This document shows positions 1-64,000 of a stretch of DNA of 64,000 bases, in pieces; position 1 is the first letter of the stretch, and each line of letters begins with the position of its first letter. The stretch lies in NCBI GenBank assembly GCA_044225365.1, contig JBGAIQ010000002.1:116451-180450 (forward strand), read 5' to 3'. The stretch comes from Planctomycetota bacterium (GTDB lineage: Bacteria > Planctomycetota > B15-G4 > JADJEK01). A model generated the notes under the pieces. That model saw only the letters and a list, made by a program, of their open reading frames with translations. It made no database searches and had not been told where the DNA came from. The position numbers were made by a program, and so were the translations under genes.

Positions 1-55
1 TCGTCCGAACGATTCGATTCTCCGTCTTGGTCCATGGAGTGCACTTCGTTTCGGT

Positions 56-3000
56 TCAGTCGATGTAGAGGAACTCGTTCAGATTCATGATCGTGAGCGC
101 GAGCGCGGCCATGGCGTGCTGTGCGCTGTCCACGCGCGGGAGCGCCGCCTCGATCGTCGTTTTGCCGGAGGACATTGCGAGTCGCTCGAGCGTGATCCCA
201 CTGCCGTAGGTCTTGATCCCGACGCGTCCGCTCCGCGTGGCCGGCGTTCCGCCGTCGTTTCCCTCGAGGGAGATCGGAGGCTGACCTTCCTGCGAGATCA
301 CGGCGTGCACCTTGGCGCCCGCGAGACTCACGACGAGCTCGACCGGAACGAGTGTGCGGATCGCCGCCGCTCGTCGCGCGAGTTCCGTCGCGACGCCGTT
401 GTCGTGCGACAGCAGTATGAGGGCGCCCGGCGAACTCGCGCTCGGCGGTTCGATGCGGACCTCGATCCCGGCAGCGACGTCGCCGTCCACCTTGCCGCGT
501 ACGAGCAACCCGCAGTACGGCGAGTCCTCGTGCATTTCGAAACGGGCGGCGACCTCGCCGTCGACGAGTTCGTGATCCTTCCACAGCGCGCACGGACCTT
601 CGAGGCGATCGACCTCGTACGTCACGTTGTAGTCGTTGCCGAATCGGCCCTTCAGCACTTCGAACGTGTCGGCCGGTGCGCGCAGGATGCGATCGCCCGC
701 GAGGATCGCGAGGAATCCGCGTTCGAGCCGCGGGGGGACGAGTGACTCGATCACGGTCGATGGCGCGCGCGTCGCGACGGCCGCCGTCTCACGCTCCACG
801 AAAGCTCGCGCCGCGGTGAGTTCGCTTGGAGTCGGCTTGCGCGAGAGAGCCCGTTCGAAGACGAGTTCGATCGCGCGGGACGTGTCGCCCTTCGCATCGG
901 CGAGCACGCGGGAGGCGAACGCTTCGGACTGGCGGCCCGCGAAGTCGCCATTCAAGAGTTGCAGCGCTTGCGTCGGGACGGTCGTCACCGCGCGTCGTCC
1001 TTCGGGGAGCGCGGAGTTCGGACAGTCGAAGGTCTCGAGCAGGGGCGTGAGCAGGTTGCGCTTCACGAACGCGTAGAGCGAGCGGCGCTGCGTCTCCGCC
1101 GCGGGCGAGATCCTCATTCCTTCGCCCGGCCGCGACAGTCCGGCGAGCGCTTCGCGGGGCAAGGGCTCGAAGAAGCTCGGGCCGCCGCGAGTCGTCACGA
1201 GACTGCCGCTCGCCGCGAGGATCGAATCGCGCAGCGTCTCCGCCTCGAGGCGATGGCGATTCTGGCGCCACAGCAGTTGATTGCCGGGATCGACGAGGCT
1301 CGCTCGCTTCGCGACGGCATCGTCGACGGTCGAATCCTGACGATACGTGGACGAGAGCAGGATCTCGCGATGCAGCCACTTCAGGCTCTCACCGTGCTTC
1401 ACGAACTCGCTCGCGAGATGATCGAGGAGTTCGGGATTCGTGGGGGGCGCGCCGGCCTTGCCGAAGTCGTTCGGCGTCGGGACGATTCCCTCGCCGAAAT
1501 GATGCTGCCACACGCGATTCACGATCACGCGGGCGGTGAGCGGATTCGAGGAGTTCGCGATCCACTCGGCGAGCACGCGGCGGCGACCGCTCGATTCGGC
1601 GTGCGCGGAGCGGGTGATCTTGGAGGGCATCGCCGCGTCGTCGCTCGGCGCGAGCGCCCGCGGGAAGTGCGGCGCGACCTCTTCAGCGGGTGACGAGGCC
1701 TGGCCGCGAACGAGCAGATGCGTGACGGGCGGGGGAGTCGTGTTCTCGCGGGCGCAGAGCGCCCAGTCGAGATGACCCTGGAACGACTCGCGAATCGTGA
1801 GCCGCTCGCGTTGGAGGCCGAGCAATTGGATCGCGCGAGGATGGTCCTTCGAATCGAGGAGATTGAGCGCGCGCTGTTCGTCGATGCCGCTCTTGACCGC
1901 ATCGATGATCTCGCGCTGTTTCGCGTTGCGGTCCTTCTCCGGGGTGTCCCACGCGTCCTTCAATCGCTTCGCCGTCTTCGCCCGCTCCTCGATCACGAGC
2001 GTCCGCGCTCGTTCGACGAGGTCGGCGGCCTCGCTCTCGATCGCTTTCTTGCGCTCCTCGCGTTCGGCATTCCACTTCTTCATCGCCGCGGGATCGGAGC
2101 TCAGCATCGCGAGCGTCGGCGAGTCGGGCGCGAATTTGCCATCGTCGTAGCGCCGGAGGTTGCGGAGGAACGCGAGCAGTCCGTAGTAGTCGGTCTGCGG
2201 GATCGGATCGAACTTGTGATCGTGACAACGCGCGCATCCGATCGTCGTCCCGAGGAAGCCTTCGCCGATCGTGCGCACCATGTCGTCGAGTTCGTCGAAC
2301 TCGGCTTGGTCCATGTCGTCCGGCTCGCTGTCCCACGGGCCAAGGCGGTAGATCCCGGTCGCCACGATCGACTCTTTCGTCACCGCGTCGAGTTCGTCGC
2401 CCGCGAGCTGCTCGAGCACGAAGCGATCCCACGGCTTGTCCTGATTGAACGAGTCGACGACGTAGTCGCGATACCGCCAGGCGAAGGGCTTCTCCTGATC
2501 GCGTTCGTACCCCGAGGTCTCGGCATACCGCACCACGTCGAGCCAATGCCGCGCCCAGCGCTCGCCGTACTCCGGTCGCGAGAGGAGATCGTCGACGAGG
2601 CGCGCGTAGGCGTCGGGCGCCGGATCCAGAACGAAGCGATCGATCTCCTCTGCCGAGGGCGGCAGACCGATGAGGTCGAAGTAGACGCGACGCGCGAGCG
2701 TCGCCTTTGCCGCCGGCTCTGCCAGCATGAGCCCCTTCGCTTCGAGCTTGGCGAGGACGAAGGCGTCGAGCGGCTTCACGACGCGATCTTCGGCCTTCAC
2801 GGTTGGAACGGCCGGCGCCACGACCGGGCGGTATGCCCACCATTCGCGGCCCTTCGCGATGTCGATCTCCGATTCGCTCGACGTGTTGGATGCGGTGTTC
2901 GAAGCGAGTGCCGTCGGCCACGGTGCGCCCAGTTCGATCCATTGTTCGATCACTGCGATCTCGTCGGCCGCGAGCTGCTGCTTCGGCGGCATCTCGAGCG

Positions 3001-3325
3001 ACTCGTCGGTCCACTTCAGCGCCTTCACGAGCAGGCTCTTCGCCGGTTCGAACGGGACGACGACCGCTCCGGAATCGCCACCCTTCTTCAGAGAATCGGC
3101 ATCGGCGAATCGCAATCCGCCCTTCGGCCGCGCGACGTTCGGGCCGTGACACTTGAAGCAATGCGTGTCGAGGAGTGGGAGCACGCTCTTCGTGAACAAG
3201 GCTTCGCCGGTGTCGTCCGTCGCGCGCGGGCCGCAAAGCGCGACCGATGCAACGCCCCCCGCGGCGAGAGCGAATGTCGAGAGGGCGCTCCGCGCGATGG
3301 CGGACCGAATCGAACGAGGGGGCAT
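56..3325 (-). CDS. Planctomycete-type PSCyt/PSD1 (DUF1549/DUF1553) cytochrome-c-domain protein
   Basis: There is a 1,130-aa ORF. Trimmed to the Met at 3325 it gives MPPRS followed by a hydrophobic signal peptide. A CFKCHGP motif (CxxCH heme-binding site) lies near the N-terminus. The length and composition match the family that is abundant in Planctomycetes. Confidence 0.8.
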   Translation of the reverse strand: MPPRSIRSAIARSALSTFALAAGGVASVALCGPRATDDTGEALFTKSVLPLLDTHCFKCHGPNVARPKGGLRFADADSLKKGGDSGAVVVPFEPAKSLLVKALKWTDESLEMPPKQQLAADEIAVIEQWIELGAPWPTALASNTASNTSSESEIDIAKGREWWAYRPVVAPAVPTVKAEDRVVKPLDAFVLAKLEAKGLMLAEPAAKATLARRVYFDLIGLPPSAEEIDRFVLDPAPDAYARLVDDLLSRPEYGERWARHWLDVVRYAETSGYERDQEKPFAWRYRDYVVDSFNQDKPWDRFVLEQLAGDELDAVTKESIVATGIYRLGPWDSEPDDMDQAEFDELDDMVRTIGEGFLGTTIGCARCHDHKFDPIPQTDYYGLLAFLRNLRRYDDGKFAPDSPTLAMLSSDPAAMKKWNAEREERKKAIESEAADLVERARTLVIEERAKTAKRLKDAWDTPEKDRNAKQREIIDAVKSGIDEQRALNLLDSKDHPRAIQLLGLQRERLTIRESFQGHLDWALCARENTTPPPVTHLLVRGQASSPAEEVAPHFPRALAPSDDAAMPSKITRSAHAESSGRRRVLAEWIANSSNPLTARVIVNRVWQHHFGEGIVPTPNDFGKAGAPPTNPELLDHLASEFVKHGESLKWLHREILLSSTYRQDSTVDDAVAKRASLVDPGNQLLWRQNRHRLEAETLRDSILAASGSLVTTRGGPSFFEPLPREALAGLSRPGEGMRISPAAETQRRSLYAFVKRNLLTPLLETFDCPNSALPEGRRAVTTVPTQALQLLNGDFAGRQSEAFASRVLADAKGDTSRAIELVFERALSRKPTPSELTAARAFVERETAAVATRAPSTVIESLVPPRLERGFLAILAGDRILRAPADTFEVLKGRFGNDYNVTYEVDRLEGPCALWKDHELVDGEVAARFEMHEDSPYCGLLVRGKVDGDVAAGIEVRIEPPSASSPGALILLSHDNGVATELARRAAAIRTLVPVELVVSLAGAKVHAVISQEGQPPISLEGNDGGTPATRSGRVGIKTYGSGITLERLAMSSGKTTIEAALPRVDSAQHAMAALALTIMNLNEFLYID

Positions 3326-3474
3326 GGATGGGAGCTTCACGAGTAAGGCGATGATAACTCGCGCCGCAATCTCCGGCAAAACCGCCCGGTCAGGATCCGT
3401 GGAGAAATCGAGCGAGCCGGTAGACTCCGTGGTCTCTCTCGACCGCATTTCGTGCGGGCGAACCGCCCGAGCCG

Positions 3475-4761
3475 ATGACCGTCACCCGACCCTTGACCCT
3501 GCCCACGCTTCCACCCTCGCTTCCATCCTCTTCGCTTCGAGTGGCGCTCCACCGAGCGTTCTTCCTCGCGAGTTTGGTCGTTGCGTGCGGAGGATGCGAG
3601 CGCTCGCAGGAGGAGTGGTACTCCGACCTTCGCGCGGACGATGCCTACGATCGACGCCTCGCCGTCGTCGCGCTCGCCCAGGGCGGGGCGCTCGGCGTGC
3701 GCGAAGCCGCGGGCGTGCTCGCGGCGAAGCGCGATCACGACAAGTTGGTCGCCATCTCAGCGGGGCGAGAGTGTCGCGACTACGCCCGCCGCGAGGCCTC
3801 CGTCTTCGTGAACGTCGTCCTCGCGACGGATGCCGAACTCGAAGGACGCGCGATCCCGGCGCGCGCGATCCGACTCGACGCTGCGGAGATCGTGATCGAG
3901 GAAGGGACGAAGACGGAATCGCAGGCGCTCTACGAAGCGATCGTCCGCAAGCCGCCGATCCTCGGCGCGGAGATCTTGGAGATCGCATCGAACACCTTCG
4001 CGCGGATGGGTCGACGCAGCCTTCTCGTGCTCGAACAGGCGATCGCTGCGCAACGTCCCGTAGAGCAGTTGCTCGTGTTCCGAGTGCTCGCGAGTTCACT
4101 GGGGCTCGATGACGCCGCGGAACAGCAAGCCGCTCTCGACTTCGTGAAGGCGCACGAGATCGCCTCGCAGTTCCCCAAGCTCTTCATCGCGCAGTCGTTC
4201 GCGAATCCCTCGCTCGCGAGCACGATCGGCATCGAGGCCTGCGGCGAATACGCGGTCGCGGTGCGGCCGGGTTACGTCGCGCGACTCGTCTCCGACTTCG
4301 CGAGCGGCGGGCCCGGGGGAAGCGACGTCTCGTTACGAGCGGGGGAATCGCTCGCGAGGCTCGGACCGCTCGCGGCGGCCTGCATCGCACCGCTGCTCGA
4401 GGACTCGAATCCGGCGATCGTGCGCGCCGCGATCCGCACCTTCGCTCGTCTCGAATCGGGGCCGGCGCGACTCGCCGCACTCGCCTCGCTCGACCCGCGC
4501 GCCGAGTCGGACAAGGAGGCCTTCCGCAGTCTGGCATCGGCGATGAAGGAAGCGGACGTCGACGAACTCTTGAAACTCAGCGGGGACCGCAACGCCGAGT
4601 CGAGGATGCGCGCCGCGATGATCTTCGCATCGCTCGCAATGGGAGCATTCGGCGGACGGCTCGAAGTCGCGATCGACCGGCTGGCGCATGATCCGAATGG
4701 CGAGGTCGCCGCGATCGCCCACACGGCGCCGAAGCGAGATCGCAGCAATGGCGGGAAGTGA
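3475..4761 (+). CDS. HEAT/armadillo-type repeat lipoprotein (hypothetical)
   Basis: The ORF has an ATG at 3475. A hydrophobic stretch ends in VVACGGC, which is lipobox-like. The rest consists of alpha-helical repeats rich in A, L and R. The third codon position is strongly GC-biased. Confidence 0.65.
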   Translation: MTVTRPLTLPTLPPSLPSSSLRVALHRAFFLASLVVACGGCERSQEEWYSDLRADDAYDRRLAVVALAQGGALGVREAAGVLAAKRDHDKLVAISAGRECRDYARREASVFVNVVLATDAELEGRAIPARAIRLDAAEIVIEEGTKTESQALYEAIVRKPPILGAEILEIASNTFARMGRRSLLVLEQAIAAQRPVEQLLVFRVLASSLGLDDAAEQQAALDFVKAHEIASQFPKLFIAQSFANPSLASTIGIEACGEYAVAVRPGYVARLVSDFASGGPGGSDVSLRAGESLARLGPLAAACIAPLLEDSNPAIVRAAIRTFARLESGPARLAALASLDPRAESDKEAFRSLASAMKEADVDELLKLSGDRNAESRMRAAMIFASLAMGAFGGRLEVAIDRLAHDPNGEVAAIAHTAPKRDRSNGGK

Positions 4762-4771
4762 ACGACCGCAC

Positions 4772-4879
4772 GGACCGCCGGGCCGGACCGGCATGGATAT
4801 GCGGACCGCCGGGCTCCGCCCGGCATCTTCTTGAAGGCGCCAGGCCCGTCTCCTTGGACCGCCGGGCTCTGCCCGGCAT
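4772..4879. repeat. Three tandem copies of a 23-24-bp mini-palindrome (GGACCGCCGGGC-N3-GCCCGGCAT) immediately after the stop codon
   Basis: Copies lie at 4772-4794, 4803-4826 and 4856-4879. Each contains the GCCGGGC/GCCCGGC inverted repeat. Confidence 0.7.
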
Positions 4880-4999
4880 CTCATGAAGTCTACGGGCCCA
4901 AGCCCCGGCGCTTCGTTCTCCGCAACGAGCCCAATGGGATCGATAGGAATAAGGTCGCTCTGCGTGCCGGTATTTGTCTCTTCTACACGTTGGTCTTGC

Positions 5000-5494
5000 T
5001 CAAGAGATCCACCACATGTGGTCCTCGGTCACGATCCAAACTCCACTCCGTCGCTCGACCGTATACGTGTTTCCCGATGCGCTCAACCCGCCCTCGAAAT
5101 ATCCGCCCTCGACCTCGACCTTGTCGTCACCGATCCATTTGATTTCTCCCACGTTGAAAGACAGGCCCTTTGCGCCATCTATCTTGTGATGAATGCGAGT
5201 GTCGAGGGGGGACTGCGCGCCTGCGGAGCCCGGCAACACACGCGGCGAGATGTCTTTGAATCTCGCGAGAAACTGCGGGGTCGGGTCTACCTTACCGCCG
5301 TCGATCGAGATGAAGTAGTATCGCACTTTATTCTGCGCCGCAGATGCGTTGTGCTCGAATTCGTAGCGGAAGACTGCTTCGCGGACGTCATCGACCTCGG
5401 CGCGTCGCCGTTCTTCCTGTCGCGCCTCCGGACTCATGCATGCGAACGCAAGGAAAGCGCAGGCCAGAAACGCGACAGCAGCGCGAACGGACAT
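5000..5494 (-). CDS. Small lipoprotein (hypothetical), within the lower-GC island
   Basis: The ATG at 5494 begins MSVRAAVAFLACAFLAFACMS, a signal peptide with a lipobox. The product is 164 aa. Local GC is clearly lower than in flanking DNA. Confidence 0.5.
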   Translation of the reverse strand: MSVRAAVAFLACAFLAFACMSPEARQEERRRAEVDDVREAVFRYEFEHNASAAQNKVRYYFISIDGGKVDPTPQFLARFKDISPRVLPGSAGAQSPLDTRIHHKIDGAKGLSFNVGEIKWIGDDKVEVEGGYFEGGLSASGNTYTVERRSGVWIVTEDHMWWIS

Positions 5495-6133
5495 GAGAGA
5501 TCCTTTCGATTGAGCGCACGGCGAACGCGGAGACAGAGAAGCGACTGAACGCGCTAAGGGTGTTACGTGGTCGCGGCCAAGACGGGTTCCAAGCGTTGAG
5601 CATCCTACCTCCCGTCCATCGTATTCTTCCGGCCGAGCACTGTGCTCCCCTCGGAGAAAGAGATGCGCCTTCGGGGCCGAGGCGGCGAGAAGGACGAGAT
5701 CGGCGACGTCGGTGCCGAGGATATCGACTGCGTGCCGGCGTCGGTGATCGTGCGCGAGTACGTGCGACCGCCGTACGCGAGCCGGATCGCCCCCCTCGAT
5801 CGCCCCGATTCGGCTGGGGGGCTGGGGGGCGACCGCGTAGACCATCCTCAGGGCGGCTCGCAACCGCTAGTAACCAACAGGGGACTGTTCGGATCCCATC
5901 CGACTCGGGGTGGGGCGGGCGTGACCACGAGCAGGGTGGATTCGCGTGATGGGCGTGGCCCGGCGGTACGCCGGGAACAGTCGCTCGAGCCGATGTTCGC
6001 CGTTGCTTCGATCCCGTCTCGCCTGATAAAAGCACAGTCCGAATGTGACTCCGCAATGAACTCGGCCTGCAAAATTCCCGCATTTGTGGCGGATGTCGAG
6101 CTTCTCTTTTCGAGCACCCGTAGGCAGCCGCCC

Positions 6134-7606
6134 ATGAACAACCGCGTCGTTCGCAGTTCGGTCTTCATCGCGTTCTTCACGACCGCCTTCGGTTCGTCTA
6201 TCGGCGTTGCTCCATCCGCCCACGCCCAGTCGATGAAAACTCGCGTTGGCAACATCGAACTCGAACGGGGTGTCCCAACCGAACAAAGCGCGCATGAGCT
6301 GTTCGACAGCATGGATTTCCAGCGTGCCTGCCAGGCGTATCTTTGGGCGCTGCCCGCTGTCGGGTTCGAGTATGTACTCCGTGAACAAAGGAATGAGCTC
6401 GGCGCAAGAAACGGGGACGTCGTCGTTTGCAAGGGCTACCGAGACGTGAGTCGGTTCCTCACGCCGAATGTCACCACGCCTTATATCATCGGCTTCATGG
6501 ATCTGGCGGAAAGCGGACCGATGATGCTGCAAGTTCCCGAAGGTGCGATCGCCGGATCGGCGATGGACTTCTGGCAGCGCCCAATCACCGACTTCGGCAT
6601 GACGGGTCCGGATCAGGGCAAAGGAGGGCTGTATCTCCTGGTCGGGCCGGGGCAGTCGCTGCCTTCGCAGTTGCCCCCGGCGGCAATCGTCGTTCGATCG
6701 CCGACGTTCGGCGTTGGCTTCTTCTACCGCGCGCTCGACACCGATCCGGCGAAGGCCGAAGCGATGGAAAAGGCCATCCGCACCTACCCGTGGTCGCAGC
6801 GTGACAATCCGCGCGAGACACAACACCTCAAGCCCAACGCGCCGCAGACAGCGACCTTGCCTCGTGGTATGGAGTACTGGGAACAGTTGGCTGCCGTGAT
6901 CAACCGCGAACCCGTGGATGACCGTGATCGGTTCTTCGTGGCGATGCTCAGACCGTTGGGTATCGAACGCGGAAAGGAATTCAAGCCAGACGAGCGGCAG
7001 CGCCAATTATTGAAGGAAGGTGCTCAGGTTGGCGAGTTGATGGCGATGGCGAATTCCTTCGACAAGCGATTCCCTGGTTCGCGGTATCAACCGAATGCTC
7101 ACTGGGATTACGTCATCATGGCGGATCCGGCGCAGGACCTTCCGGACTACAGCCAGCTCGATGAGCGCGGGGCCTACTTCTACGAAGCTGTTGCCCTGTC
7201 GAAGGGGATGGTCACGAAGACACCAGGGGTCGGTCAGGCTTATCTAGGAAGTTATCGCGACAAGAACGGGCACGCCTTCGATGGAGGACTGTCCTACCGG
7301 CTCCGCGTGCCACCGCATCCGCCCGCCAAGCAGTTCTGGTCGGTGACGGTCTATGACACGCAGACGCGCGGCATCATTCAGAACACGCAACAGATCGCGG
7401 ATCGTTCTTCCCGGCAGGATCTGGTCACGAATGCGGATGGATCCGTAGATATATACTTTGGGCCAACGGCGCCCGCGGGCCTCGAAAAGAACTGGATTCC
7501 CACCGTTCCCGGCGGATCGTGGTTCGCCTACTTTCGTCTCTACGCCCCGTTGGAGCCGTATTTCGACCGAACCTGGCCGCTTCCGGACATCGAACTCGTG
7601 AAATGA
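6134..7606 (+). CDS. Secreted DUF1254/DUF1214-family protein (hypothetical)
   Basis: The ATG at 6134 begins MNNRVVRSSVFIAFFTTAFGSSIGVAPSAHAQ, a signal peptide. The C-terminal half carries an FWSVTVYD-type motif that I recall as typical of DUF1214. This assignment is from memory, not a search. Confidence 0.6.
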   Translation: MNNRVVRSSVFIAFFTTAFGSSIGVAPSAHAQSMKTRVGNIELERGVPTEQSAHELFDSMDFQRACQAYLWALPAVGFEYVLREQRNELGARNGDVVVCKGYRDVSRFLTPNVTTPYIIGFMDLAESGPMMLQVPEGAIAGSAMDFWQRPITDFGMTGPDQGKGGLYLLVGPGQSLPSQLPPAAIVVRSPTFGVGFFYRALDTDPAKAEAMEKAIRTYPWSQRDNPRETQHLKPNAPQTATLPRGMEYWEQLAAVINREPVDDRDRFFVAMLRPLGIERGKEFKPDERQRQLLKEGAQVGELMAMANSFDKRFPGSRYQPNAHWDYVIMADPAQDLPDYSQLDERGAYFYEAVALSKGMVTKTPGVGQAYLGSYRDKNGHAFDGGLSYRLRVPPHPPAKQFWSVTVYDTQTRGIIQNTQQIADRSSRQDLVTNADGSVDIYFGPTAPAGLEKNWIPTVPGGSWFAYFRLYAPLEPYFDRTWPLPDIELVK

Positions 7607-7631
7607 CACCCGTATTATTCTCATACAAACC

Positions 7632-8948
7632 ATGAAGACTATCTACCTCCGATTCGTTGCCGCATTCGCGTTGATCCTGACGGCGTTTCCTGCGGCCCGC
7701 GCGCAGGTTCCTGACAAGCAGACCTTGACCGACGCCTACGTCTATTTGCTCGGCCGCGCCATCGCCATCCGGCAGGAGCAGACGGACCTCAAGGAGCCGG
7801 GCATCGACTACAACGTCATCAAGTACAACCCAGCGGGGTCCGCGGATTTCGTGAACCCGAATCTCGACGTCGCCTACCTCGAAGCGTGGATCGCCGTCGA
7901 CGACAACACGCCGGCGGTGCTCGAGGTGCCGGAAGTGAAGGGGCGCTATTACACGGCGCAGATTCTCGACGAGTGGGGCGAGGTCATCACGAACATCAAC
8001 GAGCGCAATTATCCGACGCATCCGTTCGGTAGGTTTGCATTCGTCGCGCCCGGCTCCACGGCAACCGTCCCTTCGGACGCCGCCCGCATCGAATTGCACT
8101 CGCGCAAGGCCAAGTTGCTCGGGCGAGTGGAGCTGAAGACGGACCCTACCGGCGCGATGGCCTTGCAGAAGCAGTTCAAACTCACACCCCTCGGCAAGCC
8201 GGTCATCCAGCCCGCCGCTCCGATGGCGTCGTTCGGGAACGAGAAACTGATTGGGGTGGAGCTGTTCGACAACGTCGATGCAGTGTTGGCCAGCGCGCTG
8301 GATGTGTCGCCGATCGCAGCTCAGATGCAGGCCAAGGCACGAGACATCGGCCGGCAAGTCAAGGATGCTGGGAAGCGCCAGGCGATCGACAAGATGATCA
8401 AGGATGACGTAGTCCCTCAGTTCCTCCGGTACGCCGTCACGAAATCGGGTGCGTTCCAGAACAACTGGCTCGCGACACTAGGCACAGGCAACTATGGCGC
8501 CGACTACTGGAAGCGCAGTTCGGCGAACCTGGTCGGACTCTGGGCGAACGCCAACGACGAAGTGATCTACTTCGTCGCCACGCGGGATGCCGACGGTCAA
8601 CCGCTCAATGGCGCGAACGACTATGTGCTCGAGTTCTCTCCCGCGAACCGGCCAGACGCCGTGGTGAATGCCTACTGGTCGGTGATCCTCGTGGATGTGC
8701 CCGACTACCGGGTCGTGAAGAATCCGCTGAACCGTTTCAACTTCAACAGCGATTCAGGCCTGAAGAGCGAGGCCGACGGTTCGCTGAAGATCCTCTTTTC
8801 TTCGAAGCCGAATTCGGCTGTGCCGGAATCCAACTGGTTGCCGTCCGCGCCCGCCAAGGGATTCTCCCTCACGCTGCGAACCTACGTCCCCAAAGACCTC
8901 GTCAAGCGTGGTGAGTGGTTCCCCCCGGCAATCAAACGGCTGAACTGA
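7632..8948 (+). CDS. Secreted DUF1254/DUF1214-family protein (paralogue of 6134..7606)
   Basis: The ATG at 7632 begins with signal peptide MKTIYLRFVAAFALILTAFPAARAQ. It has the same overall architecture as the preceding gene, including a YWSVILVD motif, and sits in tandem with it. Confidence 0.6.
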   Translation: MKTIYLRFVAAFALILTAFPAARAQVPDKQTLTDAYVYLLGRAIAIRQEQTDLKEPGIDYNVIKYNPAGSADFVNPNLDVAYLEAWIAVDDNTPAVLEVPEVKGRYYTAQILDEWGEVITNINERNYPTHPFGRFAFVAPGSTATVPSDAARIELHSRKAKLLGRVELKTDPTGAMALQKQFKLTPLGKPVIQPAAPMASFGNEKLIGVELFDNVDAVLASALDVSPIAAQMQAKARDIGRQVKDAGKRQAIDKMIKDDVVPQFLRYAVTKSGAFQNNWLATLGTGNYGADYWKRSSANLVGLWANANDEVIYFVATRDADGQPLNGANDYVLEFSPANRPDAVVNAYWSVILVDVPDYRVVKNPLNRFNFNSDSGLKSEADGSLKILFSSKPNSAVPESNWLPSAPAKGFSLTLRTYVPKDLVKRGEWFPPAIKRLN

Positions 8949-9085
8949 GGGGCGTGAACGCCGCGTCAATGCGGAAGGACTGGAACGCGTTACCCAGCCG
9001 TGCGCCACGACGCTGGGCGCTCTTCGGCATCCGTCACGCCGAGGATAGTCGCTTCGGATCGATGTCGGACTCGACGTCATAAGAC

Positions 9086-9370
9086 CTACGCAGTCGATGG
9101 ATTTCCCGAAACGGTGACTTTCACGGTGGTCGCTCCGCGTAGTGCCTTCGTCCCTCCCCGGGGCGACATGCTTTCCACCCCGTGCGGCGTGAGTATCGCG
9201 ATGTCGGTCTCGTGGCCGATCCGGAATAGGACGTCGCGGAAGTAGATCTTCGGATCGAGCCCGACCGCTGGCCAGTTCATTCGACTCGCGGCGAACGGTC
9301 GAAGCCCGCACTCGGCGCGGTTGTTATCGAACCCGGTCCGACCGTCGTCGAGGAAGGTCTGTAGCGCCGC
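9086..9370 (-). pseudogene. IS66-family transposase C-terminal remnant
   Basis: The minus-strand translation reads FLDDGRTGFDNNRAECGLRPFAASRMNWPAVGLDPKIYFRDVLFRIGHETDIAILTPHG. This matches the conserved IS66 TnpC C-terminus (FLDDGR.xxDNNxAER...R.N..F.GS...LDPxxYLRDVLxRI...I..LLPW). It is only about 95 codons long and is followed by unrelated sequence. Confidence 0.55.
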
Positions 9371-9451
9371 GCATTGATTCCGTCTGTAGCGGCGGGAAAG
9401 ACCCTTTACTGCTGGTGCCCTGGAGCGGGCACGAGACCGATCCCGAGAAAG

Positions 9452-9893
9452 GACGCGCGATCCCGGCGCGCGCGATCCGACTCGACGCTGCGGAGATCGT
9501 CATCGAGGAAGGGACGAAGACGGATTCGCAGGCGCTCTACGAAGCGATCGTCCGCAAGCCGCCGATCCTCGGCGCGGAGACCTTGGAGATCGCATCGAAC
9601 ACCTTCGCTCGGATGGGTCGACGCAGTCCTCTCGTGCTCGAACAGGCGCTCGCCGCGCAGCGCCCTGTGGAGCAGTTGCTCGTCTTCCGAGTGCTCGCGA
9701 GTTCGCTGGGGCTCGATGACGCCGCGGAACAGCAAGCCGCTCGATGATCTTCGCGTCGCTCGCCGTGGGAGCGTTCGGAGGACGGCTCGAAGTCGCGATC
9801 GACCGGCTGGCACACGATCCGAACCCGGAGGTCGCCGCGATCGCCCACACGGCGCCGAAGCGAGATCGCAGCAACGGCGGGAAGTGAACGACC
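9452..9893 (+). pseudogene. Truncated, internally deleted duplicate of the HEAT-repeat lipoprotein gene (3475..4761)
   Basis: 9452-9740 is about 95 % identical to 3843-4130. 9742-9893 is near-identical to 4615-4764. The N-terminal 368 bp and an internal 484 bp are missing, and the reading frame switches at the junction. The identical post-stop sequence (CGACCGCACGGACCGCCGGGCCGGACCGGCAT) follows both copies. Confidence 0.75.
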
Positions 9894-9958
9894 GCACGGA
9901 CCGCCGGGCCGGACCGGCATCTTACTAATGATGCCGGGCGGAGCCCGGCGGTCCGAGA
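9892..9958. repeat. Long inverted repeat (about 24-bp stem, 9-nt loop) built from two copies of the GGACCGCCGGGC...GGCAT mini-palindrome
   Basis: GGACCGCCGGGCCGGACCGGCAT, then CTTACTAAT, then GATGCCGGGCGGAGCCCGGCGGTCC. The second arm is the reverse complement of the repeat at 4803-4826. Confidence 0.65.
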
Positions 9959-9965
9959 GGAGCGC

Positions 9966-11582
9966 TCAGCGCTTTTCGAGCCAGGGGCGGATGAAGTTCG
10001 CGAGGGCCTCGCCCACGATCTCGTTGCCGCGGCGGTTGAGGTGGGTATCGCGCAGGGAGTAGACGTGATGTTTGCCGTCGGGGGGTGACTTCGGGGGAGG
10101 CGCGCTTCGCAACAACGGGAGGAGGTCGAGGTAGGGGATGTTCGCCGCGTCGAAGAACTCTTTGAGCAAGCGTTGGGGCCGATCGCGATCGAGCGCGAAT
10201 CCAGCGGCGCTCTTCTCGACCGAGTTCCACAAGTCGTCCTCGACCTGGAATTCGTCCGGGATGATCACGCAGACGAGGGGGATTCGCCCGGCTCCCTGCT
10301 GCATCGCCCGCAGGGCGGCGAACATGGCGTCGGGAGGGGGCGAGTCGACTCGACATGCGCCGAGCGCGCGAATCACTTCGGTATTCAGGAAACGGCCGGG
10401 CGTCATCGTCTCCCGTTCGAGCGCGGGGTCGTCGAGCCACGGGAAGTGGCGGGCGAGTGCAACGGGATCGTTCGAATCACCCGCCGGAATCGCATGCTCG
10501 CCCGCGATCTCACCCGCGGCACGACCGAGCTCTCCCGACTCGGCATCGGCGATCCACAGCCGGCGCGGCACCTGGTAGAGCAGAAGATTCTCGGTGTCGA
10601 GCCAGTCGCCGCCGAACGACGAACCCGCGAATCGCCCCGCGGCGTCGAGGAAGTCGTTACCGACGAACAGCGACACGACGATGAGGTCGGGAGCGAGAGC
10701 GGAGACGTCGGATTGCAGCAGGTCGGCGTATTCGAACGGTCCGATGCCGGGCAGTCCGACGTTGCACACCTCGGCGCCGGTCTCTCGCTCGCACACGGTT
10801 CCGAAATGGAAGTAGTGCGGCACGATCCCGACGACGAACGAATCGCCGATCAGCGCGACGCGGGGCTTGTCCGCCGCACCCTTCTGCCGCGGCTGCCATT
10901 CGTCGTCGTAGAACCCGCCCGAGTTGCAACGGAAACCGAAGCGATTCGTCCCCGGCGCATAGCGGGCCGCCGCGACGGCGTCGCTCACGCTTCCCGAGGC
11001 GCGTGAGAAGATCGGCGACGGCTTCCAATGCGCGAAGATGCGCAGCGTGATCTCGCAGCAGAGGGCGAGCAGGCAGATCTGGAACAGGGCGAACCCGAAG
11101 CCGCTCCGAAGTCGTCGCGGCAGGGTCCGCTCGAGCCATGGCGAAAGGAGTCGCCACGAAACGAAGGCGAGCGATGCCGTCGCCAGGATCAAGAGCCCTT
11201 CCATGCGCCGATACGGTTGGACGAGCACGATCCCGGCGATCGACGACCCGATGCAGCAGACGAACGCCGCGCGCAGCAGCCCGCCGATGGATGTTGAGAC
11301 GGTCCCGCGCACGCGCCGCATTGCGACCCCGCCCGCCGCGATGCCCGCAGCCAGGATTGCGAGGAGCGCGACGTATCGCAGGTCGTAGATCGCGTACATC
11401 GGCAGTCGCCGCTGGAGCAGGTGTACCGTGACGTACACCAGATCCGCGAGCGCCGCAACGAGAAGGGCCGTCTCGGCCCAGTGCGCGAGCGAACGCGTGC
11501 CGCGCTCCCTCGGCGCGAGGGAATCGCTCACGTCATCGCTTTCTCGTTTCATCGCGGAAGGCTGCATCGCACTCGACATCAT
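9966..11582 (-). CDS. Membrane-anchored SGNH/GDSL-type hydrolase (AlgX/AlgJ-like architecture)
   Basis: The N-terminal third has several hydrophobic helices. The C-terminal domain has ALIGDSFVVG (GDS(L) block I) and RDTHLNRRGNEIV (the DxxH block). Confidence 0.65.
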   Translation of the reverse strand: MMSSAMQPSAMKRESDDVSDSLAPRERGTRSLAHWAETALLVAALADLVYVTVHLLQRRLPMYAIYDLRYVALLAILAAGIAAGGVAMRRVRGTVSTSIGGLLRAAFVCCIGSSIAGIVLVQPYRRMEGLLILATASLAFVSWRLLSPWLERTLPRRLRSGFGFALFQICLLALCCEITLRIFAHWKPSPIFSRASGSVSDAVAAARYAPGTNRFGFRCNSGGFYDDEWQPRQKGAADKPRVALIGDSFVVGIVPHYFHFGTVCERETGAEVCNVGLPGIGPFEYADLLQSDVSALAPDLIVVSLFVGNDFLDAAGRFAGSSFGGDWLDTENLLLYQVPRRLWIADAESGELGRAAGEIAGEHAIPAGDSNDPVALARHFPWLDDPALERETMTPGRFLNTEVIRALGACRVDSPPPDAMFAALRAMQQGAGRIPLVCVIIPDEFQVEDDLWNSVEKSAAGFALDRDRPQRLLKEFFDAANIPYLDLLPLLRSAPPPKSPPDGKHHVYSLRDTHLNRRGNEIVGEALANFIRPWLEKR

Positions 11583-11662
11583 GGCCGCAACGGTGCGATG
11601 GGTCGAAATGAAAAACGGGCGGCGTCCGGAATCGCGCGCGCTCGCGCGTCCCTCGGTAGATT

Positions 11663-12355
11663 GTGCGCGTGCCCGGCGAGACTCACCCCCGTCATCACTA
11701 CGGCCTGCTGCATCGGTTCCGTTATCGGCACCGCCTGCTGCTCGCGGTGCTGATCGGGTTCTTCCTCACGCTCCCGGCGATCGAGAACGGTTGGGTGCCG
11801 TCGTACGTCGGCTCTCTGCTCTTCACGTTCGTCGTCGTCCCGAGCGTCATCGCCACGGGGCGGAACGCGAGGCTCATCGGAGTGGGGCTGCTACTCGCCT
11901 CGCCCTCGGTCGTCGTGCTCGCTCTCGTGTTCTTCGGGATCGTTCCGCGCAATGCGACCTCGGAGGCGGTGCACGCGGGATCGATGGCGGCGGTGTTGCT
12001 CTTCGCCGTCGTCGCGATGGGCCGGCATCTGTTCGTCACGACGGCGGTGAACGAGGAGACGCTCGCGGCGTCGATCGGCGTCTACGTCCTCATCGGCTAC
12101 CTGTTCGCGAGCCTCTACGAGTTCCACTACCATGTGATCGGCGGAACGCTGAGCGGGATGCCGGGGCCGCTCAGCATGTCGCAGTTCGTGTACTTCAGCT
12201 TCACGACGCTCACAACCGTCGGCTTCGGCGAGTTGATCCCGGCGACGCCCTTCGCGCGCGCGCTCGCCAACATCGAAGGGGTCGCGGGGCAGGTCTTCCT
12301 CGTCGTCCTCGTCGCGCGGCTCGTCGGACGTTCGATGCTCGAACGTGATGGATGA
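11663..12355 (+). CDS. Ion-channel protein of the two-TM potassium-channel pore family (Ion_trans_2)
   Basis: The start is a GTG. There are hydrophobic helices and a pore-type signature FTTLTTVGFGE, which is related to the K+ selectivity filter TxGYG. Confidence 0.65.
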   Translation: MRVPGETHPRHHYGLLHRFRYRHRLLLAVLIGFFLTLPAIENGWVPSYVGSLLFTFVVVPSVIATGRNARLIGVGLLLASPSVVVLALVFFGIVPRNATSEAVHAGSMAAVLLFAVVAMGRHLFVTTAVNEETLAASIGVYVLIGYLFASLYEFHYHVIGGTLSGMPGPLSMSQFVYFSFTTLTTVGFGELIPATPFARALANIEGVAGQVFLVVLVARLVGRSMLERDG

Positions 12356-12426
12356 GGCCGCCGACGGCTCGTTTTGGCCGGCGAACCTGTTAATCTGCCG
12401 AGTTCCACCCCGAGGAATCCGAGCGC

Positions 12427-14115
12427 ATGGGCGTCAGCACTTCCGACATCATCTTCCAGCTCCAGAAGGTCACCAAGTCCGTCGGCACGCGAACCTTGTT
12501 CGAGGACGCGTCGCTGTCGTTCCTGAAGGGCGCGCGCATCGGCGTCATCGGGCCGAACGGCATGGGCAAGTCGACGCTCCTCAAGATCATGGCGGGAGTC
12601 GACAAGGAGTACTACGGCGAGGTGTTCCTCGCTCCCGGCACCAAGGTCGGCTACGTGCCGCAGGAGCCGAAACTCGATCCCGCCCTCACCGTGATGGGCA
12701 ACGTCGAGCAGGGCGTGAAGCCGATCCGCGACATGATCAAGAAGTACGAGGAGATCAGCGCGAAGCTCGGCGAGGAGATGCCCGAGGAGCAGATGAACGA
12801 CCTCATCGAGAAGATGGGGCGATTGCAGGAGGAGATCGACGCGAAGGACGCGTGGGAGCTCGACCGGCACATCGAACAGGCGATGCACGCCCTGCGCCTG
12901 CCGCCGCCCGATTCCGCCGTCACGCATCTCTCGGGCGGCGAGAAGCGTCGCGTCGCGCTGTGCCGCACGCTCCTCGAACATCCGGATCTGCTGCTGCTCG
13001 ACGAACCGACGAACCATCTCGACGCCGACACGGTGCTCTGGCTCGAGCGCCATCTGCAGGATTACCAGGGCACGATCGTCCTCGTCACGCACGACCGCTA
13101 CTTCCTCGACAACGTCGTGGGCTGGATGCTCGAGGTCGATCGCGGTGAGTTGCGCCCCTACGAAGGCAACTACTCGAGCTACCTGGCGCAGCGTGAGGAA
13201 TACTATCGCCAGCGGCAGAAGGCCGACGACGAGCGCGCGAAGCTGATCAACCGCGAGCTCGAGTGGATCCGACAGAATCCGAAGGGCCGCGGCACCAAGA
13301 GCAAGTCGCGCATCGCGCGGTACGAAGAACTCGTCTCGCAGCACAGCAAGACGATCAAGGACGAGCTCACGCTCCACATCGGCTTCACGAAGCGCCTTGG
13401 CGACAAGGTGATGGTCGTGAAGGACGTCTCGAAGAAGTACGGCGACCGCGTCGTCTTCAAGGGCCTCGACTTCGAGCTGCCCGCCGGCGCGATCCTCGGC
13501 GTCGTCGGCCCGAACGGCACCGGCAAGACGACGCTCATGCGCATGATCGTGGGCCAAGATTCAACGGCGAAGCCCGACACGGGCGCGATCGAGATCGGCG
13601 CCACGGTCGATCTCTGCTACCTCGATCAGAGCCGCGAAGCACTGAAGGACGACGTCTCGGTCTACGACGAGATCACGGGCGGCAAGGACATCATGAAGGT
13701 CGCGGGCAACGACGTGAACGGCCGCGCCTACGTCTCACGCTTCAACTTCCGCGGCTCCGACCAGCAGAAGAAGATGCGCGACTGCTCGGGCGGCGAGCGC
13801 AATCGAGTGCAGATGGCGAAGATGCTGGCCCGCGGCGGCAACCTCATCCTGCTCGACGAACCGACGAACGACCTCGATCTCACGACGCTGCGCCATCTCG
13901 AGGAAGCGCTCCTCGAATTCCCCGGCAACTGCATCGTCGTCACGCACGACCGCTGGTTCCTCGACCGCATCGCGACGCACATCCTCGCCTTCGAGGGCGA
14001 CGGGACCGTGTACTTCCATCCCGGCAACTTCGAGAGCTGGCGCGAGTACCGCATCTCGCTCGGCCTGAAGACCGACGAGCCGGTGGGCGCGCATCGCCGC
14101 TTCAGCGGGTCCTGA
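12427..14115 (+). CDS. ettA: ABC-F ATPase EttA (energy-dependent translational throttle)
   Basis: The 562-aa product has two ABC cassettes: Walker A GPNGMGKST and GPNGTGKTT, and signature motifs LSGGEKRRVAL and CSGGERNRVQMA. The length and N-terminus (MGVSTSDIIFQLQKVTKSVG) are typical of EttA/YjjK. Confidence 0.9.
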   Translation: MGVSTSDIIFQLQKVTKSVGTRTLFEDASLSFLKGARIGVIGPNGMGKSTLLKIMAGVDKEYYGEVFLAPGTKVGYVPQEPKLDPALTVMGNVEQGVKPIRDMIKKYEEISAKLGEEMPEEQMNDLIEKMGRLQEEIDAKDAWELDRHIEQAMHALRLPPPDSAVTHLSGGEKRRVALCRTLLEHPDLLLLDEPTNHLDADTVLWLERHLQDYQGTIVLVTHDRYFLDNVVGWMLEVDRGELRPYEGNYSSYLAQREEYYRQRQKADDERAKLINRELEWIRQNPKGRGTKSKSRIARYEELVSQHSKTIKDELTLHIGFTKRLGDKVMVVKDVSKKYGDRVVFKGLDFELPAGAILGVVGPNGTGKTTLMRMIVGQDSTAKPDTGAIEIGATVDLCYLDQSREALKDDVSVYDEITGGKDIMKVAGNDVNGRAYVSRFNFRGSDQQKKMRDCSGGERNRVQMAKMLARGGNLILLDEPTNDLDLTTLRHLEEALLEFPGNCIVVTHDRWFLDRIATHILAFEGDGTVYFHPGNFESWREYRISLGLKTDEPVGAHRRFSGS

Positions 14116-14124
14116 CGGACTGCC

Positions 14125-14703
14125 TCAAGACGTCTTGCGAAGCTTGCTCGCTCGCGGCCGCGCGACCGGCTTGCGAGGAGTCGGCTCGCGTTTCGTTGCG
14201 GGCTTCGGCTTCGTCCGGGGGTTTGCCTTGCCGATCGCGGCGGTCATCGAGAGGACTCGCTTGCCGGCCCGTTTGCTCACGGGCGGCAGGATCGCGAGCA
14301 CGTAGGACTGCAGCGACGACGGGACCTGGGCCGCCGGCGGACCGAGCGGGGTGCGATTCTCGAACAGGATCTCGGGGATGACGGCGCGCGCGAGGCGGCG
14401 CTTCACGCGGTAGATCACGTCGCCGTCGACGATCATCGCGAAGGGCAGGAGCACGAGCGGGGTCGTGGCGAACGACTGCGTGGTCTTGAACGCGCCCACG
14501 GCGACGACGACGGAGCGCTGCGCGATCTCGATCGTGAACTCGTCGCCGTTCGCGGACGGCACGCCGTGCACGTCGATGGTCGCCACGGCGAGGAAGCGTC
14601 CGGCTTCGTCGCGGCGGATGAGGAACGCTGGCCAGAGCTGGACTCGGCCTGGCGATGGTTCAGGATTCGTCTCGACAAGGATCGCGGGCGTGCGATCAAG
14701 CAT
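14125..14703 (-). CDS. Hypothetical protein (192 aa) with a basic Pro/Lys-rich C-terminal tail
   Basis: The ATG at 14703 begins MLDRT. It is the only ORF in the 14116-14937 gap. This is the 3' portion of the 611-aa antisense ORF in the track; the rest of that ORF overlaps the thioredoxin gene and is rejected. Confidence 0.4.
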   Translation of the reverse strand: MLDRTPAILVETNPEPSPGRVQLWPAFLIRRDEAGRFLAVATIDVHGVPSANGDEFTIEIAQRSVVVAVGAFKTTQSFATTPLVLLPFAMIVDGDVIYRVKRRLARAVIPEILFENRTPLGPPAAQVPSSLQSYVLAILPPVSKRAGKRVLSMTAAIGKANPRTKPKPATKREPTPRKPVARPRASKLRKTS

Positions 14704-14937
14704 TCGAACTTCCTTCACGGGCGTGTGCGGCGGCGCGACGCCGTGCGCTGGCGCGTGGCGATGCTGGAACGTTCGGCGTATCCTGGACCCACTCGATGAG
14801 GCTTTCGTGAGATTCATCGAGCAGTGGCCGAGGAATCGCGGAACGCATCGGTGCACGGCTCGTAAACACGCGCCCGACCTTCGGCACGGTCCGATTCCGT
14901 TCTTACGTCCCCGGGATTTCGAGGAGATCCACCCGTT

Positions 14938-15912
14938 ATGCGCACCACCCTTCGCAAACTCTCGATCGCCGCCATCGCGGCAACCTTGCTCGCCGGGTCG
15001 GCCCTGGCCGGCGACTCCTGGCTCACGAGCTACAAGGACGCGCTCGCCAAGTCGAAGGAAACGAAATTGCCGGTGATGGCGGACTTCACCGGGAGCGACT
15101 GGTGCCACTGGTGCATCTCGCTGAAGAAGGAAGTCTTCGACACCGACGAGTTCAAGAAGTGGGCCGCGGACCACGTGATCCTGCTCGAACTGGACTTCCC
15201 GCAGGGCAAGAAGCTGAGCAAGGAGCTCACGAAGCAGAACGAAGACCTGAAGGCGAAATTCAACATCGAGGGCTTTCCGACGCTCGTCTTCCTGAACGGC
15301 GACGGCAAGGAACTCGGTCGCGGCGGCTACGTCGAAGGCGGTCCCAAGCCGTGGATCGAGGCGGCGGAGAAAGCCATGAAGGGCGAGCCGAAGGACGCCG
15401 CGAAGGCGCCCGAGGCGAAGGCCGGCGAGGACAAGGGCCCGTGGATCGAGAGCTGGGACGATGCCGTCAAGCGCTCGAAGAAGGAAGGCAAGATGATCCT
15501 TGCCGACTTCACGGGCAGCGACTGGTGCCCCTGGTGCATCAAGCTCCACGACGAGGTGTTCAACACGCCAGAGTTCAAATCGTGGGCGAGCGCCAACGTC
15601 GTGCTGCTGCTCCTCGACTTCCCGCATCACGAACAGGCCGATTCGATCAAGAAGCAGAACGAGAAACTGCAATCGAAGTACGGGATCCAGGGCTTCCCGA
15701 CCGTCCTCTTCCTCGACGCCGCGGGCAAGAAGAAGGGACAGATGGGTTATGAAGCGGGCGGTCCGAAGCCGTGGATCGAGAAGGCCGCGAAGATCGCAGG
15801 CAACAAGAAGCCGGCGCCGGCTCCCAAAGACGCGCCCGCGAAGGATTCGAAGGACGGCGAGAAGACCGACCCGAAGGCGGGCGGCACCGATCAGAAGCCC
15901 ACGAAGAACTGA
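14938..15912 (+). CDS. Secreted tandem thioredoxin-like (Thioredoxin_7/DUF255-like) protein with two CxxC motifs
   Basis: The signal peptide is MRTTLRKLSIAAIAATLLAGSALA. There are two repeats of LPVMADFTGSDWCHWC / MILADFTGSDWCPWC, each followed by a thioredoxin-fold helix. The C-terminus is rich in K, P and A. Confidence 0.8.
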   Translation: MRTTLRKLSIAAIAATLLAGSALAGDSWLTSYKDALAKSKETKLPVMADFTGSDWCHWCISLKKEVFDTDEFKKWAADHVILLELDFPQGKKLSKELTKQNEDLKAKFNIEGFPTLVFLNGDGKELGRGGYVEGGPKPWIEAAEKAMKGEPKDAAKAPEAKAGEDKGPWIESWDDAVKRSKKEGKMILADFTGSDWCPWCIKLHDEVFNTPEFKSWASANVVLLLLDFPHHEQADSIKKQNEKLQSKYGIQGFPTVLFLDAAGKKKGQMGYEAGGPKPWIEKAAKIAGNKKPAPAPKDAPAKDSKDGEKTDPKAGGTDQKPTKN

Positions 15913-16073
15913 TCCCGTCGGGAAACCCACGGTTTCGTGAACACGCGCTCGACTCGCCATCGCGGGTCGGGCGCGTCGTCGTTCACGGGCAACGATTGGC
16001 GGCGGCGCTTGCGATGTGGTGAGATCGCCGCCATTCGGCGGCCGATTCGCCAGCCAAGAAGAGACGACGCACC

Positions 16074-17969
16074 ATGCCCGAACTCTCCTACACCGACCGT
16101 TTGAACCACGACTACGAGCGCGTCCACACGGCGAAGGAAGACGCCTTCTGGACGGCCTACATGGGCCTCGCCGACGATGCGTCGGCCGCTCGCGCGGAGC
16201 TGGTGAAGAAGGAGCAGGAGTTGAAGGCGTTCCTCGCCGATCCCAACCGCCTCCGCACGACGCGCGATGAGCTCTCCCGGGTCGATCGCGCGCAGCATGT
16301 GGGGCATGACTCGCACTCGAAGGGCGTTCCGACCGCCGCCGAGATCGTGAGCCTGAAGGGCTGGGTTCGCACCTTCGAGGCGCACGTGATCGAGAGCGAG
16401 GAGGCGCGCGGACTCTCCGAACGACTCGTCGAGATGGAGGGCGCGCTCGCCAAGGAGCGCGGCAAGTTGAAGCTCGGGTACGACGATCCCCAGAAGGGCT
16501 TCGTGGCCGCGAACACCGTGAAGCTCGCCAACCTCGTCGCCAACGATCCCGACGAACGCATTCGGAGATCGGCGTGGGAGGGTATGCGTTCGATCGAACC
16601 GCACGTGCTCGGGGCCGGGTTCATCGAACTCGTGAAGGCGCGAAATCGCTTCGGCCGGATGCAGGGCGGCGAGGACTTCTACGACGCCACGGTGCGCCGC
16701 GTCGAGGGGCTCTCGAAGGCCGAGATCTTCGCGCTGCTCGACGAACTCGAAGCGAAGACGCGAGAGCGCGGCAAGCAGGCGATCGACGAGCTGTCGCGCA
16801 CCGTCGCGAGTTCGAGCGTGAAGGTCACGCCGTGGAACGTGCGTTACCTCGTCTCCGGCGACGTGAGCAAGGAGCAGGATCCGTACTTCGTGTTCTCCGA
16901 GGCCGTCGCGCGCTGGGGGAGGAGCTTCGCCGCGCTCGGCATCCAGTACCGAGGTGCGCGCCTCGTCCTCGATCTCGTCGACCGCAAGGGCAAGTACGAG
17001 AACGGATTCATGCACGGCCCGAAGCCGGCCTGGCGCGATCATGGCGTCTTCCGCCCGGCGCGCATCCAGTTCACGGCGAACGCGATCCCGGGGCTCGTCG
17101 GCGCGGGCAAGCGCGCGACCGAGACGCTCTTCCATGAAGGCGGTCACGCCGCGCACTTCGCGAACATGGACATGCCGGCGCCGTGCTTCTCGCAGGAGTT
17201 CGCTCCTTCGTCGGTCGCCTTCGCCGAGACGCAGAGCATGTTTCTCGACAGCCTGCTCTCCGACGCCGACTGGCAGGCGCGTTACGCCCGCACGCGTCAG
17301 GGAGCGCCGATGCCGACCGAGCTCGTGATGCGCGGCATTCGCGAGAGCCAGCCGTTCGCCGCCTGGAACCTGCGCGCGATGCTCGCGGTGTGCTACGGCG
17401 AGAAGGCGATCTACGAGATCCCGGAGTCTGAGCTCACGATGGATCGCGTGCTGAAGGAGCTGCGCGACGTCGAGCGTCGCATGCTCTTCCTCGAGGGTTC
17501 GCCGCGCCCGATCCTCGCCGTGCCGCACCTGCTCGCGGGCGAGAGCAGCGCTTACTACCACGGCTACGTGCTCGCGGAGATGGCCGTCGCTCACACGCGT
17601 CACTACTTCAAGGAGCGCGACGGACATCTCGTCGACAACGAGAAGATCGGTCCCGACCTTCGCACTCACTACTGGACCGACGGCAACGCGATGCGCTTCA
17701 CCGATTTCGTCGCGCGGCTCACCAAGAAGCCGCTCTCGGCGGAGGCCCTCGCCTTCGACGTGAACCGCGACGCGGAGACGGCGTCGAGTGACGCCCGCGC
17801 CGCGATCGCGCGGTTGCAAGAGATCGCGCCTTTCACGGGCAAGGTCGATCTCGACGCGTCGATCCGCATCGCGCACGGCAACGAGACGATCGCGGAGGAT
17901 CCCGATTTCGAGAAGCTCAGTCGTGAATTCGCGGGCTGGATCGAGAAGCTCGAGGCGAACAAATCGTGA
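16074..17969 (+). CDS. M3-family zinc oligoendopeptidase (PepF/thimet-like)
   Basis: FHEGGHAAHF is the HExxH zinc motif. FAETQSMFLD, about 30 residues downstream, matches the M3 FAEvPSQ third-ligand block. At 631 aa the length is typical. Confidence 0.75.
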   Translation: MPELSYTDRLNHDYERVHTAKEDAFWTAYMGLADDASAARAELVKKEQELKAFLADPNRLRTTRDELSRVDRAQHVGHDSHSKGVPTAAEIVSLKGWVRTFEAHVIESEEARGLSERLVEMEGALAKERGKLKLGYDDPQKGFVAANTVKLANLVANDPDERIRRSAWEGMRSIEPHVLGAGFIELVKARNRFGRMQGGEDFYDATVRRVEGLSKAEIFALLDELEAKTRERGKQAIDELSRTVASSSVKVTPWNVRYLVSGDVSKEQDPYFVFSEAVARWGRSFAALGIQYRGARLVLDLVDRKGKYENGFMHGPKPAWRDHGVFRPARIQFTANAIPGLVGAGKRATETLFHEGGHAAHFANMDMPAPCFSQEFAPSSVAFAETQSMFLDSLLSDADWQARYARTRQGAPMPTELVMRGIRESQPFAAWNLRAMLAVCYGEKAIYEIPESELTMDRVLKELRDVERRMLFLEGSPRPILAVPHLLAGESSAYYHGYVLAEMAVAHTRHYFKERDGHLVDNEKIGPDLRTHYWTDGNAMRFTDFVARLTKKPLSAEALAFDVNRDAETASSDARAAIARLQEIAPFTGKVDLDASIRIAHGNETIAEDPDFEKLSREFAGWIEKLEANKS

Positions 17970-19483
17970 GTGAGCAGATCCGTCCCGCGGCCACCGTGAT
18001 CGTCACCCGCGGAAGCGGCGAGGACTTCGAGGTCTATCTCGTCGATCGCAATCCGAAGCTGCGCTGGTTCCCCGGCATGAGCGCCTTTCCAGGCGGCGTC
18101 GTGTCGAAGCTCGATGGTCGGGGTCCGCATGGCGAGCGCGCTTGCGCCGTGCGCGAGTTGTTCGAGGAGACCGGGATCCTGCTCGGCGCGCCGAGCGACG
18201 TCGCCGCGAGCGAACTCGAATCCGTACGCCGCGCGCTGCTCGCGGCGGAGAAGAGCGATCAGCGCTGCAGCGAATACGACGCGCTCGTTTCGCGATGCGA
18301 GGAACCCGCGCTCGTCGAACTGTGCCGCATCGTCACGCCGCCGATCGCGCCCGTGCGATTCGATACCGTGTTCTATCGCGTCGAACTGCCTCGCGGACAA
18401 GCGCCTTCGATCTGGCAGGGCGAGCTCGTCGGCGGCGCTTTCGTGAAACCGAAAGAAGCTCTCGCGCGCTGGGTGAAGGGCGAGATGCGGCTCGCGCCGC
18501 CCGTGCTCATCCTGCTCGAGGTGTTCGTCGCGGTCGGCGAGAGCGAGTTCCCGCTCGCGGTGAAGGAGCTGACCGAAGGATTCTCCGAAGGCCTGTTGCC
18601 GCCCGTGCGGTTCTCACCGGGCATCGTGCTCGCGAGCCTCCGGACGCCGACGCTCCCGCCCGCGACGACGACCAACACGTACATCGTCGGCAACGAGCGC
18701 GTCTTCGTCATCGATCCCGGCACTCCCGAACCCGCCGAGATGGATCGCCTCCTCGCTCTACTCGCCGAGATGGAGGAGGCCGGCCGCGAGATCGGCGGCA
18801 TCCTGCTGACGCATCATCATCCCGATCACATCGGCGGGCTTTCGATGCTCGCGCGGGAGTTGCGCGTTCCCGTGTACGCGCACGCGGAGACTCACTCGCG
18901 GATCCCCGTCGGTCTCGACAAGAAGGACCGCTTCGAGCGGGTCACGCTCGACGATGGCGCGACGATCGATCTCGGGATCGCGCCGGACGGTACGACGGGC
19001 TGGACGCTGACCGCGCTCTTCACCCCCGGCCACGCGCGCGGGCATCTCGTATTCCACGAGAATCGCTACGGCGCGGCGATCGTCGGCGACATGATCTCGA
19101 CCGTGTCGACGATCGTGATCGATCCGCCCGAGGGCCACCTCGCGACGTACCTCGCGAGCCTGCGGCGACTCTTGGACCTGCCCCTCGGCGTGCTCTACCC
19201 CGCGCACGGGCCGCCAGTCTTCTTCGGCAAGAAGGTCGTCGACCACTACCTCGCGCACCGCAAGGAACGCGAAGACAAGCTGAAGTCCGCGCTCGCGAGC
19301 GCATCGAAAACCGGTCTCGTCGATCCCTCCGCGATCCTGCCCGTCGTCTACTCCGACGTCGATCCTGCGATCCTGCCCATCGCCGCGCGCTCGCTCCAGG
19401 CCGGCCTCGACAAGCTCGTCGAGGAGGGCGAAGTGCGAGTCCGGGACGGGCGCTACGAATGGGCGGGCGCCCCTTCGGTGTGA
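17966..19483 (+). CDS. Fusion protein with an N-terminal NUDIX hydrolase and a C-terminal MBL-fold metallo-hydrolase
   Basis: The NUDIX box is GERACAVRELFEETGI. The MBL motif is LLTHHHPDHIGG, followed by downstream His/Asp ligands. There is a 4-bp overlap with the upstream gene. Confidence 0.8.
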   Translation: MSEQIRPAATVIVTRGSGEDFEVYLVDRNPKLRWFPGMSAFPGGVVSKLDGRGPHGERACAVRELFEETGILLGAPSDVAASELESVRRALLAAEKSDQRCSEYDALVSRCEEPALVELCRIVTPPIAPVRFDTVFYRVELPRGQAPSIWQGELVGGAFVKPKEALARWVKGEMRLAPPVLILLEVFVAVGESEFPLAVKELTEGFSEGLLPPVRFSPGIVLASLRTPTLPPATTTNTYIVGNERVFVIDPGTPEPAEMDRLLALLAEMEEAGREIGGILLTHHHPDHIGGLSMLARELRVPVYAHAETHSRIPVGLDKKDRFERVTLDDGATIDLGIAPDGTTGWTLTALFTPGHARGHLVFHENRYGAAIVGDMISTVSTIVIDPPEGHLATYLASLRRLLDLPLGVLYPAHGPPVFFGKKVVDHYLAHRKEREDKLKSALASASKTGLVDPSAILPVVYSDVDPAILPIAARSLQAGLDKLVEEGEVRVRDGRYEWAGAPSV

Positions 19484-19498
19484 GTCGCCCGCCGTCGT

Positions 19499-20077
19499 TC
19501 AGAACAGTCCGCCGAGCTTCTTGAACATGCCGCCGATCTTCTTGCCGAGGTGGATCGCGTCATTGCCGAGGTTGGTGGCGAGGTGCTTCAGCGTCTTTCC
19601 CATCGAGCGGCCCGCGGTCTTGAACACGTTTCCGATGCCCGACGCGCCGCGCCGCAGGAAACCGAGGGCACCTTCCACGCCGGAACGGATGTGACGGCCG
19701 AGGAAGTCGACGACCGTCCGCTTCAGGGCGCCAAGGACCTGTCCACCCGCGAACTTCACGGCGTGTCCAAGCGCCATTCCGAGGCGCAGGAGGTTGCTTC
19801 CGGCGGCCTTTGCGGTCGAGATCACGTCACCGACGATTCGTCCCGCGAAACCGGGTTGGCTCGCGGCGGCGGCGATCGTGGGCTCGGCCGTGAGCGCGGG
19901 CACGTCGAAGACCACCGCGTCGAACGGGCTTCCCGGGCCACGGAGTCGACTCGCGAGATCGGAAGCGATCCCGCCTGCGGCGGAATCGAGAGCCAGCGAG
20001 GACGCTCTTGAGCCGAGCGCGGTAGCGGAGGTCGCGAGGGTTCTCGAGGCGAGTTCGGGGCGGATCGAGAGGTTCAT
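19499..20077 (-). CDS. Hypothetical Gly/Ala-rich protein with a lysine-rich amphipathic C-terminus (KKIGGMFKKLGGLF)
   Basis: The ATG at 20077 begins MNLS. The third codon position is very GC-rich, consistent with genuine coding. It is convergent with the NUDIX-MBL gene. Confidence 0.5.
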   Translation of the reverse strand: MNLSIRPELASRTLATSATALGSRASSLALDSAAGGIASDLASRLRGPGSPFDAVVFDVPALTAEPTIAAAASQPGFAGRIVGDVISTAKAAGSNLLRLGMALGHAVKFAGGQVLGALKRTVVDFLGRHIRSGVEGALGFLRRGASGIGNVFKTAGRSMGKTLKHLATNLGNDAIHLGKKIGGMFKKLGGLF

Positions 20078-20264
20078 GGGACGAGTCCTTGGGATGGGGG
20101 ATGCGTGCGTCTTGTCTTCGCAGACCCGAGTCGGAGTCTTTCGGGATCTCCGACACGAAATCCCGTCGACCGGCACGATCATGGTCGAAGATCGAGCGCA
20201 TCCATCCTCGGACTCGGCGGTTCATGTTCGGGCCACAGATCCACGTCGCCCCAGGAGAGCCTCC

Positions 20265-21189
20265 ATGAAGCTCCCATCGTCGGTCCTCGCATTCGTCCTC
20301 GTCGCCCTGCCGCTTGCGCTTCCTGCCCTTTCGCAGGATGCCAAGCGCGAAGAAGCGAAGGACCCACGAACCGAGTTCTTCGCCGTCTGTCGCAGTCTCG
20401 CGGAGGCGAAGAGCTACACCGCGAAGGTGACGATCGAAGGGGAGGGGCTGCGCGCGCGAGAACAGCGACCACCGAGCCCTGCTCTTCGAATCGAGATGCA
20501 GGCCGGGCGGCCTCTCGTCGTGACGCTCGAAGGCAAGAAGCTCTCCGCGACGCTCTGGACACAGGGAGACGTCCACGTCGTGCGCGATCCGAGCGGCGAG
20601 GTGCATCCGTTGCCGTTCTTCGGCAAGAACGGTCCGGGAAGGGCCGGGGGCCGGTTGCCCCGCAGTCCGAAGCCACCTCGTGCGCAGGAGGGCTCACCTC
20701 CGACTTCGGCCGGAGAGGGTGCGCCCAACGGCTTCCTGGCGGGCAGACCGCCGCGCCCGGAGGGCGACGAACGTCCGGGCAAGCGCGGGCCTGCGGGAGC
20801 GCTCGTCGCGCGGCTCGCGCAGAACGTTCCCGTGCTCGCGCCGCACGCGCTCCTCGCCGGGATCGACGCCAAGGTCGATTCCGTCGAGAAGAAGGTCGCT
20901 GCCGACGGCTCGATCTCGTTCGTCGCGCGGTTCTCGTCCGAGGCCGCGAAGAGTCTCCTGCCGATGCCGCTCCCGCCCCGCATGGCGGAGGATGCGAAGA
21001 TCGGCGCGACCCTCGAGGTCCAAATCGATGCGGCGACGGGCTCGCCGACGCGGATCGTCCTCGTTCGAGCGTTCGAGGGGGCCGAGAGTGCGAACGAGCG
21101 CTCGATCACGGCGACGTTCGAGCTGTCCAAGGTTGGGGGCGACGAGCGTCGAACTCCCGGCCGATGTCATGAAGTACTTCGCGATATAG
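20265..21189 (+). CDS. Secreted hypothetical protein, probably frameshifted near its 3' end
   Basis: The ATG at 20265 begins MKLPSSVLAFVLVALPLALPALSQ, a signal peptide. This frame runs on to 21386, deep into cdd. Shifting one base at the G5 run (21135-21139) gives a C-terminus ...VELPADVMKYFAI* ending at 21189, 16 bp before the cdd stop. Confidence 0.45.
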
Positions 21190-21204
21190 ATTCTGCGGGC
21201 GTGA

Positions 21205-21594
21205 TCAGCGAGCGAGCGCGTCGGGGCCGAAGGACTCGGGAAGAAGCGCAGCGAGCGATGTCGTCGTGTACTGCCCCGTCGCGGTCGCGAGGTGGATCGC
21301 GACGTCCGTACCGAACTCCCGAATCACCTGACGACAGGCGCCGCACGGCGACGCGCCCGACTCGGTCGCGACGGCGACTGCCGTGACTCGGCGCTGTCCG
21401 CGCGCGACGGCGGCGAAGATCGCATTGCGCTCGGCGCAGATGGTGAGCCCGTAGGAGGCATTCTCGACGTTGCATCCCGTGGTGATCGTTCCATCGTCGG
21501 TCAGCACGGCCGCTCCGACCATGAAGTGAGAATAAGGGGCGTAGGCGAACGGGCGAGCGGCGATCGCGGAAGCGACGAGTCGAGCGGTGTCCAT
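21205..21594 (-). CDS. cdd: Cytidine deaminase
   Basis: The 129-aa product has CAERNAI and PCGACRQ zinc-binding motifs. Confidence 0.85.
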   Translation of the reverse strand: MDTARLVASAIAARPFAYAPYSHFMVGAAVLTDDGTITTGCNVENASYGLTICAERNAIFAAVARGQRRVTAVAVATESGASPCGACRQVIREFGTDVAIHLATATGQYTTTSLAALLPESFGPDALAR

Positions 21595-21934
21595 TGCCGA
21601 ATCGTAGCGGGTGGAATCGCGCGCGACCGGCGTTCGTCGCTCTCGAGTTACCGATTCGCGACGGCGTTACGGGATCGTTCGTCCCGCGGTCGTTTCTTGG
21701 GTGTCACGTCGAAACGGCGCAGGAGGCCTCCTTCGCGCCCGGATCCGGATTCCGTCCAGTTACTTTCATTGCAAGATCGATTAGAGTCTCGCGCGAAGAG
21801 TTGACCGAGGCGGCGTCCGAAGGAGTCGGATCCGCAATTGCTGCTGAGTCTGGTAGCGAACCGATTCACGGCTCGATCGATCCCCCGCAGATCCGAGCCT
21901 CGCGATCGACGAAACCGATCGCGCATCCACGCGA

Positions 21935-24145
21935 ATGCGTGAAAGTTTGGAGGGCGCCTTGGACGCGAAGCGATGGGCATCGATCTCGACGGCGGCGTGT
22001 CTCGCACTCCTGACGGCGGAAGCCTACGCGCGGCAGTGCCCGGCGATGCCGCCGCCGCCAGACACCGGCGGGGCGGGCGGACCGACGACCGGCGGGGGTG
22101 GACCTTCCAGACCGACGACCGGCGGCGGAGGCCCCGCGACGACGGGCGGTGGTTCGGGAGGTCCGACGACCGGCGGCGGTGGAAGTGGTCCTTCGACCGG
22201 TGGCGGGGGTGGGAAGACCCCGGCGACCGGAGGAGGCACGCCTCCGCAGAATCCCGGCCCTTCCGACACGCAGGGTCCACCGACGACGGGTGGCAACGGG
22301 CCGGGGCCGATCGGCGGCGGGGGACCGGCGCCGAGCAGCCCGAGCGGAGGGCCCGCTGGCGGAGGTCCGAGCACCGGGCCGACAGGCGGCGGCCCGCGAC
22401 CGGGATCCGGTCCGCAGGGGCCGACCGGCGGACCGCAACTGCCGAAGGGCGGCGCAGCGGGACTCACCGGTAAGCGCAACAAGAACACGGTCACGCTCGA
22501 CCGCTGGGATCTCTGGTGGGATCTCAACTGCGAGGGCTTCCTCGCCGCCCGCTCCGCCACCGCACCGCAGACCGCGCGCGAGCGTGGTTTCCTGGATGGC
22601 GTCGGCTTCTCCACGCAGCCTGCGGTGAACACGCGTCCGACGCGTTCGGTCGTCGTGGAGGAACTCGTTCCGGCGCTGCGCGTCGCGCTGAAGGATCGGA
22701 ACAACTACGTTCGGGCGGCGGCGGCGACCGCGCTCGGGCGTATCGCACCCACGGAACTTCGGGACGAATCGATCGAATCGCTCTCCGACGCGCTCCATAG
22801 CGAGGACGCGACGGTTCGCGATTCGGCGCTCCTCGCGATCGGATTGCTCGGTGATCGCAGCGTCGTGCGGACTCTGTGGCAGGTGATGAACGACACGCTC
22901 GAAGCGCGGGCGCTCATGAATTCGGCGGGCGGCGTTCAGGACAAGGAGCGTGCATTCGCGATCCTCGGCCTCGGCCTGCTCGGTGGTCGGGAAGCGGCCA
23001 CGCAGTTCGAGAAGCTGCTTGCGCGCAGCGCGACCAAGGACGTCGAGGTCGCGGGCGCGGCCGTGCTCGCCCTCGGGATGCTCGGTGCCGAGGCACAGGA
23101 CTTCGTTCCGAGGCTCGGCGAGATGCTCTGCGATCGATCGCTCGATCGAAGGCTGCGCGCCCAGATCCCCGTCACGCTCGCCCGCATCGGTGAACCTGCG
23201 CTGCCGGTCCTTCCGTACCTCCTCCAACTCTCCCGGGATCAGAAGGAGGACGCGCTCGTTCGGAGTTCGTGCGTGATCGGACTCGGCCGGCTCGCGGCGA
23301 CCTACGATGCAGAGATCCTCGCCGTGCTTCGCGACCTCGCTCACGAGGATCGCGACCCGATCGTTCGGCACTACGCATTGCTCGGACTTGCGCAGATCGG
23401 CGCGAGAGCGACTGATTCGACGCCGAAGGATGTGCTCGGCGGGATCGCCCGCTACCTGACCCAGGAACTCGAGAAGCCGCGCAACACGCTCGACCAGCCG
23501 TGGGCAGCGCTCGCGTGCGGCATCTTCGCCGGTTCGCTGAAGACGGTGTCGACGAGCGGCGCATTGCGACAGAACCTGGTCGAGGAGATGCGATCGACGT
23601 TTCGTTCGATCAGCAATCCGTCGACGAGCGGCGCGTTGGCCATCGGCCTCGGCCTCGCCGCGGCGAAGGACAGCACCGAGGACGTACGGGCGCGCTTCGC
23701 GAAAGAGAGCGACGATTCCCTGCGGGGTCATTTCGCGCTCGCTCTCGGACTCCTCGGCGACGACGCGTCGATCGAATCGCTGCGCAACTGTCTGAAGGAC
23801 GAGGGACGCCCGGAGCTGCGTGAATCGGCTGCGCGCGCGCTCGCACTGCTCCACGATTCGGAATCGCTCGACTCGCTGCTCTCTCGCCTCGAAGGGACGC
23901 CGACGGCGGTCGAGGCTCGCTCGCTCGCCCGCGCCGTCGCTCGGCTGAAGGACCCGGGCGCGGCGACCCGCCTCGCACGTCTCGCGGCCGATCCGAAGCG
24001 CGACTCGAGCGTGCGTTCGGCCTGCTGCGAGGCGATCGGTCTCCTCGCCGAGCGGACCGAGATTCCGTATACGGCACGCCTCACGGGCGACCTGAACGTC
24101 CATTCGGGCCTGAACGCTGCCGCGGACTTGATCGCGAAGCTGTAG
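21935..24145 (+). CDS. Secreted protein with a Gly/Thr/Pro-rich low-complexity N-terminal region followed by HEAT (PBS-lyase-like) repeats
   Basis: There is a signal peptide, then TTGGGG/PTTGGG repeats for about 130 aa. After that come repeated ...VR..A..ALG.IG... HEAT-like units extending to the C-terminus. Confidence 0.65.
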   Translation: MRESLEGALDAKRWASISTAACLALLTAEAYARQCPAMPPPPDTGGAGGPTTGGGGPSRPTTGGGGPATTGGGSGGPTTGGGGSGPSTGGGGGKTPATGGGTPPQNPGPSDTQGPPTTGGNGPGPIGGGGPAPSSPSGGPAGGGPSTGPTGGGPRPGSGPQGPTGGPQLPKGGAAGLTGKRNKNTVTLDRWDLWWDLNCEGFLAARSATAPQTARERGFLDGVGFSTQPAVNTRPTRSVVVEELVPALRVALKDRNNYVRAAAATALGRIAPTELRDESIESLSDALHSEDATVRDSALLAIGLLGDRSVVRTLWQVMNDTLEARALMNSAGGVQDKERAFAILGLGLLGGREAATQFEKLLARSATKDVEVAGAAVLALGMLGAEAQDFVPRLGEMLCDRSLDRRLRAQIPVTLARIGEPALPVLPYLLQLSRDQKEDALVRSSCVIGLGRLAATYDAEILAVLRDLAHEDRDPIVRHYALLGLAQIGARATDSTPKDVLGGIARYLTQELEKPRNTLDQPWAALACGIFAGSLKTVSTSGALRQNLVEEMRSTFRSISNPSTSGALAIGLGLAAAKDSTEDVRARFAKESDDSLRGHFALALGLLGDDASIESLRNCLKDEGRPELRESAARALALLHDSESLDSLLSRLEGTPTAVEARSLARAVARLKDPGAATRLARLAADPKRDSSVRSACCEAIGLLAERTEIPYTARLTGDLNVHSGLNAAADLIAKL
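22060..22450 (+). repeat. Imperfect coding tandem repeat (CCGACGACCGGCGGCGG... units) encoding the Gly-rich linker
   Basis: Direct reading of the nucleotide and protein sequence. Confidence 0.6.
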
Positions 24146-24228
24146 CCCTCGAGTCCGAACTTCGACCTTCGAATCGCCGCGGCTTCGTATCCCGAACCGA
24201 CGCCGCGGCGTTCTTGCAGAGGGTCGCT

Positions 24229-24543
24229 TCAGCGCACGATCTCGAATCCGAATCCACCGACGAGAGGTTCGTCGGACACTTCGATCGACGACACGTGGGA
24301 GAGAGCTGGTCCCCGGCGACACGCTTCTTCGAAGAGCGCGAGCACTTCGAAGGGTCCCTCGGCAACCGCTTCGACCGAGCCGTCGACGCGATTGCGGACG
24401 AATCCCACGAGTCCGAATGCCGCCGCCTTCGAGCGCGTCCACGCGCGATACCCGACGCCTTGAACGCGTCCGCGAATCAGGAAACGCCGGCGCACATGGG
24501 CGCGGATCGGTTCGGGTCCGTGGTCCGAGGAGTTGAATTCCAT
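24229..24543 (-). CDS. acyP: Acylphosphatase
   Basis: The Met at 24543 begins a 104-aa product. It has the GRVQGVGYR and GLVGFVRNRVDGSVE acylphosphatase signatures. Confidence 0.8.
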   Translation of the reverse strand: MEFNSSDHGPEPIRAHVRRRFLIRGRVQGVGYRAWTRSKAAAFGLVGFVRNRVDGSVEAVAEGPFEVLALFEEACRRGPALSHVSSIEVSDEPLVGGFGFEIVR

Positions 24544-24580
24544 CGCGTTGCTCCTTGTCGTCGGCGTATCTTGCCAGGAC

Positions 24581-25222
24581 ATGCCTCGATCGCCGAGCGA
24601 CACGACGAAGATCGCATTGCGACCGCTCGCGAAGGACTTCTTCGCGCGGCCGACGCTCGTGGTCGCTCCGCAATTGCTCGGCAAGATCCTCGCCACGTCC
24701 GTGCGAGGAGTCTTGACGGCCGGGCGGATCGTGGAGGTCGAGGCCTATCTCGACGAACGCGATCTCGCGAGTCACGCGGCGAAGGGTCACACGAAGCGCA
24801 ACGCGCTGATGTTCGGTCCGCCCGGTCACGCCTACGTGTATCTGATCTACGGGATGCATCACTGCGTGAACGCAGTGACCGAGGAGGCCGGTGTCGCGGG
24901 CGCGGTCCTGATCCGGGCGATCGAGCCCCTCTGCGGTGAGCGAGTCATGGCGCGCCGCCGCGCGAGGAGCGACCGACGAGAGCTCGCATCGGGTCCCGGC
25001 AAGTTGTGTCAGGCGCTGGCGATCGATCGGACGATGAACGGCGAGTCCTTGTGGGGTCCCCGCCTGTTCATCTGCGAAGGGGATTCGATCGAGGAAGGTA
25101 GGATCGTCGCGACGCCGCGAATCGGTGTCGACTACTCCGGGGTGTGGGCGAGCGAGCCGTTTCGATTCGTCGTGCGCGACGATCCCTATGCCTCGAAACG
25201 TCTGACCTCGAAGTCGAGGTGA
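24581..25222 (+). CDS. mpg: DNA-3-methyladenine glycosylase (Mpg/AAG family)
   Basis: Matching blocks include RPTLVVAPQLLGKIL, GRIVEVEAYLDE, ASHA.KG.T.RN..MFGPPGHAYVY.IYGMHHC.N and LIRAIEP. Confidence 0.8.
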   Translation: MPRSPSDTTKIALRPLAKDFFARPTLVVAPQLLGKILATSVRGVLTAGRIVEVEAYLDERDLASHAAKGHTKRNALMFGPPGHAYVYLIYGMHHCVNAVTEEAGVAGAVLIRAIEPLCGERVMARRRARSDRRELASGPGKLCQALAIDRTMNGESLWGPRLFICEGDSIEEGRIVATPRIGVDYSGVWASEPFRFVVRDDPYASKRLTSKSR

Positions 25223-25262
25223 CGGACCTGCATGGCAGGTTGCTCGATCACCGATATACTCC

Positions 25263-28200
25263 TTGCTCCGAATCGCCTTCGTCCCACACTCCAGGTGCCG
25301 GTCCCGTCGAATGTCCGTCGAATCGCTTTCACGCCCGGCGCGAATCAGGGAGGAATGCGTAGCGCGAATGCGAAGCGCGTTTTCGAGCTTCGCGTTCACC
25401 GCCCTCTTCGTCGCCGTCTCGATCGTGGTACTGCGGGCGGAAGCCGCGGACTTCTGGCTCTCCTCGTTCAAGAATCGGGTGGTATCGACGCCGACCGTCG
25501 ACGGGATCGACATCGGCGCTCGCACGGCGCTGTTCACGAGCTCCGTCGCCCTCTTCGTCGGCGCGTTCGTGCTCGTGCTCGCGCTCCTCGAACTCGGGCG
25601 AAGGGCTGTTTCCGATTCGATCTGGCGCGCGATCGAAGCGCTCTCGATCGCGGGATCGAGTCTGTGGCTCGCGCATGCCTACGCCATCGACACCGAGCCG
25701 ACGATCGTCCTCGTCATCGCGGTGCAGCTTGCCATCCTCTCGATCGGCCTCTTCGACCAATGGGTCCTGCGCCGCGGGGCGCATCCGGACACTGCGGCGT
25801 ACCTCGCGACTCTCGGTATCGCGGCCGCCGGCGTCGTGATCCTCGTCACCGACCTGGTCGACTTCGTGGCGCGACGCGACGTGCCGTGGGCGCAGTGGCA
25901 CATCGGCGTCGCCATGGTCGCACTCCACGTCTTGGTTCGTGCCTTCTCGTGGCGCCGCGACGCCGAGCGAGGATTGCGCGCCCTGAACGCCGTTGGCGGC
26001 GGCCTCCTCCTCTTCGCTTCGATCCCGTTCATCTCGTTCCTGCGGGACGAGATCTACCTCACGTTGAACAATCATGGCGTGCTGACGGTCGAGCCGCGAA
26101 CGGTCGAATACGTCCTGATCGGCTTTCTCGCGCTGTTCGTCGTCGTGAGGATCTTTCGTGACCTGCGGAGGCAGGATCCGCCGAGTCTCACCGCGAGAGT
26201 GGGTCGATTCGGCCTACCGCTCTTCCTGTTCGGTATCGCGTCCATCGCCTACTACTTCCCGCTCCATCCGCTTCCCGACAAGTTGTTCGAAGCGGCGAAT
26301 CCTGGGTTGTTCGTCCAGCAGTTCTTCGACTTCGGTCGGATCCCTTACCTCGAGACGTTCAACGCTCACGGTTTCAGCGACAGCTTCTGGAGCTTCGTGT
26401 TCCCATTGCTGCAGGGCAACCGGGACGAGGTCACCGGCTTCTACGAGTTCCTGAATCGCGCGATCGGCGCGGTCCTCGTCTACTGGCTACTGCGACGCGC
26501 CACCGGCAACCCGTATCTCGCCTGCTTCGCCGTGTTGTTCGCGCCGTTCTACGTCGACGTCTTCCCGGTGTATTGCGAGCTCGCGATCGCGTCCCTCTTC
26601 GTCCTCGAGCGCGTGCTCGCCAAGCCCTCGGCGATTCGCATCGCGGCGTTCGCGATGTACACGGTCGGCGTGTTCCACTGGCGACTCGACATGGGCGCAG
26701 CGAACCTCATCGCATCCGCGGGAGTGGTCGCGGTGACCTGGCTCACTTCGTCGCGCTCGCGTCCGCGATGGCGCGATCTCCTCGTCGGTGGCACCGCGTG
26801 CGGGTTCGTCTACGGCGTCGTGTTCCTCGGACTCGCGTGGTATCGCGGGGTCGATCCGCTCCACGTCGTCCAATCCCTGCAGCACATCGTTTCGTCGAGT
26901 CAGGGCTTCGGGCAGGCGGTCGCGAGGGAATTCGGGCCGGACGTGCGCTGGCATCTCTTCGTGCTGCCGATCGCCGTTCTCTCGATCGCCGCGATCTCGA
27001 TCTTCCTGCGCGCGACGACCCAATCCCCGACTCGCGAGCGAGCGTTCCTCATGCTCTTCCTCGCCTACGGTGCGTTCTACTACTTCGCGAACTTCCAGCG
27101 CGGACTCGTGCGTCACACCTGGATCGAGCCGGGGAACGTGTACGTCCTTTCGTTCGGATTCGTCGTTCTCGCGCTGTCGCCATATCTGCGGGCGAGCGGA
27201 TCGGAGCGCTCTCGGTGGATCGCGTTCCTCGGAATCGCAACGGTCCTGGCCGGCAGTTTCGGACTCCAGGGTCCGATCCCGGCGAGCGCAGCGAAATACA
27301 AGAACCTCTGGCAGAAGACGATCGCTCATCGGATCGAGTGGCCGCACGTCCAGTTCGCGCCGTTCCTGATCGACCGCAGCCCGAGTTCCCCCTCGCTCGA
27401 GAAGCACCACTACGGCGCGGCGCGACGATTCATCGCGTCCAATCTCACCCCGGATCAGACGTTCCTCGATCTCACGATGTCGCCGATGCTCTACGTGGTG
27501 CTGCATCGCCGCTCGCCGCACTATCTCAACCACCTGTATCTCGCCCACGACGAGTGGCTGCAGAAGAACGAGATCCCCGAGTTCGAGGAGAACGACGTAC
27601 CAGTCGTCTTCACCTGGATGGAGGAAGACCTCGCGAAGTTCGACGGGGAGGTCGCGAACCAGCACAACTTCGGAGACACGGTCCACAACAGCGTTCGGCA
27701 GTGGGTGTTCCACGAGTGGCTGAACCGGCATTACGAGCCGTGGTGCGTCGTTCAACGCTGGCAGGTGTGGCGACGCAAGAACTGGCTTGCGCCGACGCAT
27801 CCTTTCGGCGTCGACGCTGCCGAACTCGCGAAGGCGCAGCCGACGACGCGGGGTGGTGGCGTGTCGCTGCGTTCCGTGGACGGCACGAAGCCGGTCGCTC
27901 CGCTCGAACCGGGAACGGTGACGTACCTGGAGATCGACGGGAACGCGACGAAGGCTGCGCAGATCGACGTGACGCTCACGTTCGACGACGCCGCGGGCCA
28001 GCGCGGCGAATTGCGCCGTCGACTCGATGTGACTCCGGGAAGCGCGCCGCGATATTGGACCTTGCCCTTCGACCTCGAGGCGAAGTCTCTGCATTCCGTG
28101 GACGTCACGAGTGCGAGTGGATTCGAATTCTCTTCCGTCGAGCTGGAGACCGTCGTCGCGCTCGATTACTCGACGGTCCTCGATCGAGCCCGATTGCGCA

Positions 28201-28613
28201 TCTGTCCGACGCTCGGCAATGCGGCCTGGCTGTGGGCAACGGGCGACGACCGCAAGGCGATCACGCGTCCCGTGCTCCGCGAATTGCGCAAGCAACAATC
28301 CCCGGCGCAATCTCAGAACGCGGTTCGTTACTTCTTCGATCCGCTCGACGATCCGCTCGAATCCTGCTACGTCGCACTCCGCATCCGTCGATCGACGCCG
28401 AACGCTCAGATCGCAGGAGTGGTGTGGGGGATCGACGATCGGGCGATCGGTCGGATGAACTTCCAGACTGTCGGCGATGGCCCCCAGGACTACCTCGTTC
28501 GCGTGAGCAGCCAGTTCAGTTGGTCGCGAAGGCGCTGCAACTGGATCTCCGTCGTCACGACGGGCGAGAACGAGATCGAAGTCCTCGATGCCAAGATCCT
28601 CAAGGGCGACTGA
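25263..28613 (+). CDS. Large polytopic membrane protein (about 1,116 aa) with a C-terminal soluble domain. It is a possible GT-C-type glycosyltransferase.
   Basis: The N-terminal two-thirds contain many hydrophobic helices. The C-terminal roughly 400 aa are hydrophilic. It is the first gene of a glycan-type operon. The start is uncertain; alternatives are at 25311 and 25368. Confidence 0.65.
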   Translation: MLRIAFVPHSRCRSRRMSVESLSRPARIREECVARMRSAFSSFAFTALFVAVSIVVLRAEAADFWLSSFKNRVVSTPTVDGIDIGARTALFTSSVALFVGAFVLVLALLELGRRAVSDSIWRAIEALSIAGSSLWLAHAYAIDTEPTIVLVIAVQLAILSIGLFDQWVLRRGAHPDTAAYLATLGIAAAGVVILVTDLVDFVARRDVPWAQWHIGVAMVALHVLVRAFSWRRDAERGLRALNAVGGGLLLFASIPFISFLRDEIYLTLNNHGVLTVEPRTVEYVLIGFLALFVVVRIFRDLRRQDPPSLTARVGRFGLPLFLFGIASIAYYFPLHPLPDKLFEAANPGLFVQQFFDFGRIPYLETFNAHGFSDSFWSFVFPLLQGNRDEVTGFYEFLNRAIGAVLVYWLLRRATGNPYLACFAVLFAPFYVDVFPVYCELAIASLFVLERVLAKPSAIRIAAFAMYTVGVFHWRLDMGAANLIASAGVVAVTWLTSSRSRPRWRDLLVGGTACGFVYGVVFLGLAWYRGVDPLHVVQSLQHIVSSSQGFGQAVAREFGPDVRWHLFVLPIAVLSIAAISIFLRATTQSPTRERAFLMLFLAYGAFYYFANFQRGLVRHTWIEPGNVYVLSFGFVVLALSPYLRASGSERSRWIAFLGIATVLAGSFGLQGPIPASAAKYKNLWQKTIAHRIEWPHVQFAPFLIDRSPSSPSLEKHHYGAARRFIASNLTPDQTFLDLTMSPMLYVVLHRRSPHYLNHLYLAHDEWLQKNEIPEFEENDVPVVFTWMEEDLAKFDGEVANQHNFGDTVHNSVRQWVFHEWLNRHYEPWCVVQRWQVWRRKNWLAPTHPFGVDAAELAKAQPTTRGGGVSLRSVDGTKPVAPLEPGTVTYLEIDGNATKAAQIDVTLTFDDAAGQRGELRRRLDVTPGSAPRYWTLPFDLEAKSLHSVDVTSASGFEFSSVELETVVALDYSTVLDRARLRICPTLGNAAWLWATGDDRKAITRPVLRELRKQQSPAQSQNAVRYFFDPLDDPLESCYVALRIRRSTPNAQIAGVVWGIDDRAIGRMNFQTVGDGPQDYLVRVSSQFSWSRRRCNWISVVTTGENEIEVLDAKILKGD

Positions 28614-28646
28614 CGAACCGACCGATCCAACTCCCCGATCCAACGT

Positions 28647-29807
28647 ATGGGTATGCCCGAATCTCCTCCAGAGACGATCGAACTCGACTGCGCCGTCGTC
28701 GGTGGAGGCATGTTCGGCTGTTGGCTCGCCCTCTATCTCGCGCGGCGTTTCTCCGCGAAGGTCGTCGTCGTCGAGCGCGAATCGGAACTGCTCCGACGGG
28801 CGTCGTTTCGCAACCAGGCTCGCGTTCACAACGGATACCACTACCCGCGCAGCATCCTCACGGGCTTGCGATCGCGCGTGAACTCGGAGCGATTCCTGCG
28901 CGAGTACTCGGAGTGCGTCGACACCACGTTCGCGAAGTACTACGCGGTGGGTCGCGTGCGGTCGAACGTCACCGCGGCGCAGTTCGAGCGCTTCTGCGAG
29001 CGCATCGGCGCGCCGATCGAGCCCGCCGAGCCCCACGTGACCGACTGGTTCGACCCCGATCTCATCGAGAAGGTCTGGCGAGTCTCCGAGTGGGCGTTCG
29101 ACGCCGATGCGATCGCCACCCGCATGGTGCGCGACCTCGAGGTGGCGCGGGTTCCCGTGTGGTACCGGCACGAAGCATTGACCGTGACGCAGCCGGAAGG
29201 AGGCCGCGGTCTGCGGGTCGAAGTTCGCGACCTCCCGAACGACACGCGCCGCGTCGTCACCGCGCGATTCGTCTTCAACGCGACGTATTCGAACCTCAAT
29301 GGGCTGCTCACGCGATCGGAGGTCGAGAAGATCCCCTTGAAGCAGGAGGTCGCCGAGATCGCGCTCGTGAAGACGCCCCCGGAGTTCGAACGCGTGGGCG
29401 TCACGGTGATGTGCGGCCCGTTCTTCTCCTTCATGCCCTTTCCTGCGCGTCGGCTGCACTCCTTCTCGCACGTGCGCTACACCCCGCATCGCTCCTGGTA
29501 CGATCGCGACGTTCTCTTCGACAATCAGGACTATTACCGAGGCATGGCAGAGACGTCGTCGTGGCCGCAGATGCAAAAGGACTCGCAGAGGTACATGCCG
29601 GCGATCGCTGATTTCCTCCATTGCGAGTCGTTGTTCGAGCTGAAGACCGTGCTCCCGCAGAGCGAGGGCGACGACAGCCGGCCGATCCTGTTCCGTCGCC
29701 ACCCTACGCCGAAGGGCCTCGTCTCCGTTCTCGGCGGCAAGATCGACAACGTCTACGACCTCGAGCGAGAGGTCGATGCGTTGTTCGAGGAAGGGGCGCG
29801 AGCGTGA
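28647..29807 (+). CDS. FAD-dependent oxidoreductase
   Basis: The N-terminal Rossmann dinucleotide motif is AVVGGGMFGCWLALYLA (GxGxxG). Confidence 0.7.
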   Translation: MGMPESPPETIELDCAVVGGGMFGCWLALYLARRFSAKVVVVERESELLRRASFRNQARVHNGYHYPRSILTGLRSRVNSERFLREYSECVDTTFAKYYAVGRVRSNVTAAQFERFCERIGAPIEPAEPHVTDWFDPDLIEKVWRVSEWAFDADAIATRMVRDLEVARVPVWYRHEALTVTQPEGGRGLRVEVRDLPNDTRRVVTARFVFNATYSNLNGLLTRSEVEKIPLKQEVAEIALVKTPPEFERVGVTVMCGPFFSFMPFPARRLHSFSHVRYTPHRSWYDRDVLFDNQDYYRGMAETSSWPQMQKDSQRYMPAIADFLHCESLFELKTVLPQSEGDDSRPILFRRHPTPKGLVSVLGGKIDNVYDLEREVDALFEEGARA

Positions 29808-30790
29808 CCTCTTCGAGCTACTTCGTCTCCGTCGTGGTCCCTTTGCAGGACGATGCGGATCTGCTCGCGAAGTTCGTCGACGATCTGTCGCGTGTGCTCC
29901 GCGAGCACTGGGTCAACTACGAAGTCGTGCTGGTCGACGACGGGTCGCGCGATTCCACGCGCGAGGTCGTCACGACGTTGCTCTCGCGCCACGAGTGCCT
30001 GCGGTACCTGCGGCTCTCGCGTCGATTCGGCCCCGAGCTCGCGATCCTCGCGGGAACCGATGGAGTGATCGGAGACGTCGTCGTCGTGCTCGAGCCCGAG
30101 AGCGATCCGCCCGAGCTCCTGCCGCGGTTCGTCGAGGCCGCGCGCTCCACGGGCGGCATCGTCTTCGGTGTGCGCAAGAAGCGACTCGAGCAGGGCGCTC
30201 TGTATCGCATGTGCCGATTGTTCTTCGTGAGGATCGTCGCGCGGATGTTCGACTTCGATCTGCCGGACGAGGCGTCGCTCTACATGGCGTTCACGCGGCA
30301 GGCGCTCAACGCGATCATGCAGATCAAGGACAAGGCGCGCGCGCTGCGGATCTTCAGCGTCGTCGTCGGCTTCCCCCGGCAGCGCATCGAATACGATCCC
30401 TTGCCGCGGAGAACTCCGCTCCGGCGGAAATCGGTCGCCGAGGGTGTCGATCGCGGCGTGTCGCTCATCGTCACGAACTCGACGCGACCTTTGCGCTACG
30501 TCGCGGTGCTCGGTCTGTTCGCGAGCTTCTTGAACCTGCTGTACCTCGTCTACGTGTTCCTCGTCTTCCTGTTCAAGGAGCATCGCGCGGAGGGGTGGGT
30601 GACCACCTCGGTCGCGATCTCCGGGATGTTCTTCGTCGTGTTCCTGATCCTCACGGTGTTCGCGGAGTACTTCGGCCGATTGCTCGAGGAGACGCGCGAT
30701 CGGCCGCTCTACTTCGTGGCCGAGGAGAGGAGCAGTTCGGTCGTGATCGCGGATGCGACGCGCCGCAACGTGGTGAGTGAGTCGACGTGA
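29804..30790 (+). CDS. GT2 glycosyltransferase of the polyprenyl-phosphate sugar synthase type (GtrB/ArnC/DPM-like)
   Basis: The GTG start overlaps the previous stop (GTGA). There is a VVPLQDDADLL...VVLVDDGSRDST GT-A fold with a DxD-type block, and two C-terminal TM helices. Confidence 0.7.
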   Translation: MTSSSYFVSVVVPLQDDADLLAKFVDDLSRVLREHWVNYEVVLVDDGSRDSTREVVTTLLSRHECLRYLRLSRRFGPELAILAGTDGVIGDVVVVLEPESDPPELLPRFVEAARSTGGIVFGVRKKRLEQGALYRMCRLFFVRIVARMFDFDLPDEASLYMAFTRQALNAIMQIKDKARALRIFSVVVGFPRQRIEYDPLPRRTPLRRKSVAEGVDRGVSLIVTNSTRPLRYVAVLGLFASFLNLLYLVYVFLVFLFKEHRAEGWVTTSVAISGMFFVVFLILTVFAEYFGRLLEETRDRPLYFVAEERSSSVVIADATRRNVVSEST

Positions 30791-31614
30791 GCGCGCCAGG
30801 AACTCCGTATCGCGTCGCGAATCCGCAATGGCAGGTTCCCGCGTTCTCCGCGCTCGAACTGCGTGAGAAGCGTGCGCGCTACTGCGTCTGCATCCCGGTG
30901 ATCAACGAGGGCGAGCGCATCCATGCACAGCTCCTACGCATGAAGCCGTACGTCGAGGGGCTCGACGTCCTGATCGCCGACGGCGGCAGCTCGGACGGAT
31001 CGCTCGACGAGACCTACCTGCGATCGACGATCGTGAGGACCCTGCTCACGAAGACCGGCCCGGGCAAGCTGTCGGCACAGATGCGGATGGCAATCGCCTA
31101 CGGACTGGAGCAGGGCTACGAGGGCCTGATCTTCGTCGACGGCAACAACAAGGACGATCCGGCGGCGCTCCCGAGCTTCGCGAAGCTGCTCGACGAGGGG
31201 ATGGACCACATCCAGGGCTCGCGCTACGTCCCGGGCGGCAAGGCGATCAACACTCCGCCGAGTCGTCACTACGGCGTCAAACTGCTTCACTCGCCGCTCA
31301 TCTCGCTCGCGTCGGGCTTCCACTACACCGACACGACGAACGGCTTTCGCGGCTACAGCCGGCGGTTCCTGCTCGATCCACGAGTCCAGCCCCTTCGCGA
31401 CTGCTTCGTCGCCTACGAACTCCATTACTACCTGGCGATTCGCGCGGCGCGCCTGCGCTTCAAGGTGTGCGAGACGCCGGTGACTCGCGAGTACCCGCCG
31501 CGTGGGCCGCAGAGCCAGGTTCCGACGAAGATCAGTCCGATCCGCGGCAATCTGCGCGTGCTGCGCACGCTGTTCCACGCGGCTTTCGTCGGCTTCGACC
31601 CAAAGGACGGATGA
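30787..31614 (+). CDS. GT2-family glycosyltransferase (soluble)
   Basis: The GTG start overlaps the previous stop. GT-A fold blocks include CVCIPVINEGERI, ADGGSSDGS and FVDGNNKDDP. Confidence 0.65.
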   Translation: MSAPGTPYRVANPQWQVPAFSALELREKRARYCVCIPVINEGERIHAQLLRMKPYVEGLDVLIADGGSSDGSLDETYLRSTIVRTLLTKTGPGKLSAQMRMAIAYGLEQGYEGLIFVDGNNKDDPAALPSFAKLLDEGMDHIQGSRYVPGGKAINTPPSRHYGVKLLHSPLISLASGFHYTDTTNGFRGYSRRFLLDPRVQPLRDCFVAYELHYYLAIRAARLRFKVCETPVTREYPPRGPQSQVPTKISPIRGNLRVLRTLFHAAFVGFDPKDG

Positions 31615-32387
31615 TGCGACGGGCATTGATCGGACACACTGGTTTCGTCGGCGGCAACCTGAAGGCCCAGGGCGAGTACACGGACTTCTACAACTCGAAG
31701 AACATCGGCGAGATCGCGGGTCAGAGCTTCGATCTCGTCGTGAGTGCGGGCGCACCCGCCGCGAAGTGGATCGCGAACAAGGAGCCGGAGGCCGACCGCA
31801 AGAGCATCGCGATGCTCACGAACGCGCTCGCAACGGTGCGCGCCAAGCGTTTCGTGCTCATCTCCACGATCGACGTCTATCCGCGACCGATCGAAGTGGA
31901 CGAGGACACGAAGCTCTCGCGCGAGACCGGACAGCCCTACGGCAAGCACCGACTCGAGCTCGAGGACTTCGTGCGCTCGCGCTTTCCGAACGCGCTCATC
32001 ATCCGCCTCCCCGGCCTGTTCGGCCCAGGTCTCAAGAAGAACGCGATCTACGACTTCCTGCACGACAATCGCCTCGACCTCATCCATCAGGACGGCGTCT
32101 TCCAGTTCTACGACCTCACGCGGATCGGCGCCGATGTCGAGCGCTGTCTCCACGCGGGCGTCGAGCTCGTCAACTTCGCGACGGAGCCGGTCGCGGTGCG
32201 CGACGTCGCGCGCGTCGCATTCGGTCGCACCTTCGAGAATCAGTTGCCGCCGCCCGCGCCGCGCTACGACTACTGGACCCTTCACGCGAAGCTGTGGAAT
32301 CGATCCGGGCACTATCTCGCCTCGCGCGACGAAGTGCTCGCGGCGATCGAGAAGTTCGTGGCGAACGAGAAGAAGGGCGCGCAATGA
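31611..32387 (+). CDS. NAD-dependent epimerase/dehydratase-family protein (atypical SDR)
   Basis: There is an ATGA overlap with the previous gene. The N-terminus is ALIGHTGFVGGNL, a Rossmann GxxGxxG-like motif. At about 258 aa the length is typical. Confidence 0.65.
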   Translation: MMRRALIGHTGFVGGNLKAQGEYTDFYNSKNIGEIAGQSFDLVVSAGAPAAKWIANKEPEADRKSIAMLTNALATVRAKRFVLISTIDVYPRPIEVDEDTKLSRETGQPYGKHRLELEDFVRSRFPNALIIRLPGLFGPGLKKNAIYDFLHDNRLDLIHQDGVFQFYDLTRIGADVERCLHAGVELVNFATEPVAVRDVARVAFGRTFENQLPPPAPRYDYWTLHAKLWNRSGHYLASRDEVLAAIEKFVANEKKGAQ

Positions 32388-33211
32388 GGATCGCGATCTC
32401 CGCGATCGCGTGGCGTCCGGACGAAGACGTCGCGGTCCGCGATCTGCTCGTCTCGAAGGGCGTCGATGCGATCGAGGCCGCCCCCTCGAAGATCGGTGTG
32501 AAACCGACCGAACTCACGACGGAGCAACTGCACCGCTACCGAGACTTCTGGCTGGAGAAGGGCGTCGAGATCGTTGCGATGCAGGCCCTCCTGTTCGGTC
32601 GCGGCGAACTCCTGTTGTTCGGTGACGACGCGCCGCGCGAAGAACTCTTCACCTACCTCTCCAAGATCGTGCGGCTCGGCGGAACCCTCGGCGCGAAGGC
32701 GCTCGTGTTCGGGTCGCCCGGCAATCGCAAGCGCGGCGCGGTCTCCGACGAACGCGCCCTCGAGATCGCGATTCCGTTCTTTCGCCGCGTGGGCGACGTC
32801 GCCGTTGCCACGAACACCTGCCTCTGCATCGAGCCGAATCCGCCCGAGTACGGATGCGACTGGATCACGAGCGTCGCGCAGGCGCGCGAGCTCGTCGATC
32901 GCGTCGGGCATGCGGGATTCGGGCTGCACCTCGACGCCGCCGCGATCGAGATGGCACACGAGGACGAATCCGCGATCCTCGGCAATCGCGGTAGGATCCG
33001 CCATTTCCACGCCAGTGAACCGCAGCTCGCGCCGGTGCGCGCGGGAACCGCGATTCCGCACGCCCGCTACGCCGCGGCATTGAGAAGCGTGGGGGACGTC
33101 CGGGTCGTATCGATCGAGATGCGTCAGGTCGAGGCGACGGGGAGCAATCTCGCATCCCTCGCGACGGCGATCGATTTCGTCAAGGCGACCTACGGCGGCG
33201 TTCGGGACTGA
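32384..33211 (+). CDS. Sugar-phosphate isomerase/epimerase (xylose-isomerase-like TIM barrel)
   Basis: There is an ATGA overlap with the previous gene. The composition and motifs (CIEPNP, HLD, IEM) are typical of the AP endonuclease 2 / xylose isomerase-like family. Confidence 0.6.
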   Translation: MRIAISAIAWRPDEDVAVRDLLVSKGVDAIEAAPSKIGVKPTELTTEQLHRYRDFWLEKGVEIVAMQALLFGRGELLLFGDDAPREELFTYLSKIVRLGGTLGAKALVFGSPGNRKRGAVSDERALEIAIPFFRRVGDVAVATNTCLCIEPNPPEYGCDWITSVAQARELVDRVGHAGFGLHLDAAAIEMAHEDESAILGNRGRIRHFHASEPQLAPVRAGTAIPHARYAAALRSVGDVRVVSIEMRQVEATGSNLASLATAIDFVKATYGGVRD

Positions 33212-33272
33212 ACCTGTCCGATTGCCGTCGCAACGATTTTCGGGCACACTCGATCGTCGATCGGAGTCCCGC

Positions 33273-35207
33273 ATGCTCTGGCACACGCAAAGGCGCGTGG
33301 GCTTTCTCGCGCTCCTCTGCGCGATGCCCCTTGGCCCTCTTCTCGCTCAGGTTTCCGAACCGCATCCGGTGCGGGCGCCGTTCGTCCTCGAAACGACGTC
33401 GATCGCCGACGAGCAATACGTCGTCGCGAGTGCGTCGGAGACGTCGATCGTCGCCTACCGCGAGGCATTCCTCTCGAGCCGCATCCTCGCGAAGCGCTCC
33501 GACGGGCGAGGCCTGCCCACGACGTGGATCGGCGCGGAGGTCGTGAGCAGCAATGACACGACGCCGCGCGAACTGCATCGGGACTCGCTGCATGTCGTCG
33601 GTGATCTCGGCTTCTGCGTGTGGCTCGAGGACGAAGGCTCGGACGATCACACGCGCCTGCATTCCAACCGACTCATCGCGTCGTCGTGGCAGACGCCGAC
33701 GCGGGTCAACGATTCGCTCGTACCGCAGAACCACGACATCGTCGATTTCGCTTGCGCCGCGCGCACCGGGCCGAACGGCAAGGTCTACGTCGCGATCGTC
33801 TTCACCACGGCCGACATCGTGACGGGCGCGGAGGCGATGTTCGGAGTGATCTCGGCGGACAACGGGCAGACCTTCAATGCGCCGTTCCCGCTCGCCAGCG
33901 CGGGCGCGATACCGGGAGGCAACGCCAAGCGCGTCGGCGGCCTCGCGGTCGATCTGAAGGGTGGCGAACTACACGTGGCGTGGACCGACGATCGCAACGA
34001 CGTGGGACATCGCGTCGAGGTCTTCTATCGCCGCGCGCTGCTCGACTACTTCGGCAATCCGATCTTCCTCGCGCCGCTCGGCACCGGATTCACCGACGTG
34101 AAGATCAGCGCGGTCGACGACGTCGTCGGGGATCCGATCCTCGCCGTCGACGACGATCCCTATTCGCTCGATGGATTCGGCAAGCACGTGGGAATCGCGT
34201 GGCGCGAACTCGACAAGGGCGTGGGCCTTCCGACGCTGAGGTTGCGCGCATCGCACGATTCGGGAACGAACTTCCTCCCCGAGCACGTCGTCGCGCACAC
34301 TTCGACGGCGGGCGACGCGGTGGCCGACTTCGACTTCGAGATCCTCGGCGGCCGCTACGTCGTCACGTTCGAGGACAATGCGGTCGACGTCGGTGGATTC
34401 AACGTCTTCGTGTTTCCCGTCGGCGTCGAGCAGGTCTGGCGCGCGATCTCGGAGGACGGCACCGATTTCTCGAGCGCGGGAGAGGGGATCGTGACGATGG
34501 TCTCCGCGTTCAGCGAGCCGACGGCCCACGGCAAGAGCCCGTCGCTCGCGCGCGCGGCCGGCGTCGTCGATGCGGGGATCCTCGCGTTCCTCGAGGAGGG
34601 CTCACAAGGAGCCGAGGTTCGCACCGCGTTCAGCGATCAACTGGACGGCGGCGCGTTCCACATCGACGACGAGCCCGTGGTCTCGAAGGCTCAGAGCGGC
34701 GCGATCCCGCGCGAACTGAAGCGCCCGCGCGTGGCGTACAACCCGCGTTACTCGAACTACCTGGTCGCGTGGCAGCAGGAGGTCACTCCCGACAGCGGGA
34801 TCTTCCAGTTGATGCTCGGCGGCTACCGGCCACAGACGGCGCTCGCGGTGGGTTGGAACGTCGGCTCCACGGAACTGCATTTCGAGCTGCACCACGTGCC
34901 GTTCAACGACTCGTTCGCCTTCGTGTTGATCTCGGGGGCGACGACCGAGAATCCCGCGCTCGGCTTCTTCCTGCCCGACGGCCGCCGTACGGGCTTGATG
35001 CAGGACATCTTTCAGCAGGTCGGCCTCTCGAACTTCGTGTTGTTCCTGGCGCGGAACGATCCGGTGATCGAGGGCGCAGCGACGTTGTCGATTCCCTTGC
35101 CTCCAGGCTTCGTAACGCCCGGGATTCCATTATCCTATTGTGGAGTCACCTGGGGGATCGGCGGTGCTCTGCACGTGGTGACCGATTTCGTGAAGGCACA
35201 GTCCTAG
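33273..35207 (+). CDS. Secreted BNR/Asp-box repeat protein (sialidase-like beta-propeller, hypothetical)
   Basis: The ATG at 33273 begins MLWHTQRRVGFLALLCAMPLGPLLAQV, a signal peptide. Asp-box-like motifs SADNGQTF and SHDSGTNF are present. Confidence 0.55.
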   Translation: MLWHTQRRVGFLALLCAMPLGPLLAQVSEPHPVRAPFVLETTSIADEQYVVASASETSIVAYREAFLSSRILAKRSDGRGLPTTWIGAEVVSSNDTTPRELHRDSLHVVGDLGFCVWLEDEGSDDHTRLHSNRLIASSWQTPTRVNDSLVPQNHDIVDFACAARTGPNGKVYVAIVFTTADIVTGAEAMFGVISADNGQTFNAPFPLASAGAIPGGNAKRVGGLAVDLKGGELHVAWTDDRNDVGHRVEVFYRRALLDYFGNPIFLAPLGTGFTDVKISAVDDVVGDPILAVDDDPYSLDGFGKHVGIAWRELDKGVGLPTLRLRASHDSGTNFLPEHVVAHTSTAGDAVADFDFEILGGRYVVTFEDNAVDVGGFNVFVFPVGVEQVWRAISEDGTDFSSAGEGIVTMVSAFSEPTAHGKSPSLARAAGVVDAGILAFLEEGSQGAEVRTAFSDQLDGGAFHIDDEPVVSKAQSGAIPRELKRPRVAYNPRYSNYLVAWQQEVTPDSGIFQLMLGGYRPQTALAVGWNVGSTELHFELHHVPFNDSFAFVLISGATTENPALGFFLPDGRRTGLMQDIFQQVGLSNFVLFLARNDPVIEGAATLSIPLPPGFVTPGIPLSYCGVTWGIGGALHVVTDFVKAQS

Positions 35208-35274
35208 CGGGCTGCGCCAAGTCCGATCGAGGATCCGTTCCACGACCTGCCGGTGGTGGAACGAGAGGAGATGA

Positions 35275-37929
35275 ATGGTGTTGACGCCGAATCGAACGAG
35301 TCGCGAACTCCGTTCTCCGCGCATCGTCGTCGCAATGGTCGCGATGACGATGGCCATGAGCGCTACGGCCTTCGCGCAGTCGACGCAATATCCCACATGG
35401 CGAATCGCGGGCATTGTGCCCGGCGGGCGCTTCGGCTACGCGGTCGCGAACGTCGGGGATCTCGACGGCGACCTCGTCGACGACCTGCTCGTGGGTGCGC
35501 CGACGGGCGCGACCGAGAGTCCGGACTCTCCGCCCGCGCCGATCGCGCCCGGCAATGCCGTCGTCCTCTCCGGCAAGACGGGCGCGACGATCTTCACCTT
35601 GCAGGGCGCGGGCGTCGGGGGGGATCTGTTCGGCTACGCGGTCGCCAATCTCGGCGATACGAATCTCGATGGCGTGAACGACTTCGGAGTCGGCGCGGCC
35701 CGCCAGAGTTCACAGTTCAATCCGGCGGCCGGCAGCCTCAGCGTCTACTCGGGTGCGACCGGGGCGCTGCGCTACCGCATCTTCGGCGATGGACCGAACG
35801 ACTACTTCGGCACCGCGGTCGCAGGACTCGGCGACATCAATCTCGACGGGATCGTCGACTTCGTCGTAGGCGCTCCGTTCGCCGATCCGAATCAGAAGGT
35901 GAACAGCGGCCGGATCAAGGTCTGTGTCGGTTCGACGGGCGGCACGTTGAAGACCGTGAATGGCCAATTCGCGGGCGACCTGTTCGGCACCGCGATCGCG
36001 GCAACCTCGGACTTCACGAACGATTTGAACGACGACTTCGTGGTGGGTGCGCCACTCGCGATGGATCTCGCCTCGAGTCAGCGGCTCGGTCGCGTCTCGT
36101 TCTATGAGGGTGGTGGCACGTTCTTCGCCAAGGTGAACGGGCTGTCCCAGGGCGATCGCTTCGGCCGCTCGGTGAGTTCGATCCCGGACTTCGATGGCGA
36201 CGGCAAGAACGACGTCGTGGTCGGCGCGATCGGCGCCGATGGCGCGGTCGTCGATACTGGAGCGGTGACGATCGTCTCGACGAAGCAGCTCACGCCGGTG
36301 CTCTTCACGAAGTTCGGTGCGCAGTCGAACGCGTCGTACGGCATCGCCCAGCGCGGCGTCGCGGATCTCAATCAGGACAACGTGCCCGACCTCCTCGTCA
36401 CGGACGTCACGGGTCGCCTGCAGATCGTCTCGGGTACCGGCACGCAACTCGGCGTTCTCACCGGGCCGGGCGGATTCGGGCGGTCGATCACGATCGGCGG
36501 CGATGCGAGCGGAGACGGCGTGGCGGATCTCGTCCTCGGCTCGCCGACGGCGAGCAGCGGCGGAATCGACCAGGCGGGCACGCTCGAGTCGATTCCGGGT
36601 CCGACGTTGATCGGTTCCGCCGCGATCGACGACGCGTCCCCGCTGAACTTCTCGATCGCGCTCGGGACGTCGGTTGCTCCCGTGGTGCGCAAGCTGATCG
36701 ACACGGGTTTCTCCGCAGTCGACTTCGATGTCGTCGTTCCGCAGAACGCGCCCTGGCTCGTCGTGAATCCCAAGAGCGGTGCGCTGTCGGGATTCGCTGA
36801 TACGGCGAATCTGACCTTCGCGCTCGACCTCGGCAAACTCCCGTACGCGACGACGAACACGACGGTGAACATCGTCAATCACGTCTCGGGCAAGACGATG
36901 GTCAGCCTGCTCGTGAACGTCGCGCCCACCTCGGCCGGCGCGAACTCGAAGGTGGACGCATCGCCCGCGAGCCTCTATGCGGTGGCTCCGTTCTCCGCAG
37001 CACCACCCGCGCCCGCGGTGATCGAGGTGTCGAATGCCGGCAATCCCGCATTGCTCCTCGCGGGGACGGTCCACATCGAACCGCCGAGCGCCACGTGGCT
37101 CGTTCCACAGACGACGGCGTTCGAGATCGCCGCGAACGAGGATTCCGAATTCATCGAGGTCGACTACGCCACGTCGGGCCTCGCGCCGGGCACGTATCAG
37201 GCGAGCGTCGTCGTCGCGAATGCGTTCGACTCCAACGATGCGGTGTCGATCCCCGTGACGGTGGTGGTGGGGGCGTCTCTCTTCGTGCCGGGCGATCGCC
37301 TGAAGGGCACGCTCGCCGACGCATCGGATCGCGATGAAGCGGTCTTCCTCGGCTTTGCGGGTCTCGCCGTCGAGTTCATCGGCGGACCGAAGAACTCGGG
37401 TGCAGCACCGCATCTCTCGCTCATCGATCCCGATGGACTCACGGTCGATGCCTGGTCGCCCGCGAATTCGAAGGCGAAGAAGGGCTTCCTGCTCGCGAAG
37501 TCGGGCCCATTCACGCTTCGCGTCGAATCGGAGAATGGGAGCGTCGGCGCCTTCGACATCAAGACCAAGCGCGACGGATTGCCGGCGAGCGCGAAGAGCT
37601 TCAAGAAGACGGTGACGGTCGATTCGTCGCAGCCACTCGATCTTCCGCTCGCCGCGCTTCCGAACTGTGAACTGACCGCGAAGATCACGTCGACGACGCT
37701 GCCGATCGGGCAACTCGCGTTCGCGTTGAAGGCGCCGAGCGGGGCATCGTTCGACGTCACGCAATACGACGCGCTCGGAACCAAGTCGTATTCGCTCGTG
37801 AAAGTGCCCCTAGCTGTCGCGGGAACCTGGCACGTCGTCGTGAACGGCCTGGCCCCTGGGGCCAAGCTGAAGCTCGACTTCGGTCTGAAACAGCCGAAGG
37901 TCGGGAAATCGACGCTCACCATCGACTGA
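35275..37929 (+). CDS. Secreted FG-GAP repeat protein (integrin-alpha-type beta-propeller)
   Basis: There is an SD-like GAGAGGAG before the ATG at 35275 and a signal peptide. FGYAVANxGDLDGDxxDDxxVGAP and related FG-GAP units are repeated at least 5 times. Confidence 0.75.
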   Translation: MVLTPNRTSRELRSPRIVVAMVAMTMAMSATAFAQSTQYPTWRIAGIVPGGRFGYAVANVGDLDGDLVDDLLVGAPTGATESPDSPPAPIAPGNAVVLSGKTGATIFTLQGAGVGGDLFGYAVANLGDTNLDGVNDFGVGAARQSSQFNPAAGSLSVYSGATGALRYRIFGDGPNDYFGTAVAGLGDINLDGIVDFVVGAPFADPNQKVNSGRIKVCVGSTGGTLKTVNGQFAGDLFGTAIAATSDFTNDLNDDFVVGAPLAMDLASSQRLGRVSFYEGGGTFFAKVNGLSQGDRFGRSVSSIPDFDGDGKNDVVVGAIGADGAVVDTGAVTIVSTKQLTPVLFTKFGAQSNASYGIAQRGVADLNQDNVPDLLVTDVTGRLQIVSGTGTQLGVLTGPGGFGRSITIGGDASGDGVADLVLGSPTASSGGIDQAGTLESIPGPTLIGSAAIDDASPLNFSIALGTSVAPVVRKLIDTGFSAVDFDVVVPQNAPWLVVNPKSGALSGFADTANLTFALDLGKLPYATTNTTVNIVNHVSGKTMVSLLVNVAPTSAGANSKVDASPASLYAVAPFSAAPPAPAVIEVSNAGNPALLLAGTVHIEPPSATWLVPQTTAFEIAANEDSEFIEVDYATSGLAPGTYQASVVVANAFDSNDAVSIPVTVVVGASLFVPGDRLKGTLADASDRDEAVFLGFAGLAVEFIGGPKNSGAAPHLSLIDPDGLTVDAWSPANSKAKKGFLLAKSGPFTLRVESENGSVGAFDIKTKRDGLPASAKSFKKTVTVDSSQPLDLPLAALPNCELTAKITSTTLPIGQLAFALKAPSGASFDVTQYDALGTKSYSLVKVPLAVAGTWHVVVNGLAPGAKLKLDFGLKQPKVGKSTLTID

Positions 37930-38101
37930 TCGTTCGGACGCCGCGCGAAACGAAATCCCGGCGTTGGCGGATACAACGTTCGTCATCGCCGCTAAGGTGA
38001 AGCAACGCCCCGTCCCGACCTGCGCGGGCGCGTCCTCTCCCCGCCGCATCGACGCATGCGCCCTCACGCATCGTCGGGGCGCACAGTCCATCGCCGCCGC
38101 C

Positions 38102-39340
38102 ATGATCCTGCAGCTCCTGAAGCCGCTTTTCGGACTCTTCGTTGCCGCGACGCCGAGCCTTGCGCCGAATCATCTGCTCGTGACTTCGTTCACGAGCGGA
38201 AGCCTGCTCGACATCGCTCCCGGAAACACCATCTCCGGTTCGTTCGATCTCGCCGCGCTCGGAATCGCGCCGATGGGCGTCGCTGTCGGCCCGAACGGCA
38301 AGGTCTACGTCTCGGACAACAACGGCAATCGCGTGGTCGTACTCGACGCGAGCGGCGCGATCGTCTCCGAGATCGGCGCCGGCTCGGGTCTCGTCACTCC
38401 CCGCGGTCTCGCGTTCGGACCCGATGGCGAGTTGTACGTCAGCACTGCCGCGGGGATCCCGCTCTACGTGTTCAACGCGGCGGGCGAGAAGGTCGCGGAG
38501 TACGGGAAGTCCGAAGGCGTGCTGCGAGCCGAGGGACTCGAGGTGGGCATCGATGGCCACATCTTCGTCGCGTCGCAGCGCGATGACGACATCTACGAGT
38601 TCGACAGTTCGGGAGTGCTCGTTCGTCAGATCGGCAAGGACGCGGGCCTCGACGATCCGATCGGGATCGCCTTTGGCCGCGACGGGCTGATGTACGTGGC
38701 GTCCGAGAATCACAACGAGATCGTGGTGTTCGGACCGAGCGGCGATGTGGTGGGGAGCTTCGGTAAGGCCGAAGGAGTGGAGATGCCGATCGGACTCACG
38801 ATCGGCCCCGACAATCGCGTGTACGTCGCGTGTTTCGACCAGAATCTGGTTCACGTCTTCGACGTGAACGGCGCGGTCGCGACGAGTCACACGACGATCG
38901 TGGTTCCCGGCAATCCGGCGTTCCTCGCATTCGTACCGTTCCGACTTCCCATCGAGCTCGACGGCGATCTCGCGTTCACGGGAGCGTTCGAGAAGCACCA
39001 CATCGAAACGGCGACGCTCGTCTACTCGCCGGGCGTCGGCCCGGCTTCGATCGTATTGAAGGACGTCGATACCTCGACGGATCTCGCCACCACGTTCAGC
39101 GCGATTCAGCTCGTCTTCCACGGTCAGCACGCGTCGGTCGATGCGACGACGACGAAGCGTCTCTTCATGGGCACGCAGATTCCTCGCCTCGCGATGAATC
39201 GGGGCGCGGCCTCGCTCTCCCTGCGCGTGACGACGCAGCAAGGGGACTTCGGTTTCCCGACCGTGAAGAAGGTCGAAGGCACGCTCGAGCGCGCGCGCGC
39301 CGGGACGATCTTCCGGGGCGATATCCGGCTCAAGGGATGA
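38102..39340 (+). CDS. NHL-repeat beta-propeller protein (secreted)
   Basis: The ATG at 38102 begins MILQLLKPLFGLFVAATPSLA. NHL-like units are repeated: GVAVGPNGKVYVSDNNGNRVVVLD, PRGLAFGPDGELYVS, PIGIAFGRDGLMYVA and PIGLTIGPDNRVYVA. Confidence 0.7.
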   Translation: MILQLLKPLFGLFVAATPSLAPNHLLVTSFTSGSLLDIAPGNTISGSFDLAALGIAPMGVAVGPNGKVYVSDNNGNRVVVLDASGAIVSEIGAGSGLVTPRGLAFGPDGELYVSTAAGIPLYVFNAAGEKVAEYGKSEGVLRAEGLEVGIDGHIFVASQRDDDIYEFDSSGVLVRQIGKDAGLDDPIGIAFGRDGLMYVASENHNEIVVFGPSGDVVGSFGKAEGVEMPIGLTIGPDNRVYVACFDQNLVHVFDVNGAVATSHTTIVVPGNPAFLAFVPFRLPIELDGDLAFTGAFEKHHIETATLVYSPGVGPASIVLKDVDTSTDLATTFSAIQLVFHGQHASVDATTTKRLFMGTQIPRLAMNRGAASLSLRVTTQQGDFGFPTVKKVEGTLERARAGTIFRGDIRLKG

Positions 39341-39400
39341 GCGCCGTTTCGGCGTCCCGCGATATCGAAGCCGCGGGCGCCTTGCTACGCTGTCCCGCCG

Positions 39401-40333
39401 ATGATCCTGACCGTCACGCTCAACCCGTGTCTGCATAAGTTCGTCAAGTTCCGTGGCGCGCTCGAGGGAAGGCTCGTGTTGCGGCCCGTCGAAACGGCCT
39501 TTCAGGGCGGGGGCAAGGGCATCAACGCGGCGCGCATCGTGTCGCGATTCCAAGGCGATGTAACGGCGCTCACGTTTGCGGGCGGCGCCATCGGCGATCT
39601 CTTCGAACAGGTCGTCCGGGCCGAGGGAATCCGACTCGAGGTCGTCCGCGTGCGCCGTCCGATGCGAATGAGCACGATGGTCTTCGGCATCGATTGCGAG
39701 CAGTTCCGCGAGTTCCTCGAGGCCGGTTCGCCCGTCGACGACGAGGAATGCGATCGCATGCGCGAACGCTTCGACGCCCTGGTCGAGAGTGCGTCGATCG
39801 TCACATTGAATGGTTCCGTACCCGATCCGCGCCTCGATTCGTTCTTCGCGGACGCGACACGCAGGGCGACGGCGCTCGGCAAGCGCGTCCTCGTCGATAC
39901 CTATGGTCTCGCCGCCCCGAGAGCGGCGGGCGCGAAGCCCTTCTTCCTCAAGGCCAACCTCGACGAGATCCACGACTCGTTCGCGATCGCGGTGAACAGC
40001 GATGCCGCGGTCGACGAATTCGCGAAGCGGCAGCTCGCGGCGGGCGTCGAGAACCTCCTCATTACGAACGGCGAGGAGCCGGCCCGCCTCTACACGAAGT
40101 CCGGCGCGTATCGCGTGATCCCGCCGCGCGTGAAGGAGATCAATCCGGTCGGCAGCGGCGACGCGATGCTCGGTATCCTCGCGCTCGAGCTGGACCGCGG
40201 GATGAGCGTTCTCGCGGCCGTGAAGCGCGCGACGGCCGCGGGCTCGGCGAATGCCGAGAAACTCGAGATCTGCGCATTCAGTTCGGCTCGTCTCGACGAG
40301 CTCGAGCGATCGGTCGAGATCAAGCCCGCGTGA
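39401..40333 (+). CDS. PfkB-family carbohydrate kinase (1-phosphofructokinase / tagatose-6-P kinase-like)
   Basis: It has the GGKGINAA and NPVGSGDAM PfkB signatures. The 310-aa length and MILTVTLNP N-terminus are typical of FruK/LacC. Confidence 0.75.
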   Translation: MILTVTLNPCLHKFVKFRGALEGRLVLRPVETAFQGGGKGINAARIVSRFQGDVTALTFAGGAIGDLFEQVVRAEGIRLEVVRVRRPMRMSTMVFGIDCEQFREFLEAGSPVDDEECDRMRERFDALVESASIVTLNGSVPDPRLDSFFADATRRATALGKRVLVDTYGLAAPRAAGAKPFFLKANLDEIHDSFAIAVNSDAAVDEFAKRQLAAGVENLLITNGEEPARLYTKSGAYRVIPPRVKEINPVGSGDAMLGILALELDRGMSVLAAVKRATAAGSANAEKLEICAFSSARLDELERSVEIKPA

Positions 40334-40686
40334 GCCAATCGACGAACGGGCCGCACGGCGAACCACGTCCGATCGTGAAGCGCGCGGGCGAAGTCGAGGC
40401 GCGACCAGCTCGTCGTCCCCTCATGCGATTCCGGAAGCTCCTGTCGGAAGAAGAGAGCGGGCAGCAGAACTGGATCCTGTCGGAGGCCGAGGAAGGTGCG
40501 TTCGTCGAGGATCATCCCGTCGCGCGCAGCGAAGCCTTCTACGTCCTCGAGGGCGAGATCGACGTCTTCGGTCCCGGTTGGCGCGAGCTCGTTCGCAAGG
40601 GTGACTTCATCTACTTCGCGGCCGGTGCATCCCATGGGATGCGGGTGATTCGCGGTCCGGCGCGATATCTCGTCGTCTTCGCCTGA
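40330..40686 (+). CDS. Cupin-domain protein
   Basis: A GTG start overlaps the pfkB stop. The N-terminus ...PIVKRAGEVEA is a typical first cupin strand. The motif-2-like block is GDFIYFAAGASHGM. A shorter ATG start at 40423 is possible. Confidence 0.55.
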   Translation: MSQSTNGPHGEPRPIVKRAGEVEARPARRPLMRFRKLLSEEESGQQNWILSEAEEGAFVEDHPVARSEAFYVLEGEIDVFGPGWRELVRKGDFIYFAAGASHGMRVIRGPARYLVVFA

Positions 40687-42231
40687 TCAGGGAAACACCC
40701 CTTCGAAGGTCTCGCCCCGGCGATCCTTCGAAGGCAGCGTTCCCGTGATGCGTTGATAGACCTCGTAGGCGTCGTCGCGGTAACACAGGTTCCACCCCGG
40801 AAGGTCCTTCATCTTCGAAGACACCGGGCGTTCGACGGAGACGAGCACGCAGTCCGCGTGGTGAGCGTCGAGCGAACTCGCGAACCCACCCTCGGCGGCG
40901 AAGAACTTCTGATGCTCCTCGACGACATCGGGCGGGTAGGCGACTTCGTAGCGGGAGTCGAGACTCACTTTGACCTGTGGATGGAGTTTCCACGAGACGT
41001 ACGACCCGTCGCCGAACGCGGTCCACAGATTGCCCGAGAACCCGTTCTCCTTCAGGTACTCGACGGGTCCCACCGGGTAGATCTCGTCGGAACGGTCGAT
41101 CGAGAACGCGGGAACGCGCAATTCCCAGAAGCGGCGCACGACGGCCTGCGCCAGCATGGGCACGATCACGATCACCGAGAAGTAGGCGATGAGGAATCTG
41201 CGGCGCGCGACGATGCGCTCGATCGCATCGCAGAATGGAGTGGCGGAGAGCCAGGACGGAAGATGCGCGAACGTCGCGACGGCGAACAGCGGTACGAAAC
41301 GCTGATGCGCCACTGCCTCGGCGAGGAAGAACACGACGATCGGGAGGCCTGGGAGTCGCGAGAGCCCGCGTTGCGCGATGGCGTAGCCGATCGGCACGAG
41401 CGCGATCGCGAAGCTCACGAGAGGCGCCGAGATCTCGCTGTAGAGCGGATCCCACTCGGTGATGAGATCGCGAGGCATCGAGAGCGCGCGCCACAAGTAC
41501 GCGTAGTAGTGAGTTCCCCACGGACCGATCGCGATCAGGGCGAGGAACATTGCGGCGACCAGCAGGAGGTGTCGGAACGGCCTTCGGCGCGCGGCGCACT
41601 CGAGCGCATGCAGTGCGAGGAGCGGAAAGACGATGACGAAACCGCCGTGGCAGTTCTGCCACAAGAGTTGGAAGAGCGCGGCCGGCAGGATCCAGCGGCG
41701 ACCTCCTTCTCGATCGTCGCGCAGGAAGGAGAGGAAGAGTGCGAGACCGACGAGGGTGAAGAGATGCGCGCGCACGGTCGCGTAGGCGAACCAAGTGAGT
41801 ACGACGAAGAGCGGCGAGAGGGCCGCGATCACGTAGGGATGACCGCCGTTGTGTCGCGCGACTCGCACACCGAGGATGGCGAGCAACGCGACGAGCAGGA
41901 ACTTCACGAGCACGACCCCGCTGCTGCCGAGGACACCGACCGCGCCGTACACGATCGCGCCGAATCCCCATTCATGATGGACGACGGGGTCGTAGGTCGG
42001 TGTGAACGCGAAGGGATCCTTCGTCGGGAACGAGTGAGTCGCGAGGACTTCGCGCCACAGGGAGAGTTCGTGGAACAGGTCGACGTCGATCGCGCCGCTG
42101 CTCGATCCCGCGAAGAGCATCGCGAGGCACGCGACCGCGACGAATCCCAGCGTGCGGCGATCGAGTGTTCGATCCGGAGCGAACTGGGGATCGACGGGAG
42201 CGGTCATTTCCGATGGCCATGGATCCGGCAT
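40687..42231 (-). CDS. Polytopic membrane protein with a C-terminal soluble domain. It is hypothetical and possibly a GT-C-type glycosyltransferase.
   Basis: There are roughly 12 hydrophobic helices followed by about 130 hydrophilic residues. The start is uncertain: ATG at 42252 or 42231. Confidence 0.55.
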   Translation of the reverse strand: MPDPWPSEMTAPVDPQFAPDRTLDRRTLGFVAVACLAMLFAGSSSGAIDVDLFHELSLWREVLATHSFPTKDPFAFTPTYDPVVHHEWGFGAIVYGAVGVLGSSGVVLVKFLLVALLAILGVRVARHNGGHPYVIAALSPLFVVLTWFAYATVRAHLFTLVGLALFLSFLRDDREGGRRWILPAALFQLLWQNCHGGFVIVFPLLALHALECAARRRPFRHLLLVAAMFLALIAIGPWGTHYYAYLWRALSMPRDLITEWDPLYSEISAPLVSFAIALVPIGYAIAQRGLSRLPGLPIVVFFLAEAVAHQRFVPLFAVATFAHLPSWLSATPFCDAIERIVARRRFLIAYFSVIVIVPMLAQAVVRRFWELRVPAFSIDRSDEIYPVGPVEYLKENGFSGNLWTAFGDGSYVSWKLHPQVKVSLDSRYEVAYPPDVVEEHQKFFAAEGGFASSLDAHHADCVLVSVERPVSSKMKDLPGWNLCYRDDAYEVYQRITGTLPSKDRRGETFEGVFP

Positions 42232-42352
42232 CGCAACGCATTCTGATCGCACGAGATCTCGAATGCGAGATCTCCGTGGAGTCGAACTCGATCGGGCTTC
42301 TTCCCGCGCCGAGGATTCGGCATGATTCGCGCATTCGATTCGGAGGCGTCCC

Positions 42353-43126
42353 GTGAAGCAACTCGCACTCGCCTGGCTCTGTTCATTCGCGATCGCCTGC
42401 GCGTCGAACCCTTCGGGAGAGCGGACTCCCGATCCTGGCGCGGAGGGAGAGCTGATGGGTCGTCTCGTGGACGTCCGATTCGAGGTCGAAGGAGCGCCTC
42501 GTCGCGCAGCGCTCTACGTTCCTGCCGGGTACGAAGCGAGCGATTCGCGTTGGCCACTCATCGTCTTCCTGCACGGTTTGGGCGAGCGAGGCGATGACGC
42601 TCGCGCGCAGACGACCGTCGGGATCTACTCGGCGATCAAGGCGCATCCCGAGCGGTTTCCGTGCCTCGTGCTCATGCCTCAATGCCCGCTCGATCGGGTG
42701 TGGGTGACTCTGTCCGCATCCTGGGCGAACGGAATTCCGGACGCAGAAGACCACATCGAGGCAGCGCTCGCGGCCACGCTCGCGCAGTACCGGGTCGATC
42801 CGTCGCGCATCGCACTCACGGGACTCTCGATGGGCGGATTCGGAACGCTCGTCTACGGGGCGAAGCACGTCGATCGTTATCGCGCGCTCGTTGCCGTATG
42901 CGGCGGCGGCCGCGCGGAGGACGCTGCGGCGCTCGCGACGCGCCCGCTTTGGCTGCTGCACGGCGACGCCGACCCGATCGTTCCGCCGCAGTCGTCGCAG
43001 GACATGCATGACTCCGTGAAGGCGGCGGGCGGCGACGTCACCCTCACCTTCTTTCCAGGGGTCGGCCACAACTCCTGGGATCGCGCGTACGAGAAGCCCG
43101 AGGTCATCGCCTTCCTGCTGCGCTGA
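42353..43126 (+). CDS. Alpha/beta-hydrolase-fold esterase (lipoprotein)
   Basis: The start is GTG. The lipobox is LAWLCSFAIACAS. There is a GLSMGG nucleophile elbow, plus Asp/His (LLHGDADP ... GVGHNSW) blocks typical of the phospholipase/carboxylesterase family. Confidence 0.75.
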   Translation: MKQLALAWLCSFAIACASNPSGERTPDPGAEGELMGRLVDVRFEVEGAPRRAALYVPAGYEASDSRWPLIVFLHGLGERGDDARAQTTVGIYSAIKAHPERFPCLVLMPQCPLDRVWVTLSASWANGIPDAEDHIEAALAATLAQYRVDPSRIALTGLSMGGFGTLVYGAKHVDRYRALVAVCGGGRAEDAAALATRPLWLLHGDADPIVPPQSSQDMHDSVKAAGGDVTLTFFPGVGHNSWDRAYEKPEVIAFLLR

Positions 43127-43144
43127 TACGGGACTCGCCTCCCT

Positions 43145-44011
43145 TCACGGGACTCGTACGGGTCGGACGCCGTTCATCGCGAGCCATGGGTCGAGACGGC
43201 GAGCGAGGAGGGCGAGGCGTGCGCTCGGCACCGCCGGGTAGAGGTGATGCTCGAGGTGATAGGTCAGCTCGAGGAAGAGGTGCGGGACGATCCGCCCGCG
43301 AAGTGTTCGAGTCTGGGTGAGGCTCGTCGATCCGTAACCGTGATGCGGCAGGTGGACCGTGAACGCGGGATAGATCCACGACCCGACGAGCACGAGCGTC
43401 GCATAGACGACCATCGCGGCGTCGTGGATCCAGAAGCCCACGACCGGAAACAGGATCGCGAACGCGGCTTCGGCGAGCAGGAACGCGCGCTCCCGTCGAT
43501 TCGACCTCGATCGCTGCCAAGCCCAGCACCACAAGCGCGGCAGGAAGAAGGGGCCGTGCAGCAGCGCGCGGAGGAACGACCATCGCGCGGGGTCGCCCTC
43601 GGGATCGTCCGGTCCGGGGAAGGTGCGATGATGACGCAGGTGCGAGATGCGATAGGCGTGCCCACTCTCGAGCAGCAATGCGCCGACCACGAAGAGCAGG
43701 ATGTCGGTGGTCGTGCGGCCGATTCCGAACGACGCATGGACGAGGTCGTGGGTCACCGTGACGACCGACACGAACAGGAAGAACACGCAGCACATCGCGA
43801 GGAAGACATGACCGCACGCAAGGGCCATGAGCGTCGCCGCGCAGCAGACCGCTGGGCAGAGCAGTGCGATGAGCCGCTCTCGTCGGTGAAGAGTGAGGAG
43901 ATCGGTCCCGAGCGAGTCAAGGCCAGGGGGGCGCGGGGGCGAGGGCGGTGCCCCGTGTCGCGGGGACGAAGCGGAGCGAGGTCTCGTACGGTCGACGATG
44001 ACGGACGCCAT
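43145..44011 (-). CDS. Membrane fatty-acid-desaturase-family protein (FA_desaturase / CrtW-like di-iron enzyme)
   Basis: It has three His boxes: HDLVH, HLRHH and LEHHLYP. There are hydrophobic helices. The 5' end overlaps the upstream gene by about 95 bp, so the true start is probably internal, for example the ATG at 43828. Confidence 0.65.
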   Translation of the reverse strand: MASVIVDRTRPRSASSPRHGAPPSPPRPPGLDSLGTDLLTLHRRERLIALLCPAVCCAATLMALACGHVFLAMCCVFFLFVSVVTVTHDLVHASFGIGRTTTDILLFVVGALLLESGHAYRISHLRHHRTFPGPDDPEGDPARWSFLRALLHGPFFLPRLWCWAWQRSRSNRRERAFLLAEAAFAILFPVVGFWIHDAAMVVYATLVLVGSWIYPAFTVHLPHHGYGSTSLTQTRTLRGRIVPHLFLELTYHLEHHLYPAVPSARLALLARRLDPWLAMNGVRPVRVP

Positions 44012-45521
44012 GGCGCGCTACCTCCTCGATCATGTCGGCAGCCACGAAACGACTCGCTGCGATGCATGCGACCGTGCCGAGTCCCGGCCAGGTGCCGTCG
44101 CCCACGAGGCGGACGCCGCGGATTCCGAGGTCGTGGGGGACCGCGCGTTGATTCGCGTTCGCGAGCGAGGCGCGAGTTCCCCCGACGGCCCCGTCGATCC
44201 GGCCCGTGAAGCGCTCGTATGTCTTCGGTGTCGCGACCTCATGGACGAGCGGCGCGTCGCCGAGTCGCGGCCAGACCCGGCGCGCAATCGAAAGTAGTGC
44301 ATCTCCCGCCGCTCTCTTCTTCGCCGCGTAGTCCGCGTCCGCGACGTCCTTCCACGGGGCGAGTTCGCAATGGGTCGAGAGAACGACGGCTCGGTGGCCG
44401 GCGGGGGCACTCTCGATGTCCCCGCGTCGCGACGCCGAGACGAACATGTTGTTGCCGTCGCCGAAGGGCGCGTCGTAGTCGACGAGGATCTGATGATGAT
44501 CGATCTCGCCGTAATCGCCTCCGGAGAGCTCTCGATCGTCGACCCCCAGGTACACGGCGATGGCACCCCCGCGCGCAGCGGTGTCACGGCGGAGGTATGG
44601 GATCAGCGCCGATCCGAGTTCGTAGGGACCGATGCGAGCCGCGAGTTCGAGCGGAATCGCGACCACCACGCGACGGGCGCAGAGCGTCGCCTTCGACGTC
44701 GTCACGAGGAAAGCGTCCCTCCCCGCCGCGCGATCGAATCGCAGCACGTCGGTCGCGAGTCGCAGGTCGCCGCCTTGACGCCGGAAGTGAGACGCGACAC
44801 GACGCCAGAATCCGCCCATTCCGCCGAGCGATCGCGAGAGACCGGCGTGGCGCAATGTGACGCCGAGTGCCGCGTTCACGAGGGGTGCGGTCTCGATGCG
44901 CGCGTGGACCGTGTCCTCCACGAGCATTCCGAGGAGTCCTCGCAAGGGGGTATCGTCCTCGAGCGAGTGGTCGGCGAGCAGGTCCATGAGCGTGCGCCAC
45001 AAGTGCCGGATCATCGGGAGTCGGACGAGCCCGAGCGCCCGAATCGCCTTCAAGCCGTCGAAGAGCGATCCGATCGGCAACCGCGCTCCGCGGCGAGTCG
45101 CGCGCCAGAACGCGGCCGAGATCGAATCGAGGGCCGCGAAGAACCTGCGATGCGAGCCGGTGTCGCCGATGGCCGCGCGTTCACGACGCCATTTCGCATC
45201 GTCTCGCCATAGGCGGATCCTCCGGTCGGGCAGCCACGCGTCGTAGGCGGGGACCGTTTCGAGTGGGAGATCGTGGAGGCCGATCGCCGCGAGCCACTCT
45301 GCGCCAACTCCGCCTGGTTCGAAGTCGACGAGGGTCGTCGCGCCGCAATCGAAGGAGAAGCCGTTTCGGCGGAACGAACCCGCGCATCCACCGAGCCGTG
45401 AGTGCTTCTCGAGGACGACGACGGAGAGTCCCGCCGCGGCGAGTCGCGTCGCCGTCGCCATTCCCGCGATGCCGGCGCCGATCACGGCGACATCGAAGTG
45501 CGACTTGCGGCCATCGCTCAA
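43917..45521 (-). CDS. Phytoene-desaturase-family FAD/NAD(P)-binding oxidoreductase (CrtI/CrtD-like)
   Basis: The N-terminal motif FDVAVIGAGIAGMATATRLAAAGLSVVVLEKHSRLGG is a Rossmann fold of the amine-oxidase/CrtI family. The proposed start is the TTG at 45521, preceded by GGGAGG (SD). The longer ATG at 45578 would overlap the regulator gene. Confidence 0.7.
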   Translation of the reverse strand: MSDGRKSHFDVAVIGAGIAGMATATRLAAAGLSVVVLEKHSRLGGCAGSFRRNGFSFDCGATTLVDFEPGGVGAEWLAAIGLHDLPLETVPAYDAWLPDRRIRLWRDDAKWRRERAAIGDTGSHRRFFAALDSISAAFWRATRRGARLPIGSLFDGLKAIRALGLVRLPMIRHLWRTLMDLLADHSLEDDTPLRGLLGMLVEDTVHARIETAPLVNAALGVTLRHAGLSRSLGGMGGFWRRVASHFRRQGGDLRLATDVLRFDRAAGRDAFLVTTSKATLCARRVVVAIPLELAARIGPYELGSALIPYLRRDTAARGGAIAVYLGVDDRELSGGDYGEIDHHQILVDYDAPFGDGNNMFVSASRRGDIESAPAGHRAVVLSTHCELAPWKDVADADYAAKKRAAGDALLSIARRVWPRLGDAPLVHEVATPKTYERFTGRIDGAVGGTRASLANANQRAVPHDLGIRGVRLVGDGTWPGLGTVACIAASRFVAADMIEEVARHGVRHRRPYETSLRFVPATRGTALAPAPPWP

Positions 45522-45543
45522 GTAGCACCTCCCATTCCCTGGT

Positions 45544-46083
45544 TCACGACTTGCTCTTCCGACTGCGTCGCTTCGCATTCGCGACGAGCGCCTTGAGACC
45601 GAGCTTCTGCACGAGTCCTCCCTTCAGGAAGGACTCCGCCATCGACTCGGCGAGAGAGACGACCCCCTCGATCGCCGCCAGCCGGTCGTGGAATTCACGA
45701 GCCTCTTCCGATCGCTCGCCTTCGAGCCGCGGGATCCACTCGCGCAGGCGCTCGAGCATCGGATCCCACTCGCGGCGCTTGCGAGCGCGGACGATGTTGC
45801 GCATGACCTTCTCGAGGTCGGTCTCGGGTCGATACGCGATGGCACGCGAGCTCTCGGCGCGAGCGGCGTCGATGAGGCCCCAGTCCGCGAGTTCTCGACA
45901 CGCCATCGACACGCCACCGCGCGACAATCCCACGCCCTCCATGATCTCGTCGGCGGTCACGGCTTCCTTGCGCGAGATCAAGTACCCGTACACGCGGGCC
46001 GTCGTGGGCGAGACGCCCCAGAACGGCCCAAGCTGTCCCCAGAGTTCGATGAAGGCGAGGCGAGTTTCTTCGAGGTTCGTCAT
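45544..46083 (-). CDS. Winged-helix transcriptional regulator (MarR/GbsR-like)
   Basis: The 179-aa product has a central helix-turn-helix-like segment (ADEIMEGVGLSRGGVSMACRELADWGLI) and a basic C-terminal tail. Confidence 0.6.
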   Translation of the reverse strand: MTNLEETRLAFIELWGQLGPFWGVSPTTARVYGYLISRKEAVTADEIMEGVGLSRGGVSMACRELADWGLIDAARAESSRAIAYRPETDLEKVMRNIVRARKRREWDPMLERLREWIPRLEGERSEEAREFHDRLAAIEGVVSLAESMAESFLKGGLVQKLGLKALVANAKRRSRKSKS

Positions 46084-46194
46084 GTCGGAACTCTACATCG
46101 ACCGTTCTGAATTTTCAATAAAACATGAAAGTAGAAAAACGATCGAGCCGAAGTCGGCCTCGTCCTCATGCGCAGTCGCGCCGCCCGCTTCTGC

Positions 46195-46440
46195 GATCAC
46201 GCGTGCTCTTGTCGGGACCGATCCGGAGTTCTCCACGGAGGTTCACGGAGGTAAGAGGAGGCCCACGGAGGCCAGGAGGTATGAAAGGGGGCGGTCTCGG
46301 CGGTCCTGACGAATGCGGGCGCCAACGAGATCGCGTCGGGTTCGGCGGACGGCCCCTTTTGAACTTCTGCTCTTCTCCGACCTCCGTGGTCCTCCTCTGA
46401 CCTCCGTGGTCCTCCGTGTGAAATGAACGACTCCGTCCAC
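46195..46440. repeat. Solo copy, in inverted orientation, of the 250-275-bp palindrome-rich repeat family that forms the array at 59885-60745
   Basis: CGGGACCGATCCGGAGTTCTCCACGGAGGTTCACGGAGGTAAGAGGAGGCCCACGGAGG is the reverse complement of CCTCCGTGGTCCTCCTCTTACCTCCGTGAACCTCCGTGGCAAACTCCGGATCGGTCCC from the array. It also contains GACCTCCGTGGTCCTCCTCTGACCTCCGTGG. Confidence 0.7.
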
Positions 46441-46510
46441 ACGGACAGCCGCCCATTGCCCCTTGCATCAGCGCCTGCGGTCGTTTGGATTACGCGCGGA
46501 GGCAGCTTTC

Positions 46511-47917
<1,407 letters not shown>

Positions 47918-47946
47918 GTCCAACAGGTTGGACGCGAGGCTTGCCG

Positions 47947-48180
47947 ATGTGGAGAACCGTCTCGATCACCGGAATGCTCCTGCTGGTCGTTGCCTACCTG
48001 GCGAACCAGCGGGGTATCTGGACGGCGGACAGCCGCAAGTATTTGTGGGCCAACGCCGCGGGTGCCGCCCTGCTCACCGCCTATTCGGCGACGATCGGGG
48101 AGTGGGTCTTCGTGGTGCTCGAGGGGTTTTGGTGCTTCGCCGCCTTTTCGGGGCTGGCGCGGCGATCGAAAGTTGGGTGA
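47947..48180 (+). CDS. Small membrane protein (77 aa, two predicted TM helices)
   Basis: The ATG at 47947 begins MWRTVSITGMLLLVVAYLANQ. The third codon position is GC-rich. It is not separately listed in the ORF track because it is fused to a wrong-frame ORF through fumC. Confidence 0.4.
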   Translation: MWRTVSITGMLLLVVAYLANQRGIWTADSRKYLWANAAGAALLTAYSATIGEWVFVVLEGFWCFAAFSGLARRSKVG

Positions 48181-48249
48181 AATACCCGGTAACGGGCAGT
48201 GTGCCTCGTGCGTAGCATTGCTCTTTTCGTGGACGTCCGAAGGAGAAAT

Positions 48250-49170
48250 ATGAGACCGCTCTCGTACCTGGCGGGACTCTCGGCACTGGTGATCACGGGC
48301 CTCGCGCTCGCGGCGCCGCCGAAGCCGAAGATCAAGCCTACGGTGGAGTTCGCCCACACGTGGGAAGCCGCCGTCGCCGAAGCGAAGATGCTGAACCTTC
48401 CGCTCGTGGTGCACAATCACGGGTTCTACTGAGGCCCGTGCTGGGGCATGCATTCTGCCGTGATGCAGAATGACGATTACATCAAGTTCGCGAACGACAA
48501 CACGGTCGAGGTCCTGGCCCTTGGCAGCCTCGACACCGCCGTACAGAAGAACGAAAAGGCCGATCAGGCCAAGATCGCGCGCTACAAGGCGACCGTCAAC
48601 GGCAAGGAAGTCGAGCTGATGGTCGAGTGGCCGAATCTCACGTACGAGGAGATCATCGCCCTCAACCAGAGTCCGGCAGGCCAGTACAACAAGTCCGGAG
48701 GCATCCCCTACACGTCGATCGTGAATCCGTGGGATCTGAAGGAGATGTGGAAGCAGCTCGGCGGAACCGGCGCCTCCACGATCATCGCCGCGGCGACCGA
48801 CGCCAAGAAGCAGCTCGAGAAGGAGCACGGCAAGGGTCTCTCCCGCAAGGATCTTCGCGCGTACAACAAGGCGGACGCCGAAGCGACCAAGCTCACGAAC
48901 GACGGTGAGTTCAGCAAGGCGATCCAGGCCTACGATCCATTCAGCAAGTCCTCGGCGCAATGGCCTCAGAACATGAAGACCCGCCTCGATGCTGCGCGCA
49001 ACGCGGTCATCGAAGCGGCGACTTCCAAGCTCGAAGAGATCGAGTCGAAGGCCGGCACCGATCCGGTCGGCGCCAAGAAGGATCTCGACAAGCTGATGTT
49101 GAAGCTCGGCAAGACCGGGCTCGAGCCCAAGGCGAAGGAACTCGCCCAGAAGCTCGCGACGGGCGGCTGA
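48250..49170 (+). CDS. Candidate selenoprotein: a secreted thioredoxin-fold (Thioredoxin_7-like) protein with a U-G-P-C redox motif and an in-frame TGA at 48430..48432
   Basis: The track ORFs 48199..48432 and 48448..49170 are in the same frame, separated only by a TGA. AGGAGA (SD) precedes the ATG at 48250, which is followed by signal peptide MRPLSYLAGLSALVITGLALAA. The read-through translation is ...LPLVVHNHGFY-U-GPCWGMHSAVMQNDDYIKFANDNTVEVLAL.... This aligns with LPVMADFTGSDWCHWC...KKEVFDTDEFKKWAADHVILLEL of the CxxC paralogue at 14938..15912, with Sec in place of the first Cys. Confidence 0.55.
48451..48472 (+). promoter_or_regulatory. bSECIS-like hairpin downstream of the in-frame UGA
   Basis: CATTCTGC-CGTGAT-GCAGAATG is a perfect 8-bp stem with a 6-nt loop containing GU. 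The stem begins 19 nt and the loop 27 nt after the UGA. This falls within the 16-37-nt window described for bacterial SECIS elements. Confidence 0.45.
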
Positions 49171-49209
49171 CGACTCGAGTTCGACTCGATCGAGGCGCCT
49201 CCTCGCCAG

Positions 49210-49255
49210 CGACACGACCCGACGTGCGACAACGCACGTCGGGTCGTGTCGTTCC
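49210..49255 (+). terminator. Strong GC-rich hairpin (19-bp perfect stem, ACAA loop) 40 nt after the stop at 49170. It is terminator-like.
   Basis: The left arm is CGACACGACCCGACGTGCG, the loop is ACAA, the right arm is CGCACGTCGGGTCGTGTCG, and it is followed by TTCC. There is no U-tract, which is common in high-GC genomes. Confidence 0.5.
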
Positions 49256-49635
49256 ATGCGCGGGACACGGAGAGCGAAATCGAACCACGAACCGGCGCGA
49301 AGCAAGAACTCTGCCCGGAAAAGTCCTTTGTTCATCGTCGATTTTTTGGCTACGTGCCCGGACATTCCACCGTAACCAGTGCGCCGATCATTGAAGTTGC
49401 GTTACGAGCGACGACAGTGAGAGGTAGAGATGCAGCGAGCCGGATGCGGTCGTGCGGCGGAAACCCGAACGCTGGCGATCACGGAAGACTCGCTGTTCCT
49501 GGAAGGACGGGCCAGCGGGCGCGAGCTCGGTGGCCCTTTTCCGTTGCAGGTGCGTCGTCGCGAGTGTCGCAGCGATTCGGCTCGGCGCGATTCGACGGCT
49601 TTCATCCCGATCCGCGTTCGAATACGCTGCAGGGA

Positions 49636-50367
49636 ATGGTGACCTTTGCCCTGATCACGCTCCTCGTCACGTTCCTAGGCGGATGCCTGCCGCTCGTGAA
49701 GGACTGGAGCCATCGGCAACTCCACGCCGTACTCGCGCTCGCGACGGGCGTCTTCCTCGGCGCCGTATTCCTCCACTTACTCCCCGAGATCAGCGCGAAC
49801 GAGAGCGGCCAGCGGGCGATCTCGCCGCGCACCTTGTGGTTGCTGACGTTGGTCTCGACGCTCGCCGTGTACCTGCTCGAAGCGCTCGTCTTCCGGTCGC
49901 ACGACCACGACGAGGCGCACCGCCATCGGGCGGTCGGATACTCGGCGCTCGTCGGGCTCTCCGTCCATTCGTTCACCGAGGGCATTGCGTTCTGCGTGTT
50001 CGCAGCGGACGTGCGCAGCGCGACGCCGTTCTTCCTCTCGACCCTCGGCCACAAGCTGCTCGACGGCTTCTCGCTCGCGTCGGTGTTTCGACTCGGGGAC
50101 ATGGGCCGGAAACAGGTGATCTTCTGGATGATCGCGTTCGCATCGCTCACACCGGTCGGCATGCTGCTGGGAGAGCGACTCCTTCCCTGCCTCTCACCGA
50201 CGGCGTTTGCCGTCGTGTCGGCGCTCGCCGCCGGTACATTCCTGTTCGTGAGCCTCTGTGAACTGCTGCCGGAAGTCTTCCATCACCGCGAGGACAGCCT
50301 CGTCAAGGTCGGTCTTCTGCTGCTCGGTATCGGCTCCTTCATGGCCCTGCACGAGGTGAGCGGATGA
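49636..50367 (+). CDS. ZIP-family divalent metal transporter (ZupT-like)
   Basis: The ATG at 49636 begins a 243-aa product with 8 hydrophobic helices. A His-rich loop (HDHDEAHRH) is present. HSFTEGIA and HKLLDGF match ZIP metal-binding helices. Confidence 0.75.
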   Translation: MVTFALITLLVTFLGGCLPLVKDWSHRQLHAVLALATGVFLGAVFLHLLPEISANESGQRAISPRTLWLLTLVSTLAVYLLEALVFRSHDHDEAHRHRAVGYSALVGLSVHSFTEGIAFCVFAADVRSATPFFLSTLGHKLLDGFSLASVFRLGDMGRKQVIFWMIAFASLTPVGMLLGERLLPCLSPTAFAVVSALAAGTFLFVSLCELLPEVFHHREDSLVKVGLLLLGIGSFMALHEVSG

Positions 50368-52538
50368 TCCAGTTCTTCCAGGACTGGGGCAGCGCGGTGA
50401 TCTCGATGATCCTGGAAGCGGGACCTTTCCTGCTGCTCGGACTCTTCGTCGCCGGCCTGCTGAAGGCATTGCTGCCAGCCGCGGCGATCACGAAGCACCT
50501 CGGTGGGAACGACCTTCGCTCGGTCGCTCTCGCGACCCTGATCGGCGCGCCGCTGCCCCTCTGTTCGTGCTCGGTGATCCCGACGGCGGTCGAGCTCCGC
50601 AAGAAGGGCGCGAGCAAGGGCGCCACGACCGCATTCCTCATCTCCACGCCGGAGACGGGGGTCGACTCGATCGGTGTCACGTGGGCGCTGATCGATCCGC
50701 TGATGACGCTCGCGCGGCCACTCGCGGCGATCGTGACCGCGTTCGGTGCCGGCGCGATCGTGAACTTCCTCGAACGCCGCGGGTGGCTGAAGGACGTGTC
50801 GACGGATTCCGTGGCTCCGGCGTCGGATTGTTGCGACGACACGGCGAGCTGCGCGGCGCCCGTCCTCGACGAGCATGGCCACGGCGACGCCCACGGACAC
50901 GACCACGGTCACGACCATGAGCACGCGCGCGCGGAGACGGCTGCGCCGGCGCGGCGCTCGGTGCTCGGCGTGCTTCGCGAAGCCGTCGGCTATGGCCTCG
51001 GTCCGCTGCTCGAGGACCTGACCCCGTGGTTCGTCCTCGGATTCCTGCTCTCCGGACTCATCACGGTCCTCGTGCCGGAGAACTTCTTCGGCGACGTGAT
51101 CCCTCCGGGCCTTTGGGCGATGCTGCTGATGCTCGCTCTCTCGGTGCCGATGTACATCTGCGCGAGCGCGAGCACTCCGGTGGCGGCCGCGCTGATGGCG
51201 AAAGGGCTCGATCCGGGCGCCGCACTCGTCTTCATGCTGGCGGGCCCCGCCACGAACATCGCGACGATCCTCGTCGTCGGTCGCTTCCTCGGATGGCGCT
51301 CGCTCGCCGCCTATCTCGCTTCGATCGTCGCCGGATCGCTGCTGTTCGGGACGTTGCTCGATTTCGCCTACAAGGTCTTCTCGATCGATGTCACGATCCG
51401 GAGCCAGGCGACGGAATCGTCGCAGTTCTCGTACTTCACGATCGCGTGCGGTGTGGTGCTCGTGCTCGGCGTGCTCCGACACGCCTGGCGGACGTCGCTC
51501 CTCTTCACGTTCGAGAGCTGGCTCGCCCGGATCGGTCTCGTTCCTTCTCGAAGCTTCGCTCGCAGCCTCTTCGTCGGTGCGGTCGTCGTCGTTTGGGGCT
51601 CCACGAGCTACTCGGTCGTGCTCCCTGGGCAGACTGGATTCGTCCTGCGCTGGGGTCGCGTCGTGGATCGCCTGGAAGGTCCCGCGACCGTTTGGCACCT
51701 GCCGTATCCGATCAGCCGCTTCGAGGCCGTTTCGACCTCTTCGATCGAGCGCGGAAAGGTCGGCCTCGAGGAGGGGAGCGCCGCGCCGCCGCCGCTGTCG
51801 GCGACGGGGGAGTTCGAGCCGCAGACCGATGACGTCGAATGCGTGACGAGCGACGAGAAGCTGCTGATCGTCACCTACGCGATCCACTACCGGATCGTCG
51901 ACCCGTACGTCGCGCGCTTCCAGGTGCAGGACCTGAAGCGGGTCGTCGAGACCTGTGCGGCGTCGTCGCTCCGGCGCATGGTCGCGCATCATTCGATGGA
52001 TGAACATCTCGTCGATCGACGCGAGCCGCTCGAACTCGAAGCCAAGGGTTACCTCTCCGAGCAGCTCGAAAAGATCGGTTGCGGCGTCGAGGTCCTGGCG
52101 GTGACGTTCGAGTACATGCACGCTCCGCCGCAGGTGCACTATGCGTATCGCGACGTCGCGAGCTCGCTCGAGGACAAGGAGACGTCGATCAAGAACGGCG
52201 TCACTTACAAGCTCGAGCAGATGGCGCAGGCGCGCGCGGACGCCGAGCAGATCGAGCAGAAGGCGCTGGGTGATGGCGCACTCGCGCGTGCCGAGGCGAC
52301 TCGAGTCGTCGCGGGGTTCGAGGCTCTCGCGCCGCTCCATCAGCAGTACGGATCGACCTTCGCTTCGATGCTCGTGATCGAGTCGTGGAAGAAGTCGATC
52401 AAGAACCTGAACGGGGTCGTTCCGCTCGCGCCGAACGTGGCAGTGACGATCGTTCAAAAAGGCTCTGGCGCATCTGCCGCCGTGCAGAGCGATGGCGACG
52501 GCAAGGGGTCCGCGACGCCCTCCGGAAAGGACGACTGA
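50364..52538 (+). CDS. Fusion of a DUF318-type permease (SO_0444-like metal transporter with CSC and His-rich motifs) to a C-terminal SPFH/HflK domain
   Basis: There is an ATGA overlap with the ZIP gene. The N-terminal roughly 400 aa form a permease with LPLCSCSVIP, CCDD and the HGHGDAHGHDHGHDHEH loop. The C-terminal roughly 320 aa have a Band-7/HflK-like fold (VLPGQTGFVLRWGRVV...). Confidence 0.7.
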   Translation: MIQFFQDWGSAVISMILEAGPFLLLGLFVAGLLKALLPAAAITKHLGGNDLRSVALATLIGAPLPLCSCSVIPTAVELRKKGASKGATTAFLISTPETGVDSIGVTWALIDPLMTLARPLAAIVTAFGAGAIVNFLERRGWLKDVSTDSVAPASDCCDDTASCAAPVLDEHGHGDAHGHDHGHDHEHARAETAAPARRSVLGVLREAVGYGLGPLLEDLTPWFVLGFLLSGLITVLVPENFFGDVIPPGLWAMLLMLALSVPMYICASASTPVAAALMAKGLDPGAALVFMLAGPATNIATILVVGRFLGWRSLAAYLASIVAGSLLFGTLLDFAYKVFSIDVTIRSQATESSQFSYFTIACGVVLVLGVLRHAWRTSLLFTFESWLARIGLVPSRSFARSLFVGAVVVVWGSTSYSVVLPGQTGFVLRWGRVVDRLEGPATVWHLPYPISRFEAVSTSSIERGKVGLEEGSAAPPPLSATGEFEPQTDDVECVTSDEKLLIVTYAIHYRIVDPYVARFQVQDLKRVVETCAASSLRRMVAHHSMDEHLVDRREPLELEAKGYLSEQLEKIGCGVEVLAVTFEYMHAPPQVHYAYRDVASSLEDKETSIKNGVTYKLEQMAQARADAEQIEQKALGDGALARAEATRVVAGFEALAPLHQQYGSTFASMLVIESWKKSIKNLNGVVPLAPNVAVTIVQKGSGASAAVQSDGDGKGSATPSGKDD

Positions 52539-53440
52539 TGAAGAGATTCATGCAATGGATCGGCATCCTCGCCGCGATTACGGCGCTGCTCGCTGTTTCG
52601 ACCTTCCAGGTCGGCGAGGGCGAAGTGGCGATCGTGATGCGCTTCGGCGAGGTCCGACCCGAACCCGCGGGACCGGGGCTCCACTTCAAGCTCCCGACGC
52701 CGATCGACACGGTGATGCGCGTCGACACGCGAACCCACATCCTCGATCCCAAGTCCGAGGAGTACCTGACGAAGGACAAGAAGAACATCGTCGTCGACGC
52801 CTTCATGGCATGGCGCGTCTCGAACGTGCAGCAGTACGCGCTGACGTTCCGCTCGTCGCTCGAGGCCGAGACCCGGCTCAATGACGTGCTGCGTTCGGTG
52901 CTGAACGATGTTCTGCCGTCCCAGGAGTTCGCGGCTCTCATCTCTACGAAGGAGGGCGGGCCGTCGCTGAAAGACGTGAACGACGATCTCACGAAGCGCA
53001 CGCACGATCGTGCGATCGACCGTTTCGGTATCGACGTCAAACTCGCCGCGATCAAACGCATCAACTTCCCGGGTCAGAACAAGAATTCGGTGTACTCGCG
53101 GATGGAGGCGGATCGCAAGTCGCTCGCCCGCGGCTTCCGCTCGGAAGGCGAAGAGCAATACACGAAGATCCAATCGCAGACCGACCGCGAGGCCGCGGAG
53201 CTGCGTTCCGACGCGATGCGCAAAGCCGCGACGATCAAGGCGGAGACCGACGCCGAGGTGAAGCGCACTTACGCCGAGGCCGCGGCGAAGGACCCGGAGT
53301 TGTGGAATCTGCTCCAGCAGCTCGACCTCGGCGCAGCGGCCTTCGGCGACAAGACGACGATCGTGCTGCCGAGCGATTCGCCACTGCTCCTCCCGTTCGA
53401 AGCGCCCAAGGCGTCGAAACCCGGCAAGACGGGAGACTGA
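52538..53440 (+). CDS. hflC: HflC-like SPFH protein (FtsH protease modulator)
   Basis: There is an ATGA overlap with the previous gene. It has one N-terminal TM helix, then VGEGEVAIVMRFGEV...LHFKLP, which is typical of HflC, and a coiled-coil C-terminus. Confidence 0.75.
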   Translation: MKRFMQWIGILAAITALLAVSTFQVGEGEVAIVMRFGEVRPEPAGPGLHFKLPTPIDTVMRVDTRTHILDPKSEEYLTKDKKNIVVDAFMAWRVSNVQQYALTFRSSLEAETRLNDVLRSVLNDVLPSQEFAALISTKEGGPSLKDVNDDLTKRTHDRAIDRFGIDVKLAAIKRINFPGQNKNSVYSRMEADRKSLARGFRSEGEEQYTKIQSQTDREAAELRSDAMRKAATIKAETDAEVKRTYAEAAAKDPELWNLLQQLDLGAAAFGDKTTIVLPSDSPLLLPFEAPKASKPGKTGD

Positions 53441-53444
53441 GCCG

Positions 53445-54434
53445 ATGGCGGAGCAGAACGTGGTCGAAAGAACGAATACGGGCGCGGCCATCCTCCGAGG
53501 AGTGACGATGCTGTTCGCGCTGGCGTTCGGCTCCGCCGCGTTGTGGTCCTCGACCTATGTCGTGAAGCCGAACGAAGCCGGCGTGATCCTCGCGTTCGGC
53601 AAGGTCACGAGTGTCGCCCCGCCCGGCATGCACATGACGCTGCCGTGGCCGTTCGGCGACATGATCCGAGTGAACACGAGTTCCGTCGACCGCATCTCCG
53701 TCGGATTCAGGATCCTCGACCGCGAGAGGGGTCTGCAGCCGACCGAAGACATGGTGCAGTGGCTGACCGGCGACACCAACATCGTCGAGCTGCAGGCCGT
53801 CGTGCTCTACACGATCCAGGACCCGAGGAAGTTCCTGTTCGAGATCAGCGATTCCGGCGAAGAGGGGTGGCTGCCGCTTCCCGAGCCGCAGCGCACCGTC
53901 GTGCGTCGCGCGGCCGACGCGGTGCTCACTCGTCGCATCGCGAGGATGTCGATCGACGAACTGCTCCTCGAAGGCAAGGTGGAGCTGCAGACCTCCGCGG
54001 TCGACGAGATCCAGTCGATGCTCGACATGCTCGACGCCGGCATCCACGTCTCCGCGGTGCAGATCCAATCCGTCGCTCCGCCGAAGATCGTGATCGAGAC
54101 GTTCAACGACGTGCAGAGCGCTCGCTCCGATCGCGAGCGCCGCATCTCCGAGGCCGACGGCTACAAGCTCGACACGATCCCGAAAGCGCGCGGCATCGCG
54201 AACTCGCTCGAGCAGGAAGCCGAGACCTATCGCACCGAGCAACTGAATCGCGCGAAGGGCGTGCTCGCGAACTTCGACAAGCTGCGCGACGAGGTGAGCC
54301 GCAATCGCGACGTCGTCATGCGCCAGCTCTGGATCGACACGATGCAGAAGATCCTGAAGAAGGCGCGGATCATCCAGGTGCCCGCGGGCGCGCCGCAATC
54401 GCCGGCACAGCGCCTGTTCATCGAGGCGTCCTGA
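53445..54434 (+). CDS. hflK: HflK-like SPFH protein
   Basis: It has one TM helix, then VVKPNEAGVILAFGKV..PG.H...PWP, the HflK-type N-terminus of the SPFH domain. Confidence 0.7.
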   Translation: MAEQNVVERTNTGAAILRGVTMLFALAFGSAALWSSTYVVKPNEAGVILAFGKVTSVAPPGMHMTLPWPFGDMIRVNTSSVDRISVGFRILDRERGLQPTEDMVQWLTGDTNIVELQAVVLYTIQDPRKFLFEISDSGEEGWLPLPEPQRTVVRRAADAVLTRRIARMSIDELLLEGKVELQTSAVDEIQSMLDMLDAGIHVSAVQIQSVAPPKIVIETFNDVQSARSDRERRISEADGYKLDTIPKARGIANSLEQEAETYRTEQLNRAKGVLANFDKLRDEVSRNRDVVMRQLWIDTMQKILKKARIIQVPAGAPQSPAQRLFIEAS

Positions 54435-54441
54435 TCCTGCT

Positions 54442-54816
54442 CTACGGCGTCCGCGTCTTGCGTGGCAGAAGGACGAAGTGCCAGAGTCCGAACGCCACGT
54501 CGACCGCTCCGAACAGGTAGAAGAACGGCGCGACCTCGCCGAGCGCGGCGCTCCCGATCACGTAAGCGCCGCCGAGCAGCCGCAGGAAGATCGCTCCGCC
54601 GACGACGCGCAGGTGACGTTCGAGATCGAGCGCGGGCAATGCGTAGAAGACCGAGAGGCCGATCAGGAAGATGCCCTGCATCCGCGCGTAGAACGGTTCG
54701 CTCGGGAACGGGATCGGCAACACGTGCGACAGGGGTCGCAAGGCGAACACGATCGAGAGACCGAGGAGCGCGTCGTAGATCGCGCCGACGAGCATCGAGA
54801 AACCAAGCTTGGTCAT
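54442..54816 (-). CDS. Small hydrophobic membrane protein (hypothetical)
   Basis: The 124-aa product has about 4 TM helices and a GC-rich third codon position. Confidence 0.45.
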   Translation of the reverse strand: MTKLGFSMLVGAIYDALLGLSIVFALRPLSHVLPIPFPSEPFYARMQGIFLIGLSVFYALPALDLERHLRVVGGAIFLRLLGGAYVIGSAALGEVAPFFYLFGAVDVAFGLWHFVLLPRKTRTP

Positions 54817-54928
54817 GCCGAATCTCAGGGACGGTTCATGATCGAGTCGAAGCCGCGGTCGCGCCGGGATTGAGCGCTCGGCACGAACAAGTTACCCTGG
54901 TCCCTTCGTTTCTGCTCGGGAGCAAAGC

Positions 54929-55864
54929 ATGTCGGACGCGCGCAACGTGATCATCATCGGTTCGGGTCCCGCGGGCTACACGGCGGGGATCTACGCCGCT
55001 CGCGCCAATTTGAAGCCGCTGATGTTCGAAGGCATCCAGGCCGGCGGGCAGCTCATGATCACGAACGACGTGGAGAACTACCCGGGGTTCCCCGAGGGCA
55101 TCAAGGGCCCCGAGTTGATGGACCTGTTCAAGAAACAGGCCGTTCGATTCGGCACCGAGACGATGACGCAGAACGTCGAGGTCGTCGACTTCAGCAAGCG
55201 ACCGTTCAAGGTGACGTCCGAGGGCAAGGACTACTTCGGCCACACGATCATCGTGGCGACCGGAGCGACGGCGAAGCTCATCGGTCTCGAATCCGAACGC
55301 CAGCTCATGGGCTCGGGCGTATCCGCGTGCGCGACGTGCGATGGCTTCTTCTTCAAGAACAAGGATGTCTGCATCGTCGGCGGTGGCGATACCGCGATGG
55401 AGGAAGCGACGTTCCTCACCCGCTACGCGAGCAAGGTGCACGTCATCCATCGGCGCGACACATTGCGCGCCTCGAAGATCATGCAGCAGCGCGCGAAGGA
55501 CAACCCCAAGATCGACTTCATCTGGGACACCGAAGTGATCGAAGTCCTCGATCCCAAGAAGAAGCAGATCGAGGCGCTGCGCCTCAAGAACCTCAAGACC
55601 GGCGTCGAGACCGTGCGTCCGACGCAGGGCTTGTTCGTCGCGATCGGTCACCAGCCGAACACCGAGATCTTCAAGGGTCAGCTCGAGCTCAACGACGTCG
55701 GATACGTGATCGTGAAGAAGGGAACGATGACGAGCAAGGACGGCATCTTCGCCGCGGGCGACGTCGCCGACCCCGTGTGGCGCCAGGCCGTCACGGCCGC
55801 GGGCACGGGCTGCGCTGCCGCGATCGACGCGGAGCGTTGGCTCGAGGCGCACGGCAGCCACTAG
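54929..55864 (+). CDS. trxB: Thioredoxin-disulfide reductase
   Basis: Signatures present are GSGPAGYTA (FAD), CATCDG (redox-active CxxC) and GGGDTAME (NADPH). Confidence 0.9.
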   Translation: MSDARNVIIIGSGPAGYTAGIYAARANLKPLMFEGIQAGGQLMITNDVENYPGFPEGIKGPELMDLFKKQAVRFGTETMTQNVEVVDFSKRPFKVTSEGKDYFGHTIIVATGATAKLIGLESERQLMGSGVSACATCDGFFFKNKDVCIVGGGDTAMEEATFLTRYASKVHVIHRRDTLRASKIMQQRAKDNPKIDFIWDTEVIEVLDPKKKQIEALRLKNLKTGVETVRPTQGLFVAIGHQPNTEIFKGQLELNDVGYVIVKKGTMTSKDGIFAAGDVADPVWRQAVTAAGTGCAAAIDAERWLEAHGSH

Positions 55865-57012
55865 TCGTTCGGCGTTCGCGCGAGGCGTAGTGCTTTCTTG
55901 CCGAGGGCGGAGAAGCCGAGGCCGTCGAGCGCGAAGGCCTCGACGAAGACGATTCCTTCTGGATCGGGTTCGGCGGCGATCCGACGGTCGGGTTCGTTCA
56001 CCGTGGCCGTGGAACCTCGCGAAGGCTTCGTCCGGCGTCGAAGCCGCGCGCGAAAGACCTCGATCGCGATCTGGTGATGCGTAATCGCGTGCTTCGCCGC
56101 ACCAAGCCGTTCGAAGTCCACGACGACGAGACCGAGACGTTGCGCGAGGTTCGACAGCGCGACGGTCGCATCGCTGTCTTCAGCGAGCTCGACCGCGGGA
56201 AGATCGTGGAGGCCGGCCATCCGCGTTCCCGGCGCCCGGCGTACCACCGCGATGCGGGAATCGTCGACGATCACGCATGATGCGAGTCGCACCGGGATCG
56301 TCGCGCGCCGTTTCTTCGGCAACGGAAAGCGCTCGACGACGCGGTGCTCGAACGCTTGGCACTCCTTCGCGACGGGGCAAGAACCACAGCGCGGAGTGGC
56401 CGGCGTGCACACGACGGCTCCGAGCTCCATCAGCGCCTGATTGAAATCCCCCGGAGCCATCGCAGGAACGAGCGCGTCGGCGATTCGCCACAGCGCCTGC
56501 TCCGTGTCCTTCGAGCGCAGATCCCCGCCGATGCGGAAGAGCCGCGAGAGGACGCGCGCGACGTTGCCGTCGACGAGCGGCGTGCGTTCGGAGAAGGCGA
56601 TGCTCGCGACGGCGCCCGCGGTGTAGCGGCCGATCCCTGGTAGTTCGCGCAGCGCCTGCGCCGTTCTTGGGAAGTTCCCTCCGTGCTCGTTCACGACGGC
56701 CTCCGCCGCGGCCTTGAGGAATCGCGCTCGGCGGTAGTAGCCGAGTCCGGCCCAGTGGGCGAGGACGTCGTCCGCGGCGGCGGCGGCGAGTGCTTGCGGA
56801 GTGGGGAAGCGTTGGACGAAGCGTTCGAAGTACGGGATCACCGTCTCGACGCGCGTCTGCTGCAGCATCACCTCGGACACGAGGATTCGATAGGGGTCCT
56901 TCGTCCGGCGCCACGGCAGATCACGGCGCTCCTTCGCGAACCACGCGAGCAGCGCGTGGCGGATGCGAGCGAGGGTTGCGGCGGGAGGGGTGGATTCGGG
57001 AACGGGAGACAT
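55861..57012 (-). CDS. mutY: A/G-specific adenine DNA glycosylase
   Basis: There is a helix-hairpin-helix/GPD block (LPGIGRYTAGAVASIAF), an Fe-S cluster loop C-x6-C-x2-C-x5-C (CTPATPRCGSCPVAKEC) and a C-terminal NUDIX-like domain. Confidence 0.85.
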   Translation of the reverse strand: MSPVPESTPPAATLARIRHALLAWFAKERRDLPWRRTKDPYRILVSEVMLQQTRVETVIPYFERFVQRFPTPQALAAAAADDVLAHWAGLGYYRRARFLKAAAEAVVNEHGGNFPRTAQALRELPGIGRYTAGAVASIAFSERTPLVDGNVARVLSRLFRIGGDLRSKDTEQALWRIADALVPAMAPGDFNQALMELGAVVCTPATPRCGSCPVAKECQAFEHRVVERFPLPKKRRATIPVRLASCVIVDDSRIAVVRRAPGTRMAGLHDLPAVELAEDSDATVALSNLAQRLGLVVVDFERLGAAKHAITHHQIAIEVFRARLRRRTKPSRGSTATVNEPDRRIAAEPDPEGIVFVEAFALDGLGFSALGKKALRLARTPND

Positions 57013-57610
57013 CGCCGCAGACTACGCGAAACGCGTACAGTACGGCAGTAGAGGCCCGCGCCGGCGATGGATTGCCAACGGGACTTGGGGCGTCAGTGAT
57101 CCGAGAGCGCGGTGGCGGCGTTCGCCGTCCGTTCGGCGCGGCACATCGAGAACACGAAGGCCCCGACGAAGAGCAGGGCGAGTGCGAGTGCGATCGTCAT
57201 CACCCAGGAATGGTGCTGCAGATGCACCGGCCAGTTCTCGGGTACGCGAGGAGGGAGCTCATCTCCGACGGCACGATCCTGGGGGGAATGGGGGTCGTCT
57301 ATGGCTGGTGGATCACCGTGCCGCCGGAGCTGAGTCAATTCATGATTCGACATTGCCAGGCCGCCGTGGGAATCGGGGGAACCTGAATGCTCGGATCACA
57401 CCCGCCGAAGGTGAAATCCTCGATGAACACAGATCAGAGATACGTGAAAGGCTTCTTCTTCGAGAGTCGCGCCAGCGCGCGTCACCGAATGTCGACTTTG
57501 AGGCGTCATTGTACCGCAATGTTCCATCGCTTTGAAGTGAATCTGACGCCTCGGCCGCCGACGCAACGACCGTCCCGAGTGTTCCATGCAAATCGATGAA
57601 CGGCCAGTAA

Positions 57611-57638
57611 TGGACCCGGGGGCCTGCAGTCCTATAAT
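57611..57638 (+). promoter_or_regulatory. Possible sigma-70-like promoter (TGGACC-N16-TATAAT) about 90 bp upstream of lptF
   Basis: TATAAT lies at 57633-57638. A weak -35-like hexamer sits 16 nt upstream. Confidence 0.25.
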
Positions 57639-57727
57639 CTCACGTTTTTGGTCGGGTCCCTTGGAGATGTGCGTGCACTACGCCCTTGGGCGACTTCTGG
57701 ATTTCCTCGAACCCCTGGGGTGAAGCG

Positions 57728-58822
57728 ATGCCGATCTTCCACCGCCAGATCTTGAAGGAACTCTTCATCAATGCCTTGATCACGTTCAGCGTGATCACCG
57801 GCATCTTCATCATCGCGGGTTCGCTCTCCGTCCTGCACAAGTCGAATCTGCTGACGTTCTCTGTGTTCCTGCGCGGCGTGTACTTCTTCGTCGGGACGAA
57901 CCTCGACAAGATCCTGCCGATGACCGTGCTCGTGGCGACCGTCGTCTCGTTCGGGCGGCTGTCGGCCGACAACGAGCTCAACGCCATCCGCCACTGCGGC
58001 ATCAGCCTCTACAACATCTTCGCCCCGGGCCTCATGTTCGGGCTGCTCATGTCGGGAATCGTGCTCTACGTCAACGATCGCATCGCGCCCGCGATGGAGT
58101 TGAACAGCAAGTCGATGCTCGAGAAGAGCATGTCGGAGACGATCGAGGCCGCCCTCGAACAGGGAACGGGACGGATCCCGATCTCCGACAAGATCTGCCT
58201 GCTCTTCGATGCCGCGGATCCGGCGGCGCACGAGTTCGAGCACATTCGCCTGAAGTTCTACGGCGAGGCGACGGACGACAAGCCGGCCACCATCAAGAAC
58301 GAGATCGTCGCGCAGCGAGGCAAGCTCGCGGTCGATGCGGAGAACAGTCTGCTCCTGCTCACGCTCGTCGGGATCGAAAGCCTCTCCGGGAGTTCGGCCG
58401 GTGCGACGTTCGGCAGCGTGCAGAACTTCTCGTGGCCCTTGCCCGACGAGGCGATCAACAAGCGCCCGCGCCACCAGACCCTCGCCGAGTTGATCGCTGC
58501 CACGAGTCGGAAGGCCTATCGTGGAGATCCTCGTGCGCGCGAGATCCGCGGTGAGTACCATCGGCGCATCTCGGGTTCTCTCGCCTGCGTTCTGTTCGCG
58601 CTCCTCGGTATGCCCCTCGCCATCATCTTCCGTCACGGCAATCGAATGGTCGCGTTCTTGATCGCCTTCCTCATCGCGATCGCGGTCTACTATCCGACAT
58701 TCATCCTGGGTGAACTCCTCTCGAAGTCGACGGACATCAATCCCATTCTCGCCATGTGGTCGGGTTCGATCGTGCTGCTCGTTCTCGGCAGCTCGCTCAC
58801 GACCGTCGTACTTCGGAGGTAG
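57728..58822 (+). CDS. lptF: LptF/LptG-family (YjgP/YjgQ) LPS export permease
   Basis: The ATG at 57728 begins MPIFHRQILKELF. It has the 6-TM topology with a large periplasmic loop characteristic of the family. Confidence 0.75.
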   Translation: MPIFHRQILKELFINALITFSVITGIFIIAGSLSVLHKSNLLTFSVFLRGVYFFVGTNLDKILPMTVLVATVVSFGRLSADNELNAIRHCGISLYNIFAPGLMFGLLMSGIVLYVNDRIAPAMELNSKSMLEKSMSETIEAALEQGTGRIPISDKICLLFDAADPAAHEFEHIRLKFYGEATDDKPATIKNEIVAQRGKLAVDAENSLLLLTLVGIESLSGSSAGATFGSVQNFSWPLPDEAINKRPRHQTLAELIAATSRKAYRGDPRAREIRGEYHRRISGSLACVLFALLGMPLAIIFRHGNRMVAFLIAFLIAIAVYYPTFILGELLSKSTDINPILAMWSGSIVLLVLGSSLTTVVLRR

Positions 58823-58828
58823 TCGCTA

Positions 58829-59884
58829 GTGGGGAAACTCGACCGTTACGTCGCCAGCCACTTCCTGTCGTCGTACGGGGTGTGCCTTCTCTTCTTCCTC
58901 GGGATGTTCGTGCTGATCGATCTGTTCAGCAAGAGTGACGACCTGTTCGAGAACGCGCGAGAGATCGCGAAGATGGGCCACTCGATGGGCCCGCTCGTGC
59001 TCAAGTTCTACGCGCTGATGCTCCCCTTCATCTTCCTGCAGGTCGCGCCCTTCGTCACGGTGATGGCGGCGATCTTCGCCATCACTCGATTGCGTCGAAC
59101 CAACGAGATGATCCCGATGGTCGTGGCGGGGCGCTCGCTGTATCGCGTGCTGTTGCCGATCTTCTGCTTCTCGATCGTGCTCGCGGTGGGAATGGGATTG
59201 ATCCAGCAGTACATCGCGCCGGGCCTCGCCGATCAGCGCGAGAAGCTGAAGGATCTGTTGTTCAAGGCGAAGACCGAGCGGATCGTGAACGGCGAGTTCA
59301 AGGTCGGTCCCGCGGAGTGGATCTCGGTCCGCGGCTACGACGTCGACAAGCGCACGATGTCCTACTTCGACTTCACGAACATCCGTTCGGCGGAGGCGTC
59401 GACGGTGGGTCACAATGCGACATGGGACTCCTCTCGCCAGCGGTTCGTGTATCACGTCGAAGTGCCCGATGCCTCGGGCAAGCTCGTCAAGCAGGAGCGC
59501 ATGCTGTCGGCGGCGCTCGATCCGTCGATCCTCGAATCCCAGGATCGCGGTCCCTACGACCTGTCGTTCTCGCAGGCGCAGTACCTGTTCGAGAAGACGG
59601 AGCAGGCGCGCTGGAAGGTGCTGCTGCACTATCACATCACGTTCCCACTCTCGAACCTGCTGTTGTTGCTGCTCGCGTTGCCGTTCGTCTTGAAGCCGGG
59701 CGCTCGCTCGCTGCTGCTCGGAATGGTGATCGCGATCCTGATCTGCGGCGCCTACTTCGCGTTCGACGCGACGATGCGCAACATGGGCGAGAAGGGGAAC
59801 CTCCACCCGGTTCTCGCGGCGTGGTTCGGGGTGATCTTCTTCGGCTCCCTCGGCGTCGTCCTCGCGGATGGCGTGAAGACCTGA
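58829..59884 (+). CDS. lptG: LptF/LptG-family (YjgP/YjgQ) LPS export permease
   Basis: The GTG start begins MGKLDRYVASHFLSSY. It has the same family architecture as the preceding gene and sits in tandem with it. Confidence 0.75.
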   Translation: MGKLDRYVASHFLSSYGVCLLFFLGMFVLIDLFSKSDDLFENAREIAKMGHSMGPLVLKFYALMLPFIFLQVAPFVTVMAAIFAITRLRRTNEMIPMVVAGRSLYRVLLPIFCFSIVLAVGMGLIQQYIAPGLADQREKLKDLLFKAKTERIVNGEFKVGPAEWISVRGYDVDKRTMSYFDFTNIRSAEASTVGHNATWDSSRQRFVYHVEVPDASGKLVKQERMLSAALDPSILESQDRGPYDLSFSQAQYLFEKTEQARWKVLLHYHITFPLSNLLLLLLALPFVLKPGARSLLLGMVIAILICGAYFAFDATMRNMGEKGNLHPVLAAWFGVIFFGSLGVVLADGVKT

Positions 59885-60745
59885 GGGCGATCTCCTTGGC
59901 GCCCACATTCGTGAGGACCGCCGAGCCGGCCCCCGACCGCATCCGTGAACGCAGAAGCATGCGTCGTGGCTGTCCGTGACGGCGAAGTCGATCGTTTCAC
60001 ACGGAGGGCCACGGAGGTCAGAGGAGGGCCACGGAGGTCGGAGAAGAACGGATCTTTCAAAGGGGGCCGTCCGCCGCCCGCGCTGCGATCTCCTTCGCGC
60101 CCGCCTTCGTGAGGACCGCCGAGCCGGCCCCCTTTCCTACTTCCTGACCTCCGTGAACCTCCGTGGCAAACTCCGGATCGATCCCCGCCAGTGCGTGCGG
60201 GAATGCGCAAGCGAGCGTTCCGGCTGTCCGTGACGGCGAAGTCGATCGTTTCACACGGAGGGCCACGGAGGTCAGAGGAGGGCCACGGAGGTCGGAGAAG
60301 AGCAGAAGTTCAAAAGGGGCCGTCCGCTTCTCGCGACGCGATCTCCTTCGCGCCCGACTTCGTGAGGACCGCCGAGCCGGCCCCTTTTCCTACTTCCTGA
60401 CCTCCGTGGTCCGCCTCTTACCTCCGTGAACCTCCGTGGCAAACTCCGGATCGGTCCCCGCCAGTCCGTGCGGGAATGCGCAAACGAGCGTTCCGGCTGT
60501 CCGTGTGGACGAAGTCGATCGTTTCACACGGAGGGCCACGGAGGTCAGAGGAGGGCCACGGAGGTCGGAGAAGAACGGATCTTTCAAAGGGGCCGTCCGC
60601 CGCCCGCGCCGTGATCTCCTTCGCGCCCGCGTTCGTGAGGACCGCCGAGCCGGCCCCCTTTCCTACTTCCTGACCTCCGTGGTCCTCCTCTTACCTCCGT
60701 GAACCTCCGTGGCAAACTCCGGATCGGTCCCTGCGGATGCGCACG
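59885..60745. repeat. Tandem array (about 3.3 copies) of a 250-275-bp unit rich in internal inverted repeats
   Basis: The block CCGTG(ACGGC/TGGAC)GAAGTCGATCGTTTCACACGGAGGGCCACGGAGGTCAGAGGAGGGCCACGGAGGTCGGAGAAG recurs at about 59973, 60222 and 60497. The block GATCTCCTTCGCGCCCGCCTTCGTGAGGACCGCCGAGCCGGCCCCCTTTCCTACTTCCTGACCTCCGTG recurs at about 59888, 60088, 60340 and 60613. Units differ by a 21-bp indel. They are internally self-complementary (CACGGAGGTCAG pairs with CTGACCTCCGTG). Confidence 0.8.
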
Positions 60746-60811
60746 CGAATGCAGAAGCAGGCGTCGCGCAGCGGAGAAGAGAGGGTCGTTCGCTAGAAGA
60801 GCTTGCCGCGA

Positions 60812-62497
60812 TCAGGAACTCGAAGCGCGCGTCCGGTAGCGGTCGGGGTTGTCGAGGGCGTCGGAGATCAGGGCGCGCAGGCGCGCGATGTCCTGGCTGT
60901 CGAGTGCGGAGACCAGCTCGCCGCCGTGGCGCGCCGCGATGGGCGCGAAGTCGTCCGGGTTCACCCGGTCCTTCTTGTTGAACAGGAGCAACGTCGGCTT
61001 CTCGAGGAGATCGAGGTCGGCGAGCGTGCGACGCACTGCATCGAGGTGTTCGACCACCGCGGGATTGGCCGCGTCGGCGACGTGGACGAGAACGTCCGCC
61101 TCGGAGAGACCTTCGAGCGTCGCGCGGAACGCGTTCACCAGATCGCGTGGAAGATCGCGGATGAAGCCCACCGTATCGGTCAGTACCACGTGGTCGGTCC
61201 GATCCGGGATGTACATCTGGCGCGCGGTCGGATCGAGCGTCGCGAAGAGCTTGTCCTCCGCGATCACGTGCGCGCCGGTGAGGCAGTTGAACAGCGTCGA
61301 CTTGCCGGCGTTGGTGTAGCCGACGAGCGACACGACTCGCGTGTTCGCGCGCTCGCGCTGCTTGCGTTGCTCATGGCGTCGCTTGGAGAGCTGCTCGATC
61401 CGCTTCTCGAGTTCGGAAATGCGATCGCGGATGTGACGCCGCGTCATCGCTGCCGCCGTCTCACCGCCACCGACCATCGCGCCGATGCCGCCGCCACCGA
61501 TGCGCGATCGCGTGCCGCGCTCGAGTGAGACGCGAGGCATGTCGTACTTGAGCCGTGCGAGCTCGACTTGCATCTTGCCGTCGGTCGACTGCGCGCGCTG
61601 CCCGAAGATGTCGAGGATCAACGCGGTGCGATCGACGATCTTCAATCGCAGGTTGCTCTCCAGATTACGGGCCTGGACCGGCGACAGCTCGCGATCGAAT
61701 ACGATGATGTCGGCGTTGGCGCGAATGGCGTGGAGTTCGACTTCCTCGACCTTGCCCGAGGTCAGGTACGAAGCGGGATCGATGCGTCGCAACTTCACGG
61801 GGAGGCGTTCGACGACCGCGCAACCGGCCGAACGCGTCAGCTCCGAGATCTCCGCGATCGCATCCTCCATGTTGATCCCGGGGCCGTCCTCGAGGGCGAC
61901 GACCATCGCCCGCGTCTTGCCTTTGACGTCGCGAACCTTGGGCGCGCGCTCCGCGAACTCGCGTTCGAGCAGTGCGATCGCCTGCGCGAAGTCCTGCGGC
62001 ACGTTCTCGAGTCGGATGTCCTCCGATTCCTCGTACGTCTGTCCCGATGGATTGGGCGGCATCAGCTTGGCGATTCGCACCATCTTGCAGGTGCTGTTGC
62101 CGAGCGCGCGGACTTCGACGAGGGAATCGAGTCGGAAGTGCTGGAGGTCGGCGAGGTCGTTCTTGTTGATCGAGTGATCCTTCGTCCCGCGAACTTCGTC
62201 GATGACCGTCTCGACGAGACGGATCCCGCAGAGGCGACCCGACGCGCGACGCGTCGGTGGGGGCTGCGGCACCTCGAGGTGGGTCGCGCTCCCGAGGATG
62301 ACGTGCTCGACCTCACCCGCGCGATTCACGTAGAGGCCGATGCGTCGATTGAGCTTCACCGAGAGCGCCGCGAGCTCGTGGGCGAGGTCGGTGCTGATGT
62401 ACTGTTCGCGGGGGATCCGGCGTTCCGCGAGACGCTCCAGGTGTTCGATCTCGCTCTTCTTCAGTCCTAGCGTCTTGCCGTAGATCTCAGTCTTCAT
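60812..62497 (-). CDS. hflX: GTPase HflX with an N-terminal extension of about 190 aa
   Basis: The G-domain blocks are GYTNAGKSTLFN, DTVGFI and NKKD. They are preceded by the HflX N-terminal domain (IVFDRELSPVQARNLE). Confidence 0.85.
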   Translation of the reverse strand: MKTEIYGKTLGLKKSEIEHLERLAERRIPREQYISTDLAHELAALSVKLNRRIGLYVNRAGEVEHVILGSATHLEVPQPPPTRRASGRLCGIRLVETVIDEVRGTKDHSINKNDLADLQHFRLDSLVEVRALGNSTCKMVRIAKLMPPNPSGQTYEESEDIRLENVPQDFAQAIALLEREFAERAPKVRDVKGKTRAMVVALEDGPGINMEDAIAEISELTRSAGCAVVERLPVKLRRIDPASYLTSGKVEEVELHAIRANADIIVFDRELSPVQARNLESNLRLKIVDRTALILDIFGQRAQSTDGKMQVELARLKYDMPRVSLERGTRSRIGGGGIGAMVGGGETAAAMTRRHIRDRISELEKRIEQLSKRRHEQRKQRERANTRVVSLVGYTNAGKSTLFNCLTGAHVIAEDKLFATLDPTARQMYIPDRTDHVVLTDTVGFIRDLPRDLVNAFRATLEGLSEADVLVHVADAANPAVVEHLDAVRRTLADLDLLEKPTLLLFNKKDRVNPDDFAPIAARHGGELVSALDSQDIARLRALISDALDNPDRYRTRASSS

Positions 62498-62593
62498 CGC
62501 GCCTCGAAAGCAGCCTCCGCGGGTACGACCATCACTCTACTACTGTGGAGCAGATGCTTCCTGCGAATCCCCGCTCGCGAATTCAGGGCGTCG

Positions 62594-63910
62594 TCAAGGC
62601 GTCGGGCGTTCGAGGCTGCGAATCGAGCTCTCGAGGGCCGTGCGCCAGGTGGCGAACGCATCGTCCGGGCAAGACGCCGCCGCATAGAGGACCCCCGTGT
62701 CCTGGAGAATCGCGAATCGCAGTTCATGCATCGCGACCGGGCCCACGGAATACGCCACGCGATACAGATATTGCTTGGCCGTGCCGGGGACGAGCGAGGC
62801 GGACTCGACGCGGACGTTCATCGCGCCCGACGCCGCGATCTCGCGTTCGATCGCGGCGCGATAGCGCTCGGCCGGACCGACGAGCGGTGCCTCGGGGGGC
62901 ATGTCCATCACGCCCGCGACGATGCGCATTCCGCTGCCGGCGGCGAGCGGCTCGAACACGAGACGATCGTTTCCAGAGTCGATGCGCTTCCAATCCTCGG
63001 GAACGCGGAGCGCGATCGAGCCATTGCTCGACTTCACCGGCGGCGCGAGGGCGAACTGCATCTTCCGAACGGTGGTGCGGAACGTCGCGATCGATGCTGC
63101 GAACACGTCACCGAGCGTCGCGAATTCGCTCTTCAACGCTGTGGCCGCGATCTCGAACGAACGGGTCCGCCCGAAGACGATCGTTCGCTCGCTGCGGATC
63201 ACGCCGCGCGCCGTCGTCTGCTCGATCGCATATCTCGCCGCGAGTTCGCCGCCGTAGCTCGTCGCGGAGACCTCGCCCGCCGCGACGTAGTCCTCGCCCG
63301 AGAGCGCCTTGAGCACGGCTGCGCGTCGCGTGTTCGCTCGCTCGATCGCGGCCTGATCGTTCGCGGGTCGCGAGACGTTCTCCTCGGCGAGGGTCACCGC
63401 CAACCGCGACGCCGGCGGCCGCACGTTGACCTCGTGGTACGCGACGAGATAGCTGCCCGGGCCGTCCTTCTCGAACAGCGCGGGCGGACGGATCGTGAAT
63501 CCGGCGTCGGCGTCGTCGTACGGCTCGTCGAGTTCGGGCCGCAAGCGGCGATCGACGACTCCGACGCTCTGGAAGCAGCGGAGGATCGCGGCCTTCATCG
63601 AATCGAAGCGTGATTTCTCACAGTGATGAATGAGTGCGAATCGCCGCCGTTCGGTCTCGCAGACGAGGACGTCGATGACCGCATCGCCCCGCACGAACCC
63701 GAGGTGGATCGCGGGCAACCCGGCTTGGAATGGCTCGTCGGCGGTGAGCGTGGTGAGCGGGACTTCCGCCATGAGTCGATCGCGCAGGTTCTTCGCGGCG
63801 ACGTCGAGCGGGAGGTCGAGGTCCTGTCCCATCACCTCGAAGCCGAGCTTCGCCTTCACTCCCAGGTGCCATTGCGGCGTGAACGTGACATCTCCCGATG
63901 GCCGCGGCAA
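62594..63910 (-). CDS. Hypothetical protein (438 aa)
   Basis: This is a long ORF with a GC-rich third codon position. I recognise no motifs in it. The true start may lie beyond 63910. Confidence 0.45.
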   Translation of the reverse strand: MPRPSGDVTFTPQWHLGVKAKLGFEVMGQDLDLPLDVAAKNLRDRLMAEVPLTTLTADEPFQAGLPAIHLGFVRGDAVIDVLVCETERRRFALIHHCEKSRFDSMKAAILRCFQSVGVVDRRLRPELDEPYDDADAGFTIRPPALFEKDGPGSYLVAYHEVNVRPPASRLAVTLAEENVSRPANDQAAIERANTRRAAVLKALSGEDYVAAGEVSATSYGGELAARYAIEQTTARGVIRSERTIVFGRTRSFEIAATALKSEFATLGDVFAASIATFRTTVRKMQFALAPPVKSSNGSIALRVPEDWKRIDSGNDRLVFEPLAAGSGMRIVAGVMDMPPEAPLVGPAERYRAAIEREIAASGAMNVRVESASLVPGTAKQYLYRVAYSVGPVAMHELRFAILQDTGVLYAAASCPDDAFATWRTALESSIRSLERPTP

Positions 63911-64000
63911 TGCGGTCTCGGAAACCCCACCGTAGAGCGCTGGAAGATCGATCTCGATTCCGAGTTCGGGGCTCGAGAGCGTCTTGCCGGGCTGCGAGGG

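Follow-up and report, generated by a model that had tools for sequence, protein, structure and literature searches.

A Planctomycetota operon encoding an SO_0444-type permease fused to an HflK-type SPFH domain, a candidate metal-transport unit with its own scaffold

HflK and HflC of Escherichia coli, which enclose FtsH (7vhp, 7wi3, 9cz2), are the nearest solved relatives of the SPFH proteins described here. SO_0444 of Shewanella oneidensis (NF033936; PF03773; ArsP family of TCDB) is a permease of about 350 aa that stands alone and is paired with a ZntR-like regulator; mutant fitness and complementation showed that the cells require it to grow when stressed by Zn or Cu (PMC3219624). In Mycobacterium tuberculosis, PacL1 brings CtpC together in 'metal efflux platforms'; it occurs in high-molecular-weight complexes and in foci, the latter independent of flotillin, and stabilises the pump (PMC9374683). 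Stomatin is an SPFH oligomer that binds and modulates membrane transport proteins such as ASIC3 and aquaporin 1 (PMC3433786) and has been solved in complex with the latter (PDB 9zd2). The only SPFH trio linked to a metal transporter that was found in the literature is PA2439-PA2437 (PaFlo5-7) of Pseudomonas aeruginosa; in the available portions of the published accounts its HflK-family, HflC and HflC-family genes share one predicted operon with the P1B-type metal ATPase gene hmtA (PA2435), and the triple mutant has mild phenotypes only, in assays reported without metal stress.

Layout of the operon and comparison with described systems

The window, the whole stretch of 64 kb that was analysed, contains the following features of the operon and its leader.

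49210-49251, no strand assigned: perfect 19-bp inverted repeat with a 4-nt loop (repeat search)
49636-50367, + strand: ZIP-family metal transporter gene, 243 aa (Pfam Zip 106.4 bits, cut-off 35.1)
50364-52538, + strand: fusion gene, 724 aa, encoding an SO_0444-type permease, a linker, an anchor helix and an HflK-type SPFH domain with a long helix
52538-53440, + strand: HflC-like partner, 300 aa, one N-terminal anchor helix (TIGR01932, 161.4 bits)
53445-54434, + strand: free HflK-like partner, 329 aa, one N-terminal anchor helix (TIGR01933, 193.1 bits)

As in E. coli, the HflK-type component (here the fused half; the fourth gene is of the same type) precedes the HflC-type one (the third gene), and a single N-terminal anchor helix stands ahead of the SPFH domain. 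Unlike in E. coli, the N-terminal part of the HflK subunit is an entire multi-helix metal transporter, a further HflK paralogue usually accompanies it as a free protein, and the flanks consist of the ZIP gene and unrelated ORFs instead of the hfq-hflX context. The permease half shares with SO_0444 a vicinal Cys motif, a Cys/His-rich central loop and regulator neighbours, which are ArsR/SmtB-type genes at some of the related loci, but it is extended by the linker, the anchor helix and a 320-aa SPFH module and is followed by two SPFH partner genes. The closest functional concept is that of PacL1 and CtpC, where a dedicated membrane scaffold is likewise encoded in the operon of a heavy-metal exporter; PacL1, however, is a small, unfused single-helix protein of Glu/Ala repeats that has no SPFH domain and no sequence relation to the present proteins, and domain calls assigned none of the four genes to the PacL type. 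Stomatin also brings an SPFH oligomer to a membrane transport protein, although its association is non-covalent, its SPFH domain cytoplasmic and its ring homo-oligomeric, and metal transport is not involved. The Pseudomonas operon resembles the present one in combining three SPFH genes with a metal transporter and differs in gene order, in its regulation by Zur and induction by zinc starvation and, as far as the portions of the literature found describe it, in containing no fusion.

The four genes at 49636-54434 on the forward strand are tightly coupled and form one operon, as the preliminary description had proposed. The stop codon of the ZIP gene (TGA) overlaps the ATG of the fusion gene as ATGA, the stop of the fusion gene and the start of the HflC-like gene overlap by one base as TGATG, and a 4-nt spacer separates the HflC-like gene from the free HflK-like gene, an arrangement that amounts to translational coupling across the operon. 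An alternative HflC-like start at 52535 was rejected in favour of 52538, which gives the 300-aa product and the one-base overlap. The free HflK-like gene is the last of the operon, a convergent ORF beginning 7 nt past its stop. At the other end, the operon is probably delimited by the 19-bp hairpin, which sits 40 nt past the stop of an upstream 240-aa ORF; the terminator scan leaves this hairpin uncalled because it lacks a T run.

A binding site for a metal-responsive regulator had been suggested for the leader, and a link to ftsH for the locus; neither was found. The leader contains no Rfam match, no promoter-like site and no Zur-like box, its sole motif being the hairpin, and 40 upstream regions of related loci have neither a palindrome nor a Zur-like box in common. 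No regulator gene adjoins the operon within the window, which contains no SPFH gene besides the operon's own and no ftsH; ftsH is likewise absent within about 8 kb of all 85 related loci inspected. The want of an adjoining regulator gene, and of any leader motif besides the hairpin, counts against the metal-transport unit proposed below.

The fused protein

The segments of the 724-aa protein are as follows.

50400-51476, + strand: permease domain, residues 13-371 (NF033936, ArsP_1)
50562-50573, + strand: CSCS motif (residues 67-70), where the first helix pair is broken
50826-50924, + strand: Cys/His-rich central loop with DCCDD (residues 155-159) and HGHGDAHGHDHGHDHEH (residues 171-187)
51153-51173, + strand: YICASAS (residues 264-270), where the second helix pair is broken
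51477-51563, + strand: Arg-rich linker, residues 372-400, read as cytoplasmic
51564-51623, + strand: anchor helix SLFVGAVVVVWGSTSYSVVL (residues 401-420), counterpart of the one membrane helix of HflK
51615-52409, + strand: HflK-type SPFH domain and long helix, residues 418-682

The N-terminal half matches NF033936 (SO_0444 family Cu/Zn efflux transporter) at 392.5 bits against a cut-off of 300, over residues 13-371 and profile positions 2-348 of 351, and Pfam ArsP_1 at 150 bits, so that its earlier assignment to the SO_0444/ArsP_1 permeases is borne out; the CSC, CCDD and metal-binding loop noticed at the same time are present as the CSCS motif and the two elements of the central loop. In alignments of 82 fused homologues C67, S68, C69 and S70 are invariant, and CSCS is likely to be a metal site. 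Y264, C266 and A267 are invariant in the same set, and YICASAS is the second-repeat counterpart of CSCS. The central loop differs in length and composition between homologues (family mean 6.6 His and 2 Cys). The AlphaFold2 model of the whole protein has a mean pLDDT of 83.5, with values below 50 at residues 153-191, and contains short paired helices at 51-61/68-80 and 250-260/267-279; these may be read as two re-entrant hairpins with the CSCS and YxCA motifs at their tips, and the modelled permease resembles elevator-type transporters.

Residues 418-610 match Band_7 at 59 bits (cut-off 23.6). The fused half has an SPFH fold followed by a long helix, its model superposes on the full resolved E. 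coli HflK chain, and a neighbour-joining tree places the fused SPFH domains nearer HflK than HflC, in agreement with the HflK-type identity first ascribed to this half. Over residues 418-682 it matches TIGR01933 (hflK) at 98.6 bits, under the equivalog cut-off of 159.4, a divergence that counts against the metal-transport unit proposed below.

In the model a helix at 396-413 leads into the SPFH strands. The loop before the anchor is rich in K/R across the permease family (mean 4.6 K/R against 1.6 D/E), the N-terminal tail is acidic, and certain homologues have an extra signal-anchor helix at the N-terminus (MPWRRHG...). P1B-ATPases and CDF transporters, the partners in the sister fusions described below, have cytoplasmic C-termini in solved structures, and therefore a single added helix would place their SPFH domains outside. 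Charge bias, parity and these sister fusions favour a putative N-in, C-out anchor, with an SPFH domain that would be periplasmic.

That the window comes from one assembly is the sole reason to raise an artefact, and no observation speaks for it. An error of sequencing or assembly that joined separate permease and hflK genes has next to no probability; this reading is refuted by an identical 724-aa protein on an independent Logan read assembly, by the occurrence of both Pfam domains in 119 of the best 120 database relatives (38-54% identity, 642-756 aa), by 54 non-redundant fused loci in species-representative genomes of many phyla, including complete genomes of cultured strains, and by the conservation of the linker and the anchor in homologue alignments. 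The two domains are combined in more than 120 homologues with lengths of 640-760 aa, again in many phyla and including cultured Bradyrhizobium and Saltatorellus. The architecture is not rare but widespread in public data, where it is automatically annotated. The preliminary description knew of no account of it, and full-text literature searches likewise found no description of transporter::HflK fusions.

Partner genes and fusions with other metal transporters

The HflC-like gene passes TIGR01932 (161.4 bits, cut-off 134.4) and matches E. coli HflC (7vhp_G) with E = 3e-35, while the free HflK-like gene passes TIGR01933 (193.1 bits, cut-off 159.4) and matches E. coli HflK with E of about 1e-25. 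In the neighbour-joining tree all partners in the position directly after the fusion fall in the HflC clade, and the gene-3-position partners fall with the fused domains and E. coli HflK in the HflK clade. An HflC-like and then an HflK-like gene follow the fusion in every one of the 43 loci, among the 54, that have at least 2.1 kb downstream, against none of 23 unfused permease loci. The three SPFH genes are therefore strictly co-inherited, and the downstream pair are dedicated paralogues confined to the neighbourhood of the fusion. Thus the HflC and HflK identities originally given to the pair hold, but 'canonical' does not apply, since 43/43 against 0/23 sets these genes apart from housekeeping hflKC.

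Used as the sole query, the SPFH half also retrieves P1B-ATPase::HflK proteins (TIGR01525, 568 bits, with CPC and DKTGT motifs) and CDF::HflK proteins (TIGR01297, 120 bits, with HxxxD motifs). The HflK-type fusion hence recurs with three transporter families, the SO_0444 permeases, the P1B-ATPases and the CDF transporters. P0169, a CDF fusion (186 bits), and P0199, an ATPase fusion (189 bits), reach the TIGR01933 cut-off of 159.4; P0216 (158.7 bits) and P0205 (111.8 bits) miss it. When the ATPase part alone is the query, 116 of the best 120 matches carry Band_7, and an unfused close relative of the fused ATPase has no SPFH neighbour. Two Band_7 genes lie downstream at three loci (L087, L089, L095), and a single one at a verrucomicrobial locus (L094) that has no free HflK gene; a third subunit is therefore not always required.

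A proposed metal-transport unit

The operon is proposed, with a probability of about 0.6, to encode a metal-transport unit with its own scaffold, in which a tethered transporter sits on a periplasmic HflK/HflC-type ring and forms an efflux platform. The permease half would most likely export a soft metal, divalent or monovalent (Zn, Cu or Cd), from the cytoplasm. Its last helix would lead through the Arg-rich cytoplasmic linker and the single anchor helix to the HflK-type SPFH domain in the periplasm, which would co-assemble with the co-translated HflC-like and free HflK-like proteins into an alternating, hetero-oligomeric ring or cage at the outer face of the inner membrane. Several transporters would thereby be gathered within a single bounded patch of membrane, making the ring a built-in 'metal efflux platform'; the free HflK probably takes up places in the ring, so that a bulky transporter need not sit at all of the HflK positions. 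Organisation of a metal transporter by an SPFH scaffold, already put forward for this locus, fits both the 43/43 gene order and the recurrence with P1B-ATPases and CDF transporters.

The same ring might instead serve quality control, as the preliminary description suggested, recruiting or shielding FtsH while the tether governs turnover of the transporter, for example of damaged or surplus pumps. The enclosure of FtsH by E. coli HflK and HflC agrees with such a role, and the NCBIfam equivalog models that the third and fourth genes pass bear the name 'FtsH protease activity modulator'; the fused half, however, has diverged from canonical HflK to below the cut-off, and degradation of a substrate permanently fused to its scaffold would take the scaffold along. 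The absence of ftsH near these loci is weak evidence against this role, since canonical hflKC does not lie beside ftsH in E. coli either. On balance, a role in FtsH-dependent turnover appears improbable.

If the scaffolded transport unit is real, it may belong to an undescribed class of HflK/HflC-type rings, spread over many phyla, whose HflK subunit is fused to a transporter from any of three unrelated families; this wider claim is tentative, its chances falling somewhat short of even. Among SPFH assemblies, such rings would be the first in which the gene itself determines the client, and corralling metal transporters in a bounded membrane patch would be one core job of prokaryotic SPFH cages. 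The rings may also form a semi-enclosed periplasmic space for metal hand-off, and the unfused PA2439-hmtA operon of Pseudomonas would be a split version of the same machine. The recurrence with two other heavy-metal pump families would then point to an undescribed bacterial way of organising metal transport.

The purpose of the operon could also be metal acquisition or allocation, with expression when zinc or another metal is scarce, rather than detoxification in the first place. The ZIP protein would then import metal, and the tethered transporter would release a controlled amount of it on the periplasmic face, within the SPFH ring or beside it, either to supply metalloproteins that have been exported or to balance uptake. 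The promoter of PA2439-PA2438-PA2437-PA2436-hmtA is bound by Zur and its RNA and protein increase on zinc depletion (PMC4542158, PMC8531726, PMC11761036), HmtA is reported to act as an importer (review PMC10393844), and the fused ATPase P0199 has a His-rich N-terminus in place of a CxxC domain, all of which would suit allocation. If homologous, the Pseudomonas operon would argue for acquisition or allocation and not for detoxification; the likeness of its SPFH trio to the present one is, however, drawn from published descriptions, and the lack of a Zur-like box in the leader or shared by the 40 upstream regions does not agree with it. The three transporter families found in the fusions are all classified as exporters, the CDF and P1B families overwhelmingly so, and regulators of the ArsR/SmtB type, which adjoin some related loci, usually de-repress under metal excess. 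Both points speak for efflux and against allocation, as does the experimental tie of SO_0444 to Zn/Cu tolerance (PMC3219624). Allocation is therefore regarded as an unlikely reading, though a less remote one than FtsH-dependent turnover.

The ZIP gene also bears on allocation, which is favoured by its translational coupling to the permease here and by its place directly upstream in 24 of the 54 fused loci and 13 of 25 unfused permease loci. The ZIP linkage noted at first is thus present in this operon (ATGA) but limited to certain lineages and, because unfused permeases show it too, independent of the SPFH fusion. A ZIP gene of identical length (243 aa) is also called on the Logan read assembly (L001) that encodes the identical fusion protein. 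The gene passes the Zip cut-off and scores 49.6 bits against the 252 of the ZupT equivalog NF003243; it is therefore a ZIP-family member (PF02535) but no ZupT orthologue. The ZIP family is known for import, and its co-transcription is odd for a pure efflux unit.

Organisation of the operon and of the fusion protein

The region 49636-54434 of the window is filled by four genes on one strand, the parts of which belong to known families (ZIP, SO_0444, HflC and HflK-type SPFH).

Genes and leader features of the operon
48448-49170: ORF upstream of the operon, 240 aa, of unknown family, without a Pfam or NCBIfam match
49210-49251: perfect inverted repeat of 19 bp around a 4-nt loop, lacking a T-tract, 40 nt past the stop of the upstream ORF
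49636-50367, + strand: ZIP-family gene, 243 aa; Pfam Zip at 106 bits (cut-off 35)
50364-52538, + strand: fusion ORF, 724 aa; its ATG is overlapped by the ZIP stop TGA as ATGA
52538 (start), + strand: HflC-like gene, 300 aa; one-base overlap with the fusion stop (TGATG)
53445-54434, + strand: free HflK-like gene, 329 aa; 4-nt spacer after the HflC-like gene

A convergent ORF starts 7 nt past the stop of the free HflK-like gene. The ZIP protein falls below the ZupT equivalog model and the products of the third and fourth genes exceed the equivalog models for HflC and HflK, respectively. The preliminary description had pointed to the 460-bp leader (49171-49635) as a possible place for a zinc- or copper-responsive regulator site; the search returned only the 19-bp hairpin, with no sigma-70-like promoter, no Rfam family at E <= 1 and no other inverted repeat of note or recognisable signal in the leader. 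None of the palindromic half-sites occurs in more than three loci among the 40 ZIP-led upstream regions compared, and phmmer searches with ArsR/SmtB, ZntR, CueR, Zur and CsoR seeds identified no metal-sensor gene in the window.

The permease half of the fusion (residues 13-371) belongs to the SO_0444 Cu/Zn efflux family (NCBIfam equivalog, 392 bits against 300) and also matches Pfam ArsP_1. The motifs noticed earlier in the sequence were all located, namely CSCS (67-70), DCCDD (155-159) and a His-rich run (171-187). The SPFH half (residues 418-682) matches Band_7 and the hflK model, the latter at 98.6 bits, under the equivalog cut-off of 159; a sequence search of the PDB with this half recovers E. 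coli HflK (E = 1e-14) and not HflC. An AlphaFold2 model built with 82 homologues is confident (mean pLDDT 83.5) and contains two pairs of short helices, 51-61/68-80 and 250-260/267-279, at the breaks of which lie CSCS and YxCA, both invariant.

Three histidines of the fused SPFH domain, H445 in WHLPYPI (window 51693-51713) and H586 and H592 in HAPPQVH (window 52119-52166), are invariant in a 26-sequence alignment; in an alignment of 82 sequences H445 alone stays invariant, with H586 and H592 conserved in at least 90%. E. coli HflK and the free HflK of the window carry no His at the equivalent positions, and of the three only H586 is present in the SPFH domains fused to ATPases and CDF transporters. 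A metal site formed by H445, H586 and H592 was considered and was not retained.

Distribution and gene neighbourhood of the fused permeases

A frameshift or assembly artefact is ruled out as the origin of the 724-aa ORF by the identical protein on an independent Logan read assembly and by homologues carrying both domains, and the fusion first proposed from the sequence is thus genuine. The best 120 relatives, with 38-54% identity, have total lengths of 642-756 aa, and 119 of them contain both Pfam domains. Their automatic names are 'SO_0444 family Cu/Zn efflux transporter' in some and 'HflK' in others, and proteins of this kind are abundant in the databases under such names. A taxonomic scan using one genome per species identified fused copies in Planctomycetota (including the complete genome of Saltatorellus ferox Poly30), Gemmatimonadota, Ca. 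Entotheonella, Myxococcota and other Deltaproteobacteria, Binatia, Rokubacteria, Spirochaetales and Alphaproteobacteria, the last including three cultured Bradyrhizobium species; the plasmids of PLSDB contain no fused copy.

ORFs of all the loci were classed by phmmer, using the proteins of the window as seeds. Among 54 non-redundant fused loci, all 43 with at least 2.1 kb of downstream sequence carry an HflC-like gene followed by an HflK-like gene, a pair that follows the unfused permease in none of 23 loci. It is the SPFH trio that is conserved as a unit, and not the ZIP gene, which lies directly upstream in 24 of the 54 fused loci, chiefly in Planctomycetota and Gemmatimonadota, and upstream of 13 of 25 unfused permeases. 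The linkage with ZIP emphasised in the preliminary description therefore holds for the present operon, where the two genes are coupled, but is a separate and lineage-restricted pairing, since it is found with unfused permeases too. In the latter a putative importer is coupled to a putative exporter with no dependence on an SPFH gene. Planctomycetota loci with ZIP immediately upstream of an unfused SO_0444-type permease are L049, L052, L056, L061, L062, L064, L068-L072, L074 and L081 (L-numbers denote database loci compared with the window).

Instead of ZIP, Bradyrhizobium-type loci have upstream of the fused gene an additional Band_7 gene of the HflC-like kind, for a total of four SPFH genes in the neighbourhood.

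Loci with the extra upstream Band_7 gene
L042, region 5773-7900; also in L035, L036, L043, L050, L055, L059, L065 and L067

In L042, the one locus scanned for this ORF, an FmdA_AmdA (acetamidase/formamidase-like) gene lies between the extra Band_7 gene and the fusion. ArsR/SmtB-type genes adjoin a minority of the loci and are the sole sensor type matched by the ArsR/SmtB, ZntR, CueR, Zur and CsoR seeds. One such gene lies directly upstream of the ZIP gene in a Gemmatimonadota cassette (L004), where an AbiEi/AbiEii toxin-antitoxin pair and an IS66-family fragment (1470-3079) are also found ~4-5 kb upstream of the cassette.

Fusion of the HflK-type domain to other metal transporters

The SPFH half alone, searched against 1.84 billion representative proteins, gave 2963 matches at E <= 1e-3, the best 150 of which comprise 61 permease fusions, 8 CDF::HflK and 7 P-type ATPase::HflK proteins, 69 stand-alone HflK-like proteins and 5 with unassigned N-termini; 138 representatives were classified by phmmer with seed domains. 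The fused ATPases are heavy-metal pumps of the P1B type, which score 526-569 bits with TIGR01525 and contain CPC and DKTGT motifs; the CDF parts carry HxxxD motifs. The HflK-type domain is found at the C-terminus of P1B ATPases (~1000 aa) and CDF transporters (~585 aa).

Loci with other fused transporters
L087, 6001-10791: fused P1B ATPase followed by two Band_7 genes
L089, 6001-9593: fused CDF transporter followed by two Band_7 genes
L095, 4956-10018: fused P1B ATPase followed by two Band_7 genes
L094 (verrucomicrobial), 5001-8934: fusion followed by a single Band_7 gene

With the ATPase part alone as query, Band_7 is also present in 116 of the 120 best matches, so this ATPase clade is almost always fused; no SPFH gene lies beside a close relative that lacks the fusion. 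In a neighbour-joining tree every partner at the HflC-like position, second in order from the fusion, falls in the HflC clade, and the fused domains and third-position partners all group with E. coli HflK. Each of the three operon classes forms a pure clade in a tree restricted to them. A larger tree, with HflK sequences from E. coli and from stand-alone, ATPase-fused and CDF-fused proteins, separates the permease-fused domains into three groups, and its HflK clade is too poorly resolved for the number of fusion events to be read from it.

Predicted assembly and probable functional associations

P1B-ATPases and CDF transporters have cytoplasmic C-termini in the solved structures. In the fused forms the transporter part is followed by an Arg-rich linker and a single hydrophobic helix, so the SPFH domain would lie on the periplasmic side, like that of HflK. 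Permease-family proteins have an acidic N-tail and, ahead of the anchor, a loop with a mean of 4.6 K/R; an N-terminal signal-anchor helix is added in eight homologues. The transporter is most likely tethered to a periplasmic HflK-type domain, which would form a ring of the HflK/HflC type together with the HflC-like protein and the free HflK-like one, holding several transporters within one membrane patch. The E. coli ring has 12 HflK positions, and a multi-helix permease or P-type ATPase on all of them would make a crowded ring; the free HflK copy may relieve this crowding, which would account for the presence of the free HflK-like gene in most cases though not in all.

The preliminary description had proposed an organisation centred on FtsH. 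Motif scans covering the window and every ORF in 85 loci identified no ftsH, but ftsH is not a neighbour of canonical hflKC either; the result neither favours nor contradicts such a role, which is of low probability. An ORF at ~17133 (+ strand) has a HEGGH zinc-protease-like motif and is not FtsH, since it lacks an AAA Walker A motif.

All three fused transporter families are exporter families, and tolerance of Zn and Cu depends on SO_0444 (PMC3219624); the most likely direction is therefore efflux, of Zn, Cu or Cd. A role in acquisition or allocation of metal is possible if an SPFH trio of Pseudomonas is homologous to the present one. ZIP proteins normally import metal and ZIP is here co-translated with the permease, which favours allocation. 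So would, given such homology, the P. aeruginosa locus PA2439-PA2435, in which three SPFH genes (PA2439-PA2437, PaFlo5-7) lie with the P1B-ATPase HmtA, the PA2439 promoter is bound by Zur and the products are elevated on zinc depletion (PMC4542158; PMC8531726; PMC11761036). HmtA is reported as an importer (review PMC10393844). The passages available from the papers naming the PaFlo5-7 genes contain no functional link of these genes to metal transport, and those from an SPFH survey in strain PA14 describe mild phenotypes of the triple mutant in assays without metal stress. The PA2439-hmtA locus may be an unfused counterpart of the fusion operon.

The effect of SPFH rings (HflK/C, stomatin, flotillin, prohibitin) on the membrane proteins they enclose is debated, and weak or indirect interactions are the usual basis on which their clients are assigned. 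In the present case the client has been fused to a putative ring subunit at least three times, with three different heavy-metal transporter families, and dedicated partner subunits adjoin. HflK/C with FtsH and stomatin with channels provide precedents for the assembly principle, as do, without SPFH proteins, the PacL1/CtpC 'metal efflux platforms' (PMC9374683). The fusion of a transporter to an HflK subunit, its dedicated partner genes and its recurrence over three transporter families appear undescribed in the literature searched. Culturable Bradyrhizobium and Saltatorellus strains offer a defined system in which direct tests are feasible, opening questions on ring stoichiometry, the position of the client inside or outside the ring, any involvement of FtsH and the consequences of the ring for transport and for transporter stability. 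Models of bacterial zinc, copper and cadmium homeostasis would gain a scaffold layer from the fusions, which also suggest a function to test for unfused operons of SPFH and metal-transporter genes, such as PA2439-hmtA of Pseudomonas aeruginosa. An anecdotal adjacency of SPFH and metal-efflux genes is also seen in E. coli K-12 (NC_000913.3, 513993-517362), where the SPFH/NfeD pair qmcA-ybbJ lies between cueR (copper regulator) and fetAB (iron exporter), ~3 kb from copA.

Follow-up and report, generated by a model that had tools for sequence, protein, structure and literature searches.

The spacer between lptG and hflX in a Planctomycetota bacterium contains a tandem array of long hairpins that is probably a gene-less selfish element and not a regulator. 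With moderate confidence, we read the repeated element as a gene-less, non-autonomous, MITE/REPIN-like counterpart of a hairpin-flanked cassette that encodes a GxxExxY protein, amplified in place. Three full units and a truncated fourth occupy positions 59885-60795 of the window, a term used here for the whole 64-kb stretch of DNA that was analyzed.

An earlier, sequence-only reading had described a tandem array between lptG and hflX, and both the array and its flanking genes were recovered (Table 1). Tandem Repeats Finder applied to the spacer returned a period of 273 (2.1 copies, 93% matches, 60147-60731), and a repeat search found three units in register, with spacings of 253/254 and 273 bp and identities of 85-95%. 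The units had been called near-identical, which overstates their similarity, with ~22 differences between units 2 and 3. What had been taken for a 21-bp indel is the loss from unit 1 of 20 bp, exactly two right-arm decamers. Likewise, the intergenic region put at 860 bp is a gap of 927 bp between the lptG stop (59884) and the hflX stop (60812), without a credible ORF, and repeat-derived DNA extends from 59887 to ~60795. Each unit consists of an S segment (~60-76 nt, or about 70 nt) followed by a hairpin of ~200 nt. Alignments give the whole array the layout h'-S-H-S-H-S-H-S, in which S is itself repeated and a more degenerate S closes the array. The fourth-unit remnant, h', lacks its left half and right arm; it is 90-94% identical to the matching part of units 1-3 and 90% complementary to the solo copy described below. 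The G+C content is 66% in the array and 65% in the window.

Table 1. Features of the hairpin array, its flanking genes, and the solo copy (window coordinates).
Feature	Position	Strand	Evidence or remark
Solo copy, S-H-S (hairpin 46228-46423)	46154..46451	-	Opposite orientation; MarR/fumC divergent intergenic region
lptG, LptF/LptG-family permease, upstream flank	58829..59884	+	Pfam PF03739 (LptF_LptG), E 2e-43
Fourth-unit remnant h'	59885..59934	+	48-nt hairpin-center piece (59887-59934) abutting the lptG stop
S segment 1, inter-hairpin, repeated	59935..59993	+	Alignments
Hairpin 1, 178 nt, right arm minus two decamers (20-bp deletion)	59994..60171	+	Repeat search, alignment
S segment 2	60172..60247	+	Repeat search, alignment
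Hairpin 2, 197 nt, GTTTCACACGGAGG to CCTCCGTGGCAAAC	60248..60444	+	Repeat search; folding dG -145, z -8.1
S segment 3	60445..60520	+	Repeat search, alignment
Hairpin 3, 197 nt	60521..60717	+	Repeat search
S segment 4, terminal, more degenerate	60718..60795	+	Repeat search (third copy 83%), alignment
hflX junction: new 7-residue tail RTRASSS*, stop 60812-60814	60796..60835	-	C-termini compared with those of L114 and L115
hflX, GTPase, downstream flank, convergent with lptG	60812..62497	-	100% identical to one NCBI protein; Pfam GTP-bdg_N, GTP-bdg_M, MMR_HSR1

The hairpin arms flank a center of ~105 nt. Their outer 45 nt form a 10-nt-periodic CACGGAGGnn run. The left arm reads GTTTCA-CACGGAGGGC-CACGGAGGTCA-GAGGAGGGC-CACGGAGGTC, with four GGAG units spaced exactly 10 nt apart and GTTTCAC at its outer end; its complement forms the right arm. 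As inverted repeats, the arms measure 46 nt each and are 85-87% complementary, and the inner AAAGGGGCC.../...GGCCCCTTT pairing is present in the minimum-free-energy fold. One unit folded as RNA reaches -145.0 kcal/mol on the plus strand (z -8.1 relative to shuffles) and -145.2 kcal/mol on the minus strand (z -8.0); under DNA parameters, z is -7.5. The internal inverted repeats and extended stem-loops predicted by the sequence-only reading are therefore borne out, as is its view that the array is not coding, since an HMM search of the array and the solo copy detected no remnant of GxxExxY or of any other ORF. The same search removed the idea that the hairpin center is a decayed GxxExxY gene. 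Inside the array, neither promoter-like sites nor stems with a trailing T-run, as in a terminator, were found. A search against Rfam, which had been recommended, matched no family in the window at the gathering score; the only matches, to plant miRNA precursors, were sub-threshold (41 bits, where 137 are required), and the arms of 14 related loci produced none. An integron attC site was also considered and rejected because its core sites do not fit.

The core 11-mer CCACGGAGGTC, with at most one mismatch, occurs 18 times in the window, compared with 2.2 expected, and the extra matches mark a fifth copy, 14 kb from the array. This inverted copy, which the sequence-only reading had missed, is 83-85% identical to the array units (298 nt at 83%, 275 nt at 85%). 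It includes S, the hairpin, S, and the start of a next unit, folds with a z-score of -5.4, and ends ~60 bp ahead of the fumC start codon. In relatives, a different gene occupies the interval between the MarR-side gene and fumC, so they offer no exact empty site from which to delimit the solo copy.

Judged by HflX, the nearest named relatives are Planctomycetota MAGs, and syntenic contigs were found with HflX identities of 83, 80, 76, and 67%. Synteny with the relatives covers the window from 49 kb to 64 kb. Comparison of the lptG-hflX spacer, another step that had been proposed, found the array absent from the relatives: hflX and lptG share 11 bp at their 3' ends in two contigs (L114 and L115) and are separated by 82 bp in a third (L116), and in L118 two other genes stand between them. 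The decamer arm has zero occurrences in ~90 kb of the relatives' DNA (L114-L118 and, on the fumC side, L126-L128 of the same clade). The overlap or short gap in these arm-free relatives indicates that the ~950 bp at 59885-60835 is acquired, lineage-specific DNA that landed exactly at the convergent-gene junction. The insertion evidently also replaced the C-terminal tail of HflX, which continues for 7 residues after the conserved PDR(Y/F) in the window and for 11-20 in the relatives. The C-terminus of LptG is intact, following ...D(G/S)VKT* in the window (...DGVKT*), L114, and L116 and reading ...DSIKT* in L115. In the source genome, the element has remodeled the 3' ends of two essential-pathway genes that overlap in two relatives.

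The arm is shared far beyond this lineage, a feature that was not visible to the sequence-only reading and neither was its link to GxxExxY genes. Genomes (one per species) were scanned with the pattern CACGGAGG-N5-GGAGG-NN-CACGGAGG, which has 21 specified bases and for which we estimate well under one match by chance. The scan yielded at least 112 loci, a set ascertained by, and thus biased toward, the arm motif itself. They fall in at least eight phyla and include Planctomycetota, Gemmatimonadota, Chloroflexota, Acidobacteriota, Alphaproteobacteria, Bacteroidota, Spirochaetota, Verrucomicrobiota, Elusimicrobia, and a few actinobacteria, among others. The class is found in isolate genomes as well (Gemmatirosa kalamazoonensis and Bacteroides finegoldii). 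Viral contigs gave a single match, which indicates that the element is not phage-borne. The window unit has the arms in common with these loci, but not the center. A metagenome scan with an element-center pattern gave no more than a chance match, inside a coding gene, and blastn of one unit against plasmids gave none.

Many of the loci are hairpins of the same design, in which 3-4 decamers are followed by 80-125 nt and 3-4 complementary decamers; others are one-sided decamer arrays. The class consensus is TTCAC(C)-(CRCRGAGGnn)n ... (nnCCTCYGYG)n-(G)GTGAA. Among arm pairs no more than 250 nt apart, 39 have the purine-rich arm first ('><') and two have the opposite polarity ('<>'), and these two exceptions are junctions between adjacent elements. 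An arm matches its own partner better (0.74) than the partners of other elements (0.63), with variable positions included (p 2e-6). The strict polarity and the own-partner matching indicate that the arms have the character of terminal inverted repeats whose outer end, TTCAC(C), is fixed. The distance between arms is bimodal: gene-less pairs lie ~80-125 nt apart, and a second group of eight pairs is separated by 346-575 nt. A GxxExxY ORF is enclosed by six of these eight; the remaining two, L019 and L088, lack any clear coding cargo. We define the class here, in uncurated form, by at least three tandem CRCRGAGGnn units of ~10 nt, an outer end TTCAC(C), and the purine-rich arm first whichever strand is read; the window arms, with their four GGAG units, fall within this definition. 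The window copies have no GxxExxY ORF between their arms and represent the gene-less size class.

When ORFs from the 112 loci listed were clustered all-against-all, GxxExxY was the one family of small proteins that recurred beside the arms. Other clusters near the arms were ABC transporters, kinases, dehydrogenases, and similar large families, whose presence was set down to chance. The recurrent ORF encodes ~125 aa and matches TIGR04256 'GxxExxY protein' (E 3e-41) and PF13366 PDDEXK_3 (E 7e-40). A D-x9-E-x-K signature is invariant among 42 GxxExxY sequences. A confident AlphaFold model (pLDDT 91.7) resembles known folds only weakly, with lambda exonuclease, Cas4, and tRNA-splicing endonuclease as matches and a best E-value of 7e-3. 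The family has at least 8000 clusters, and we know of no GxxExxY protein with a known biochemical activity. In the literature searched, GxxExxY and PDDEXK_3 appear in passing mentions or as an annotation label only. The function of PDDEXK_3 is listed as unknown, and multiple horizontal transfers are described for it (PMC3424549). GxxExxY had no match in PADLOC, PHROGs, or PDB sequences, so these sources provide no evidence of a defense or phage role.

Of the 112 loci listed, nine contain a GxxExxY gene, which in seven cases is no more than 500 bp away from the arms. Opposing arms bracket the ORF directly in L013, L035, L009, L069, and L105 (twice). A complete gene-less hairpin stands between the ORF and the closing arm in L038, and one stands on either side of the gene in L073. 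The 64-kb window itself contains no GxxExxY gene. Two genomes combine a cassette with matching arms at other loci, Phycisphaerae Co_bin.194 (L035 with L024 and L029) and a Gemmatimonas MAG. In the latter, a ~170-nt hairpin flanks the GxxExxY gene on both sides, and full-length gene-less copies of this hairpin (76-84% identity) occur at six other loci of the MAG; copies at 72-76% identity occur in other Gemmatimonadaceae MAGs. A role of the last GGAGG of the 5' arm as the Shine-Dalgarno sequence of the ORF was rejected, since its distance to the start codon varies from ~10 to 60 nt.

Twelve GxxExxY genes were also sampled independently of the motif, from eight plasmid records, two viral contigs, and two proteins found by homology search. 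Flanking inverted repeats are significant in 7 of the 12 (a level reached by 0 of 200 shuffles, except for L120, where it was reached once), and flanking direct repeats are significant in four; L120 and L121 have both kinds. In total, 10 of the 12 are flanked by significant repeats of either kind, which in six genes are arms of the window type. These arms take the form CACAGAGG in Bacteroides, Bernardetia, and a Planctomycetes MAG, CGCAGAGG in Gemmatirosa and Brocadiia, and CACAAAGA / CACGAAGG in a viral contig. The eight annotated cases all show the GxxExxY gene in the orientation of both its neighbors and wedged into an operon, for example fabD-X-fabG, E1beta-X-E2, radA-X, and radical SAM-X-glycosyltransferase.

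Tandem growth of such elements is seen at other loci. At a Brocadiia locus, a 59-nt unit with the 3' arm is single in L142 and doubled in L136 and L138, which come from different samples; L013 has two cassettes in tandem, and decamer arrays in Caldilineaceae reach up to 14 units. Together with the repeated S and the two-decamer indel, this growth elsewhere points to unequal exchange or slippage, by which we infer that the lptG-hflX array probably grew.

Four rival explanations were weighed, here in descending order of the weight given to them: service to the host as a terminator or insulator, a conventional MITE, an sRNA array, and mis-assembly. Stems between convergent genes could serve the host by blocking read-through, protecting mRNA 3' ends, or providing RNase III sites, which resembles proposals made for REP/BIME and for 23S rRNA intervening sequences. 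The array does lie within the 3' region of both genes, its ~200-nt stems are equally stable on both strands, and the overlap of hflX and lptG in relatives makes transcriptional collision plausible there. We nevertheless consider this service to the host unlikely. The relatives do without the array, no T-tract follows the stems, and the solo copy is found where promoters diverge instead of at a 3' end. Moreover, the three and a fraction diverging copies, one of them truncated, resemble decay and not maintenance. Under the second explanation, the element is a deletion derivative of an IS, moved by a DDE or other conventional transposase acting on the 45-bp terminal inverted repeats. Its small size, several copies, insertion polymorphism, and terminal repeats with the constant outer end TTCAC are all as expected of a classical MITE. 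We consider this origin improbable: no transposase-like ORF recurs beside the arms of the 112 loci listed, whereas GxxExxY does, and the conservation of the arm across phyla is unusual for IS ends. Inspection by eye also revealed no target-site duplication around the window copies, whose ends are blurred by the S segments, or around four cassettes (L123, L132, L136, and L035).

The sequence-only reading had offered an sRNA array as a candidate, and we give it little credence. A structured sRNA gene, duplicated in tandem, might act for instance as a protein sponge through its repeated CANGGANG / GGAGG motifs. The very strong fold z-scores and the conservation of the arm motif across phyla are in its favor, as is CACGGAGGU, which we take to match the A(N)GGA-type motif bound by CsrA/Rsm proteins. 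However, these motifs are buried in a near-perfect stem and are not displayed in hairpin loops, the structure is symmetric between strands, which fold equally well, and the arm motif also occurs in phyla without CsrA; a CsrA-type sponge was rejected on the first two of these grounds. Promoter-like and terminator-like sites, including a T-tract, are absent from the array, the Rfam results are limited to sub-threshold generic miRNA-precursor hairpins, and the array is missing from close relatives. An assembly artefact, in the form of an expanded or chimeric repeat, comes to mind because the source is a MAG contig. Artefactual repeat expansions are normally identical; the window copies show 5-15% divergence as well as a 20-bp indel, and the copy at the edge is truncated. 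A separate copy stands in a unique context 14 kb away, and the element class is present in the two isolate genomes named above, which makes an artefact scarcely credible.

The preferred reading, a gene-less counterpart of the GxxExxY cassette, would account for the array as follows. A single insertion at the lptG/hflX junction would have replaced a dispensable HflX tail. The element would then have been reiterated in place as S segments and decamer runs recombined unequally or slipped, and partial decay would have followed. A GxxExxY protein encoded elsewhere in the source genome may propagate the element by recognizing the decamer arms, in the form either of RNA stems or of extruded hairpin/cruciform DNA. 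The array would have no dedicated host function beyond giving each of the two convergent transcripts long stems at its 3' end. Arms and GxxExxY genes are physically associated, and from this we infer that the GxxExxY nuclease mobilizes the element; the association could instead reflect a shared insertion preference or RNA processing signals. The arms are the one feature that suggests derivation of the window element from a cassette, and against such an origin, its center shares no sequence with any cassette and contains no ORF remnant.

At the level of the class, we tentatively suggest, at somewhat less than an even chance, that decamer-arm hairpins and the GxxExxY genes they flank form a previously undescribed, pan-bacterial class of selfish elements. 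Its autonomous form would consist of periodic terminal inverted repeats of 30-45 bp and one gene for a 125-aa PD-(D/E)XK nuclease, inserted co-directionally in host operons. Gene-less hairpins such as the lptG-hflX array would be MITE/REPIN-like non-autonomous derivatives. If so, GxxExxY/PF13366 would gain a role as a new kind of mobilizing or homing nuclease. A causal link between arm and gene would also give GxxExxY a testable function and reveal a new way for small palindromes to disperse and multiply. The link could further explain the assembly breaks at GxxExxY genes, which are suggested by the many carrying contigs shorter than 2 kb. A search for the arm sequences in the literature, with most subscription journals outside its reach, returned unrelated primer matches only, and no description of the element came to light in it.

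The window feature belongs among the interspersed palindromic repeats, which are already known, and the link to GxxExxY at the class level is the more novel possibility. Known classes of such repeats (REP, BIME, REPIN, and MITE) each have an HUH or DDE transposase and are usually lineage-specific. CRISPR arrays share regularly spaced, palindrome-containing repeats with the window. The earlier reading was right to set CRISPR aside, because the 273-bp unit repeats whole, its 'spacers' included, and has a solo copy elsewhere, as opposed to repeats of 24-48 bp with unique spacers of comparable length.

REP/BIME clusters had been proposed as one identity of the array, and their behavior comes close: the element is dispersed, absent from relatives, and in tandem with flanking segments. 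Like REP, BIME, and REPIN sequences, it is a non-coding, intergenic palindrome with two inverted arms around a spacer, and it forms three tandem units with a repeated S. REPs are imperfect palindromes of 20-40 bp with a GTAG or CGTC tetranucleotide at one end, and in their clusters, tandem reiteration extends to stretches of the flanking DNA (PMC3733652). By contrast, the window hairpins are 178-197 nt long, about ten times larger, have 45-nt tandem-decamer arms that begin with GTTTCACACGGAGG, and lack the GTAG/CGTC head. The REP/RAYT system also resembles the decamer-arm class in having a small associated gene flanked by repeats, with a hairpin on each side of the gene in L073 and L121. The associated gene differs: it is a PD-(D/E)XK_3/GxxExxY gene, multicopy and co-oriented inside operons, and not an HUH Y1 (IS200/IS605-like) RAYT. 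By head, size, and associated gene, the element falls outside the REP family in the strict sense. Moreover, REP sequences are species-specific, whereas the decamer arm crosses phyla.

The other earlier candidate, a locally amplified MITE-like element, comes close in behavior, given the second locus 14 kb away, the absence from relatives, and the tandem arrangement. MITEs such as Correia/NEMIS, ERIC, RUP, and BOX are likewise non-coding, multicopy elements of 100-300 bp that have terminal inverted repeats, fold into long hairpins, lie beside gene ends, and are polymorphic in insertion between relatives. The window element differs from them in that its terminal repeats are internally 10-nt periodic and that neither a target-site duplication nor a related IS with a recognized transposase is seen. 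Gene-bearing members with ends of the same type exist as candidates for a parent element, but the gene they enclose is that for the 125-aa PD-(D/E)XK protein. The 23S rRNA intervening sequences are long stems whose loop is either short or occupied by an ORF of ~120-140 aa (S23p, a four-helix bundle), and their ORF-bearing forms depend on host transcription. By analogy, they would present the same two size classes as the decamer-arm elements; the window element differs in lying between protein genes and not in rRNA helices 25/45, and the ORF family is another. What distinguishes the present elements from known palindromic repeats is a 10-nt-periodic arm that spans at least eight phyla, is absent from Rfam, and is tied to the large GxxExxY family.

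The decamer arm, a run of 10-nt CRCRGAGGnn repeats shared across phyla, also takes part in tandem growth. A 59-nt unit carrying a 3' decamer arm is present in one or two copies in Brocadiia loci from different samples that are otherwise identical (L136/L138 versus L142), and this difference is a natural tandem-duplication polymorphism. In Caldilineaceae MAGs, one-sided satellite arrays contain up to 14 CACGGAGGGA decamers in succession, as well as compound units of 45-58 bp with two to three decamers apiece. These arrays (L057, L093, L028, and L100) lack an inverted partner close by. In L093, a fragment of a gene for GxxExxY, the PD-(D/E)XK nuclease-like protein, lies ~130 bp from the array's last decamer.

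The window also contains a second palindromic repeat, which is small and REP-like (GGACCGCCGGGCTCCGCCCGGCAT). Three exact-pattern copies occur in the window versus 0.02 expected, and one pair is in inverted orientation with 8 nt between its members (9898-9954). The first 12-13 nt of this repeat, GGACCGCCGrGCC, are also found in the centre of each copy of the large hairpin element, the ~273-bp non-coding palindromic repeat (11 matches versus 0.9 expected). The 3' part of a HEAT-repeat-like gene has a partial, internally deleted duplicate 5.6 kb downstream, and the small REP-like repeats come after each of the two copies. Elsewhere, two ~420-bp segments stand side by side with 72-73% identity and look like a coding-domain tandem duplication.

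Coordinates of repeats, duplications, and junction features
Feature	Sequence	Position	Remark
HEAT-repeat-like gene	window	3475-4761	428 aa
Duplicate segment pair 1	window	3842-4135 ~ 9449-9742	95%
Duplicate segment pair 2	window	4616-4794 ~ 9742-9920	93%
Small REP-like repeat	window	4772-4879; 9898-9954	
Side-by-side segments	window	15079-15729	
A+T-rich run	window	46100-46140	
HflX C-terminal tail	window	60812-60835	RTRASSS*
HflX C-terminal tail	L114	3020-3059	
HflX C-terminal tail	L115	8650-8704	
59-nt unit polymorphism	L136/L138	1879-2017	
59-nt unit polymorphism	L142	1228-1307	
Satellite array	L057	1-150	
Satellite array	L093	7150-7700	
Satellite array	L028	5800-6100	
Satellite array	L100	2350-2700	

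At the hflX-lptG junction, the C-terminal tail of the window's HflX shows no kinship to those of its relatives (L114 and L115), where hflX and lptG lie on opposite strands and their reading frames share 11 bp. The solo element, the inverted fifth copy of the large hairpin element, adjoins a strikingly A+T-rich run (ttctgaattttcaataaaacatgaaagtagaaaaa), whereas the window as a whole has 65% G+C. This run is immediately upstream of the MarR-family gene and may be the divergent promoter region.

GxxExxY genes are co-oriented and closely packed within conserved operons (L122, L123, L124, L132, and L136; also L125, L130, and L131), such as fabD-X-fabG, PDH E1beta-X-E2, and radA-X. The gene and both neighbours share one strand in all eight annotated cases. 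This co-orientation suggests that the genes either rely on read-through transcription from the host or insert in one orientation only. Among the homology matches listed, many of the GxxExxY proteins are encoded on contigs only 0.5-2 kb long. Assemblies may be prone to breakage at these genes, as expected of multicopy repeat-flanked elements.
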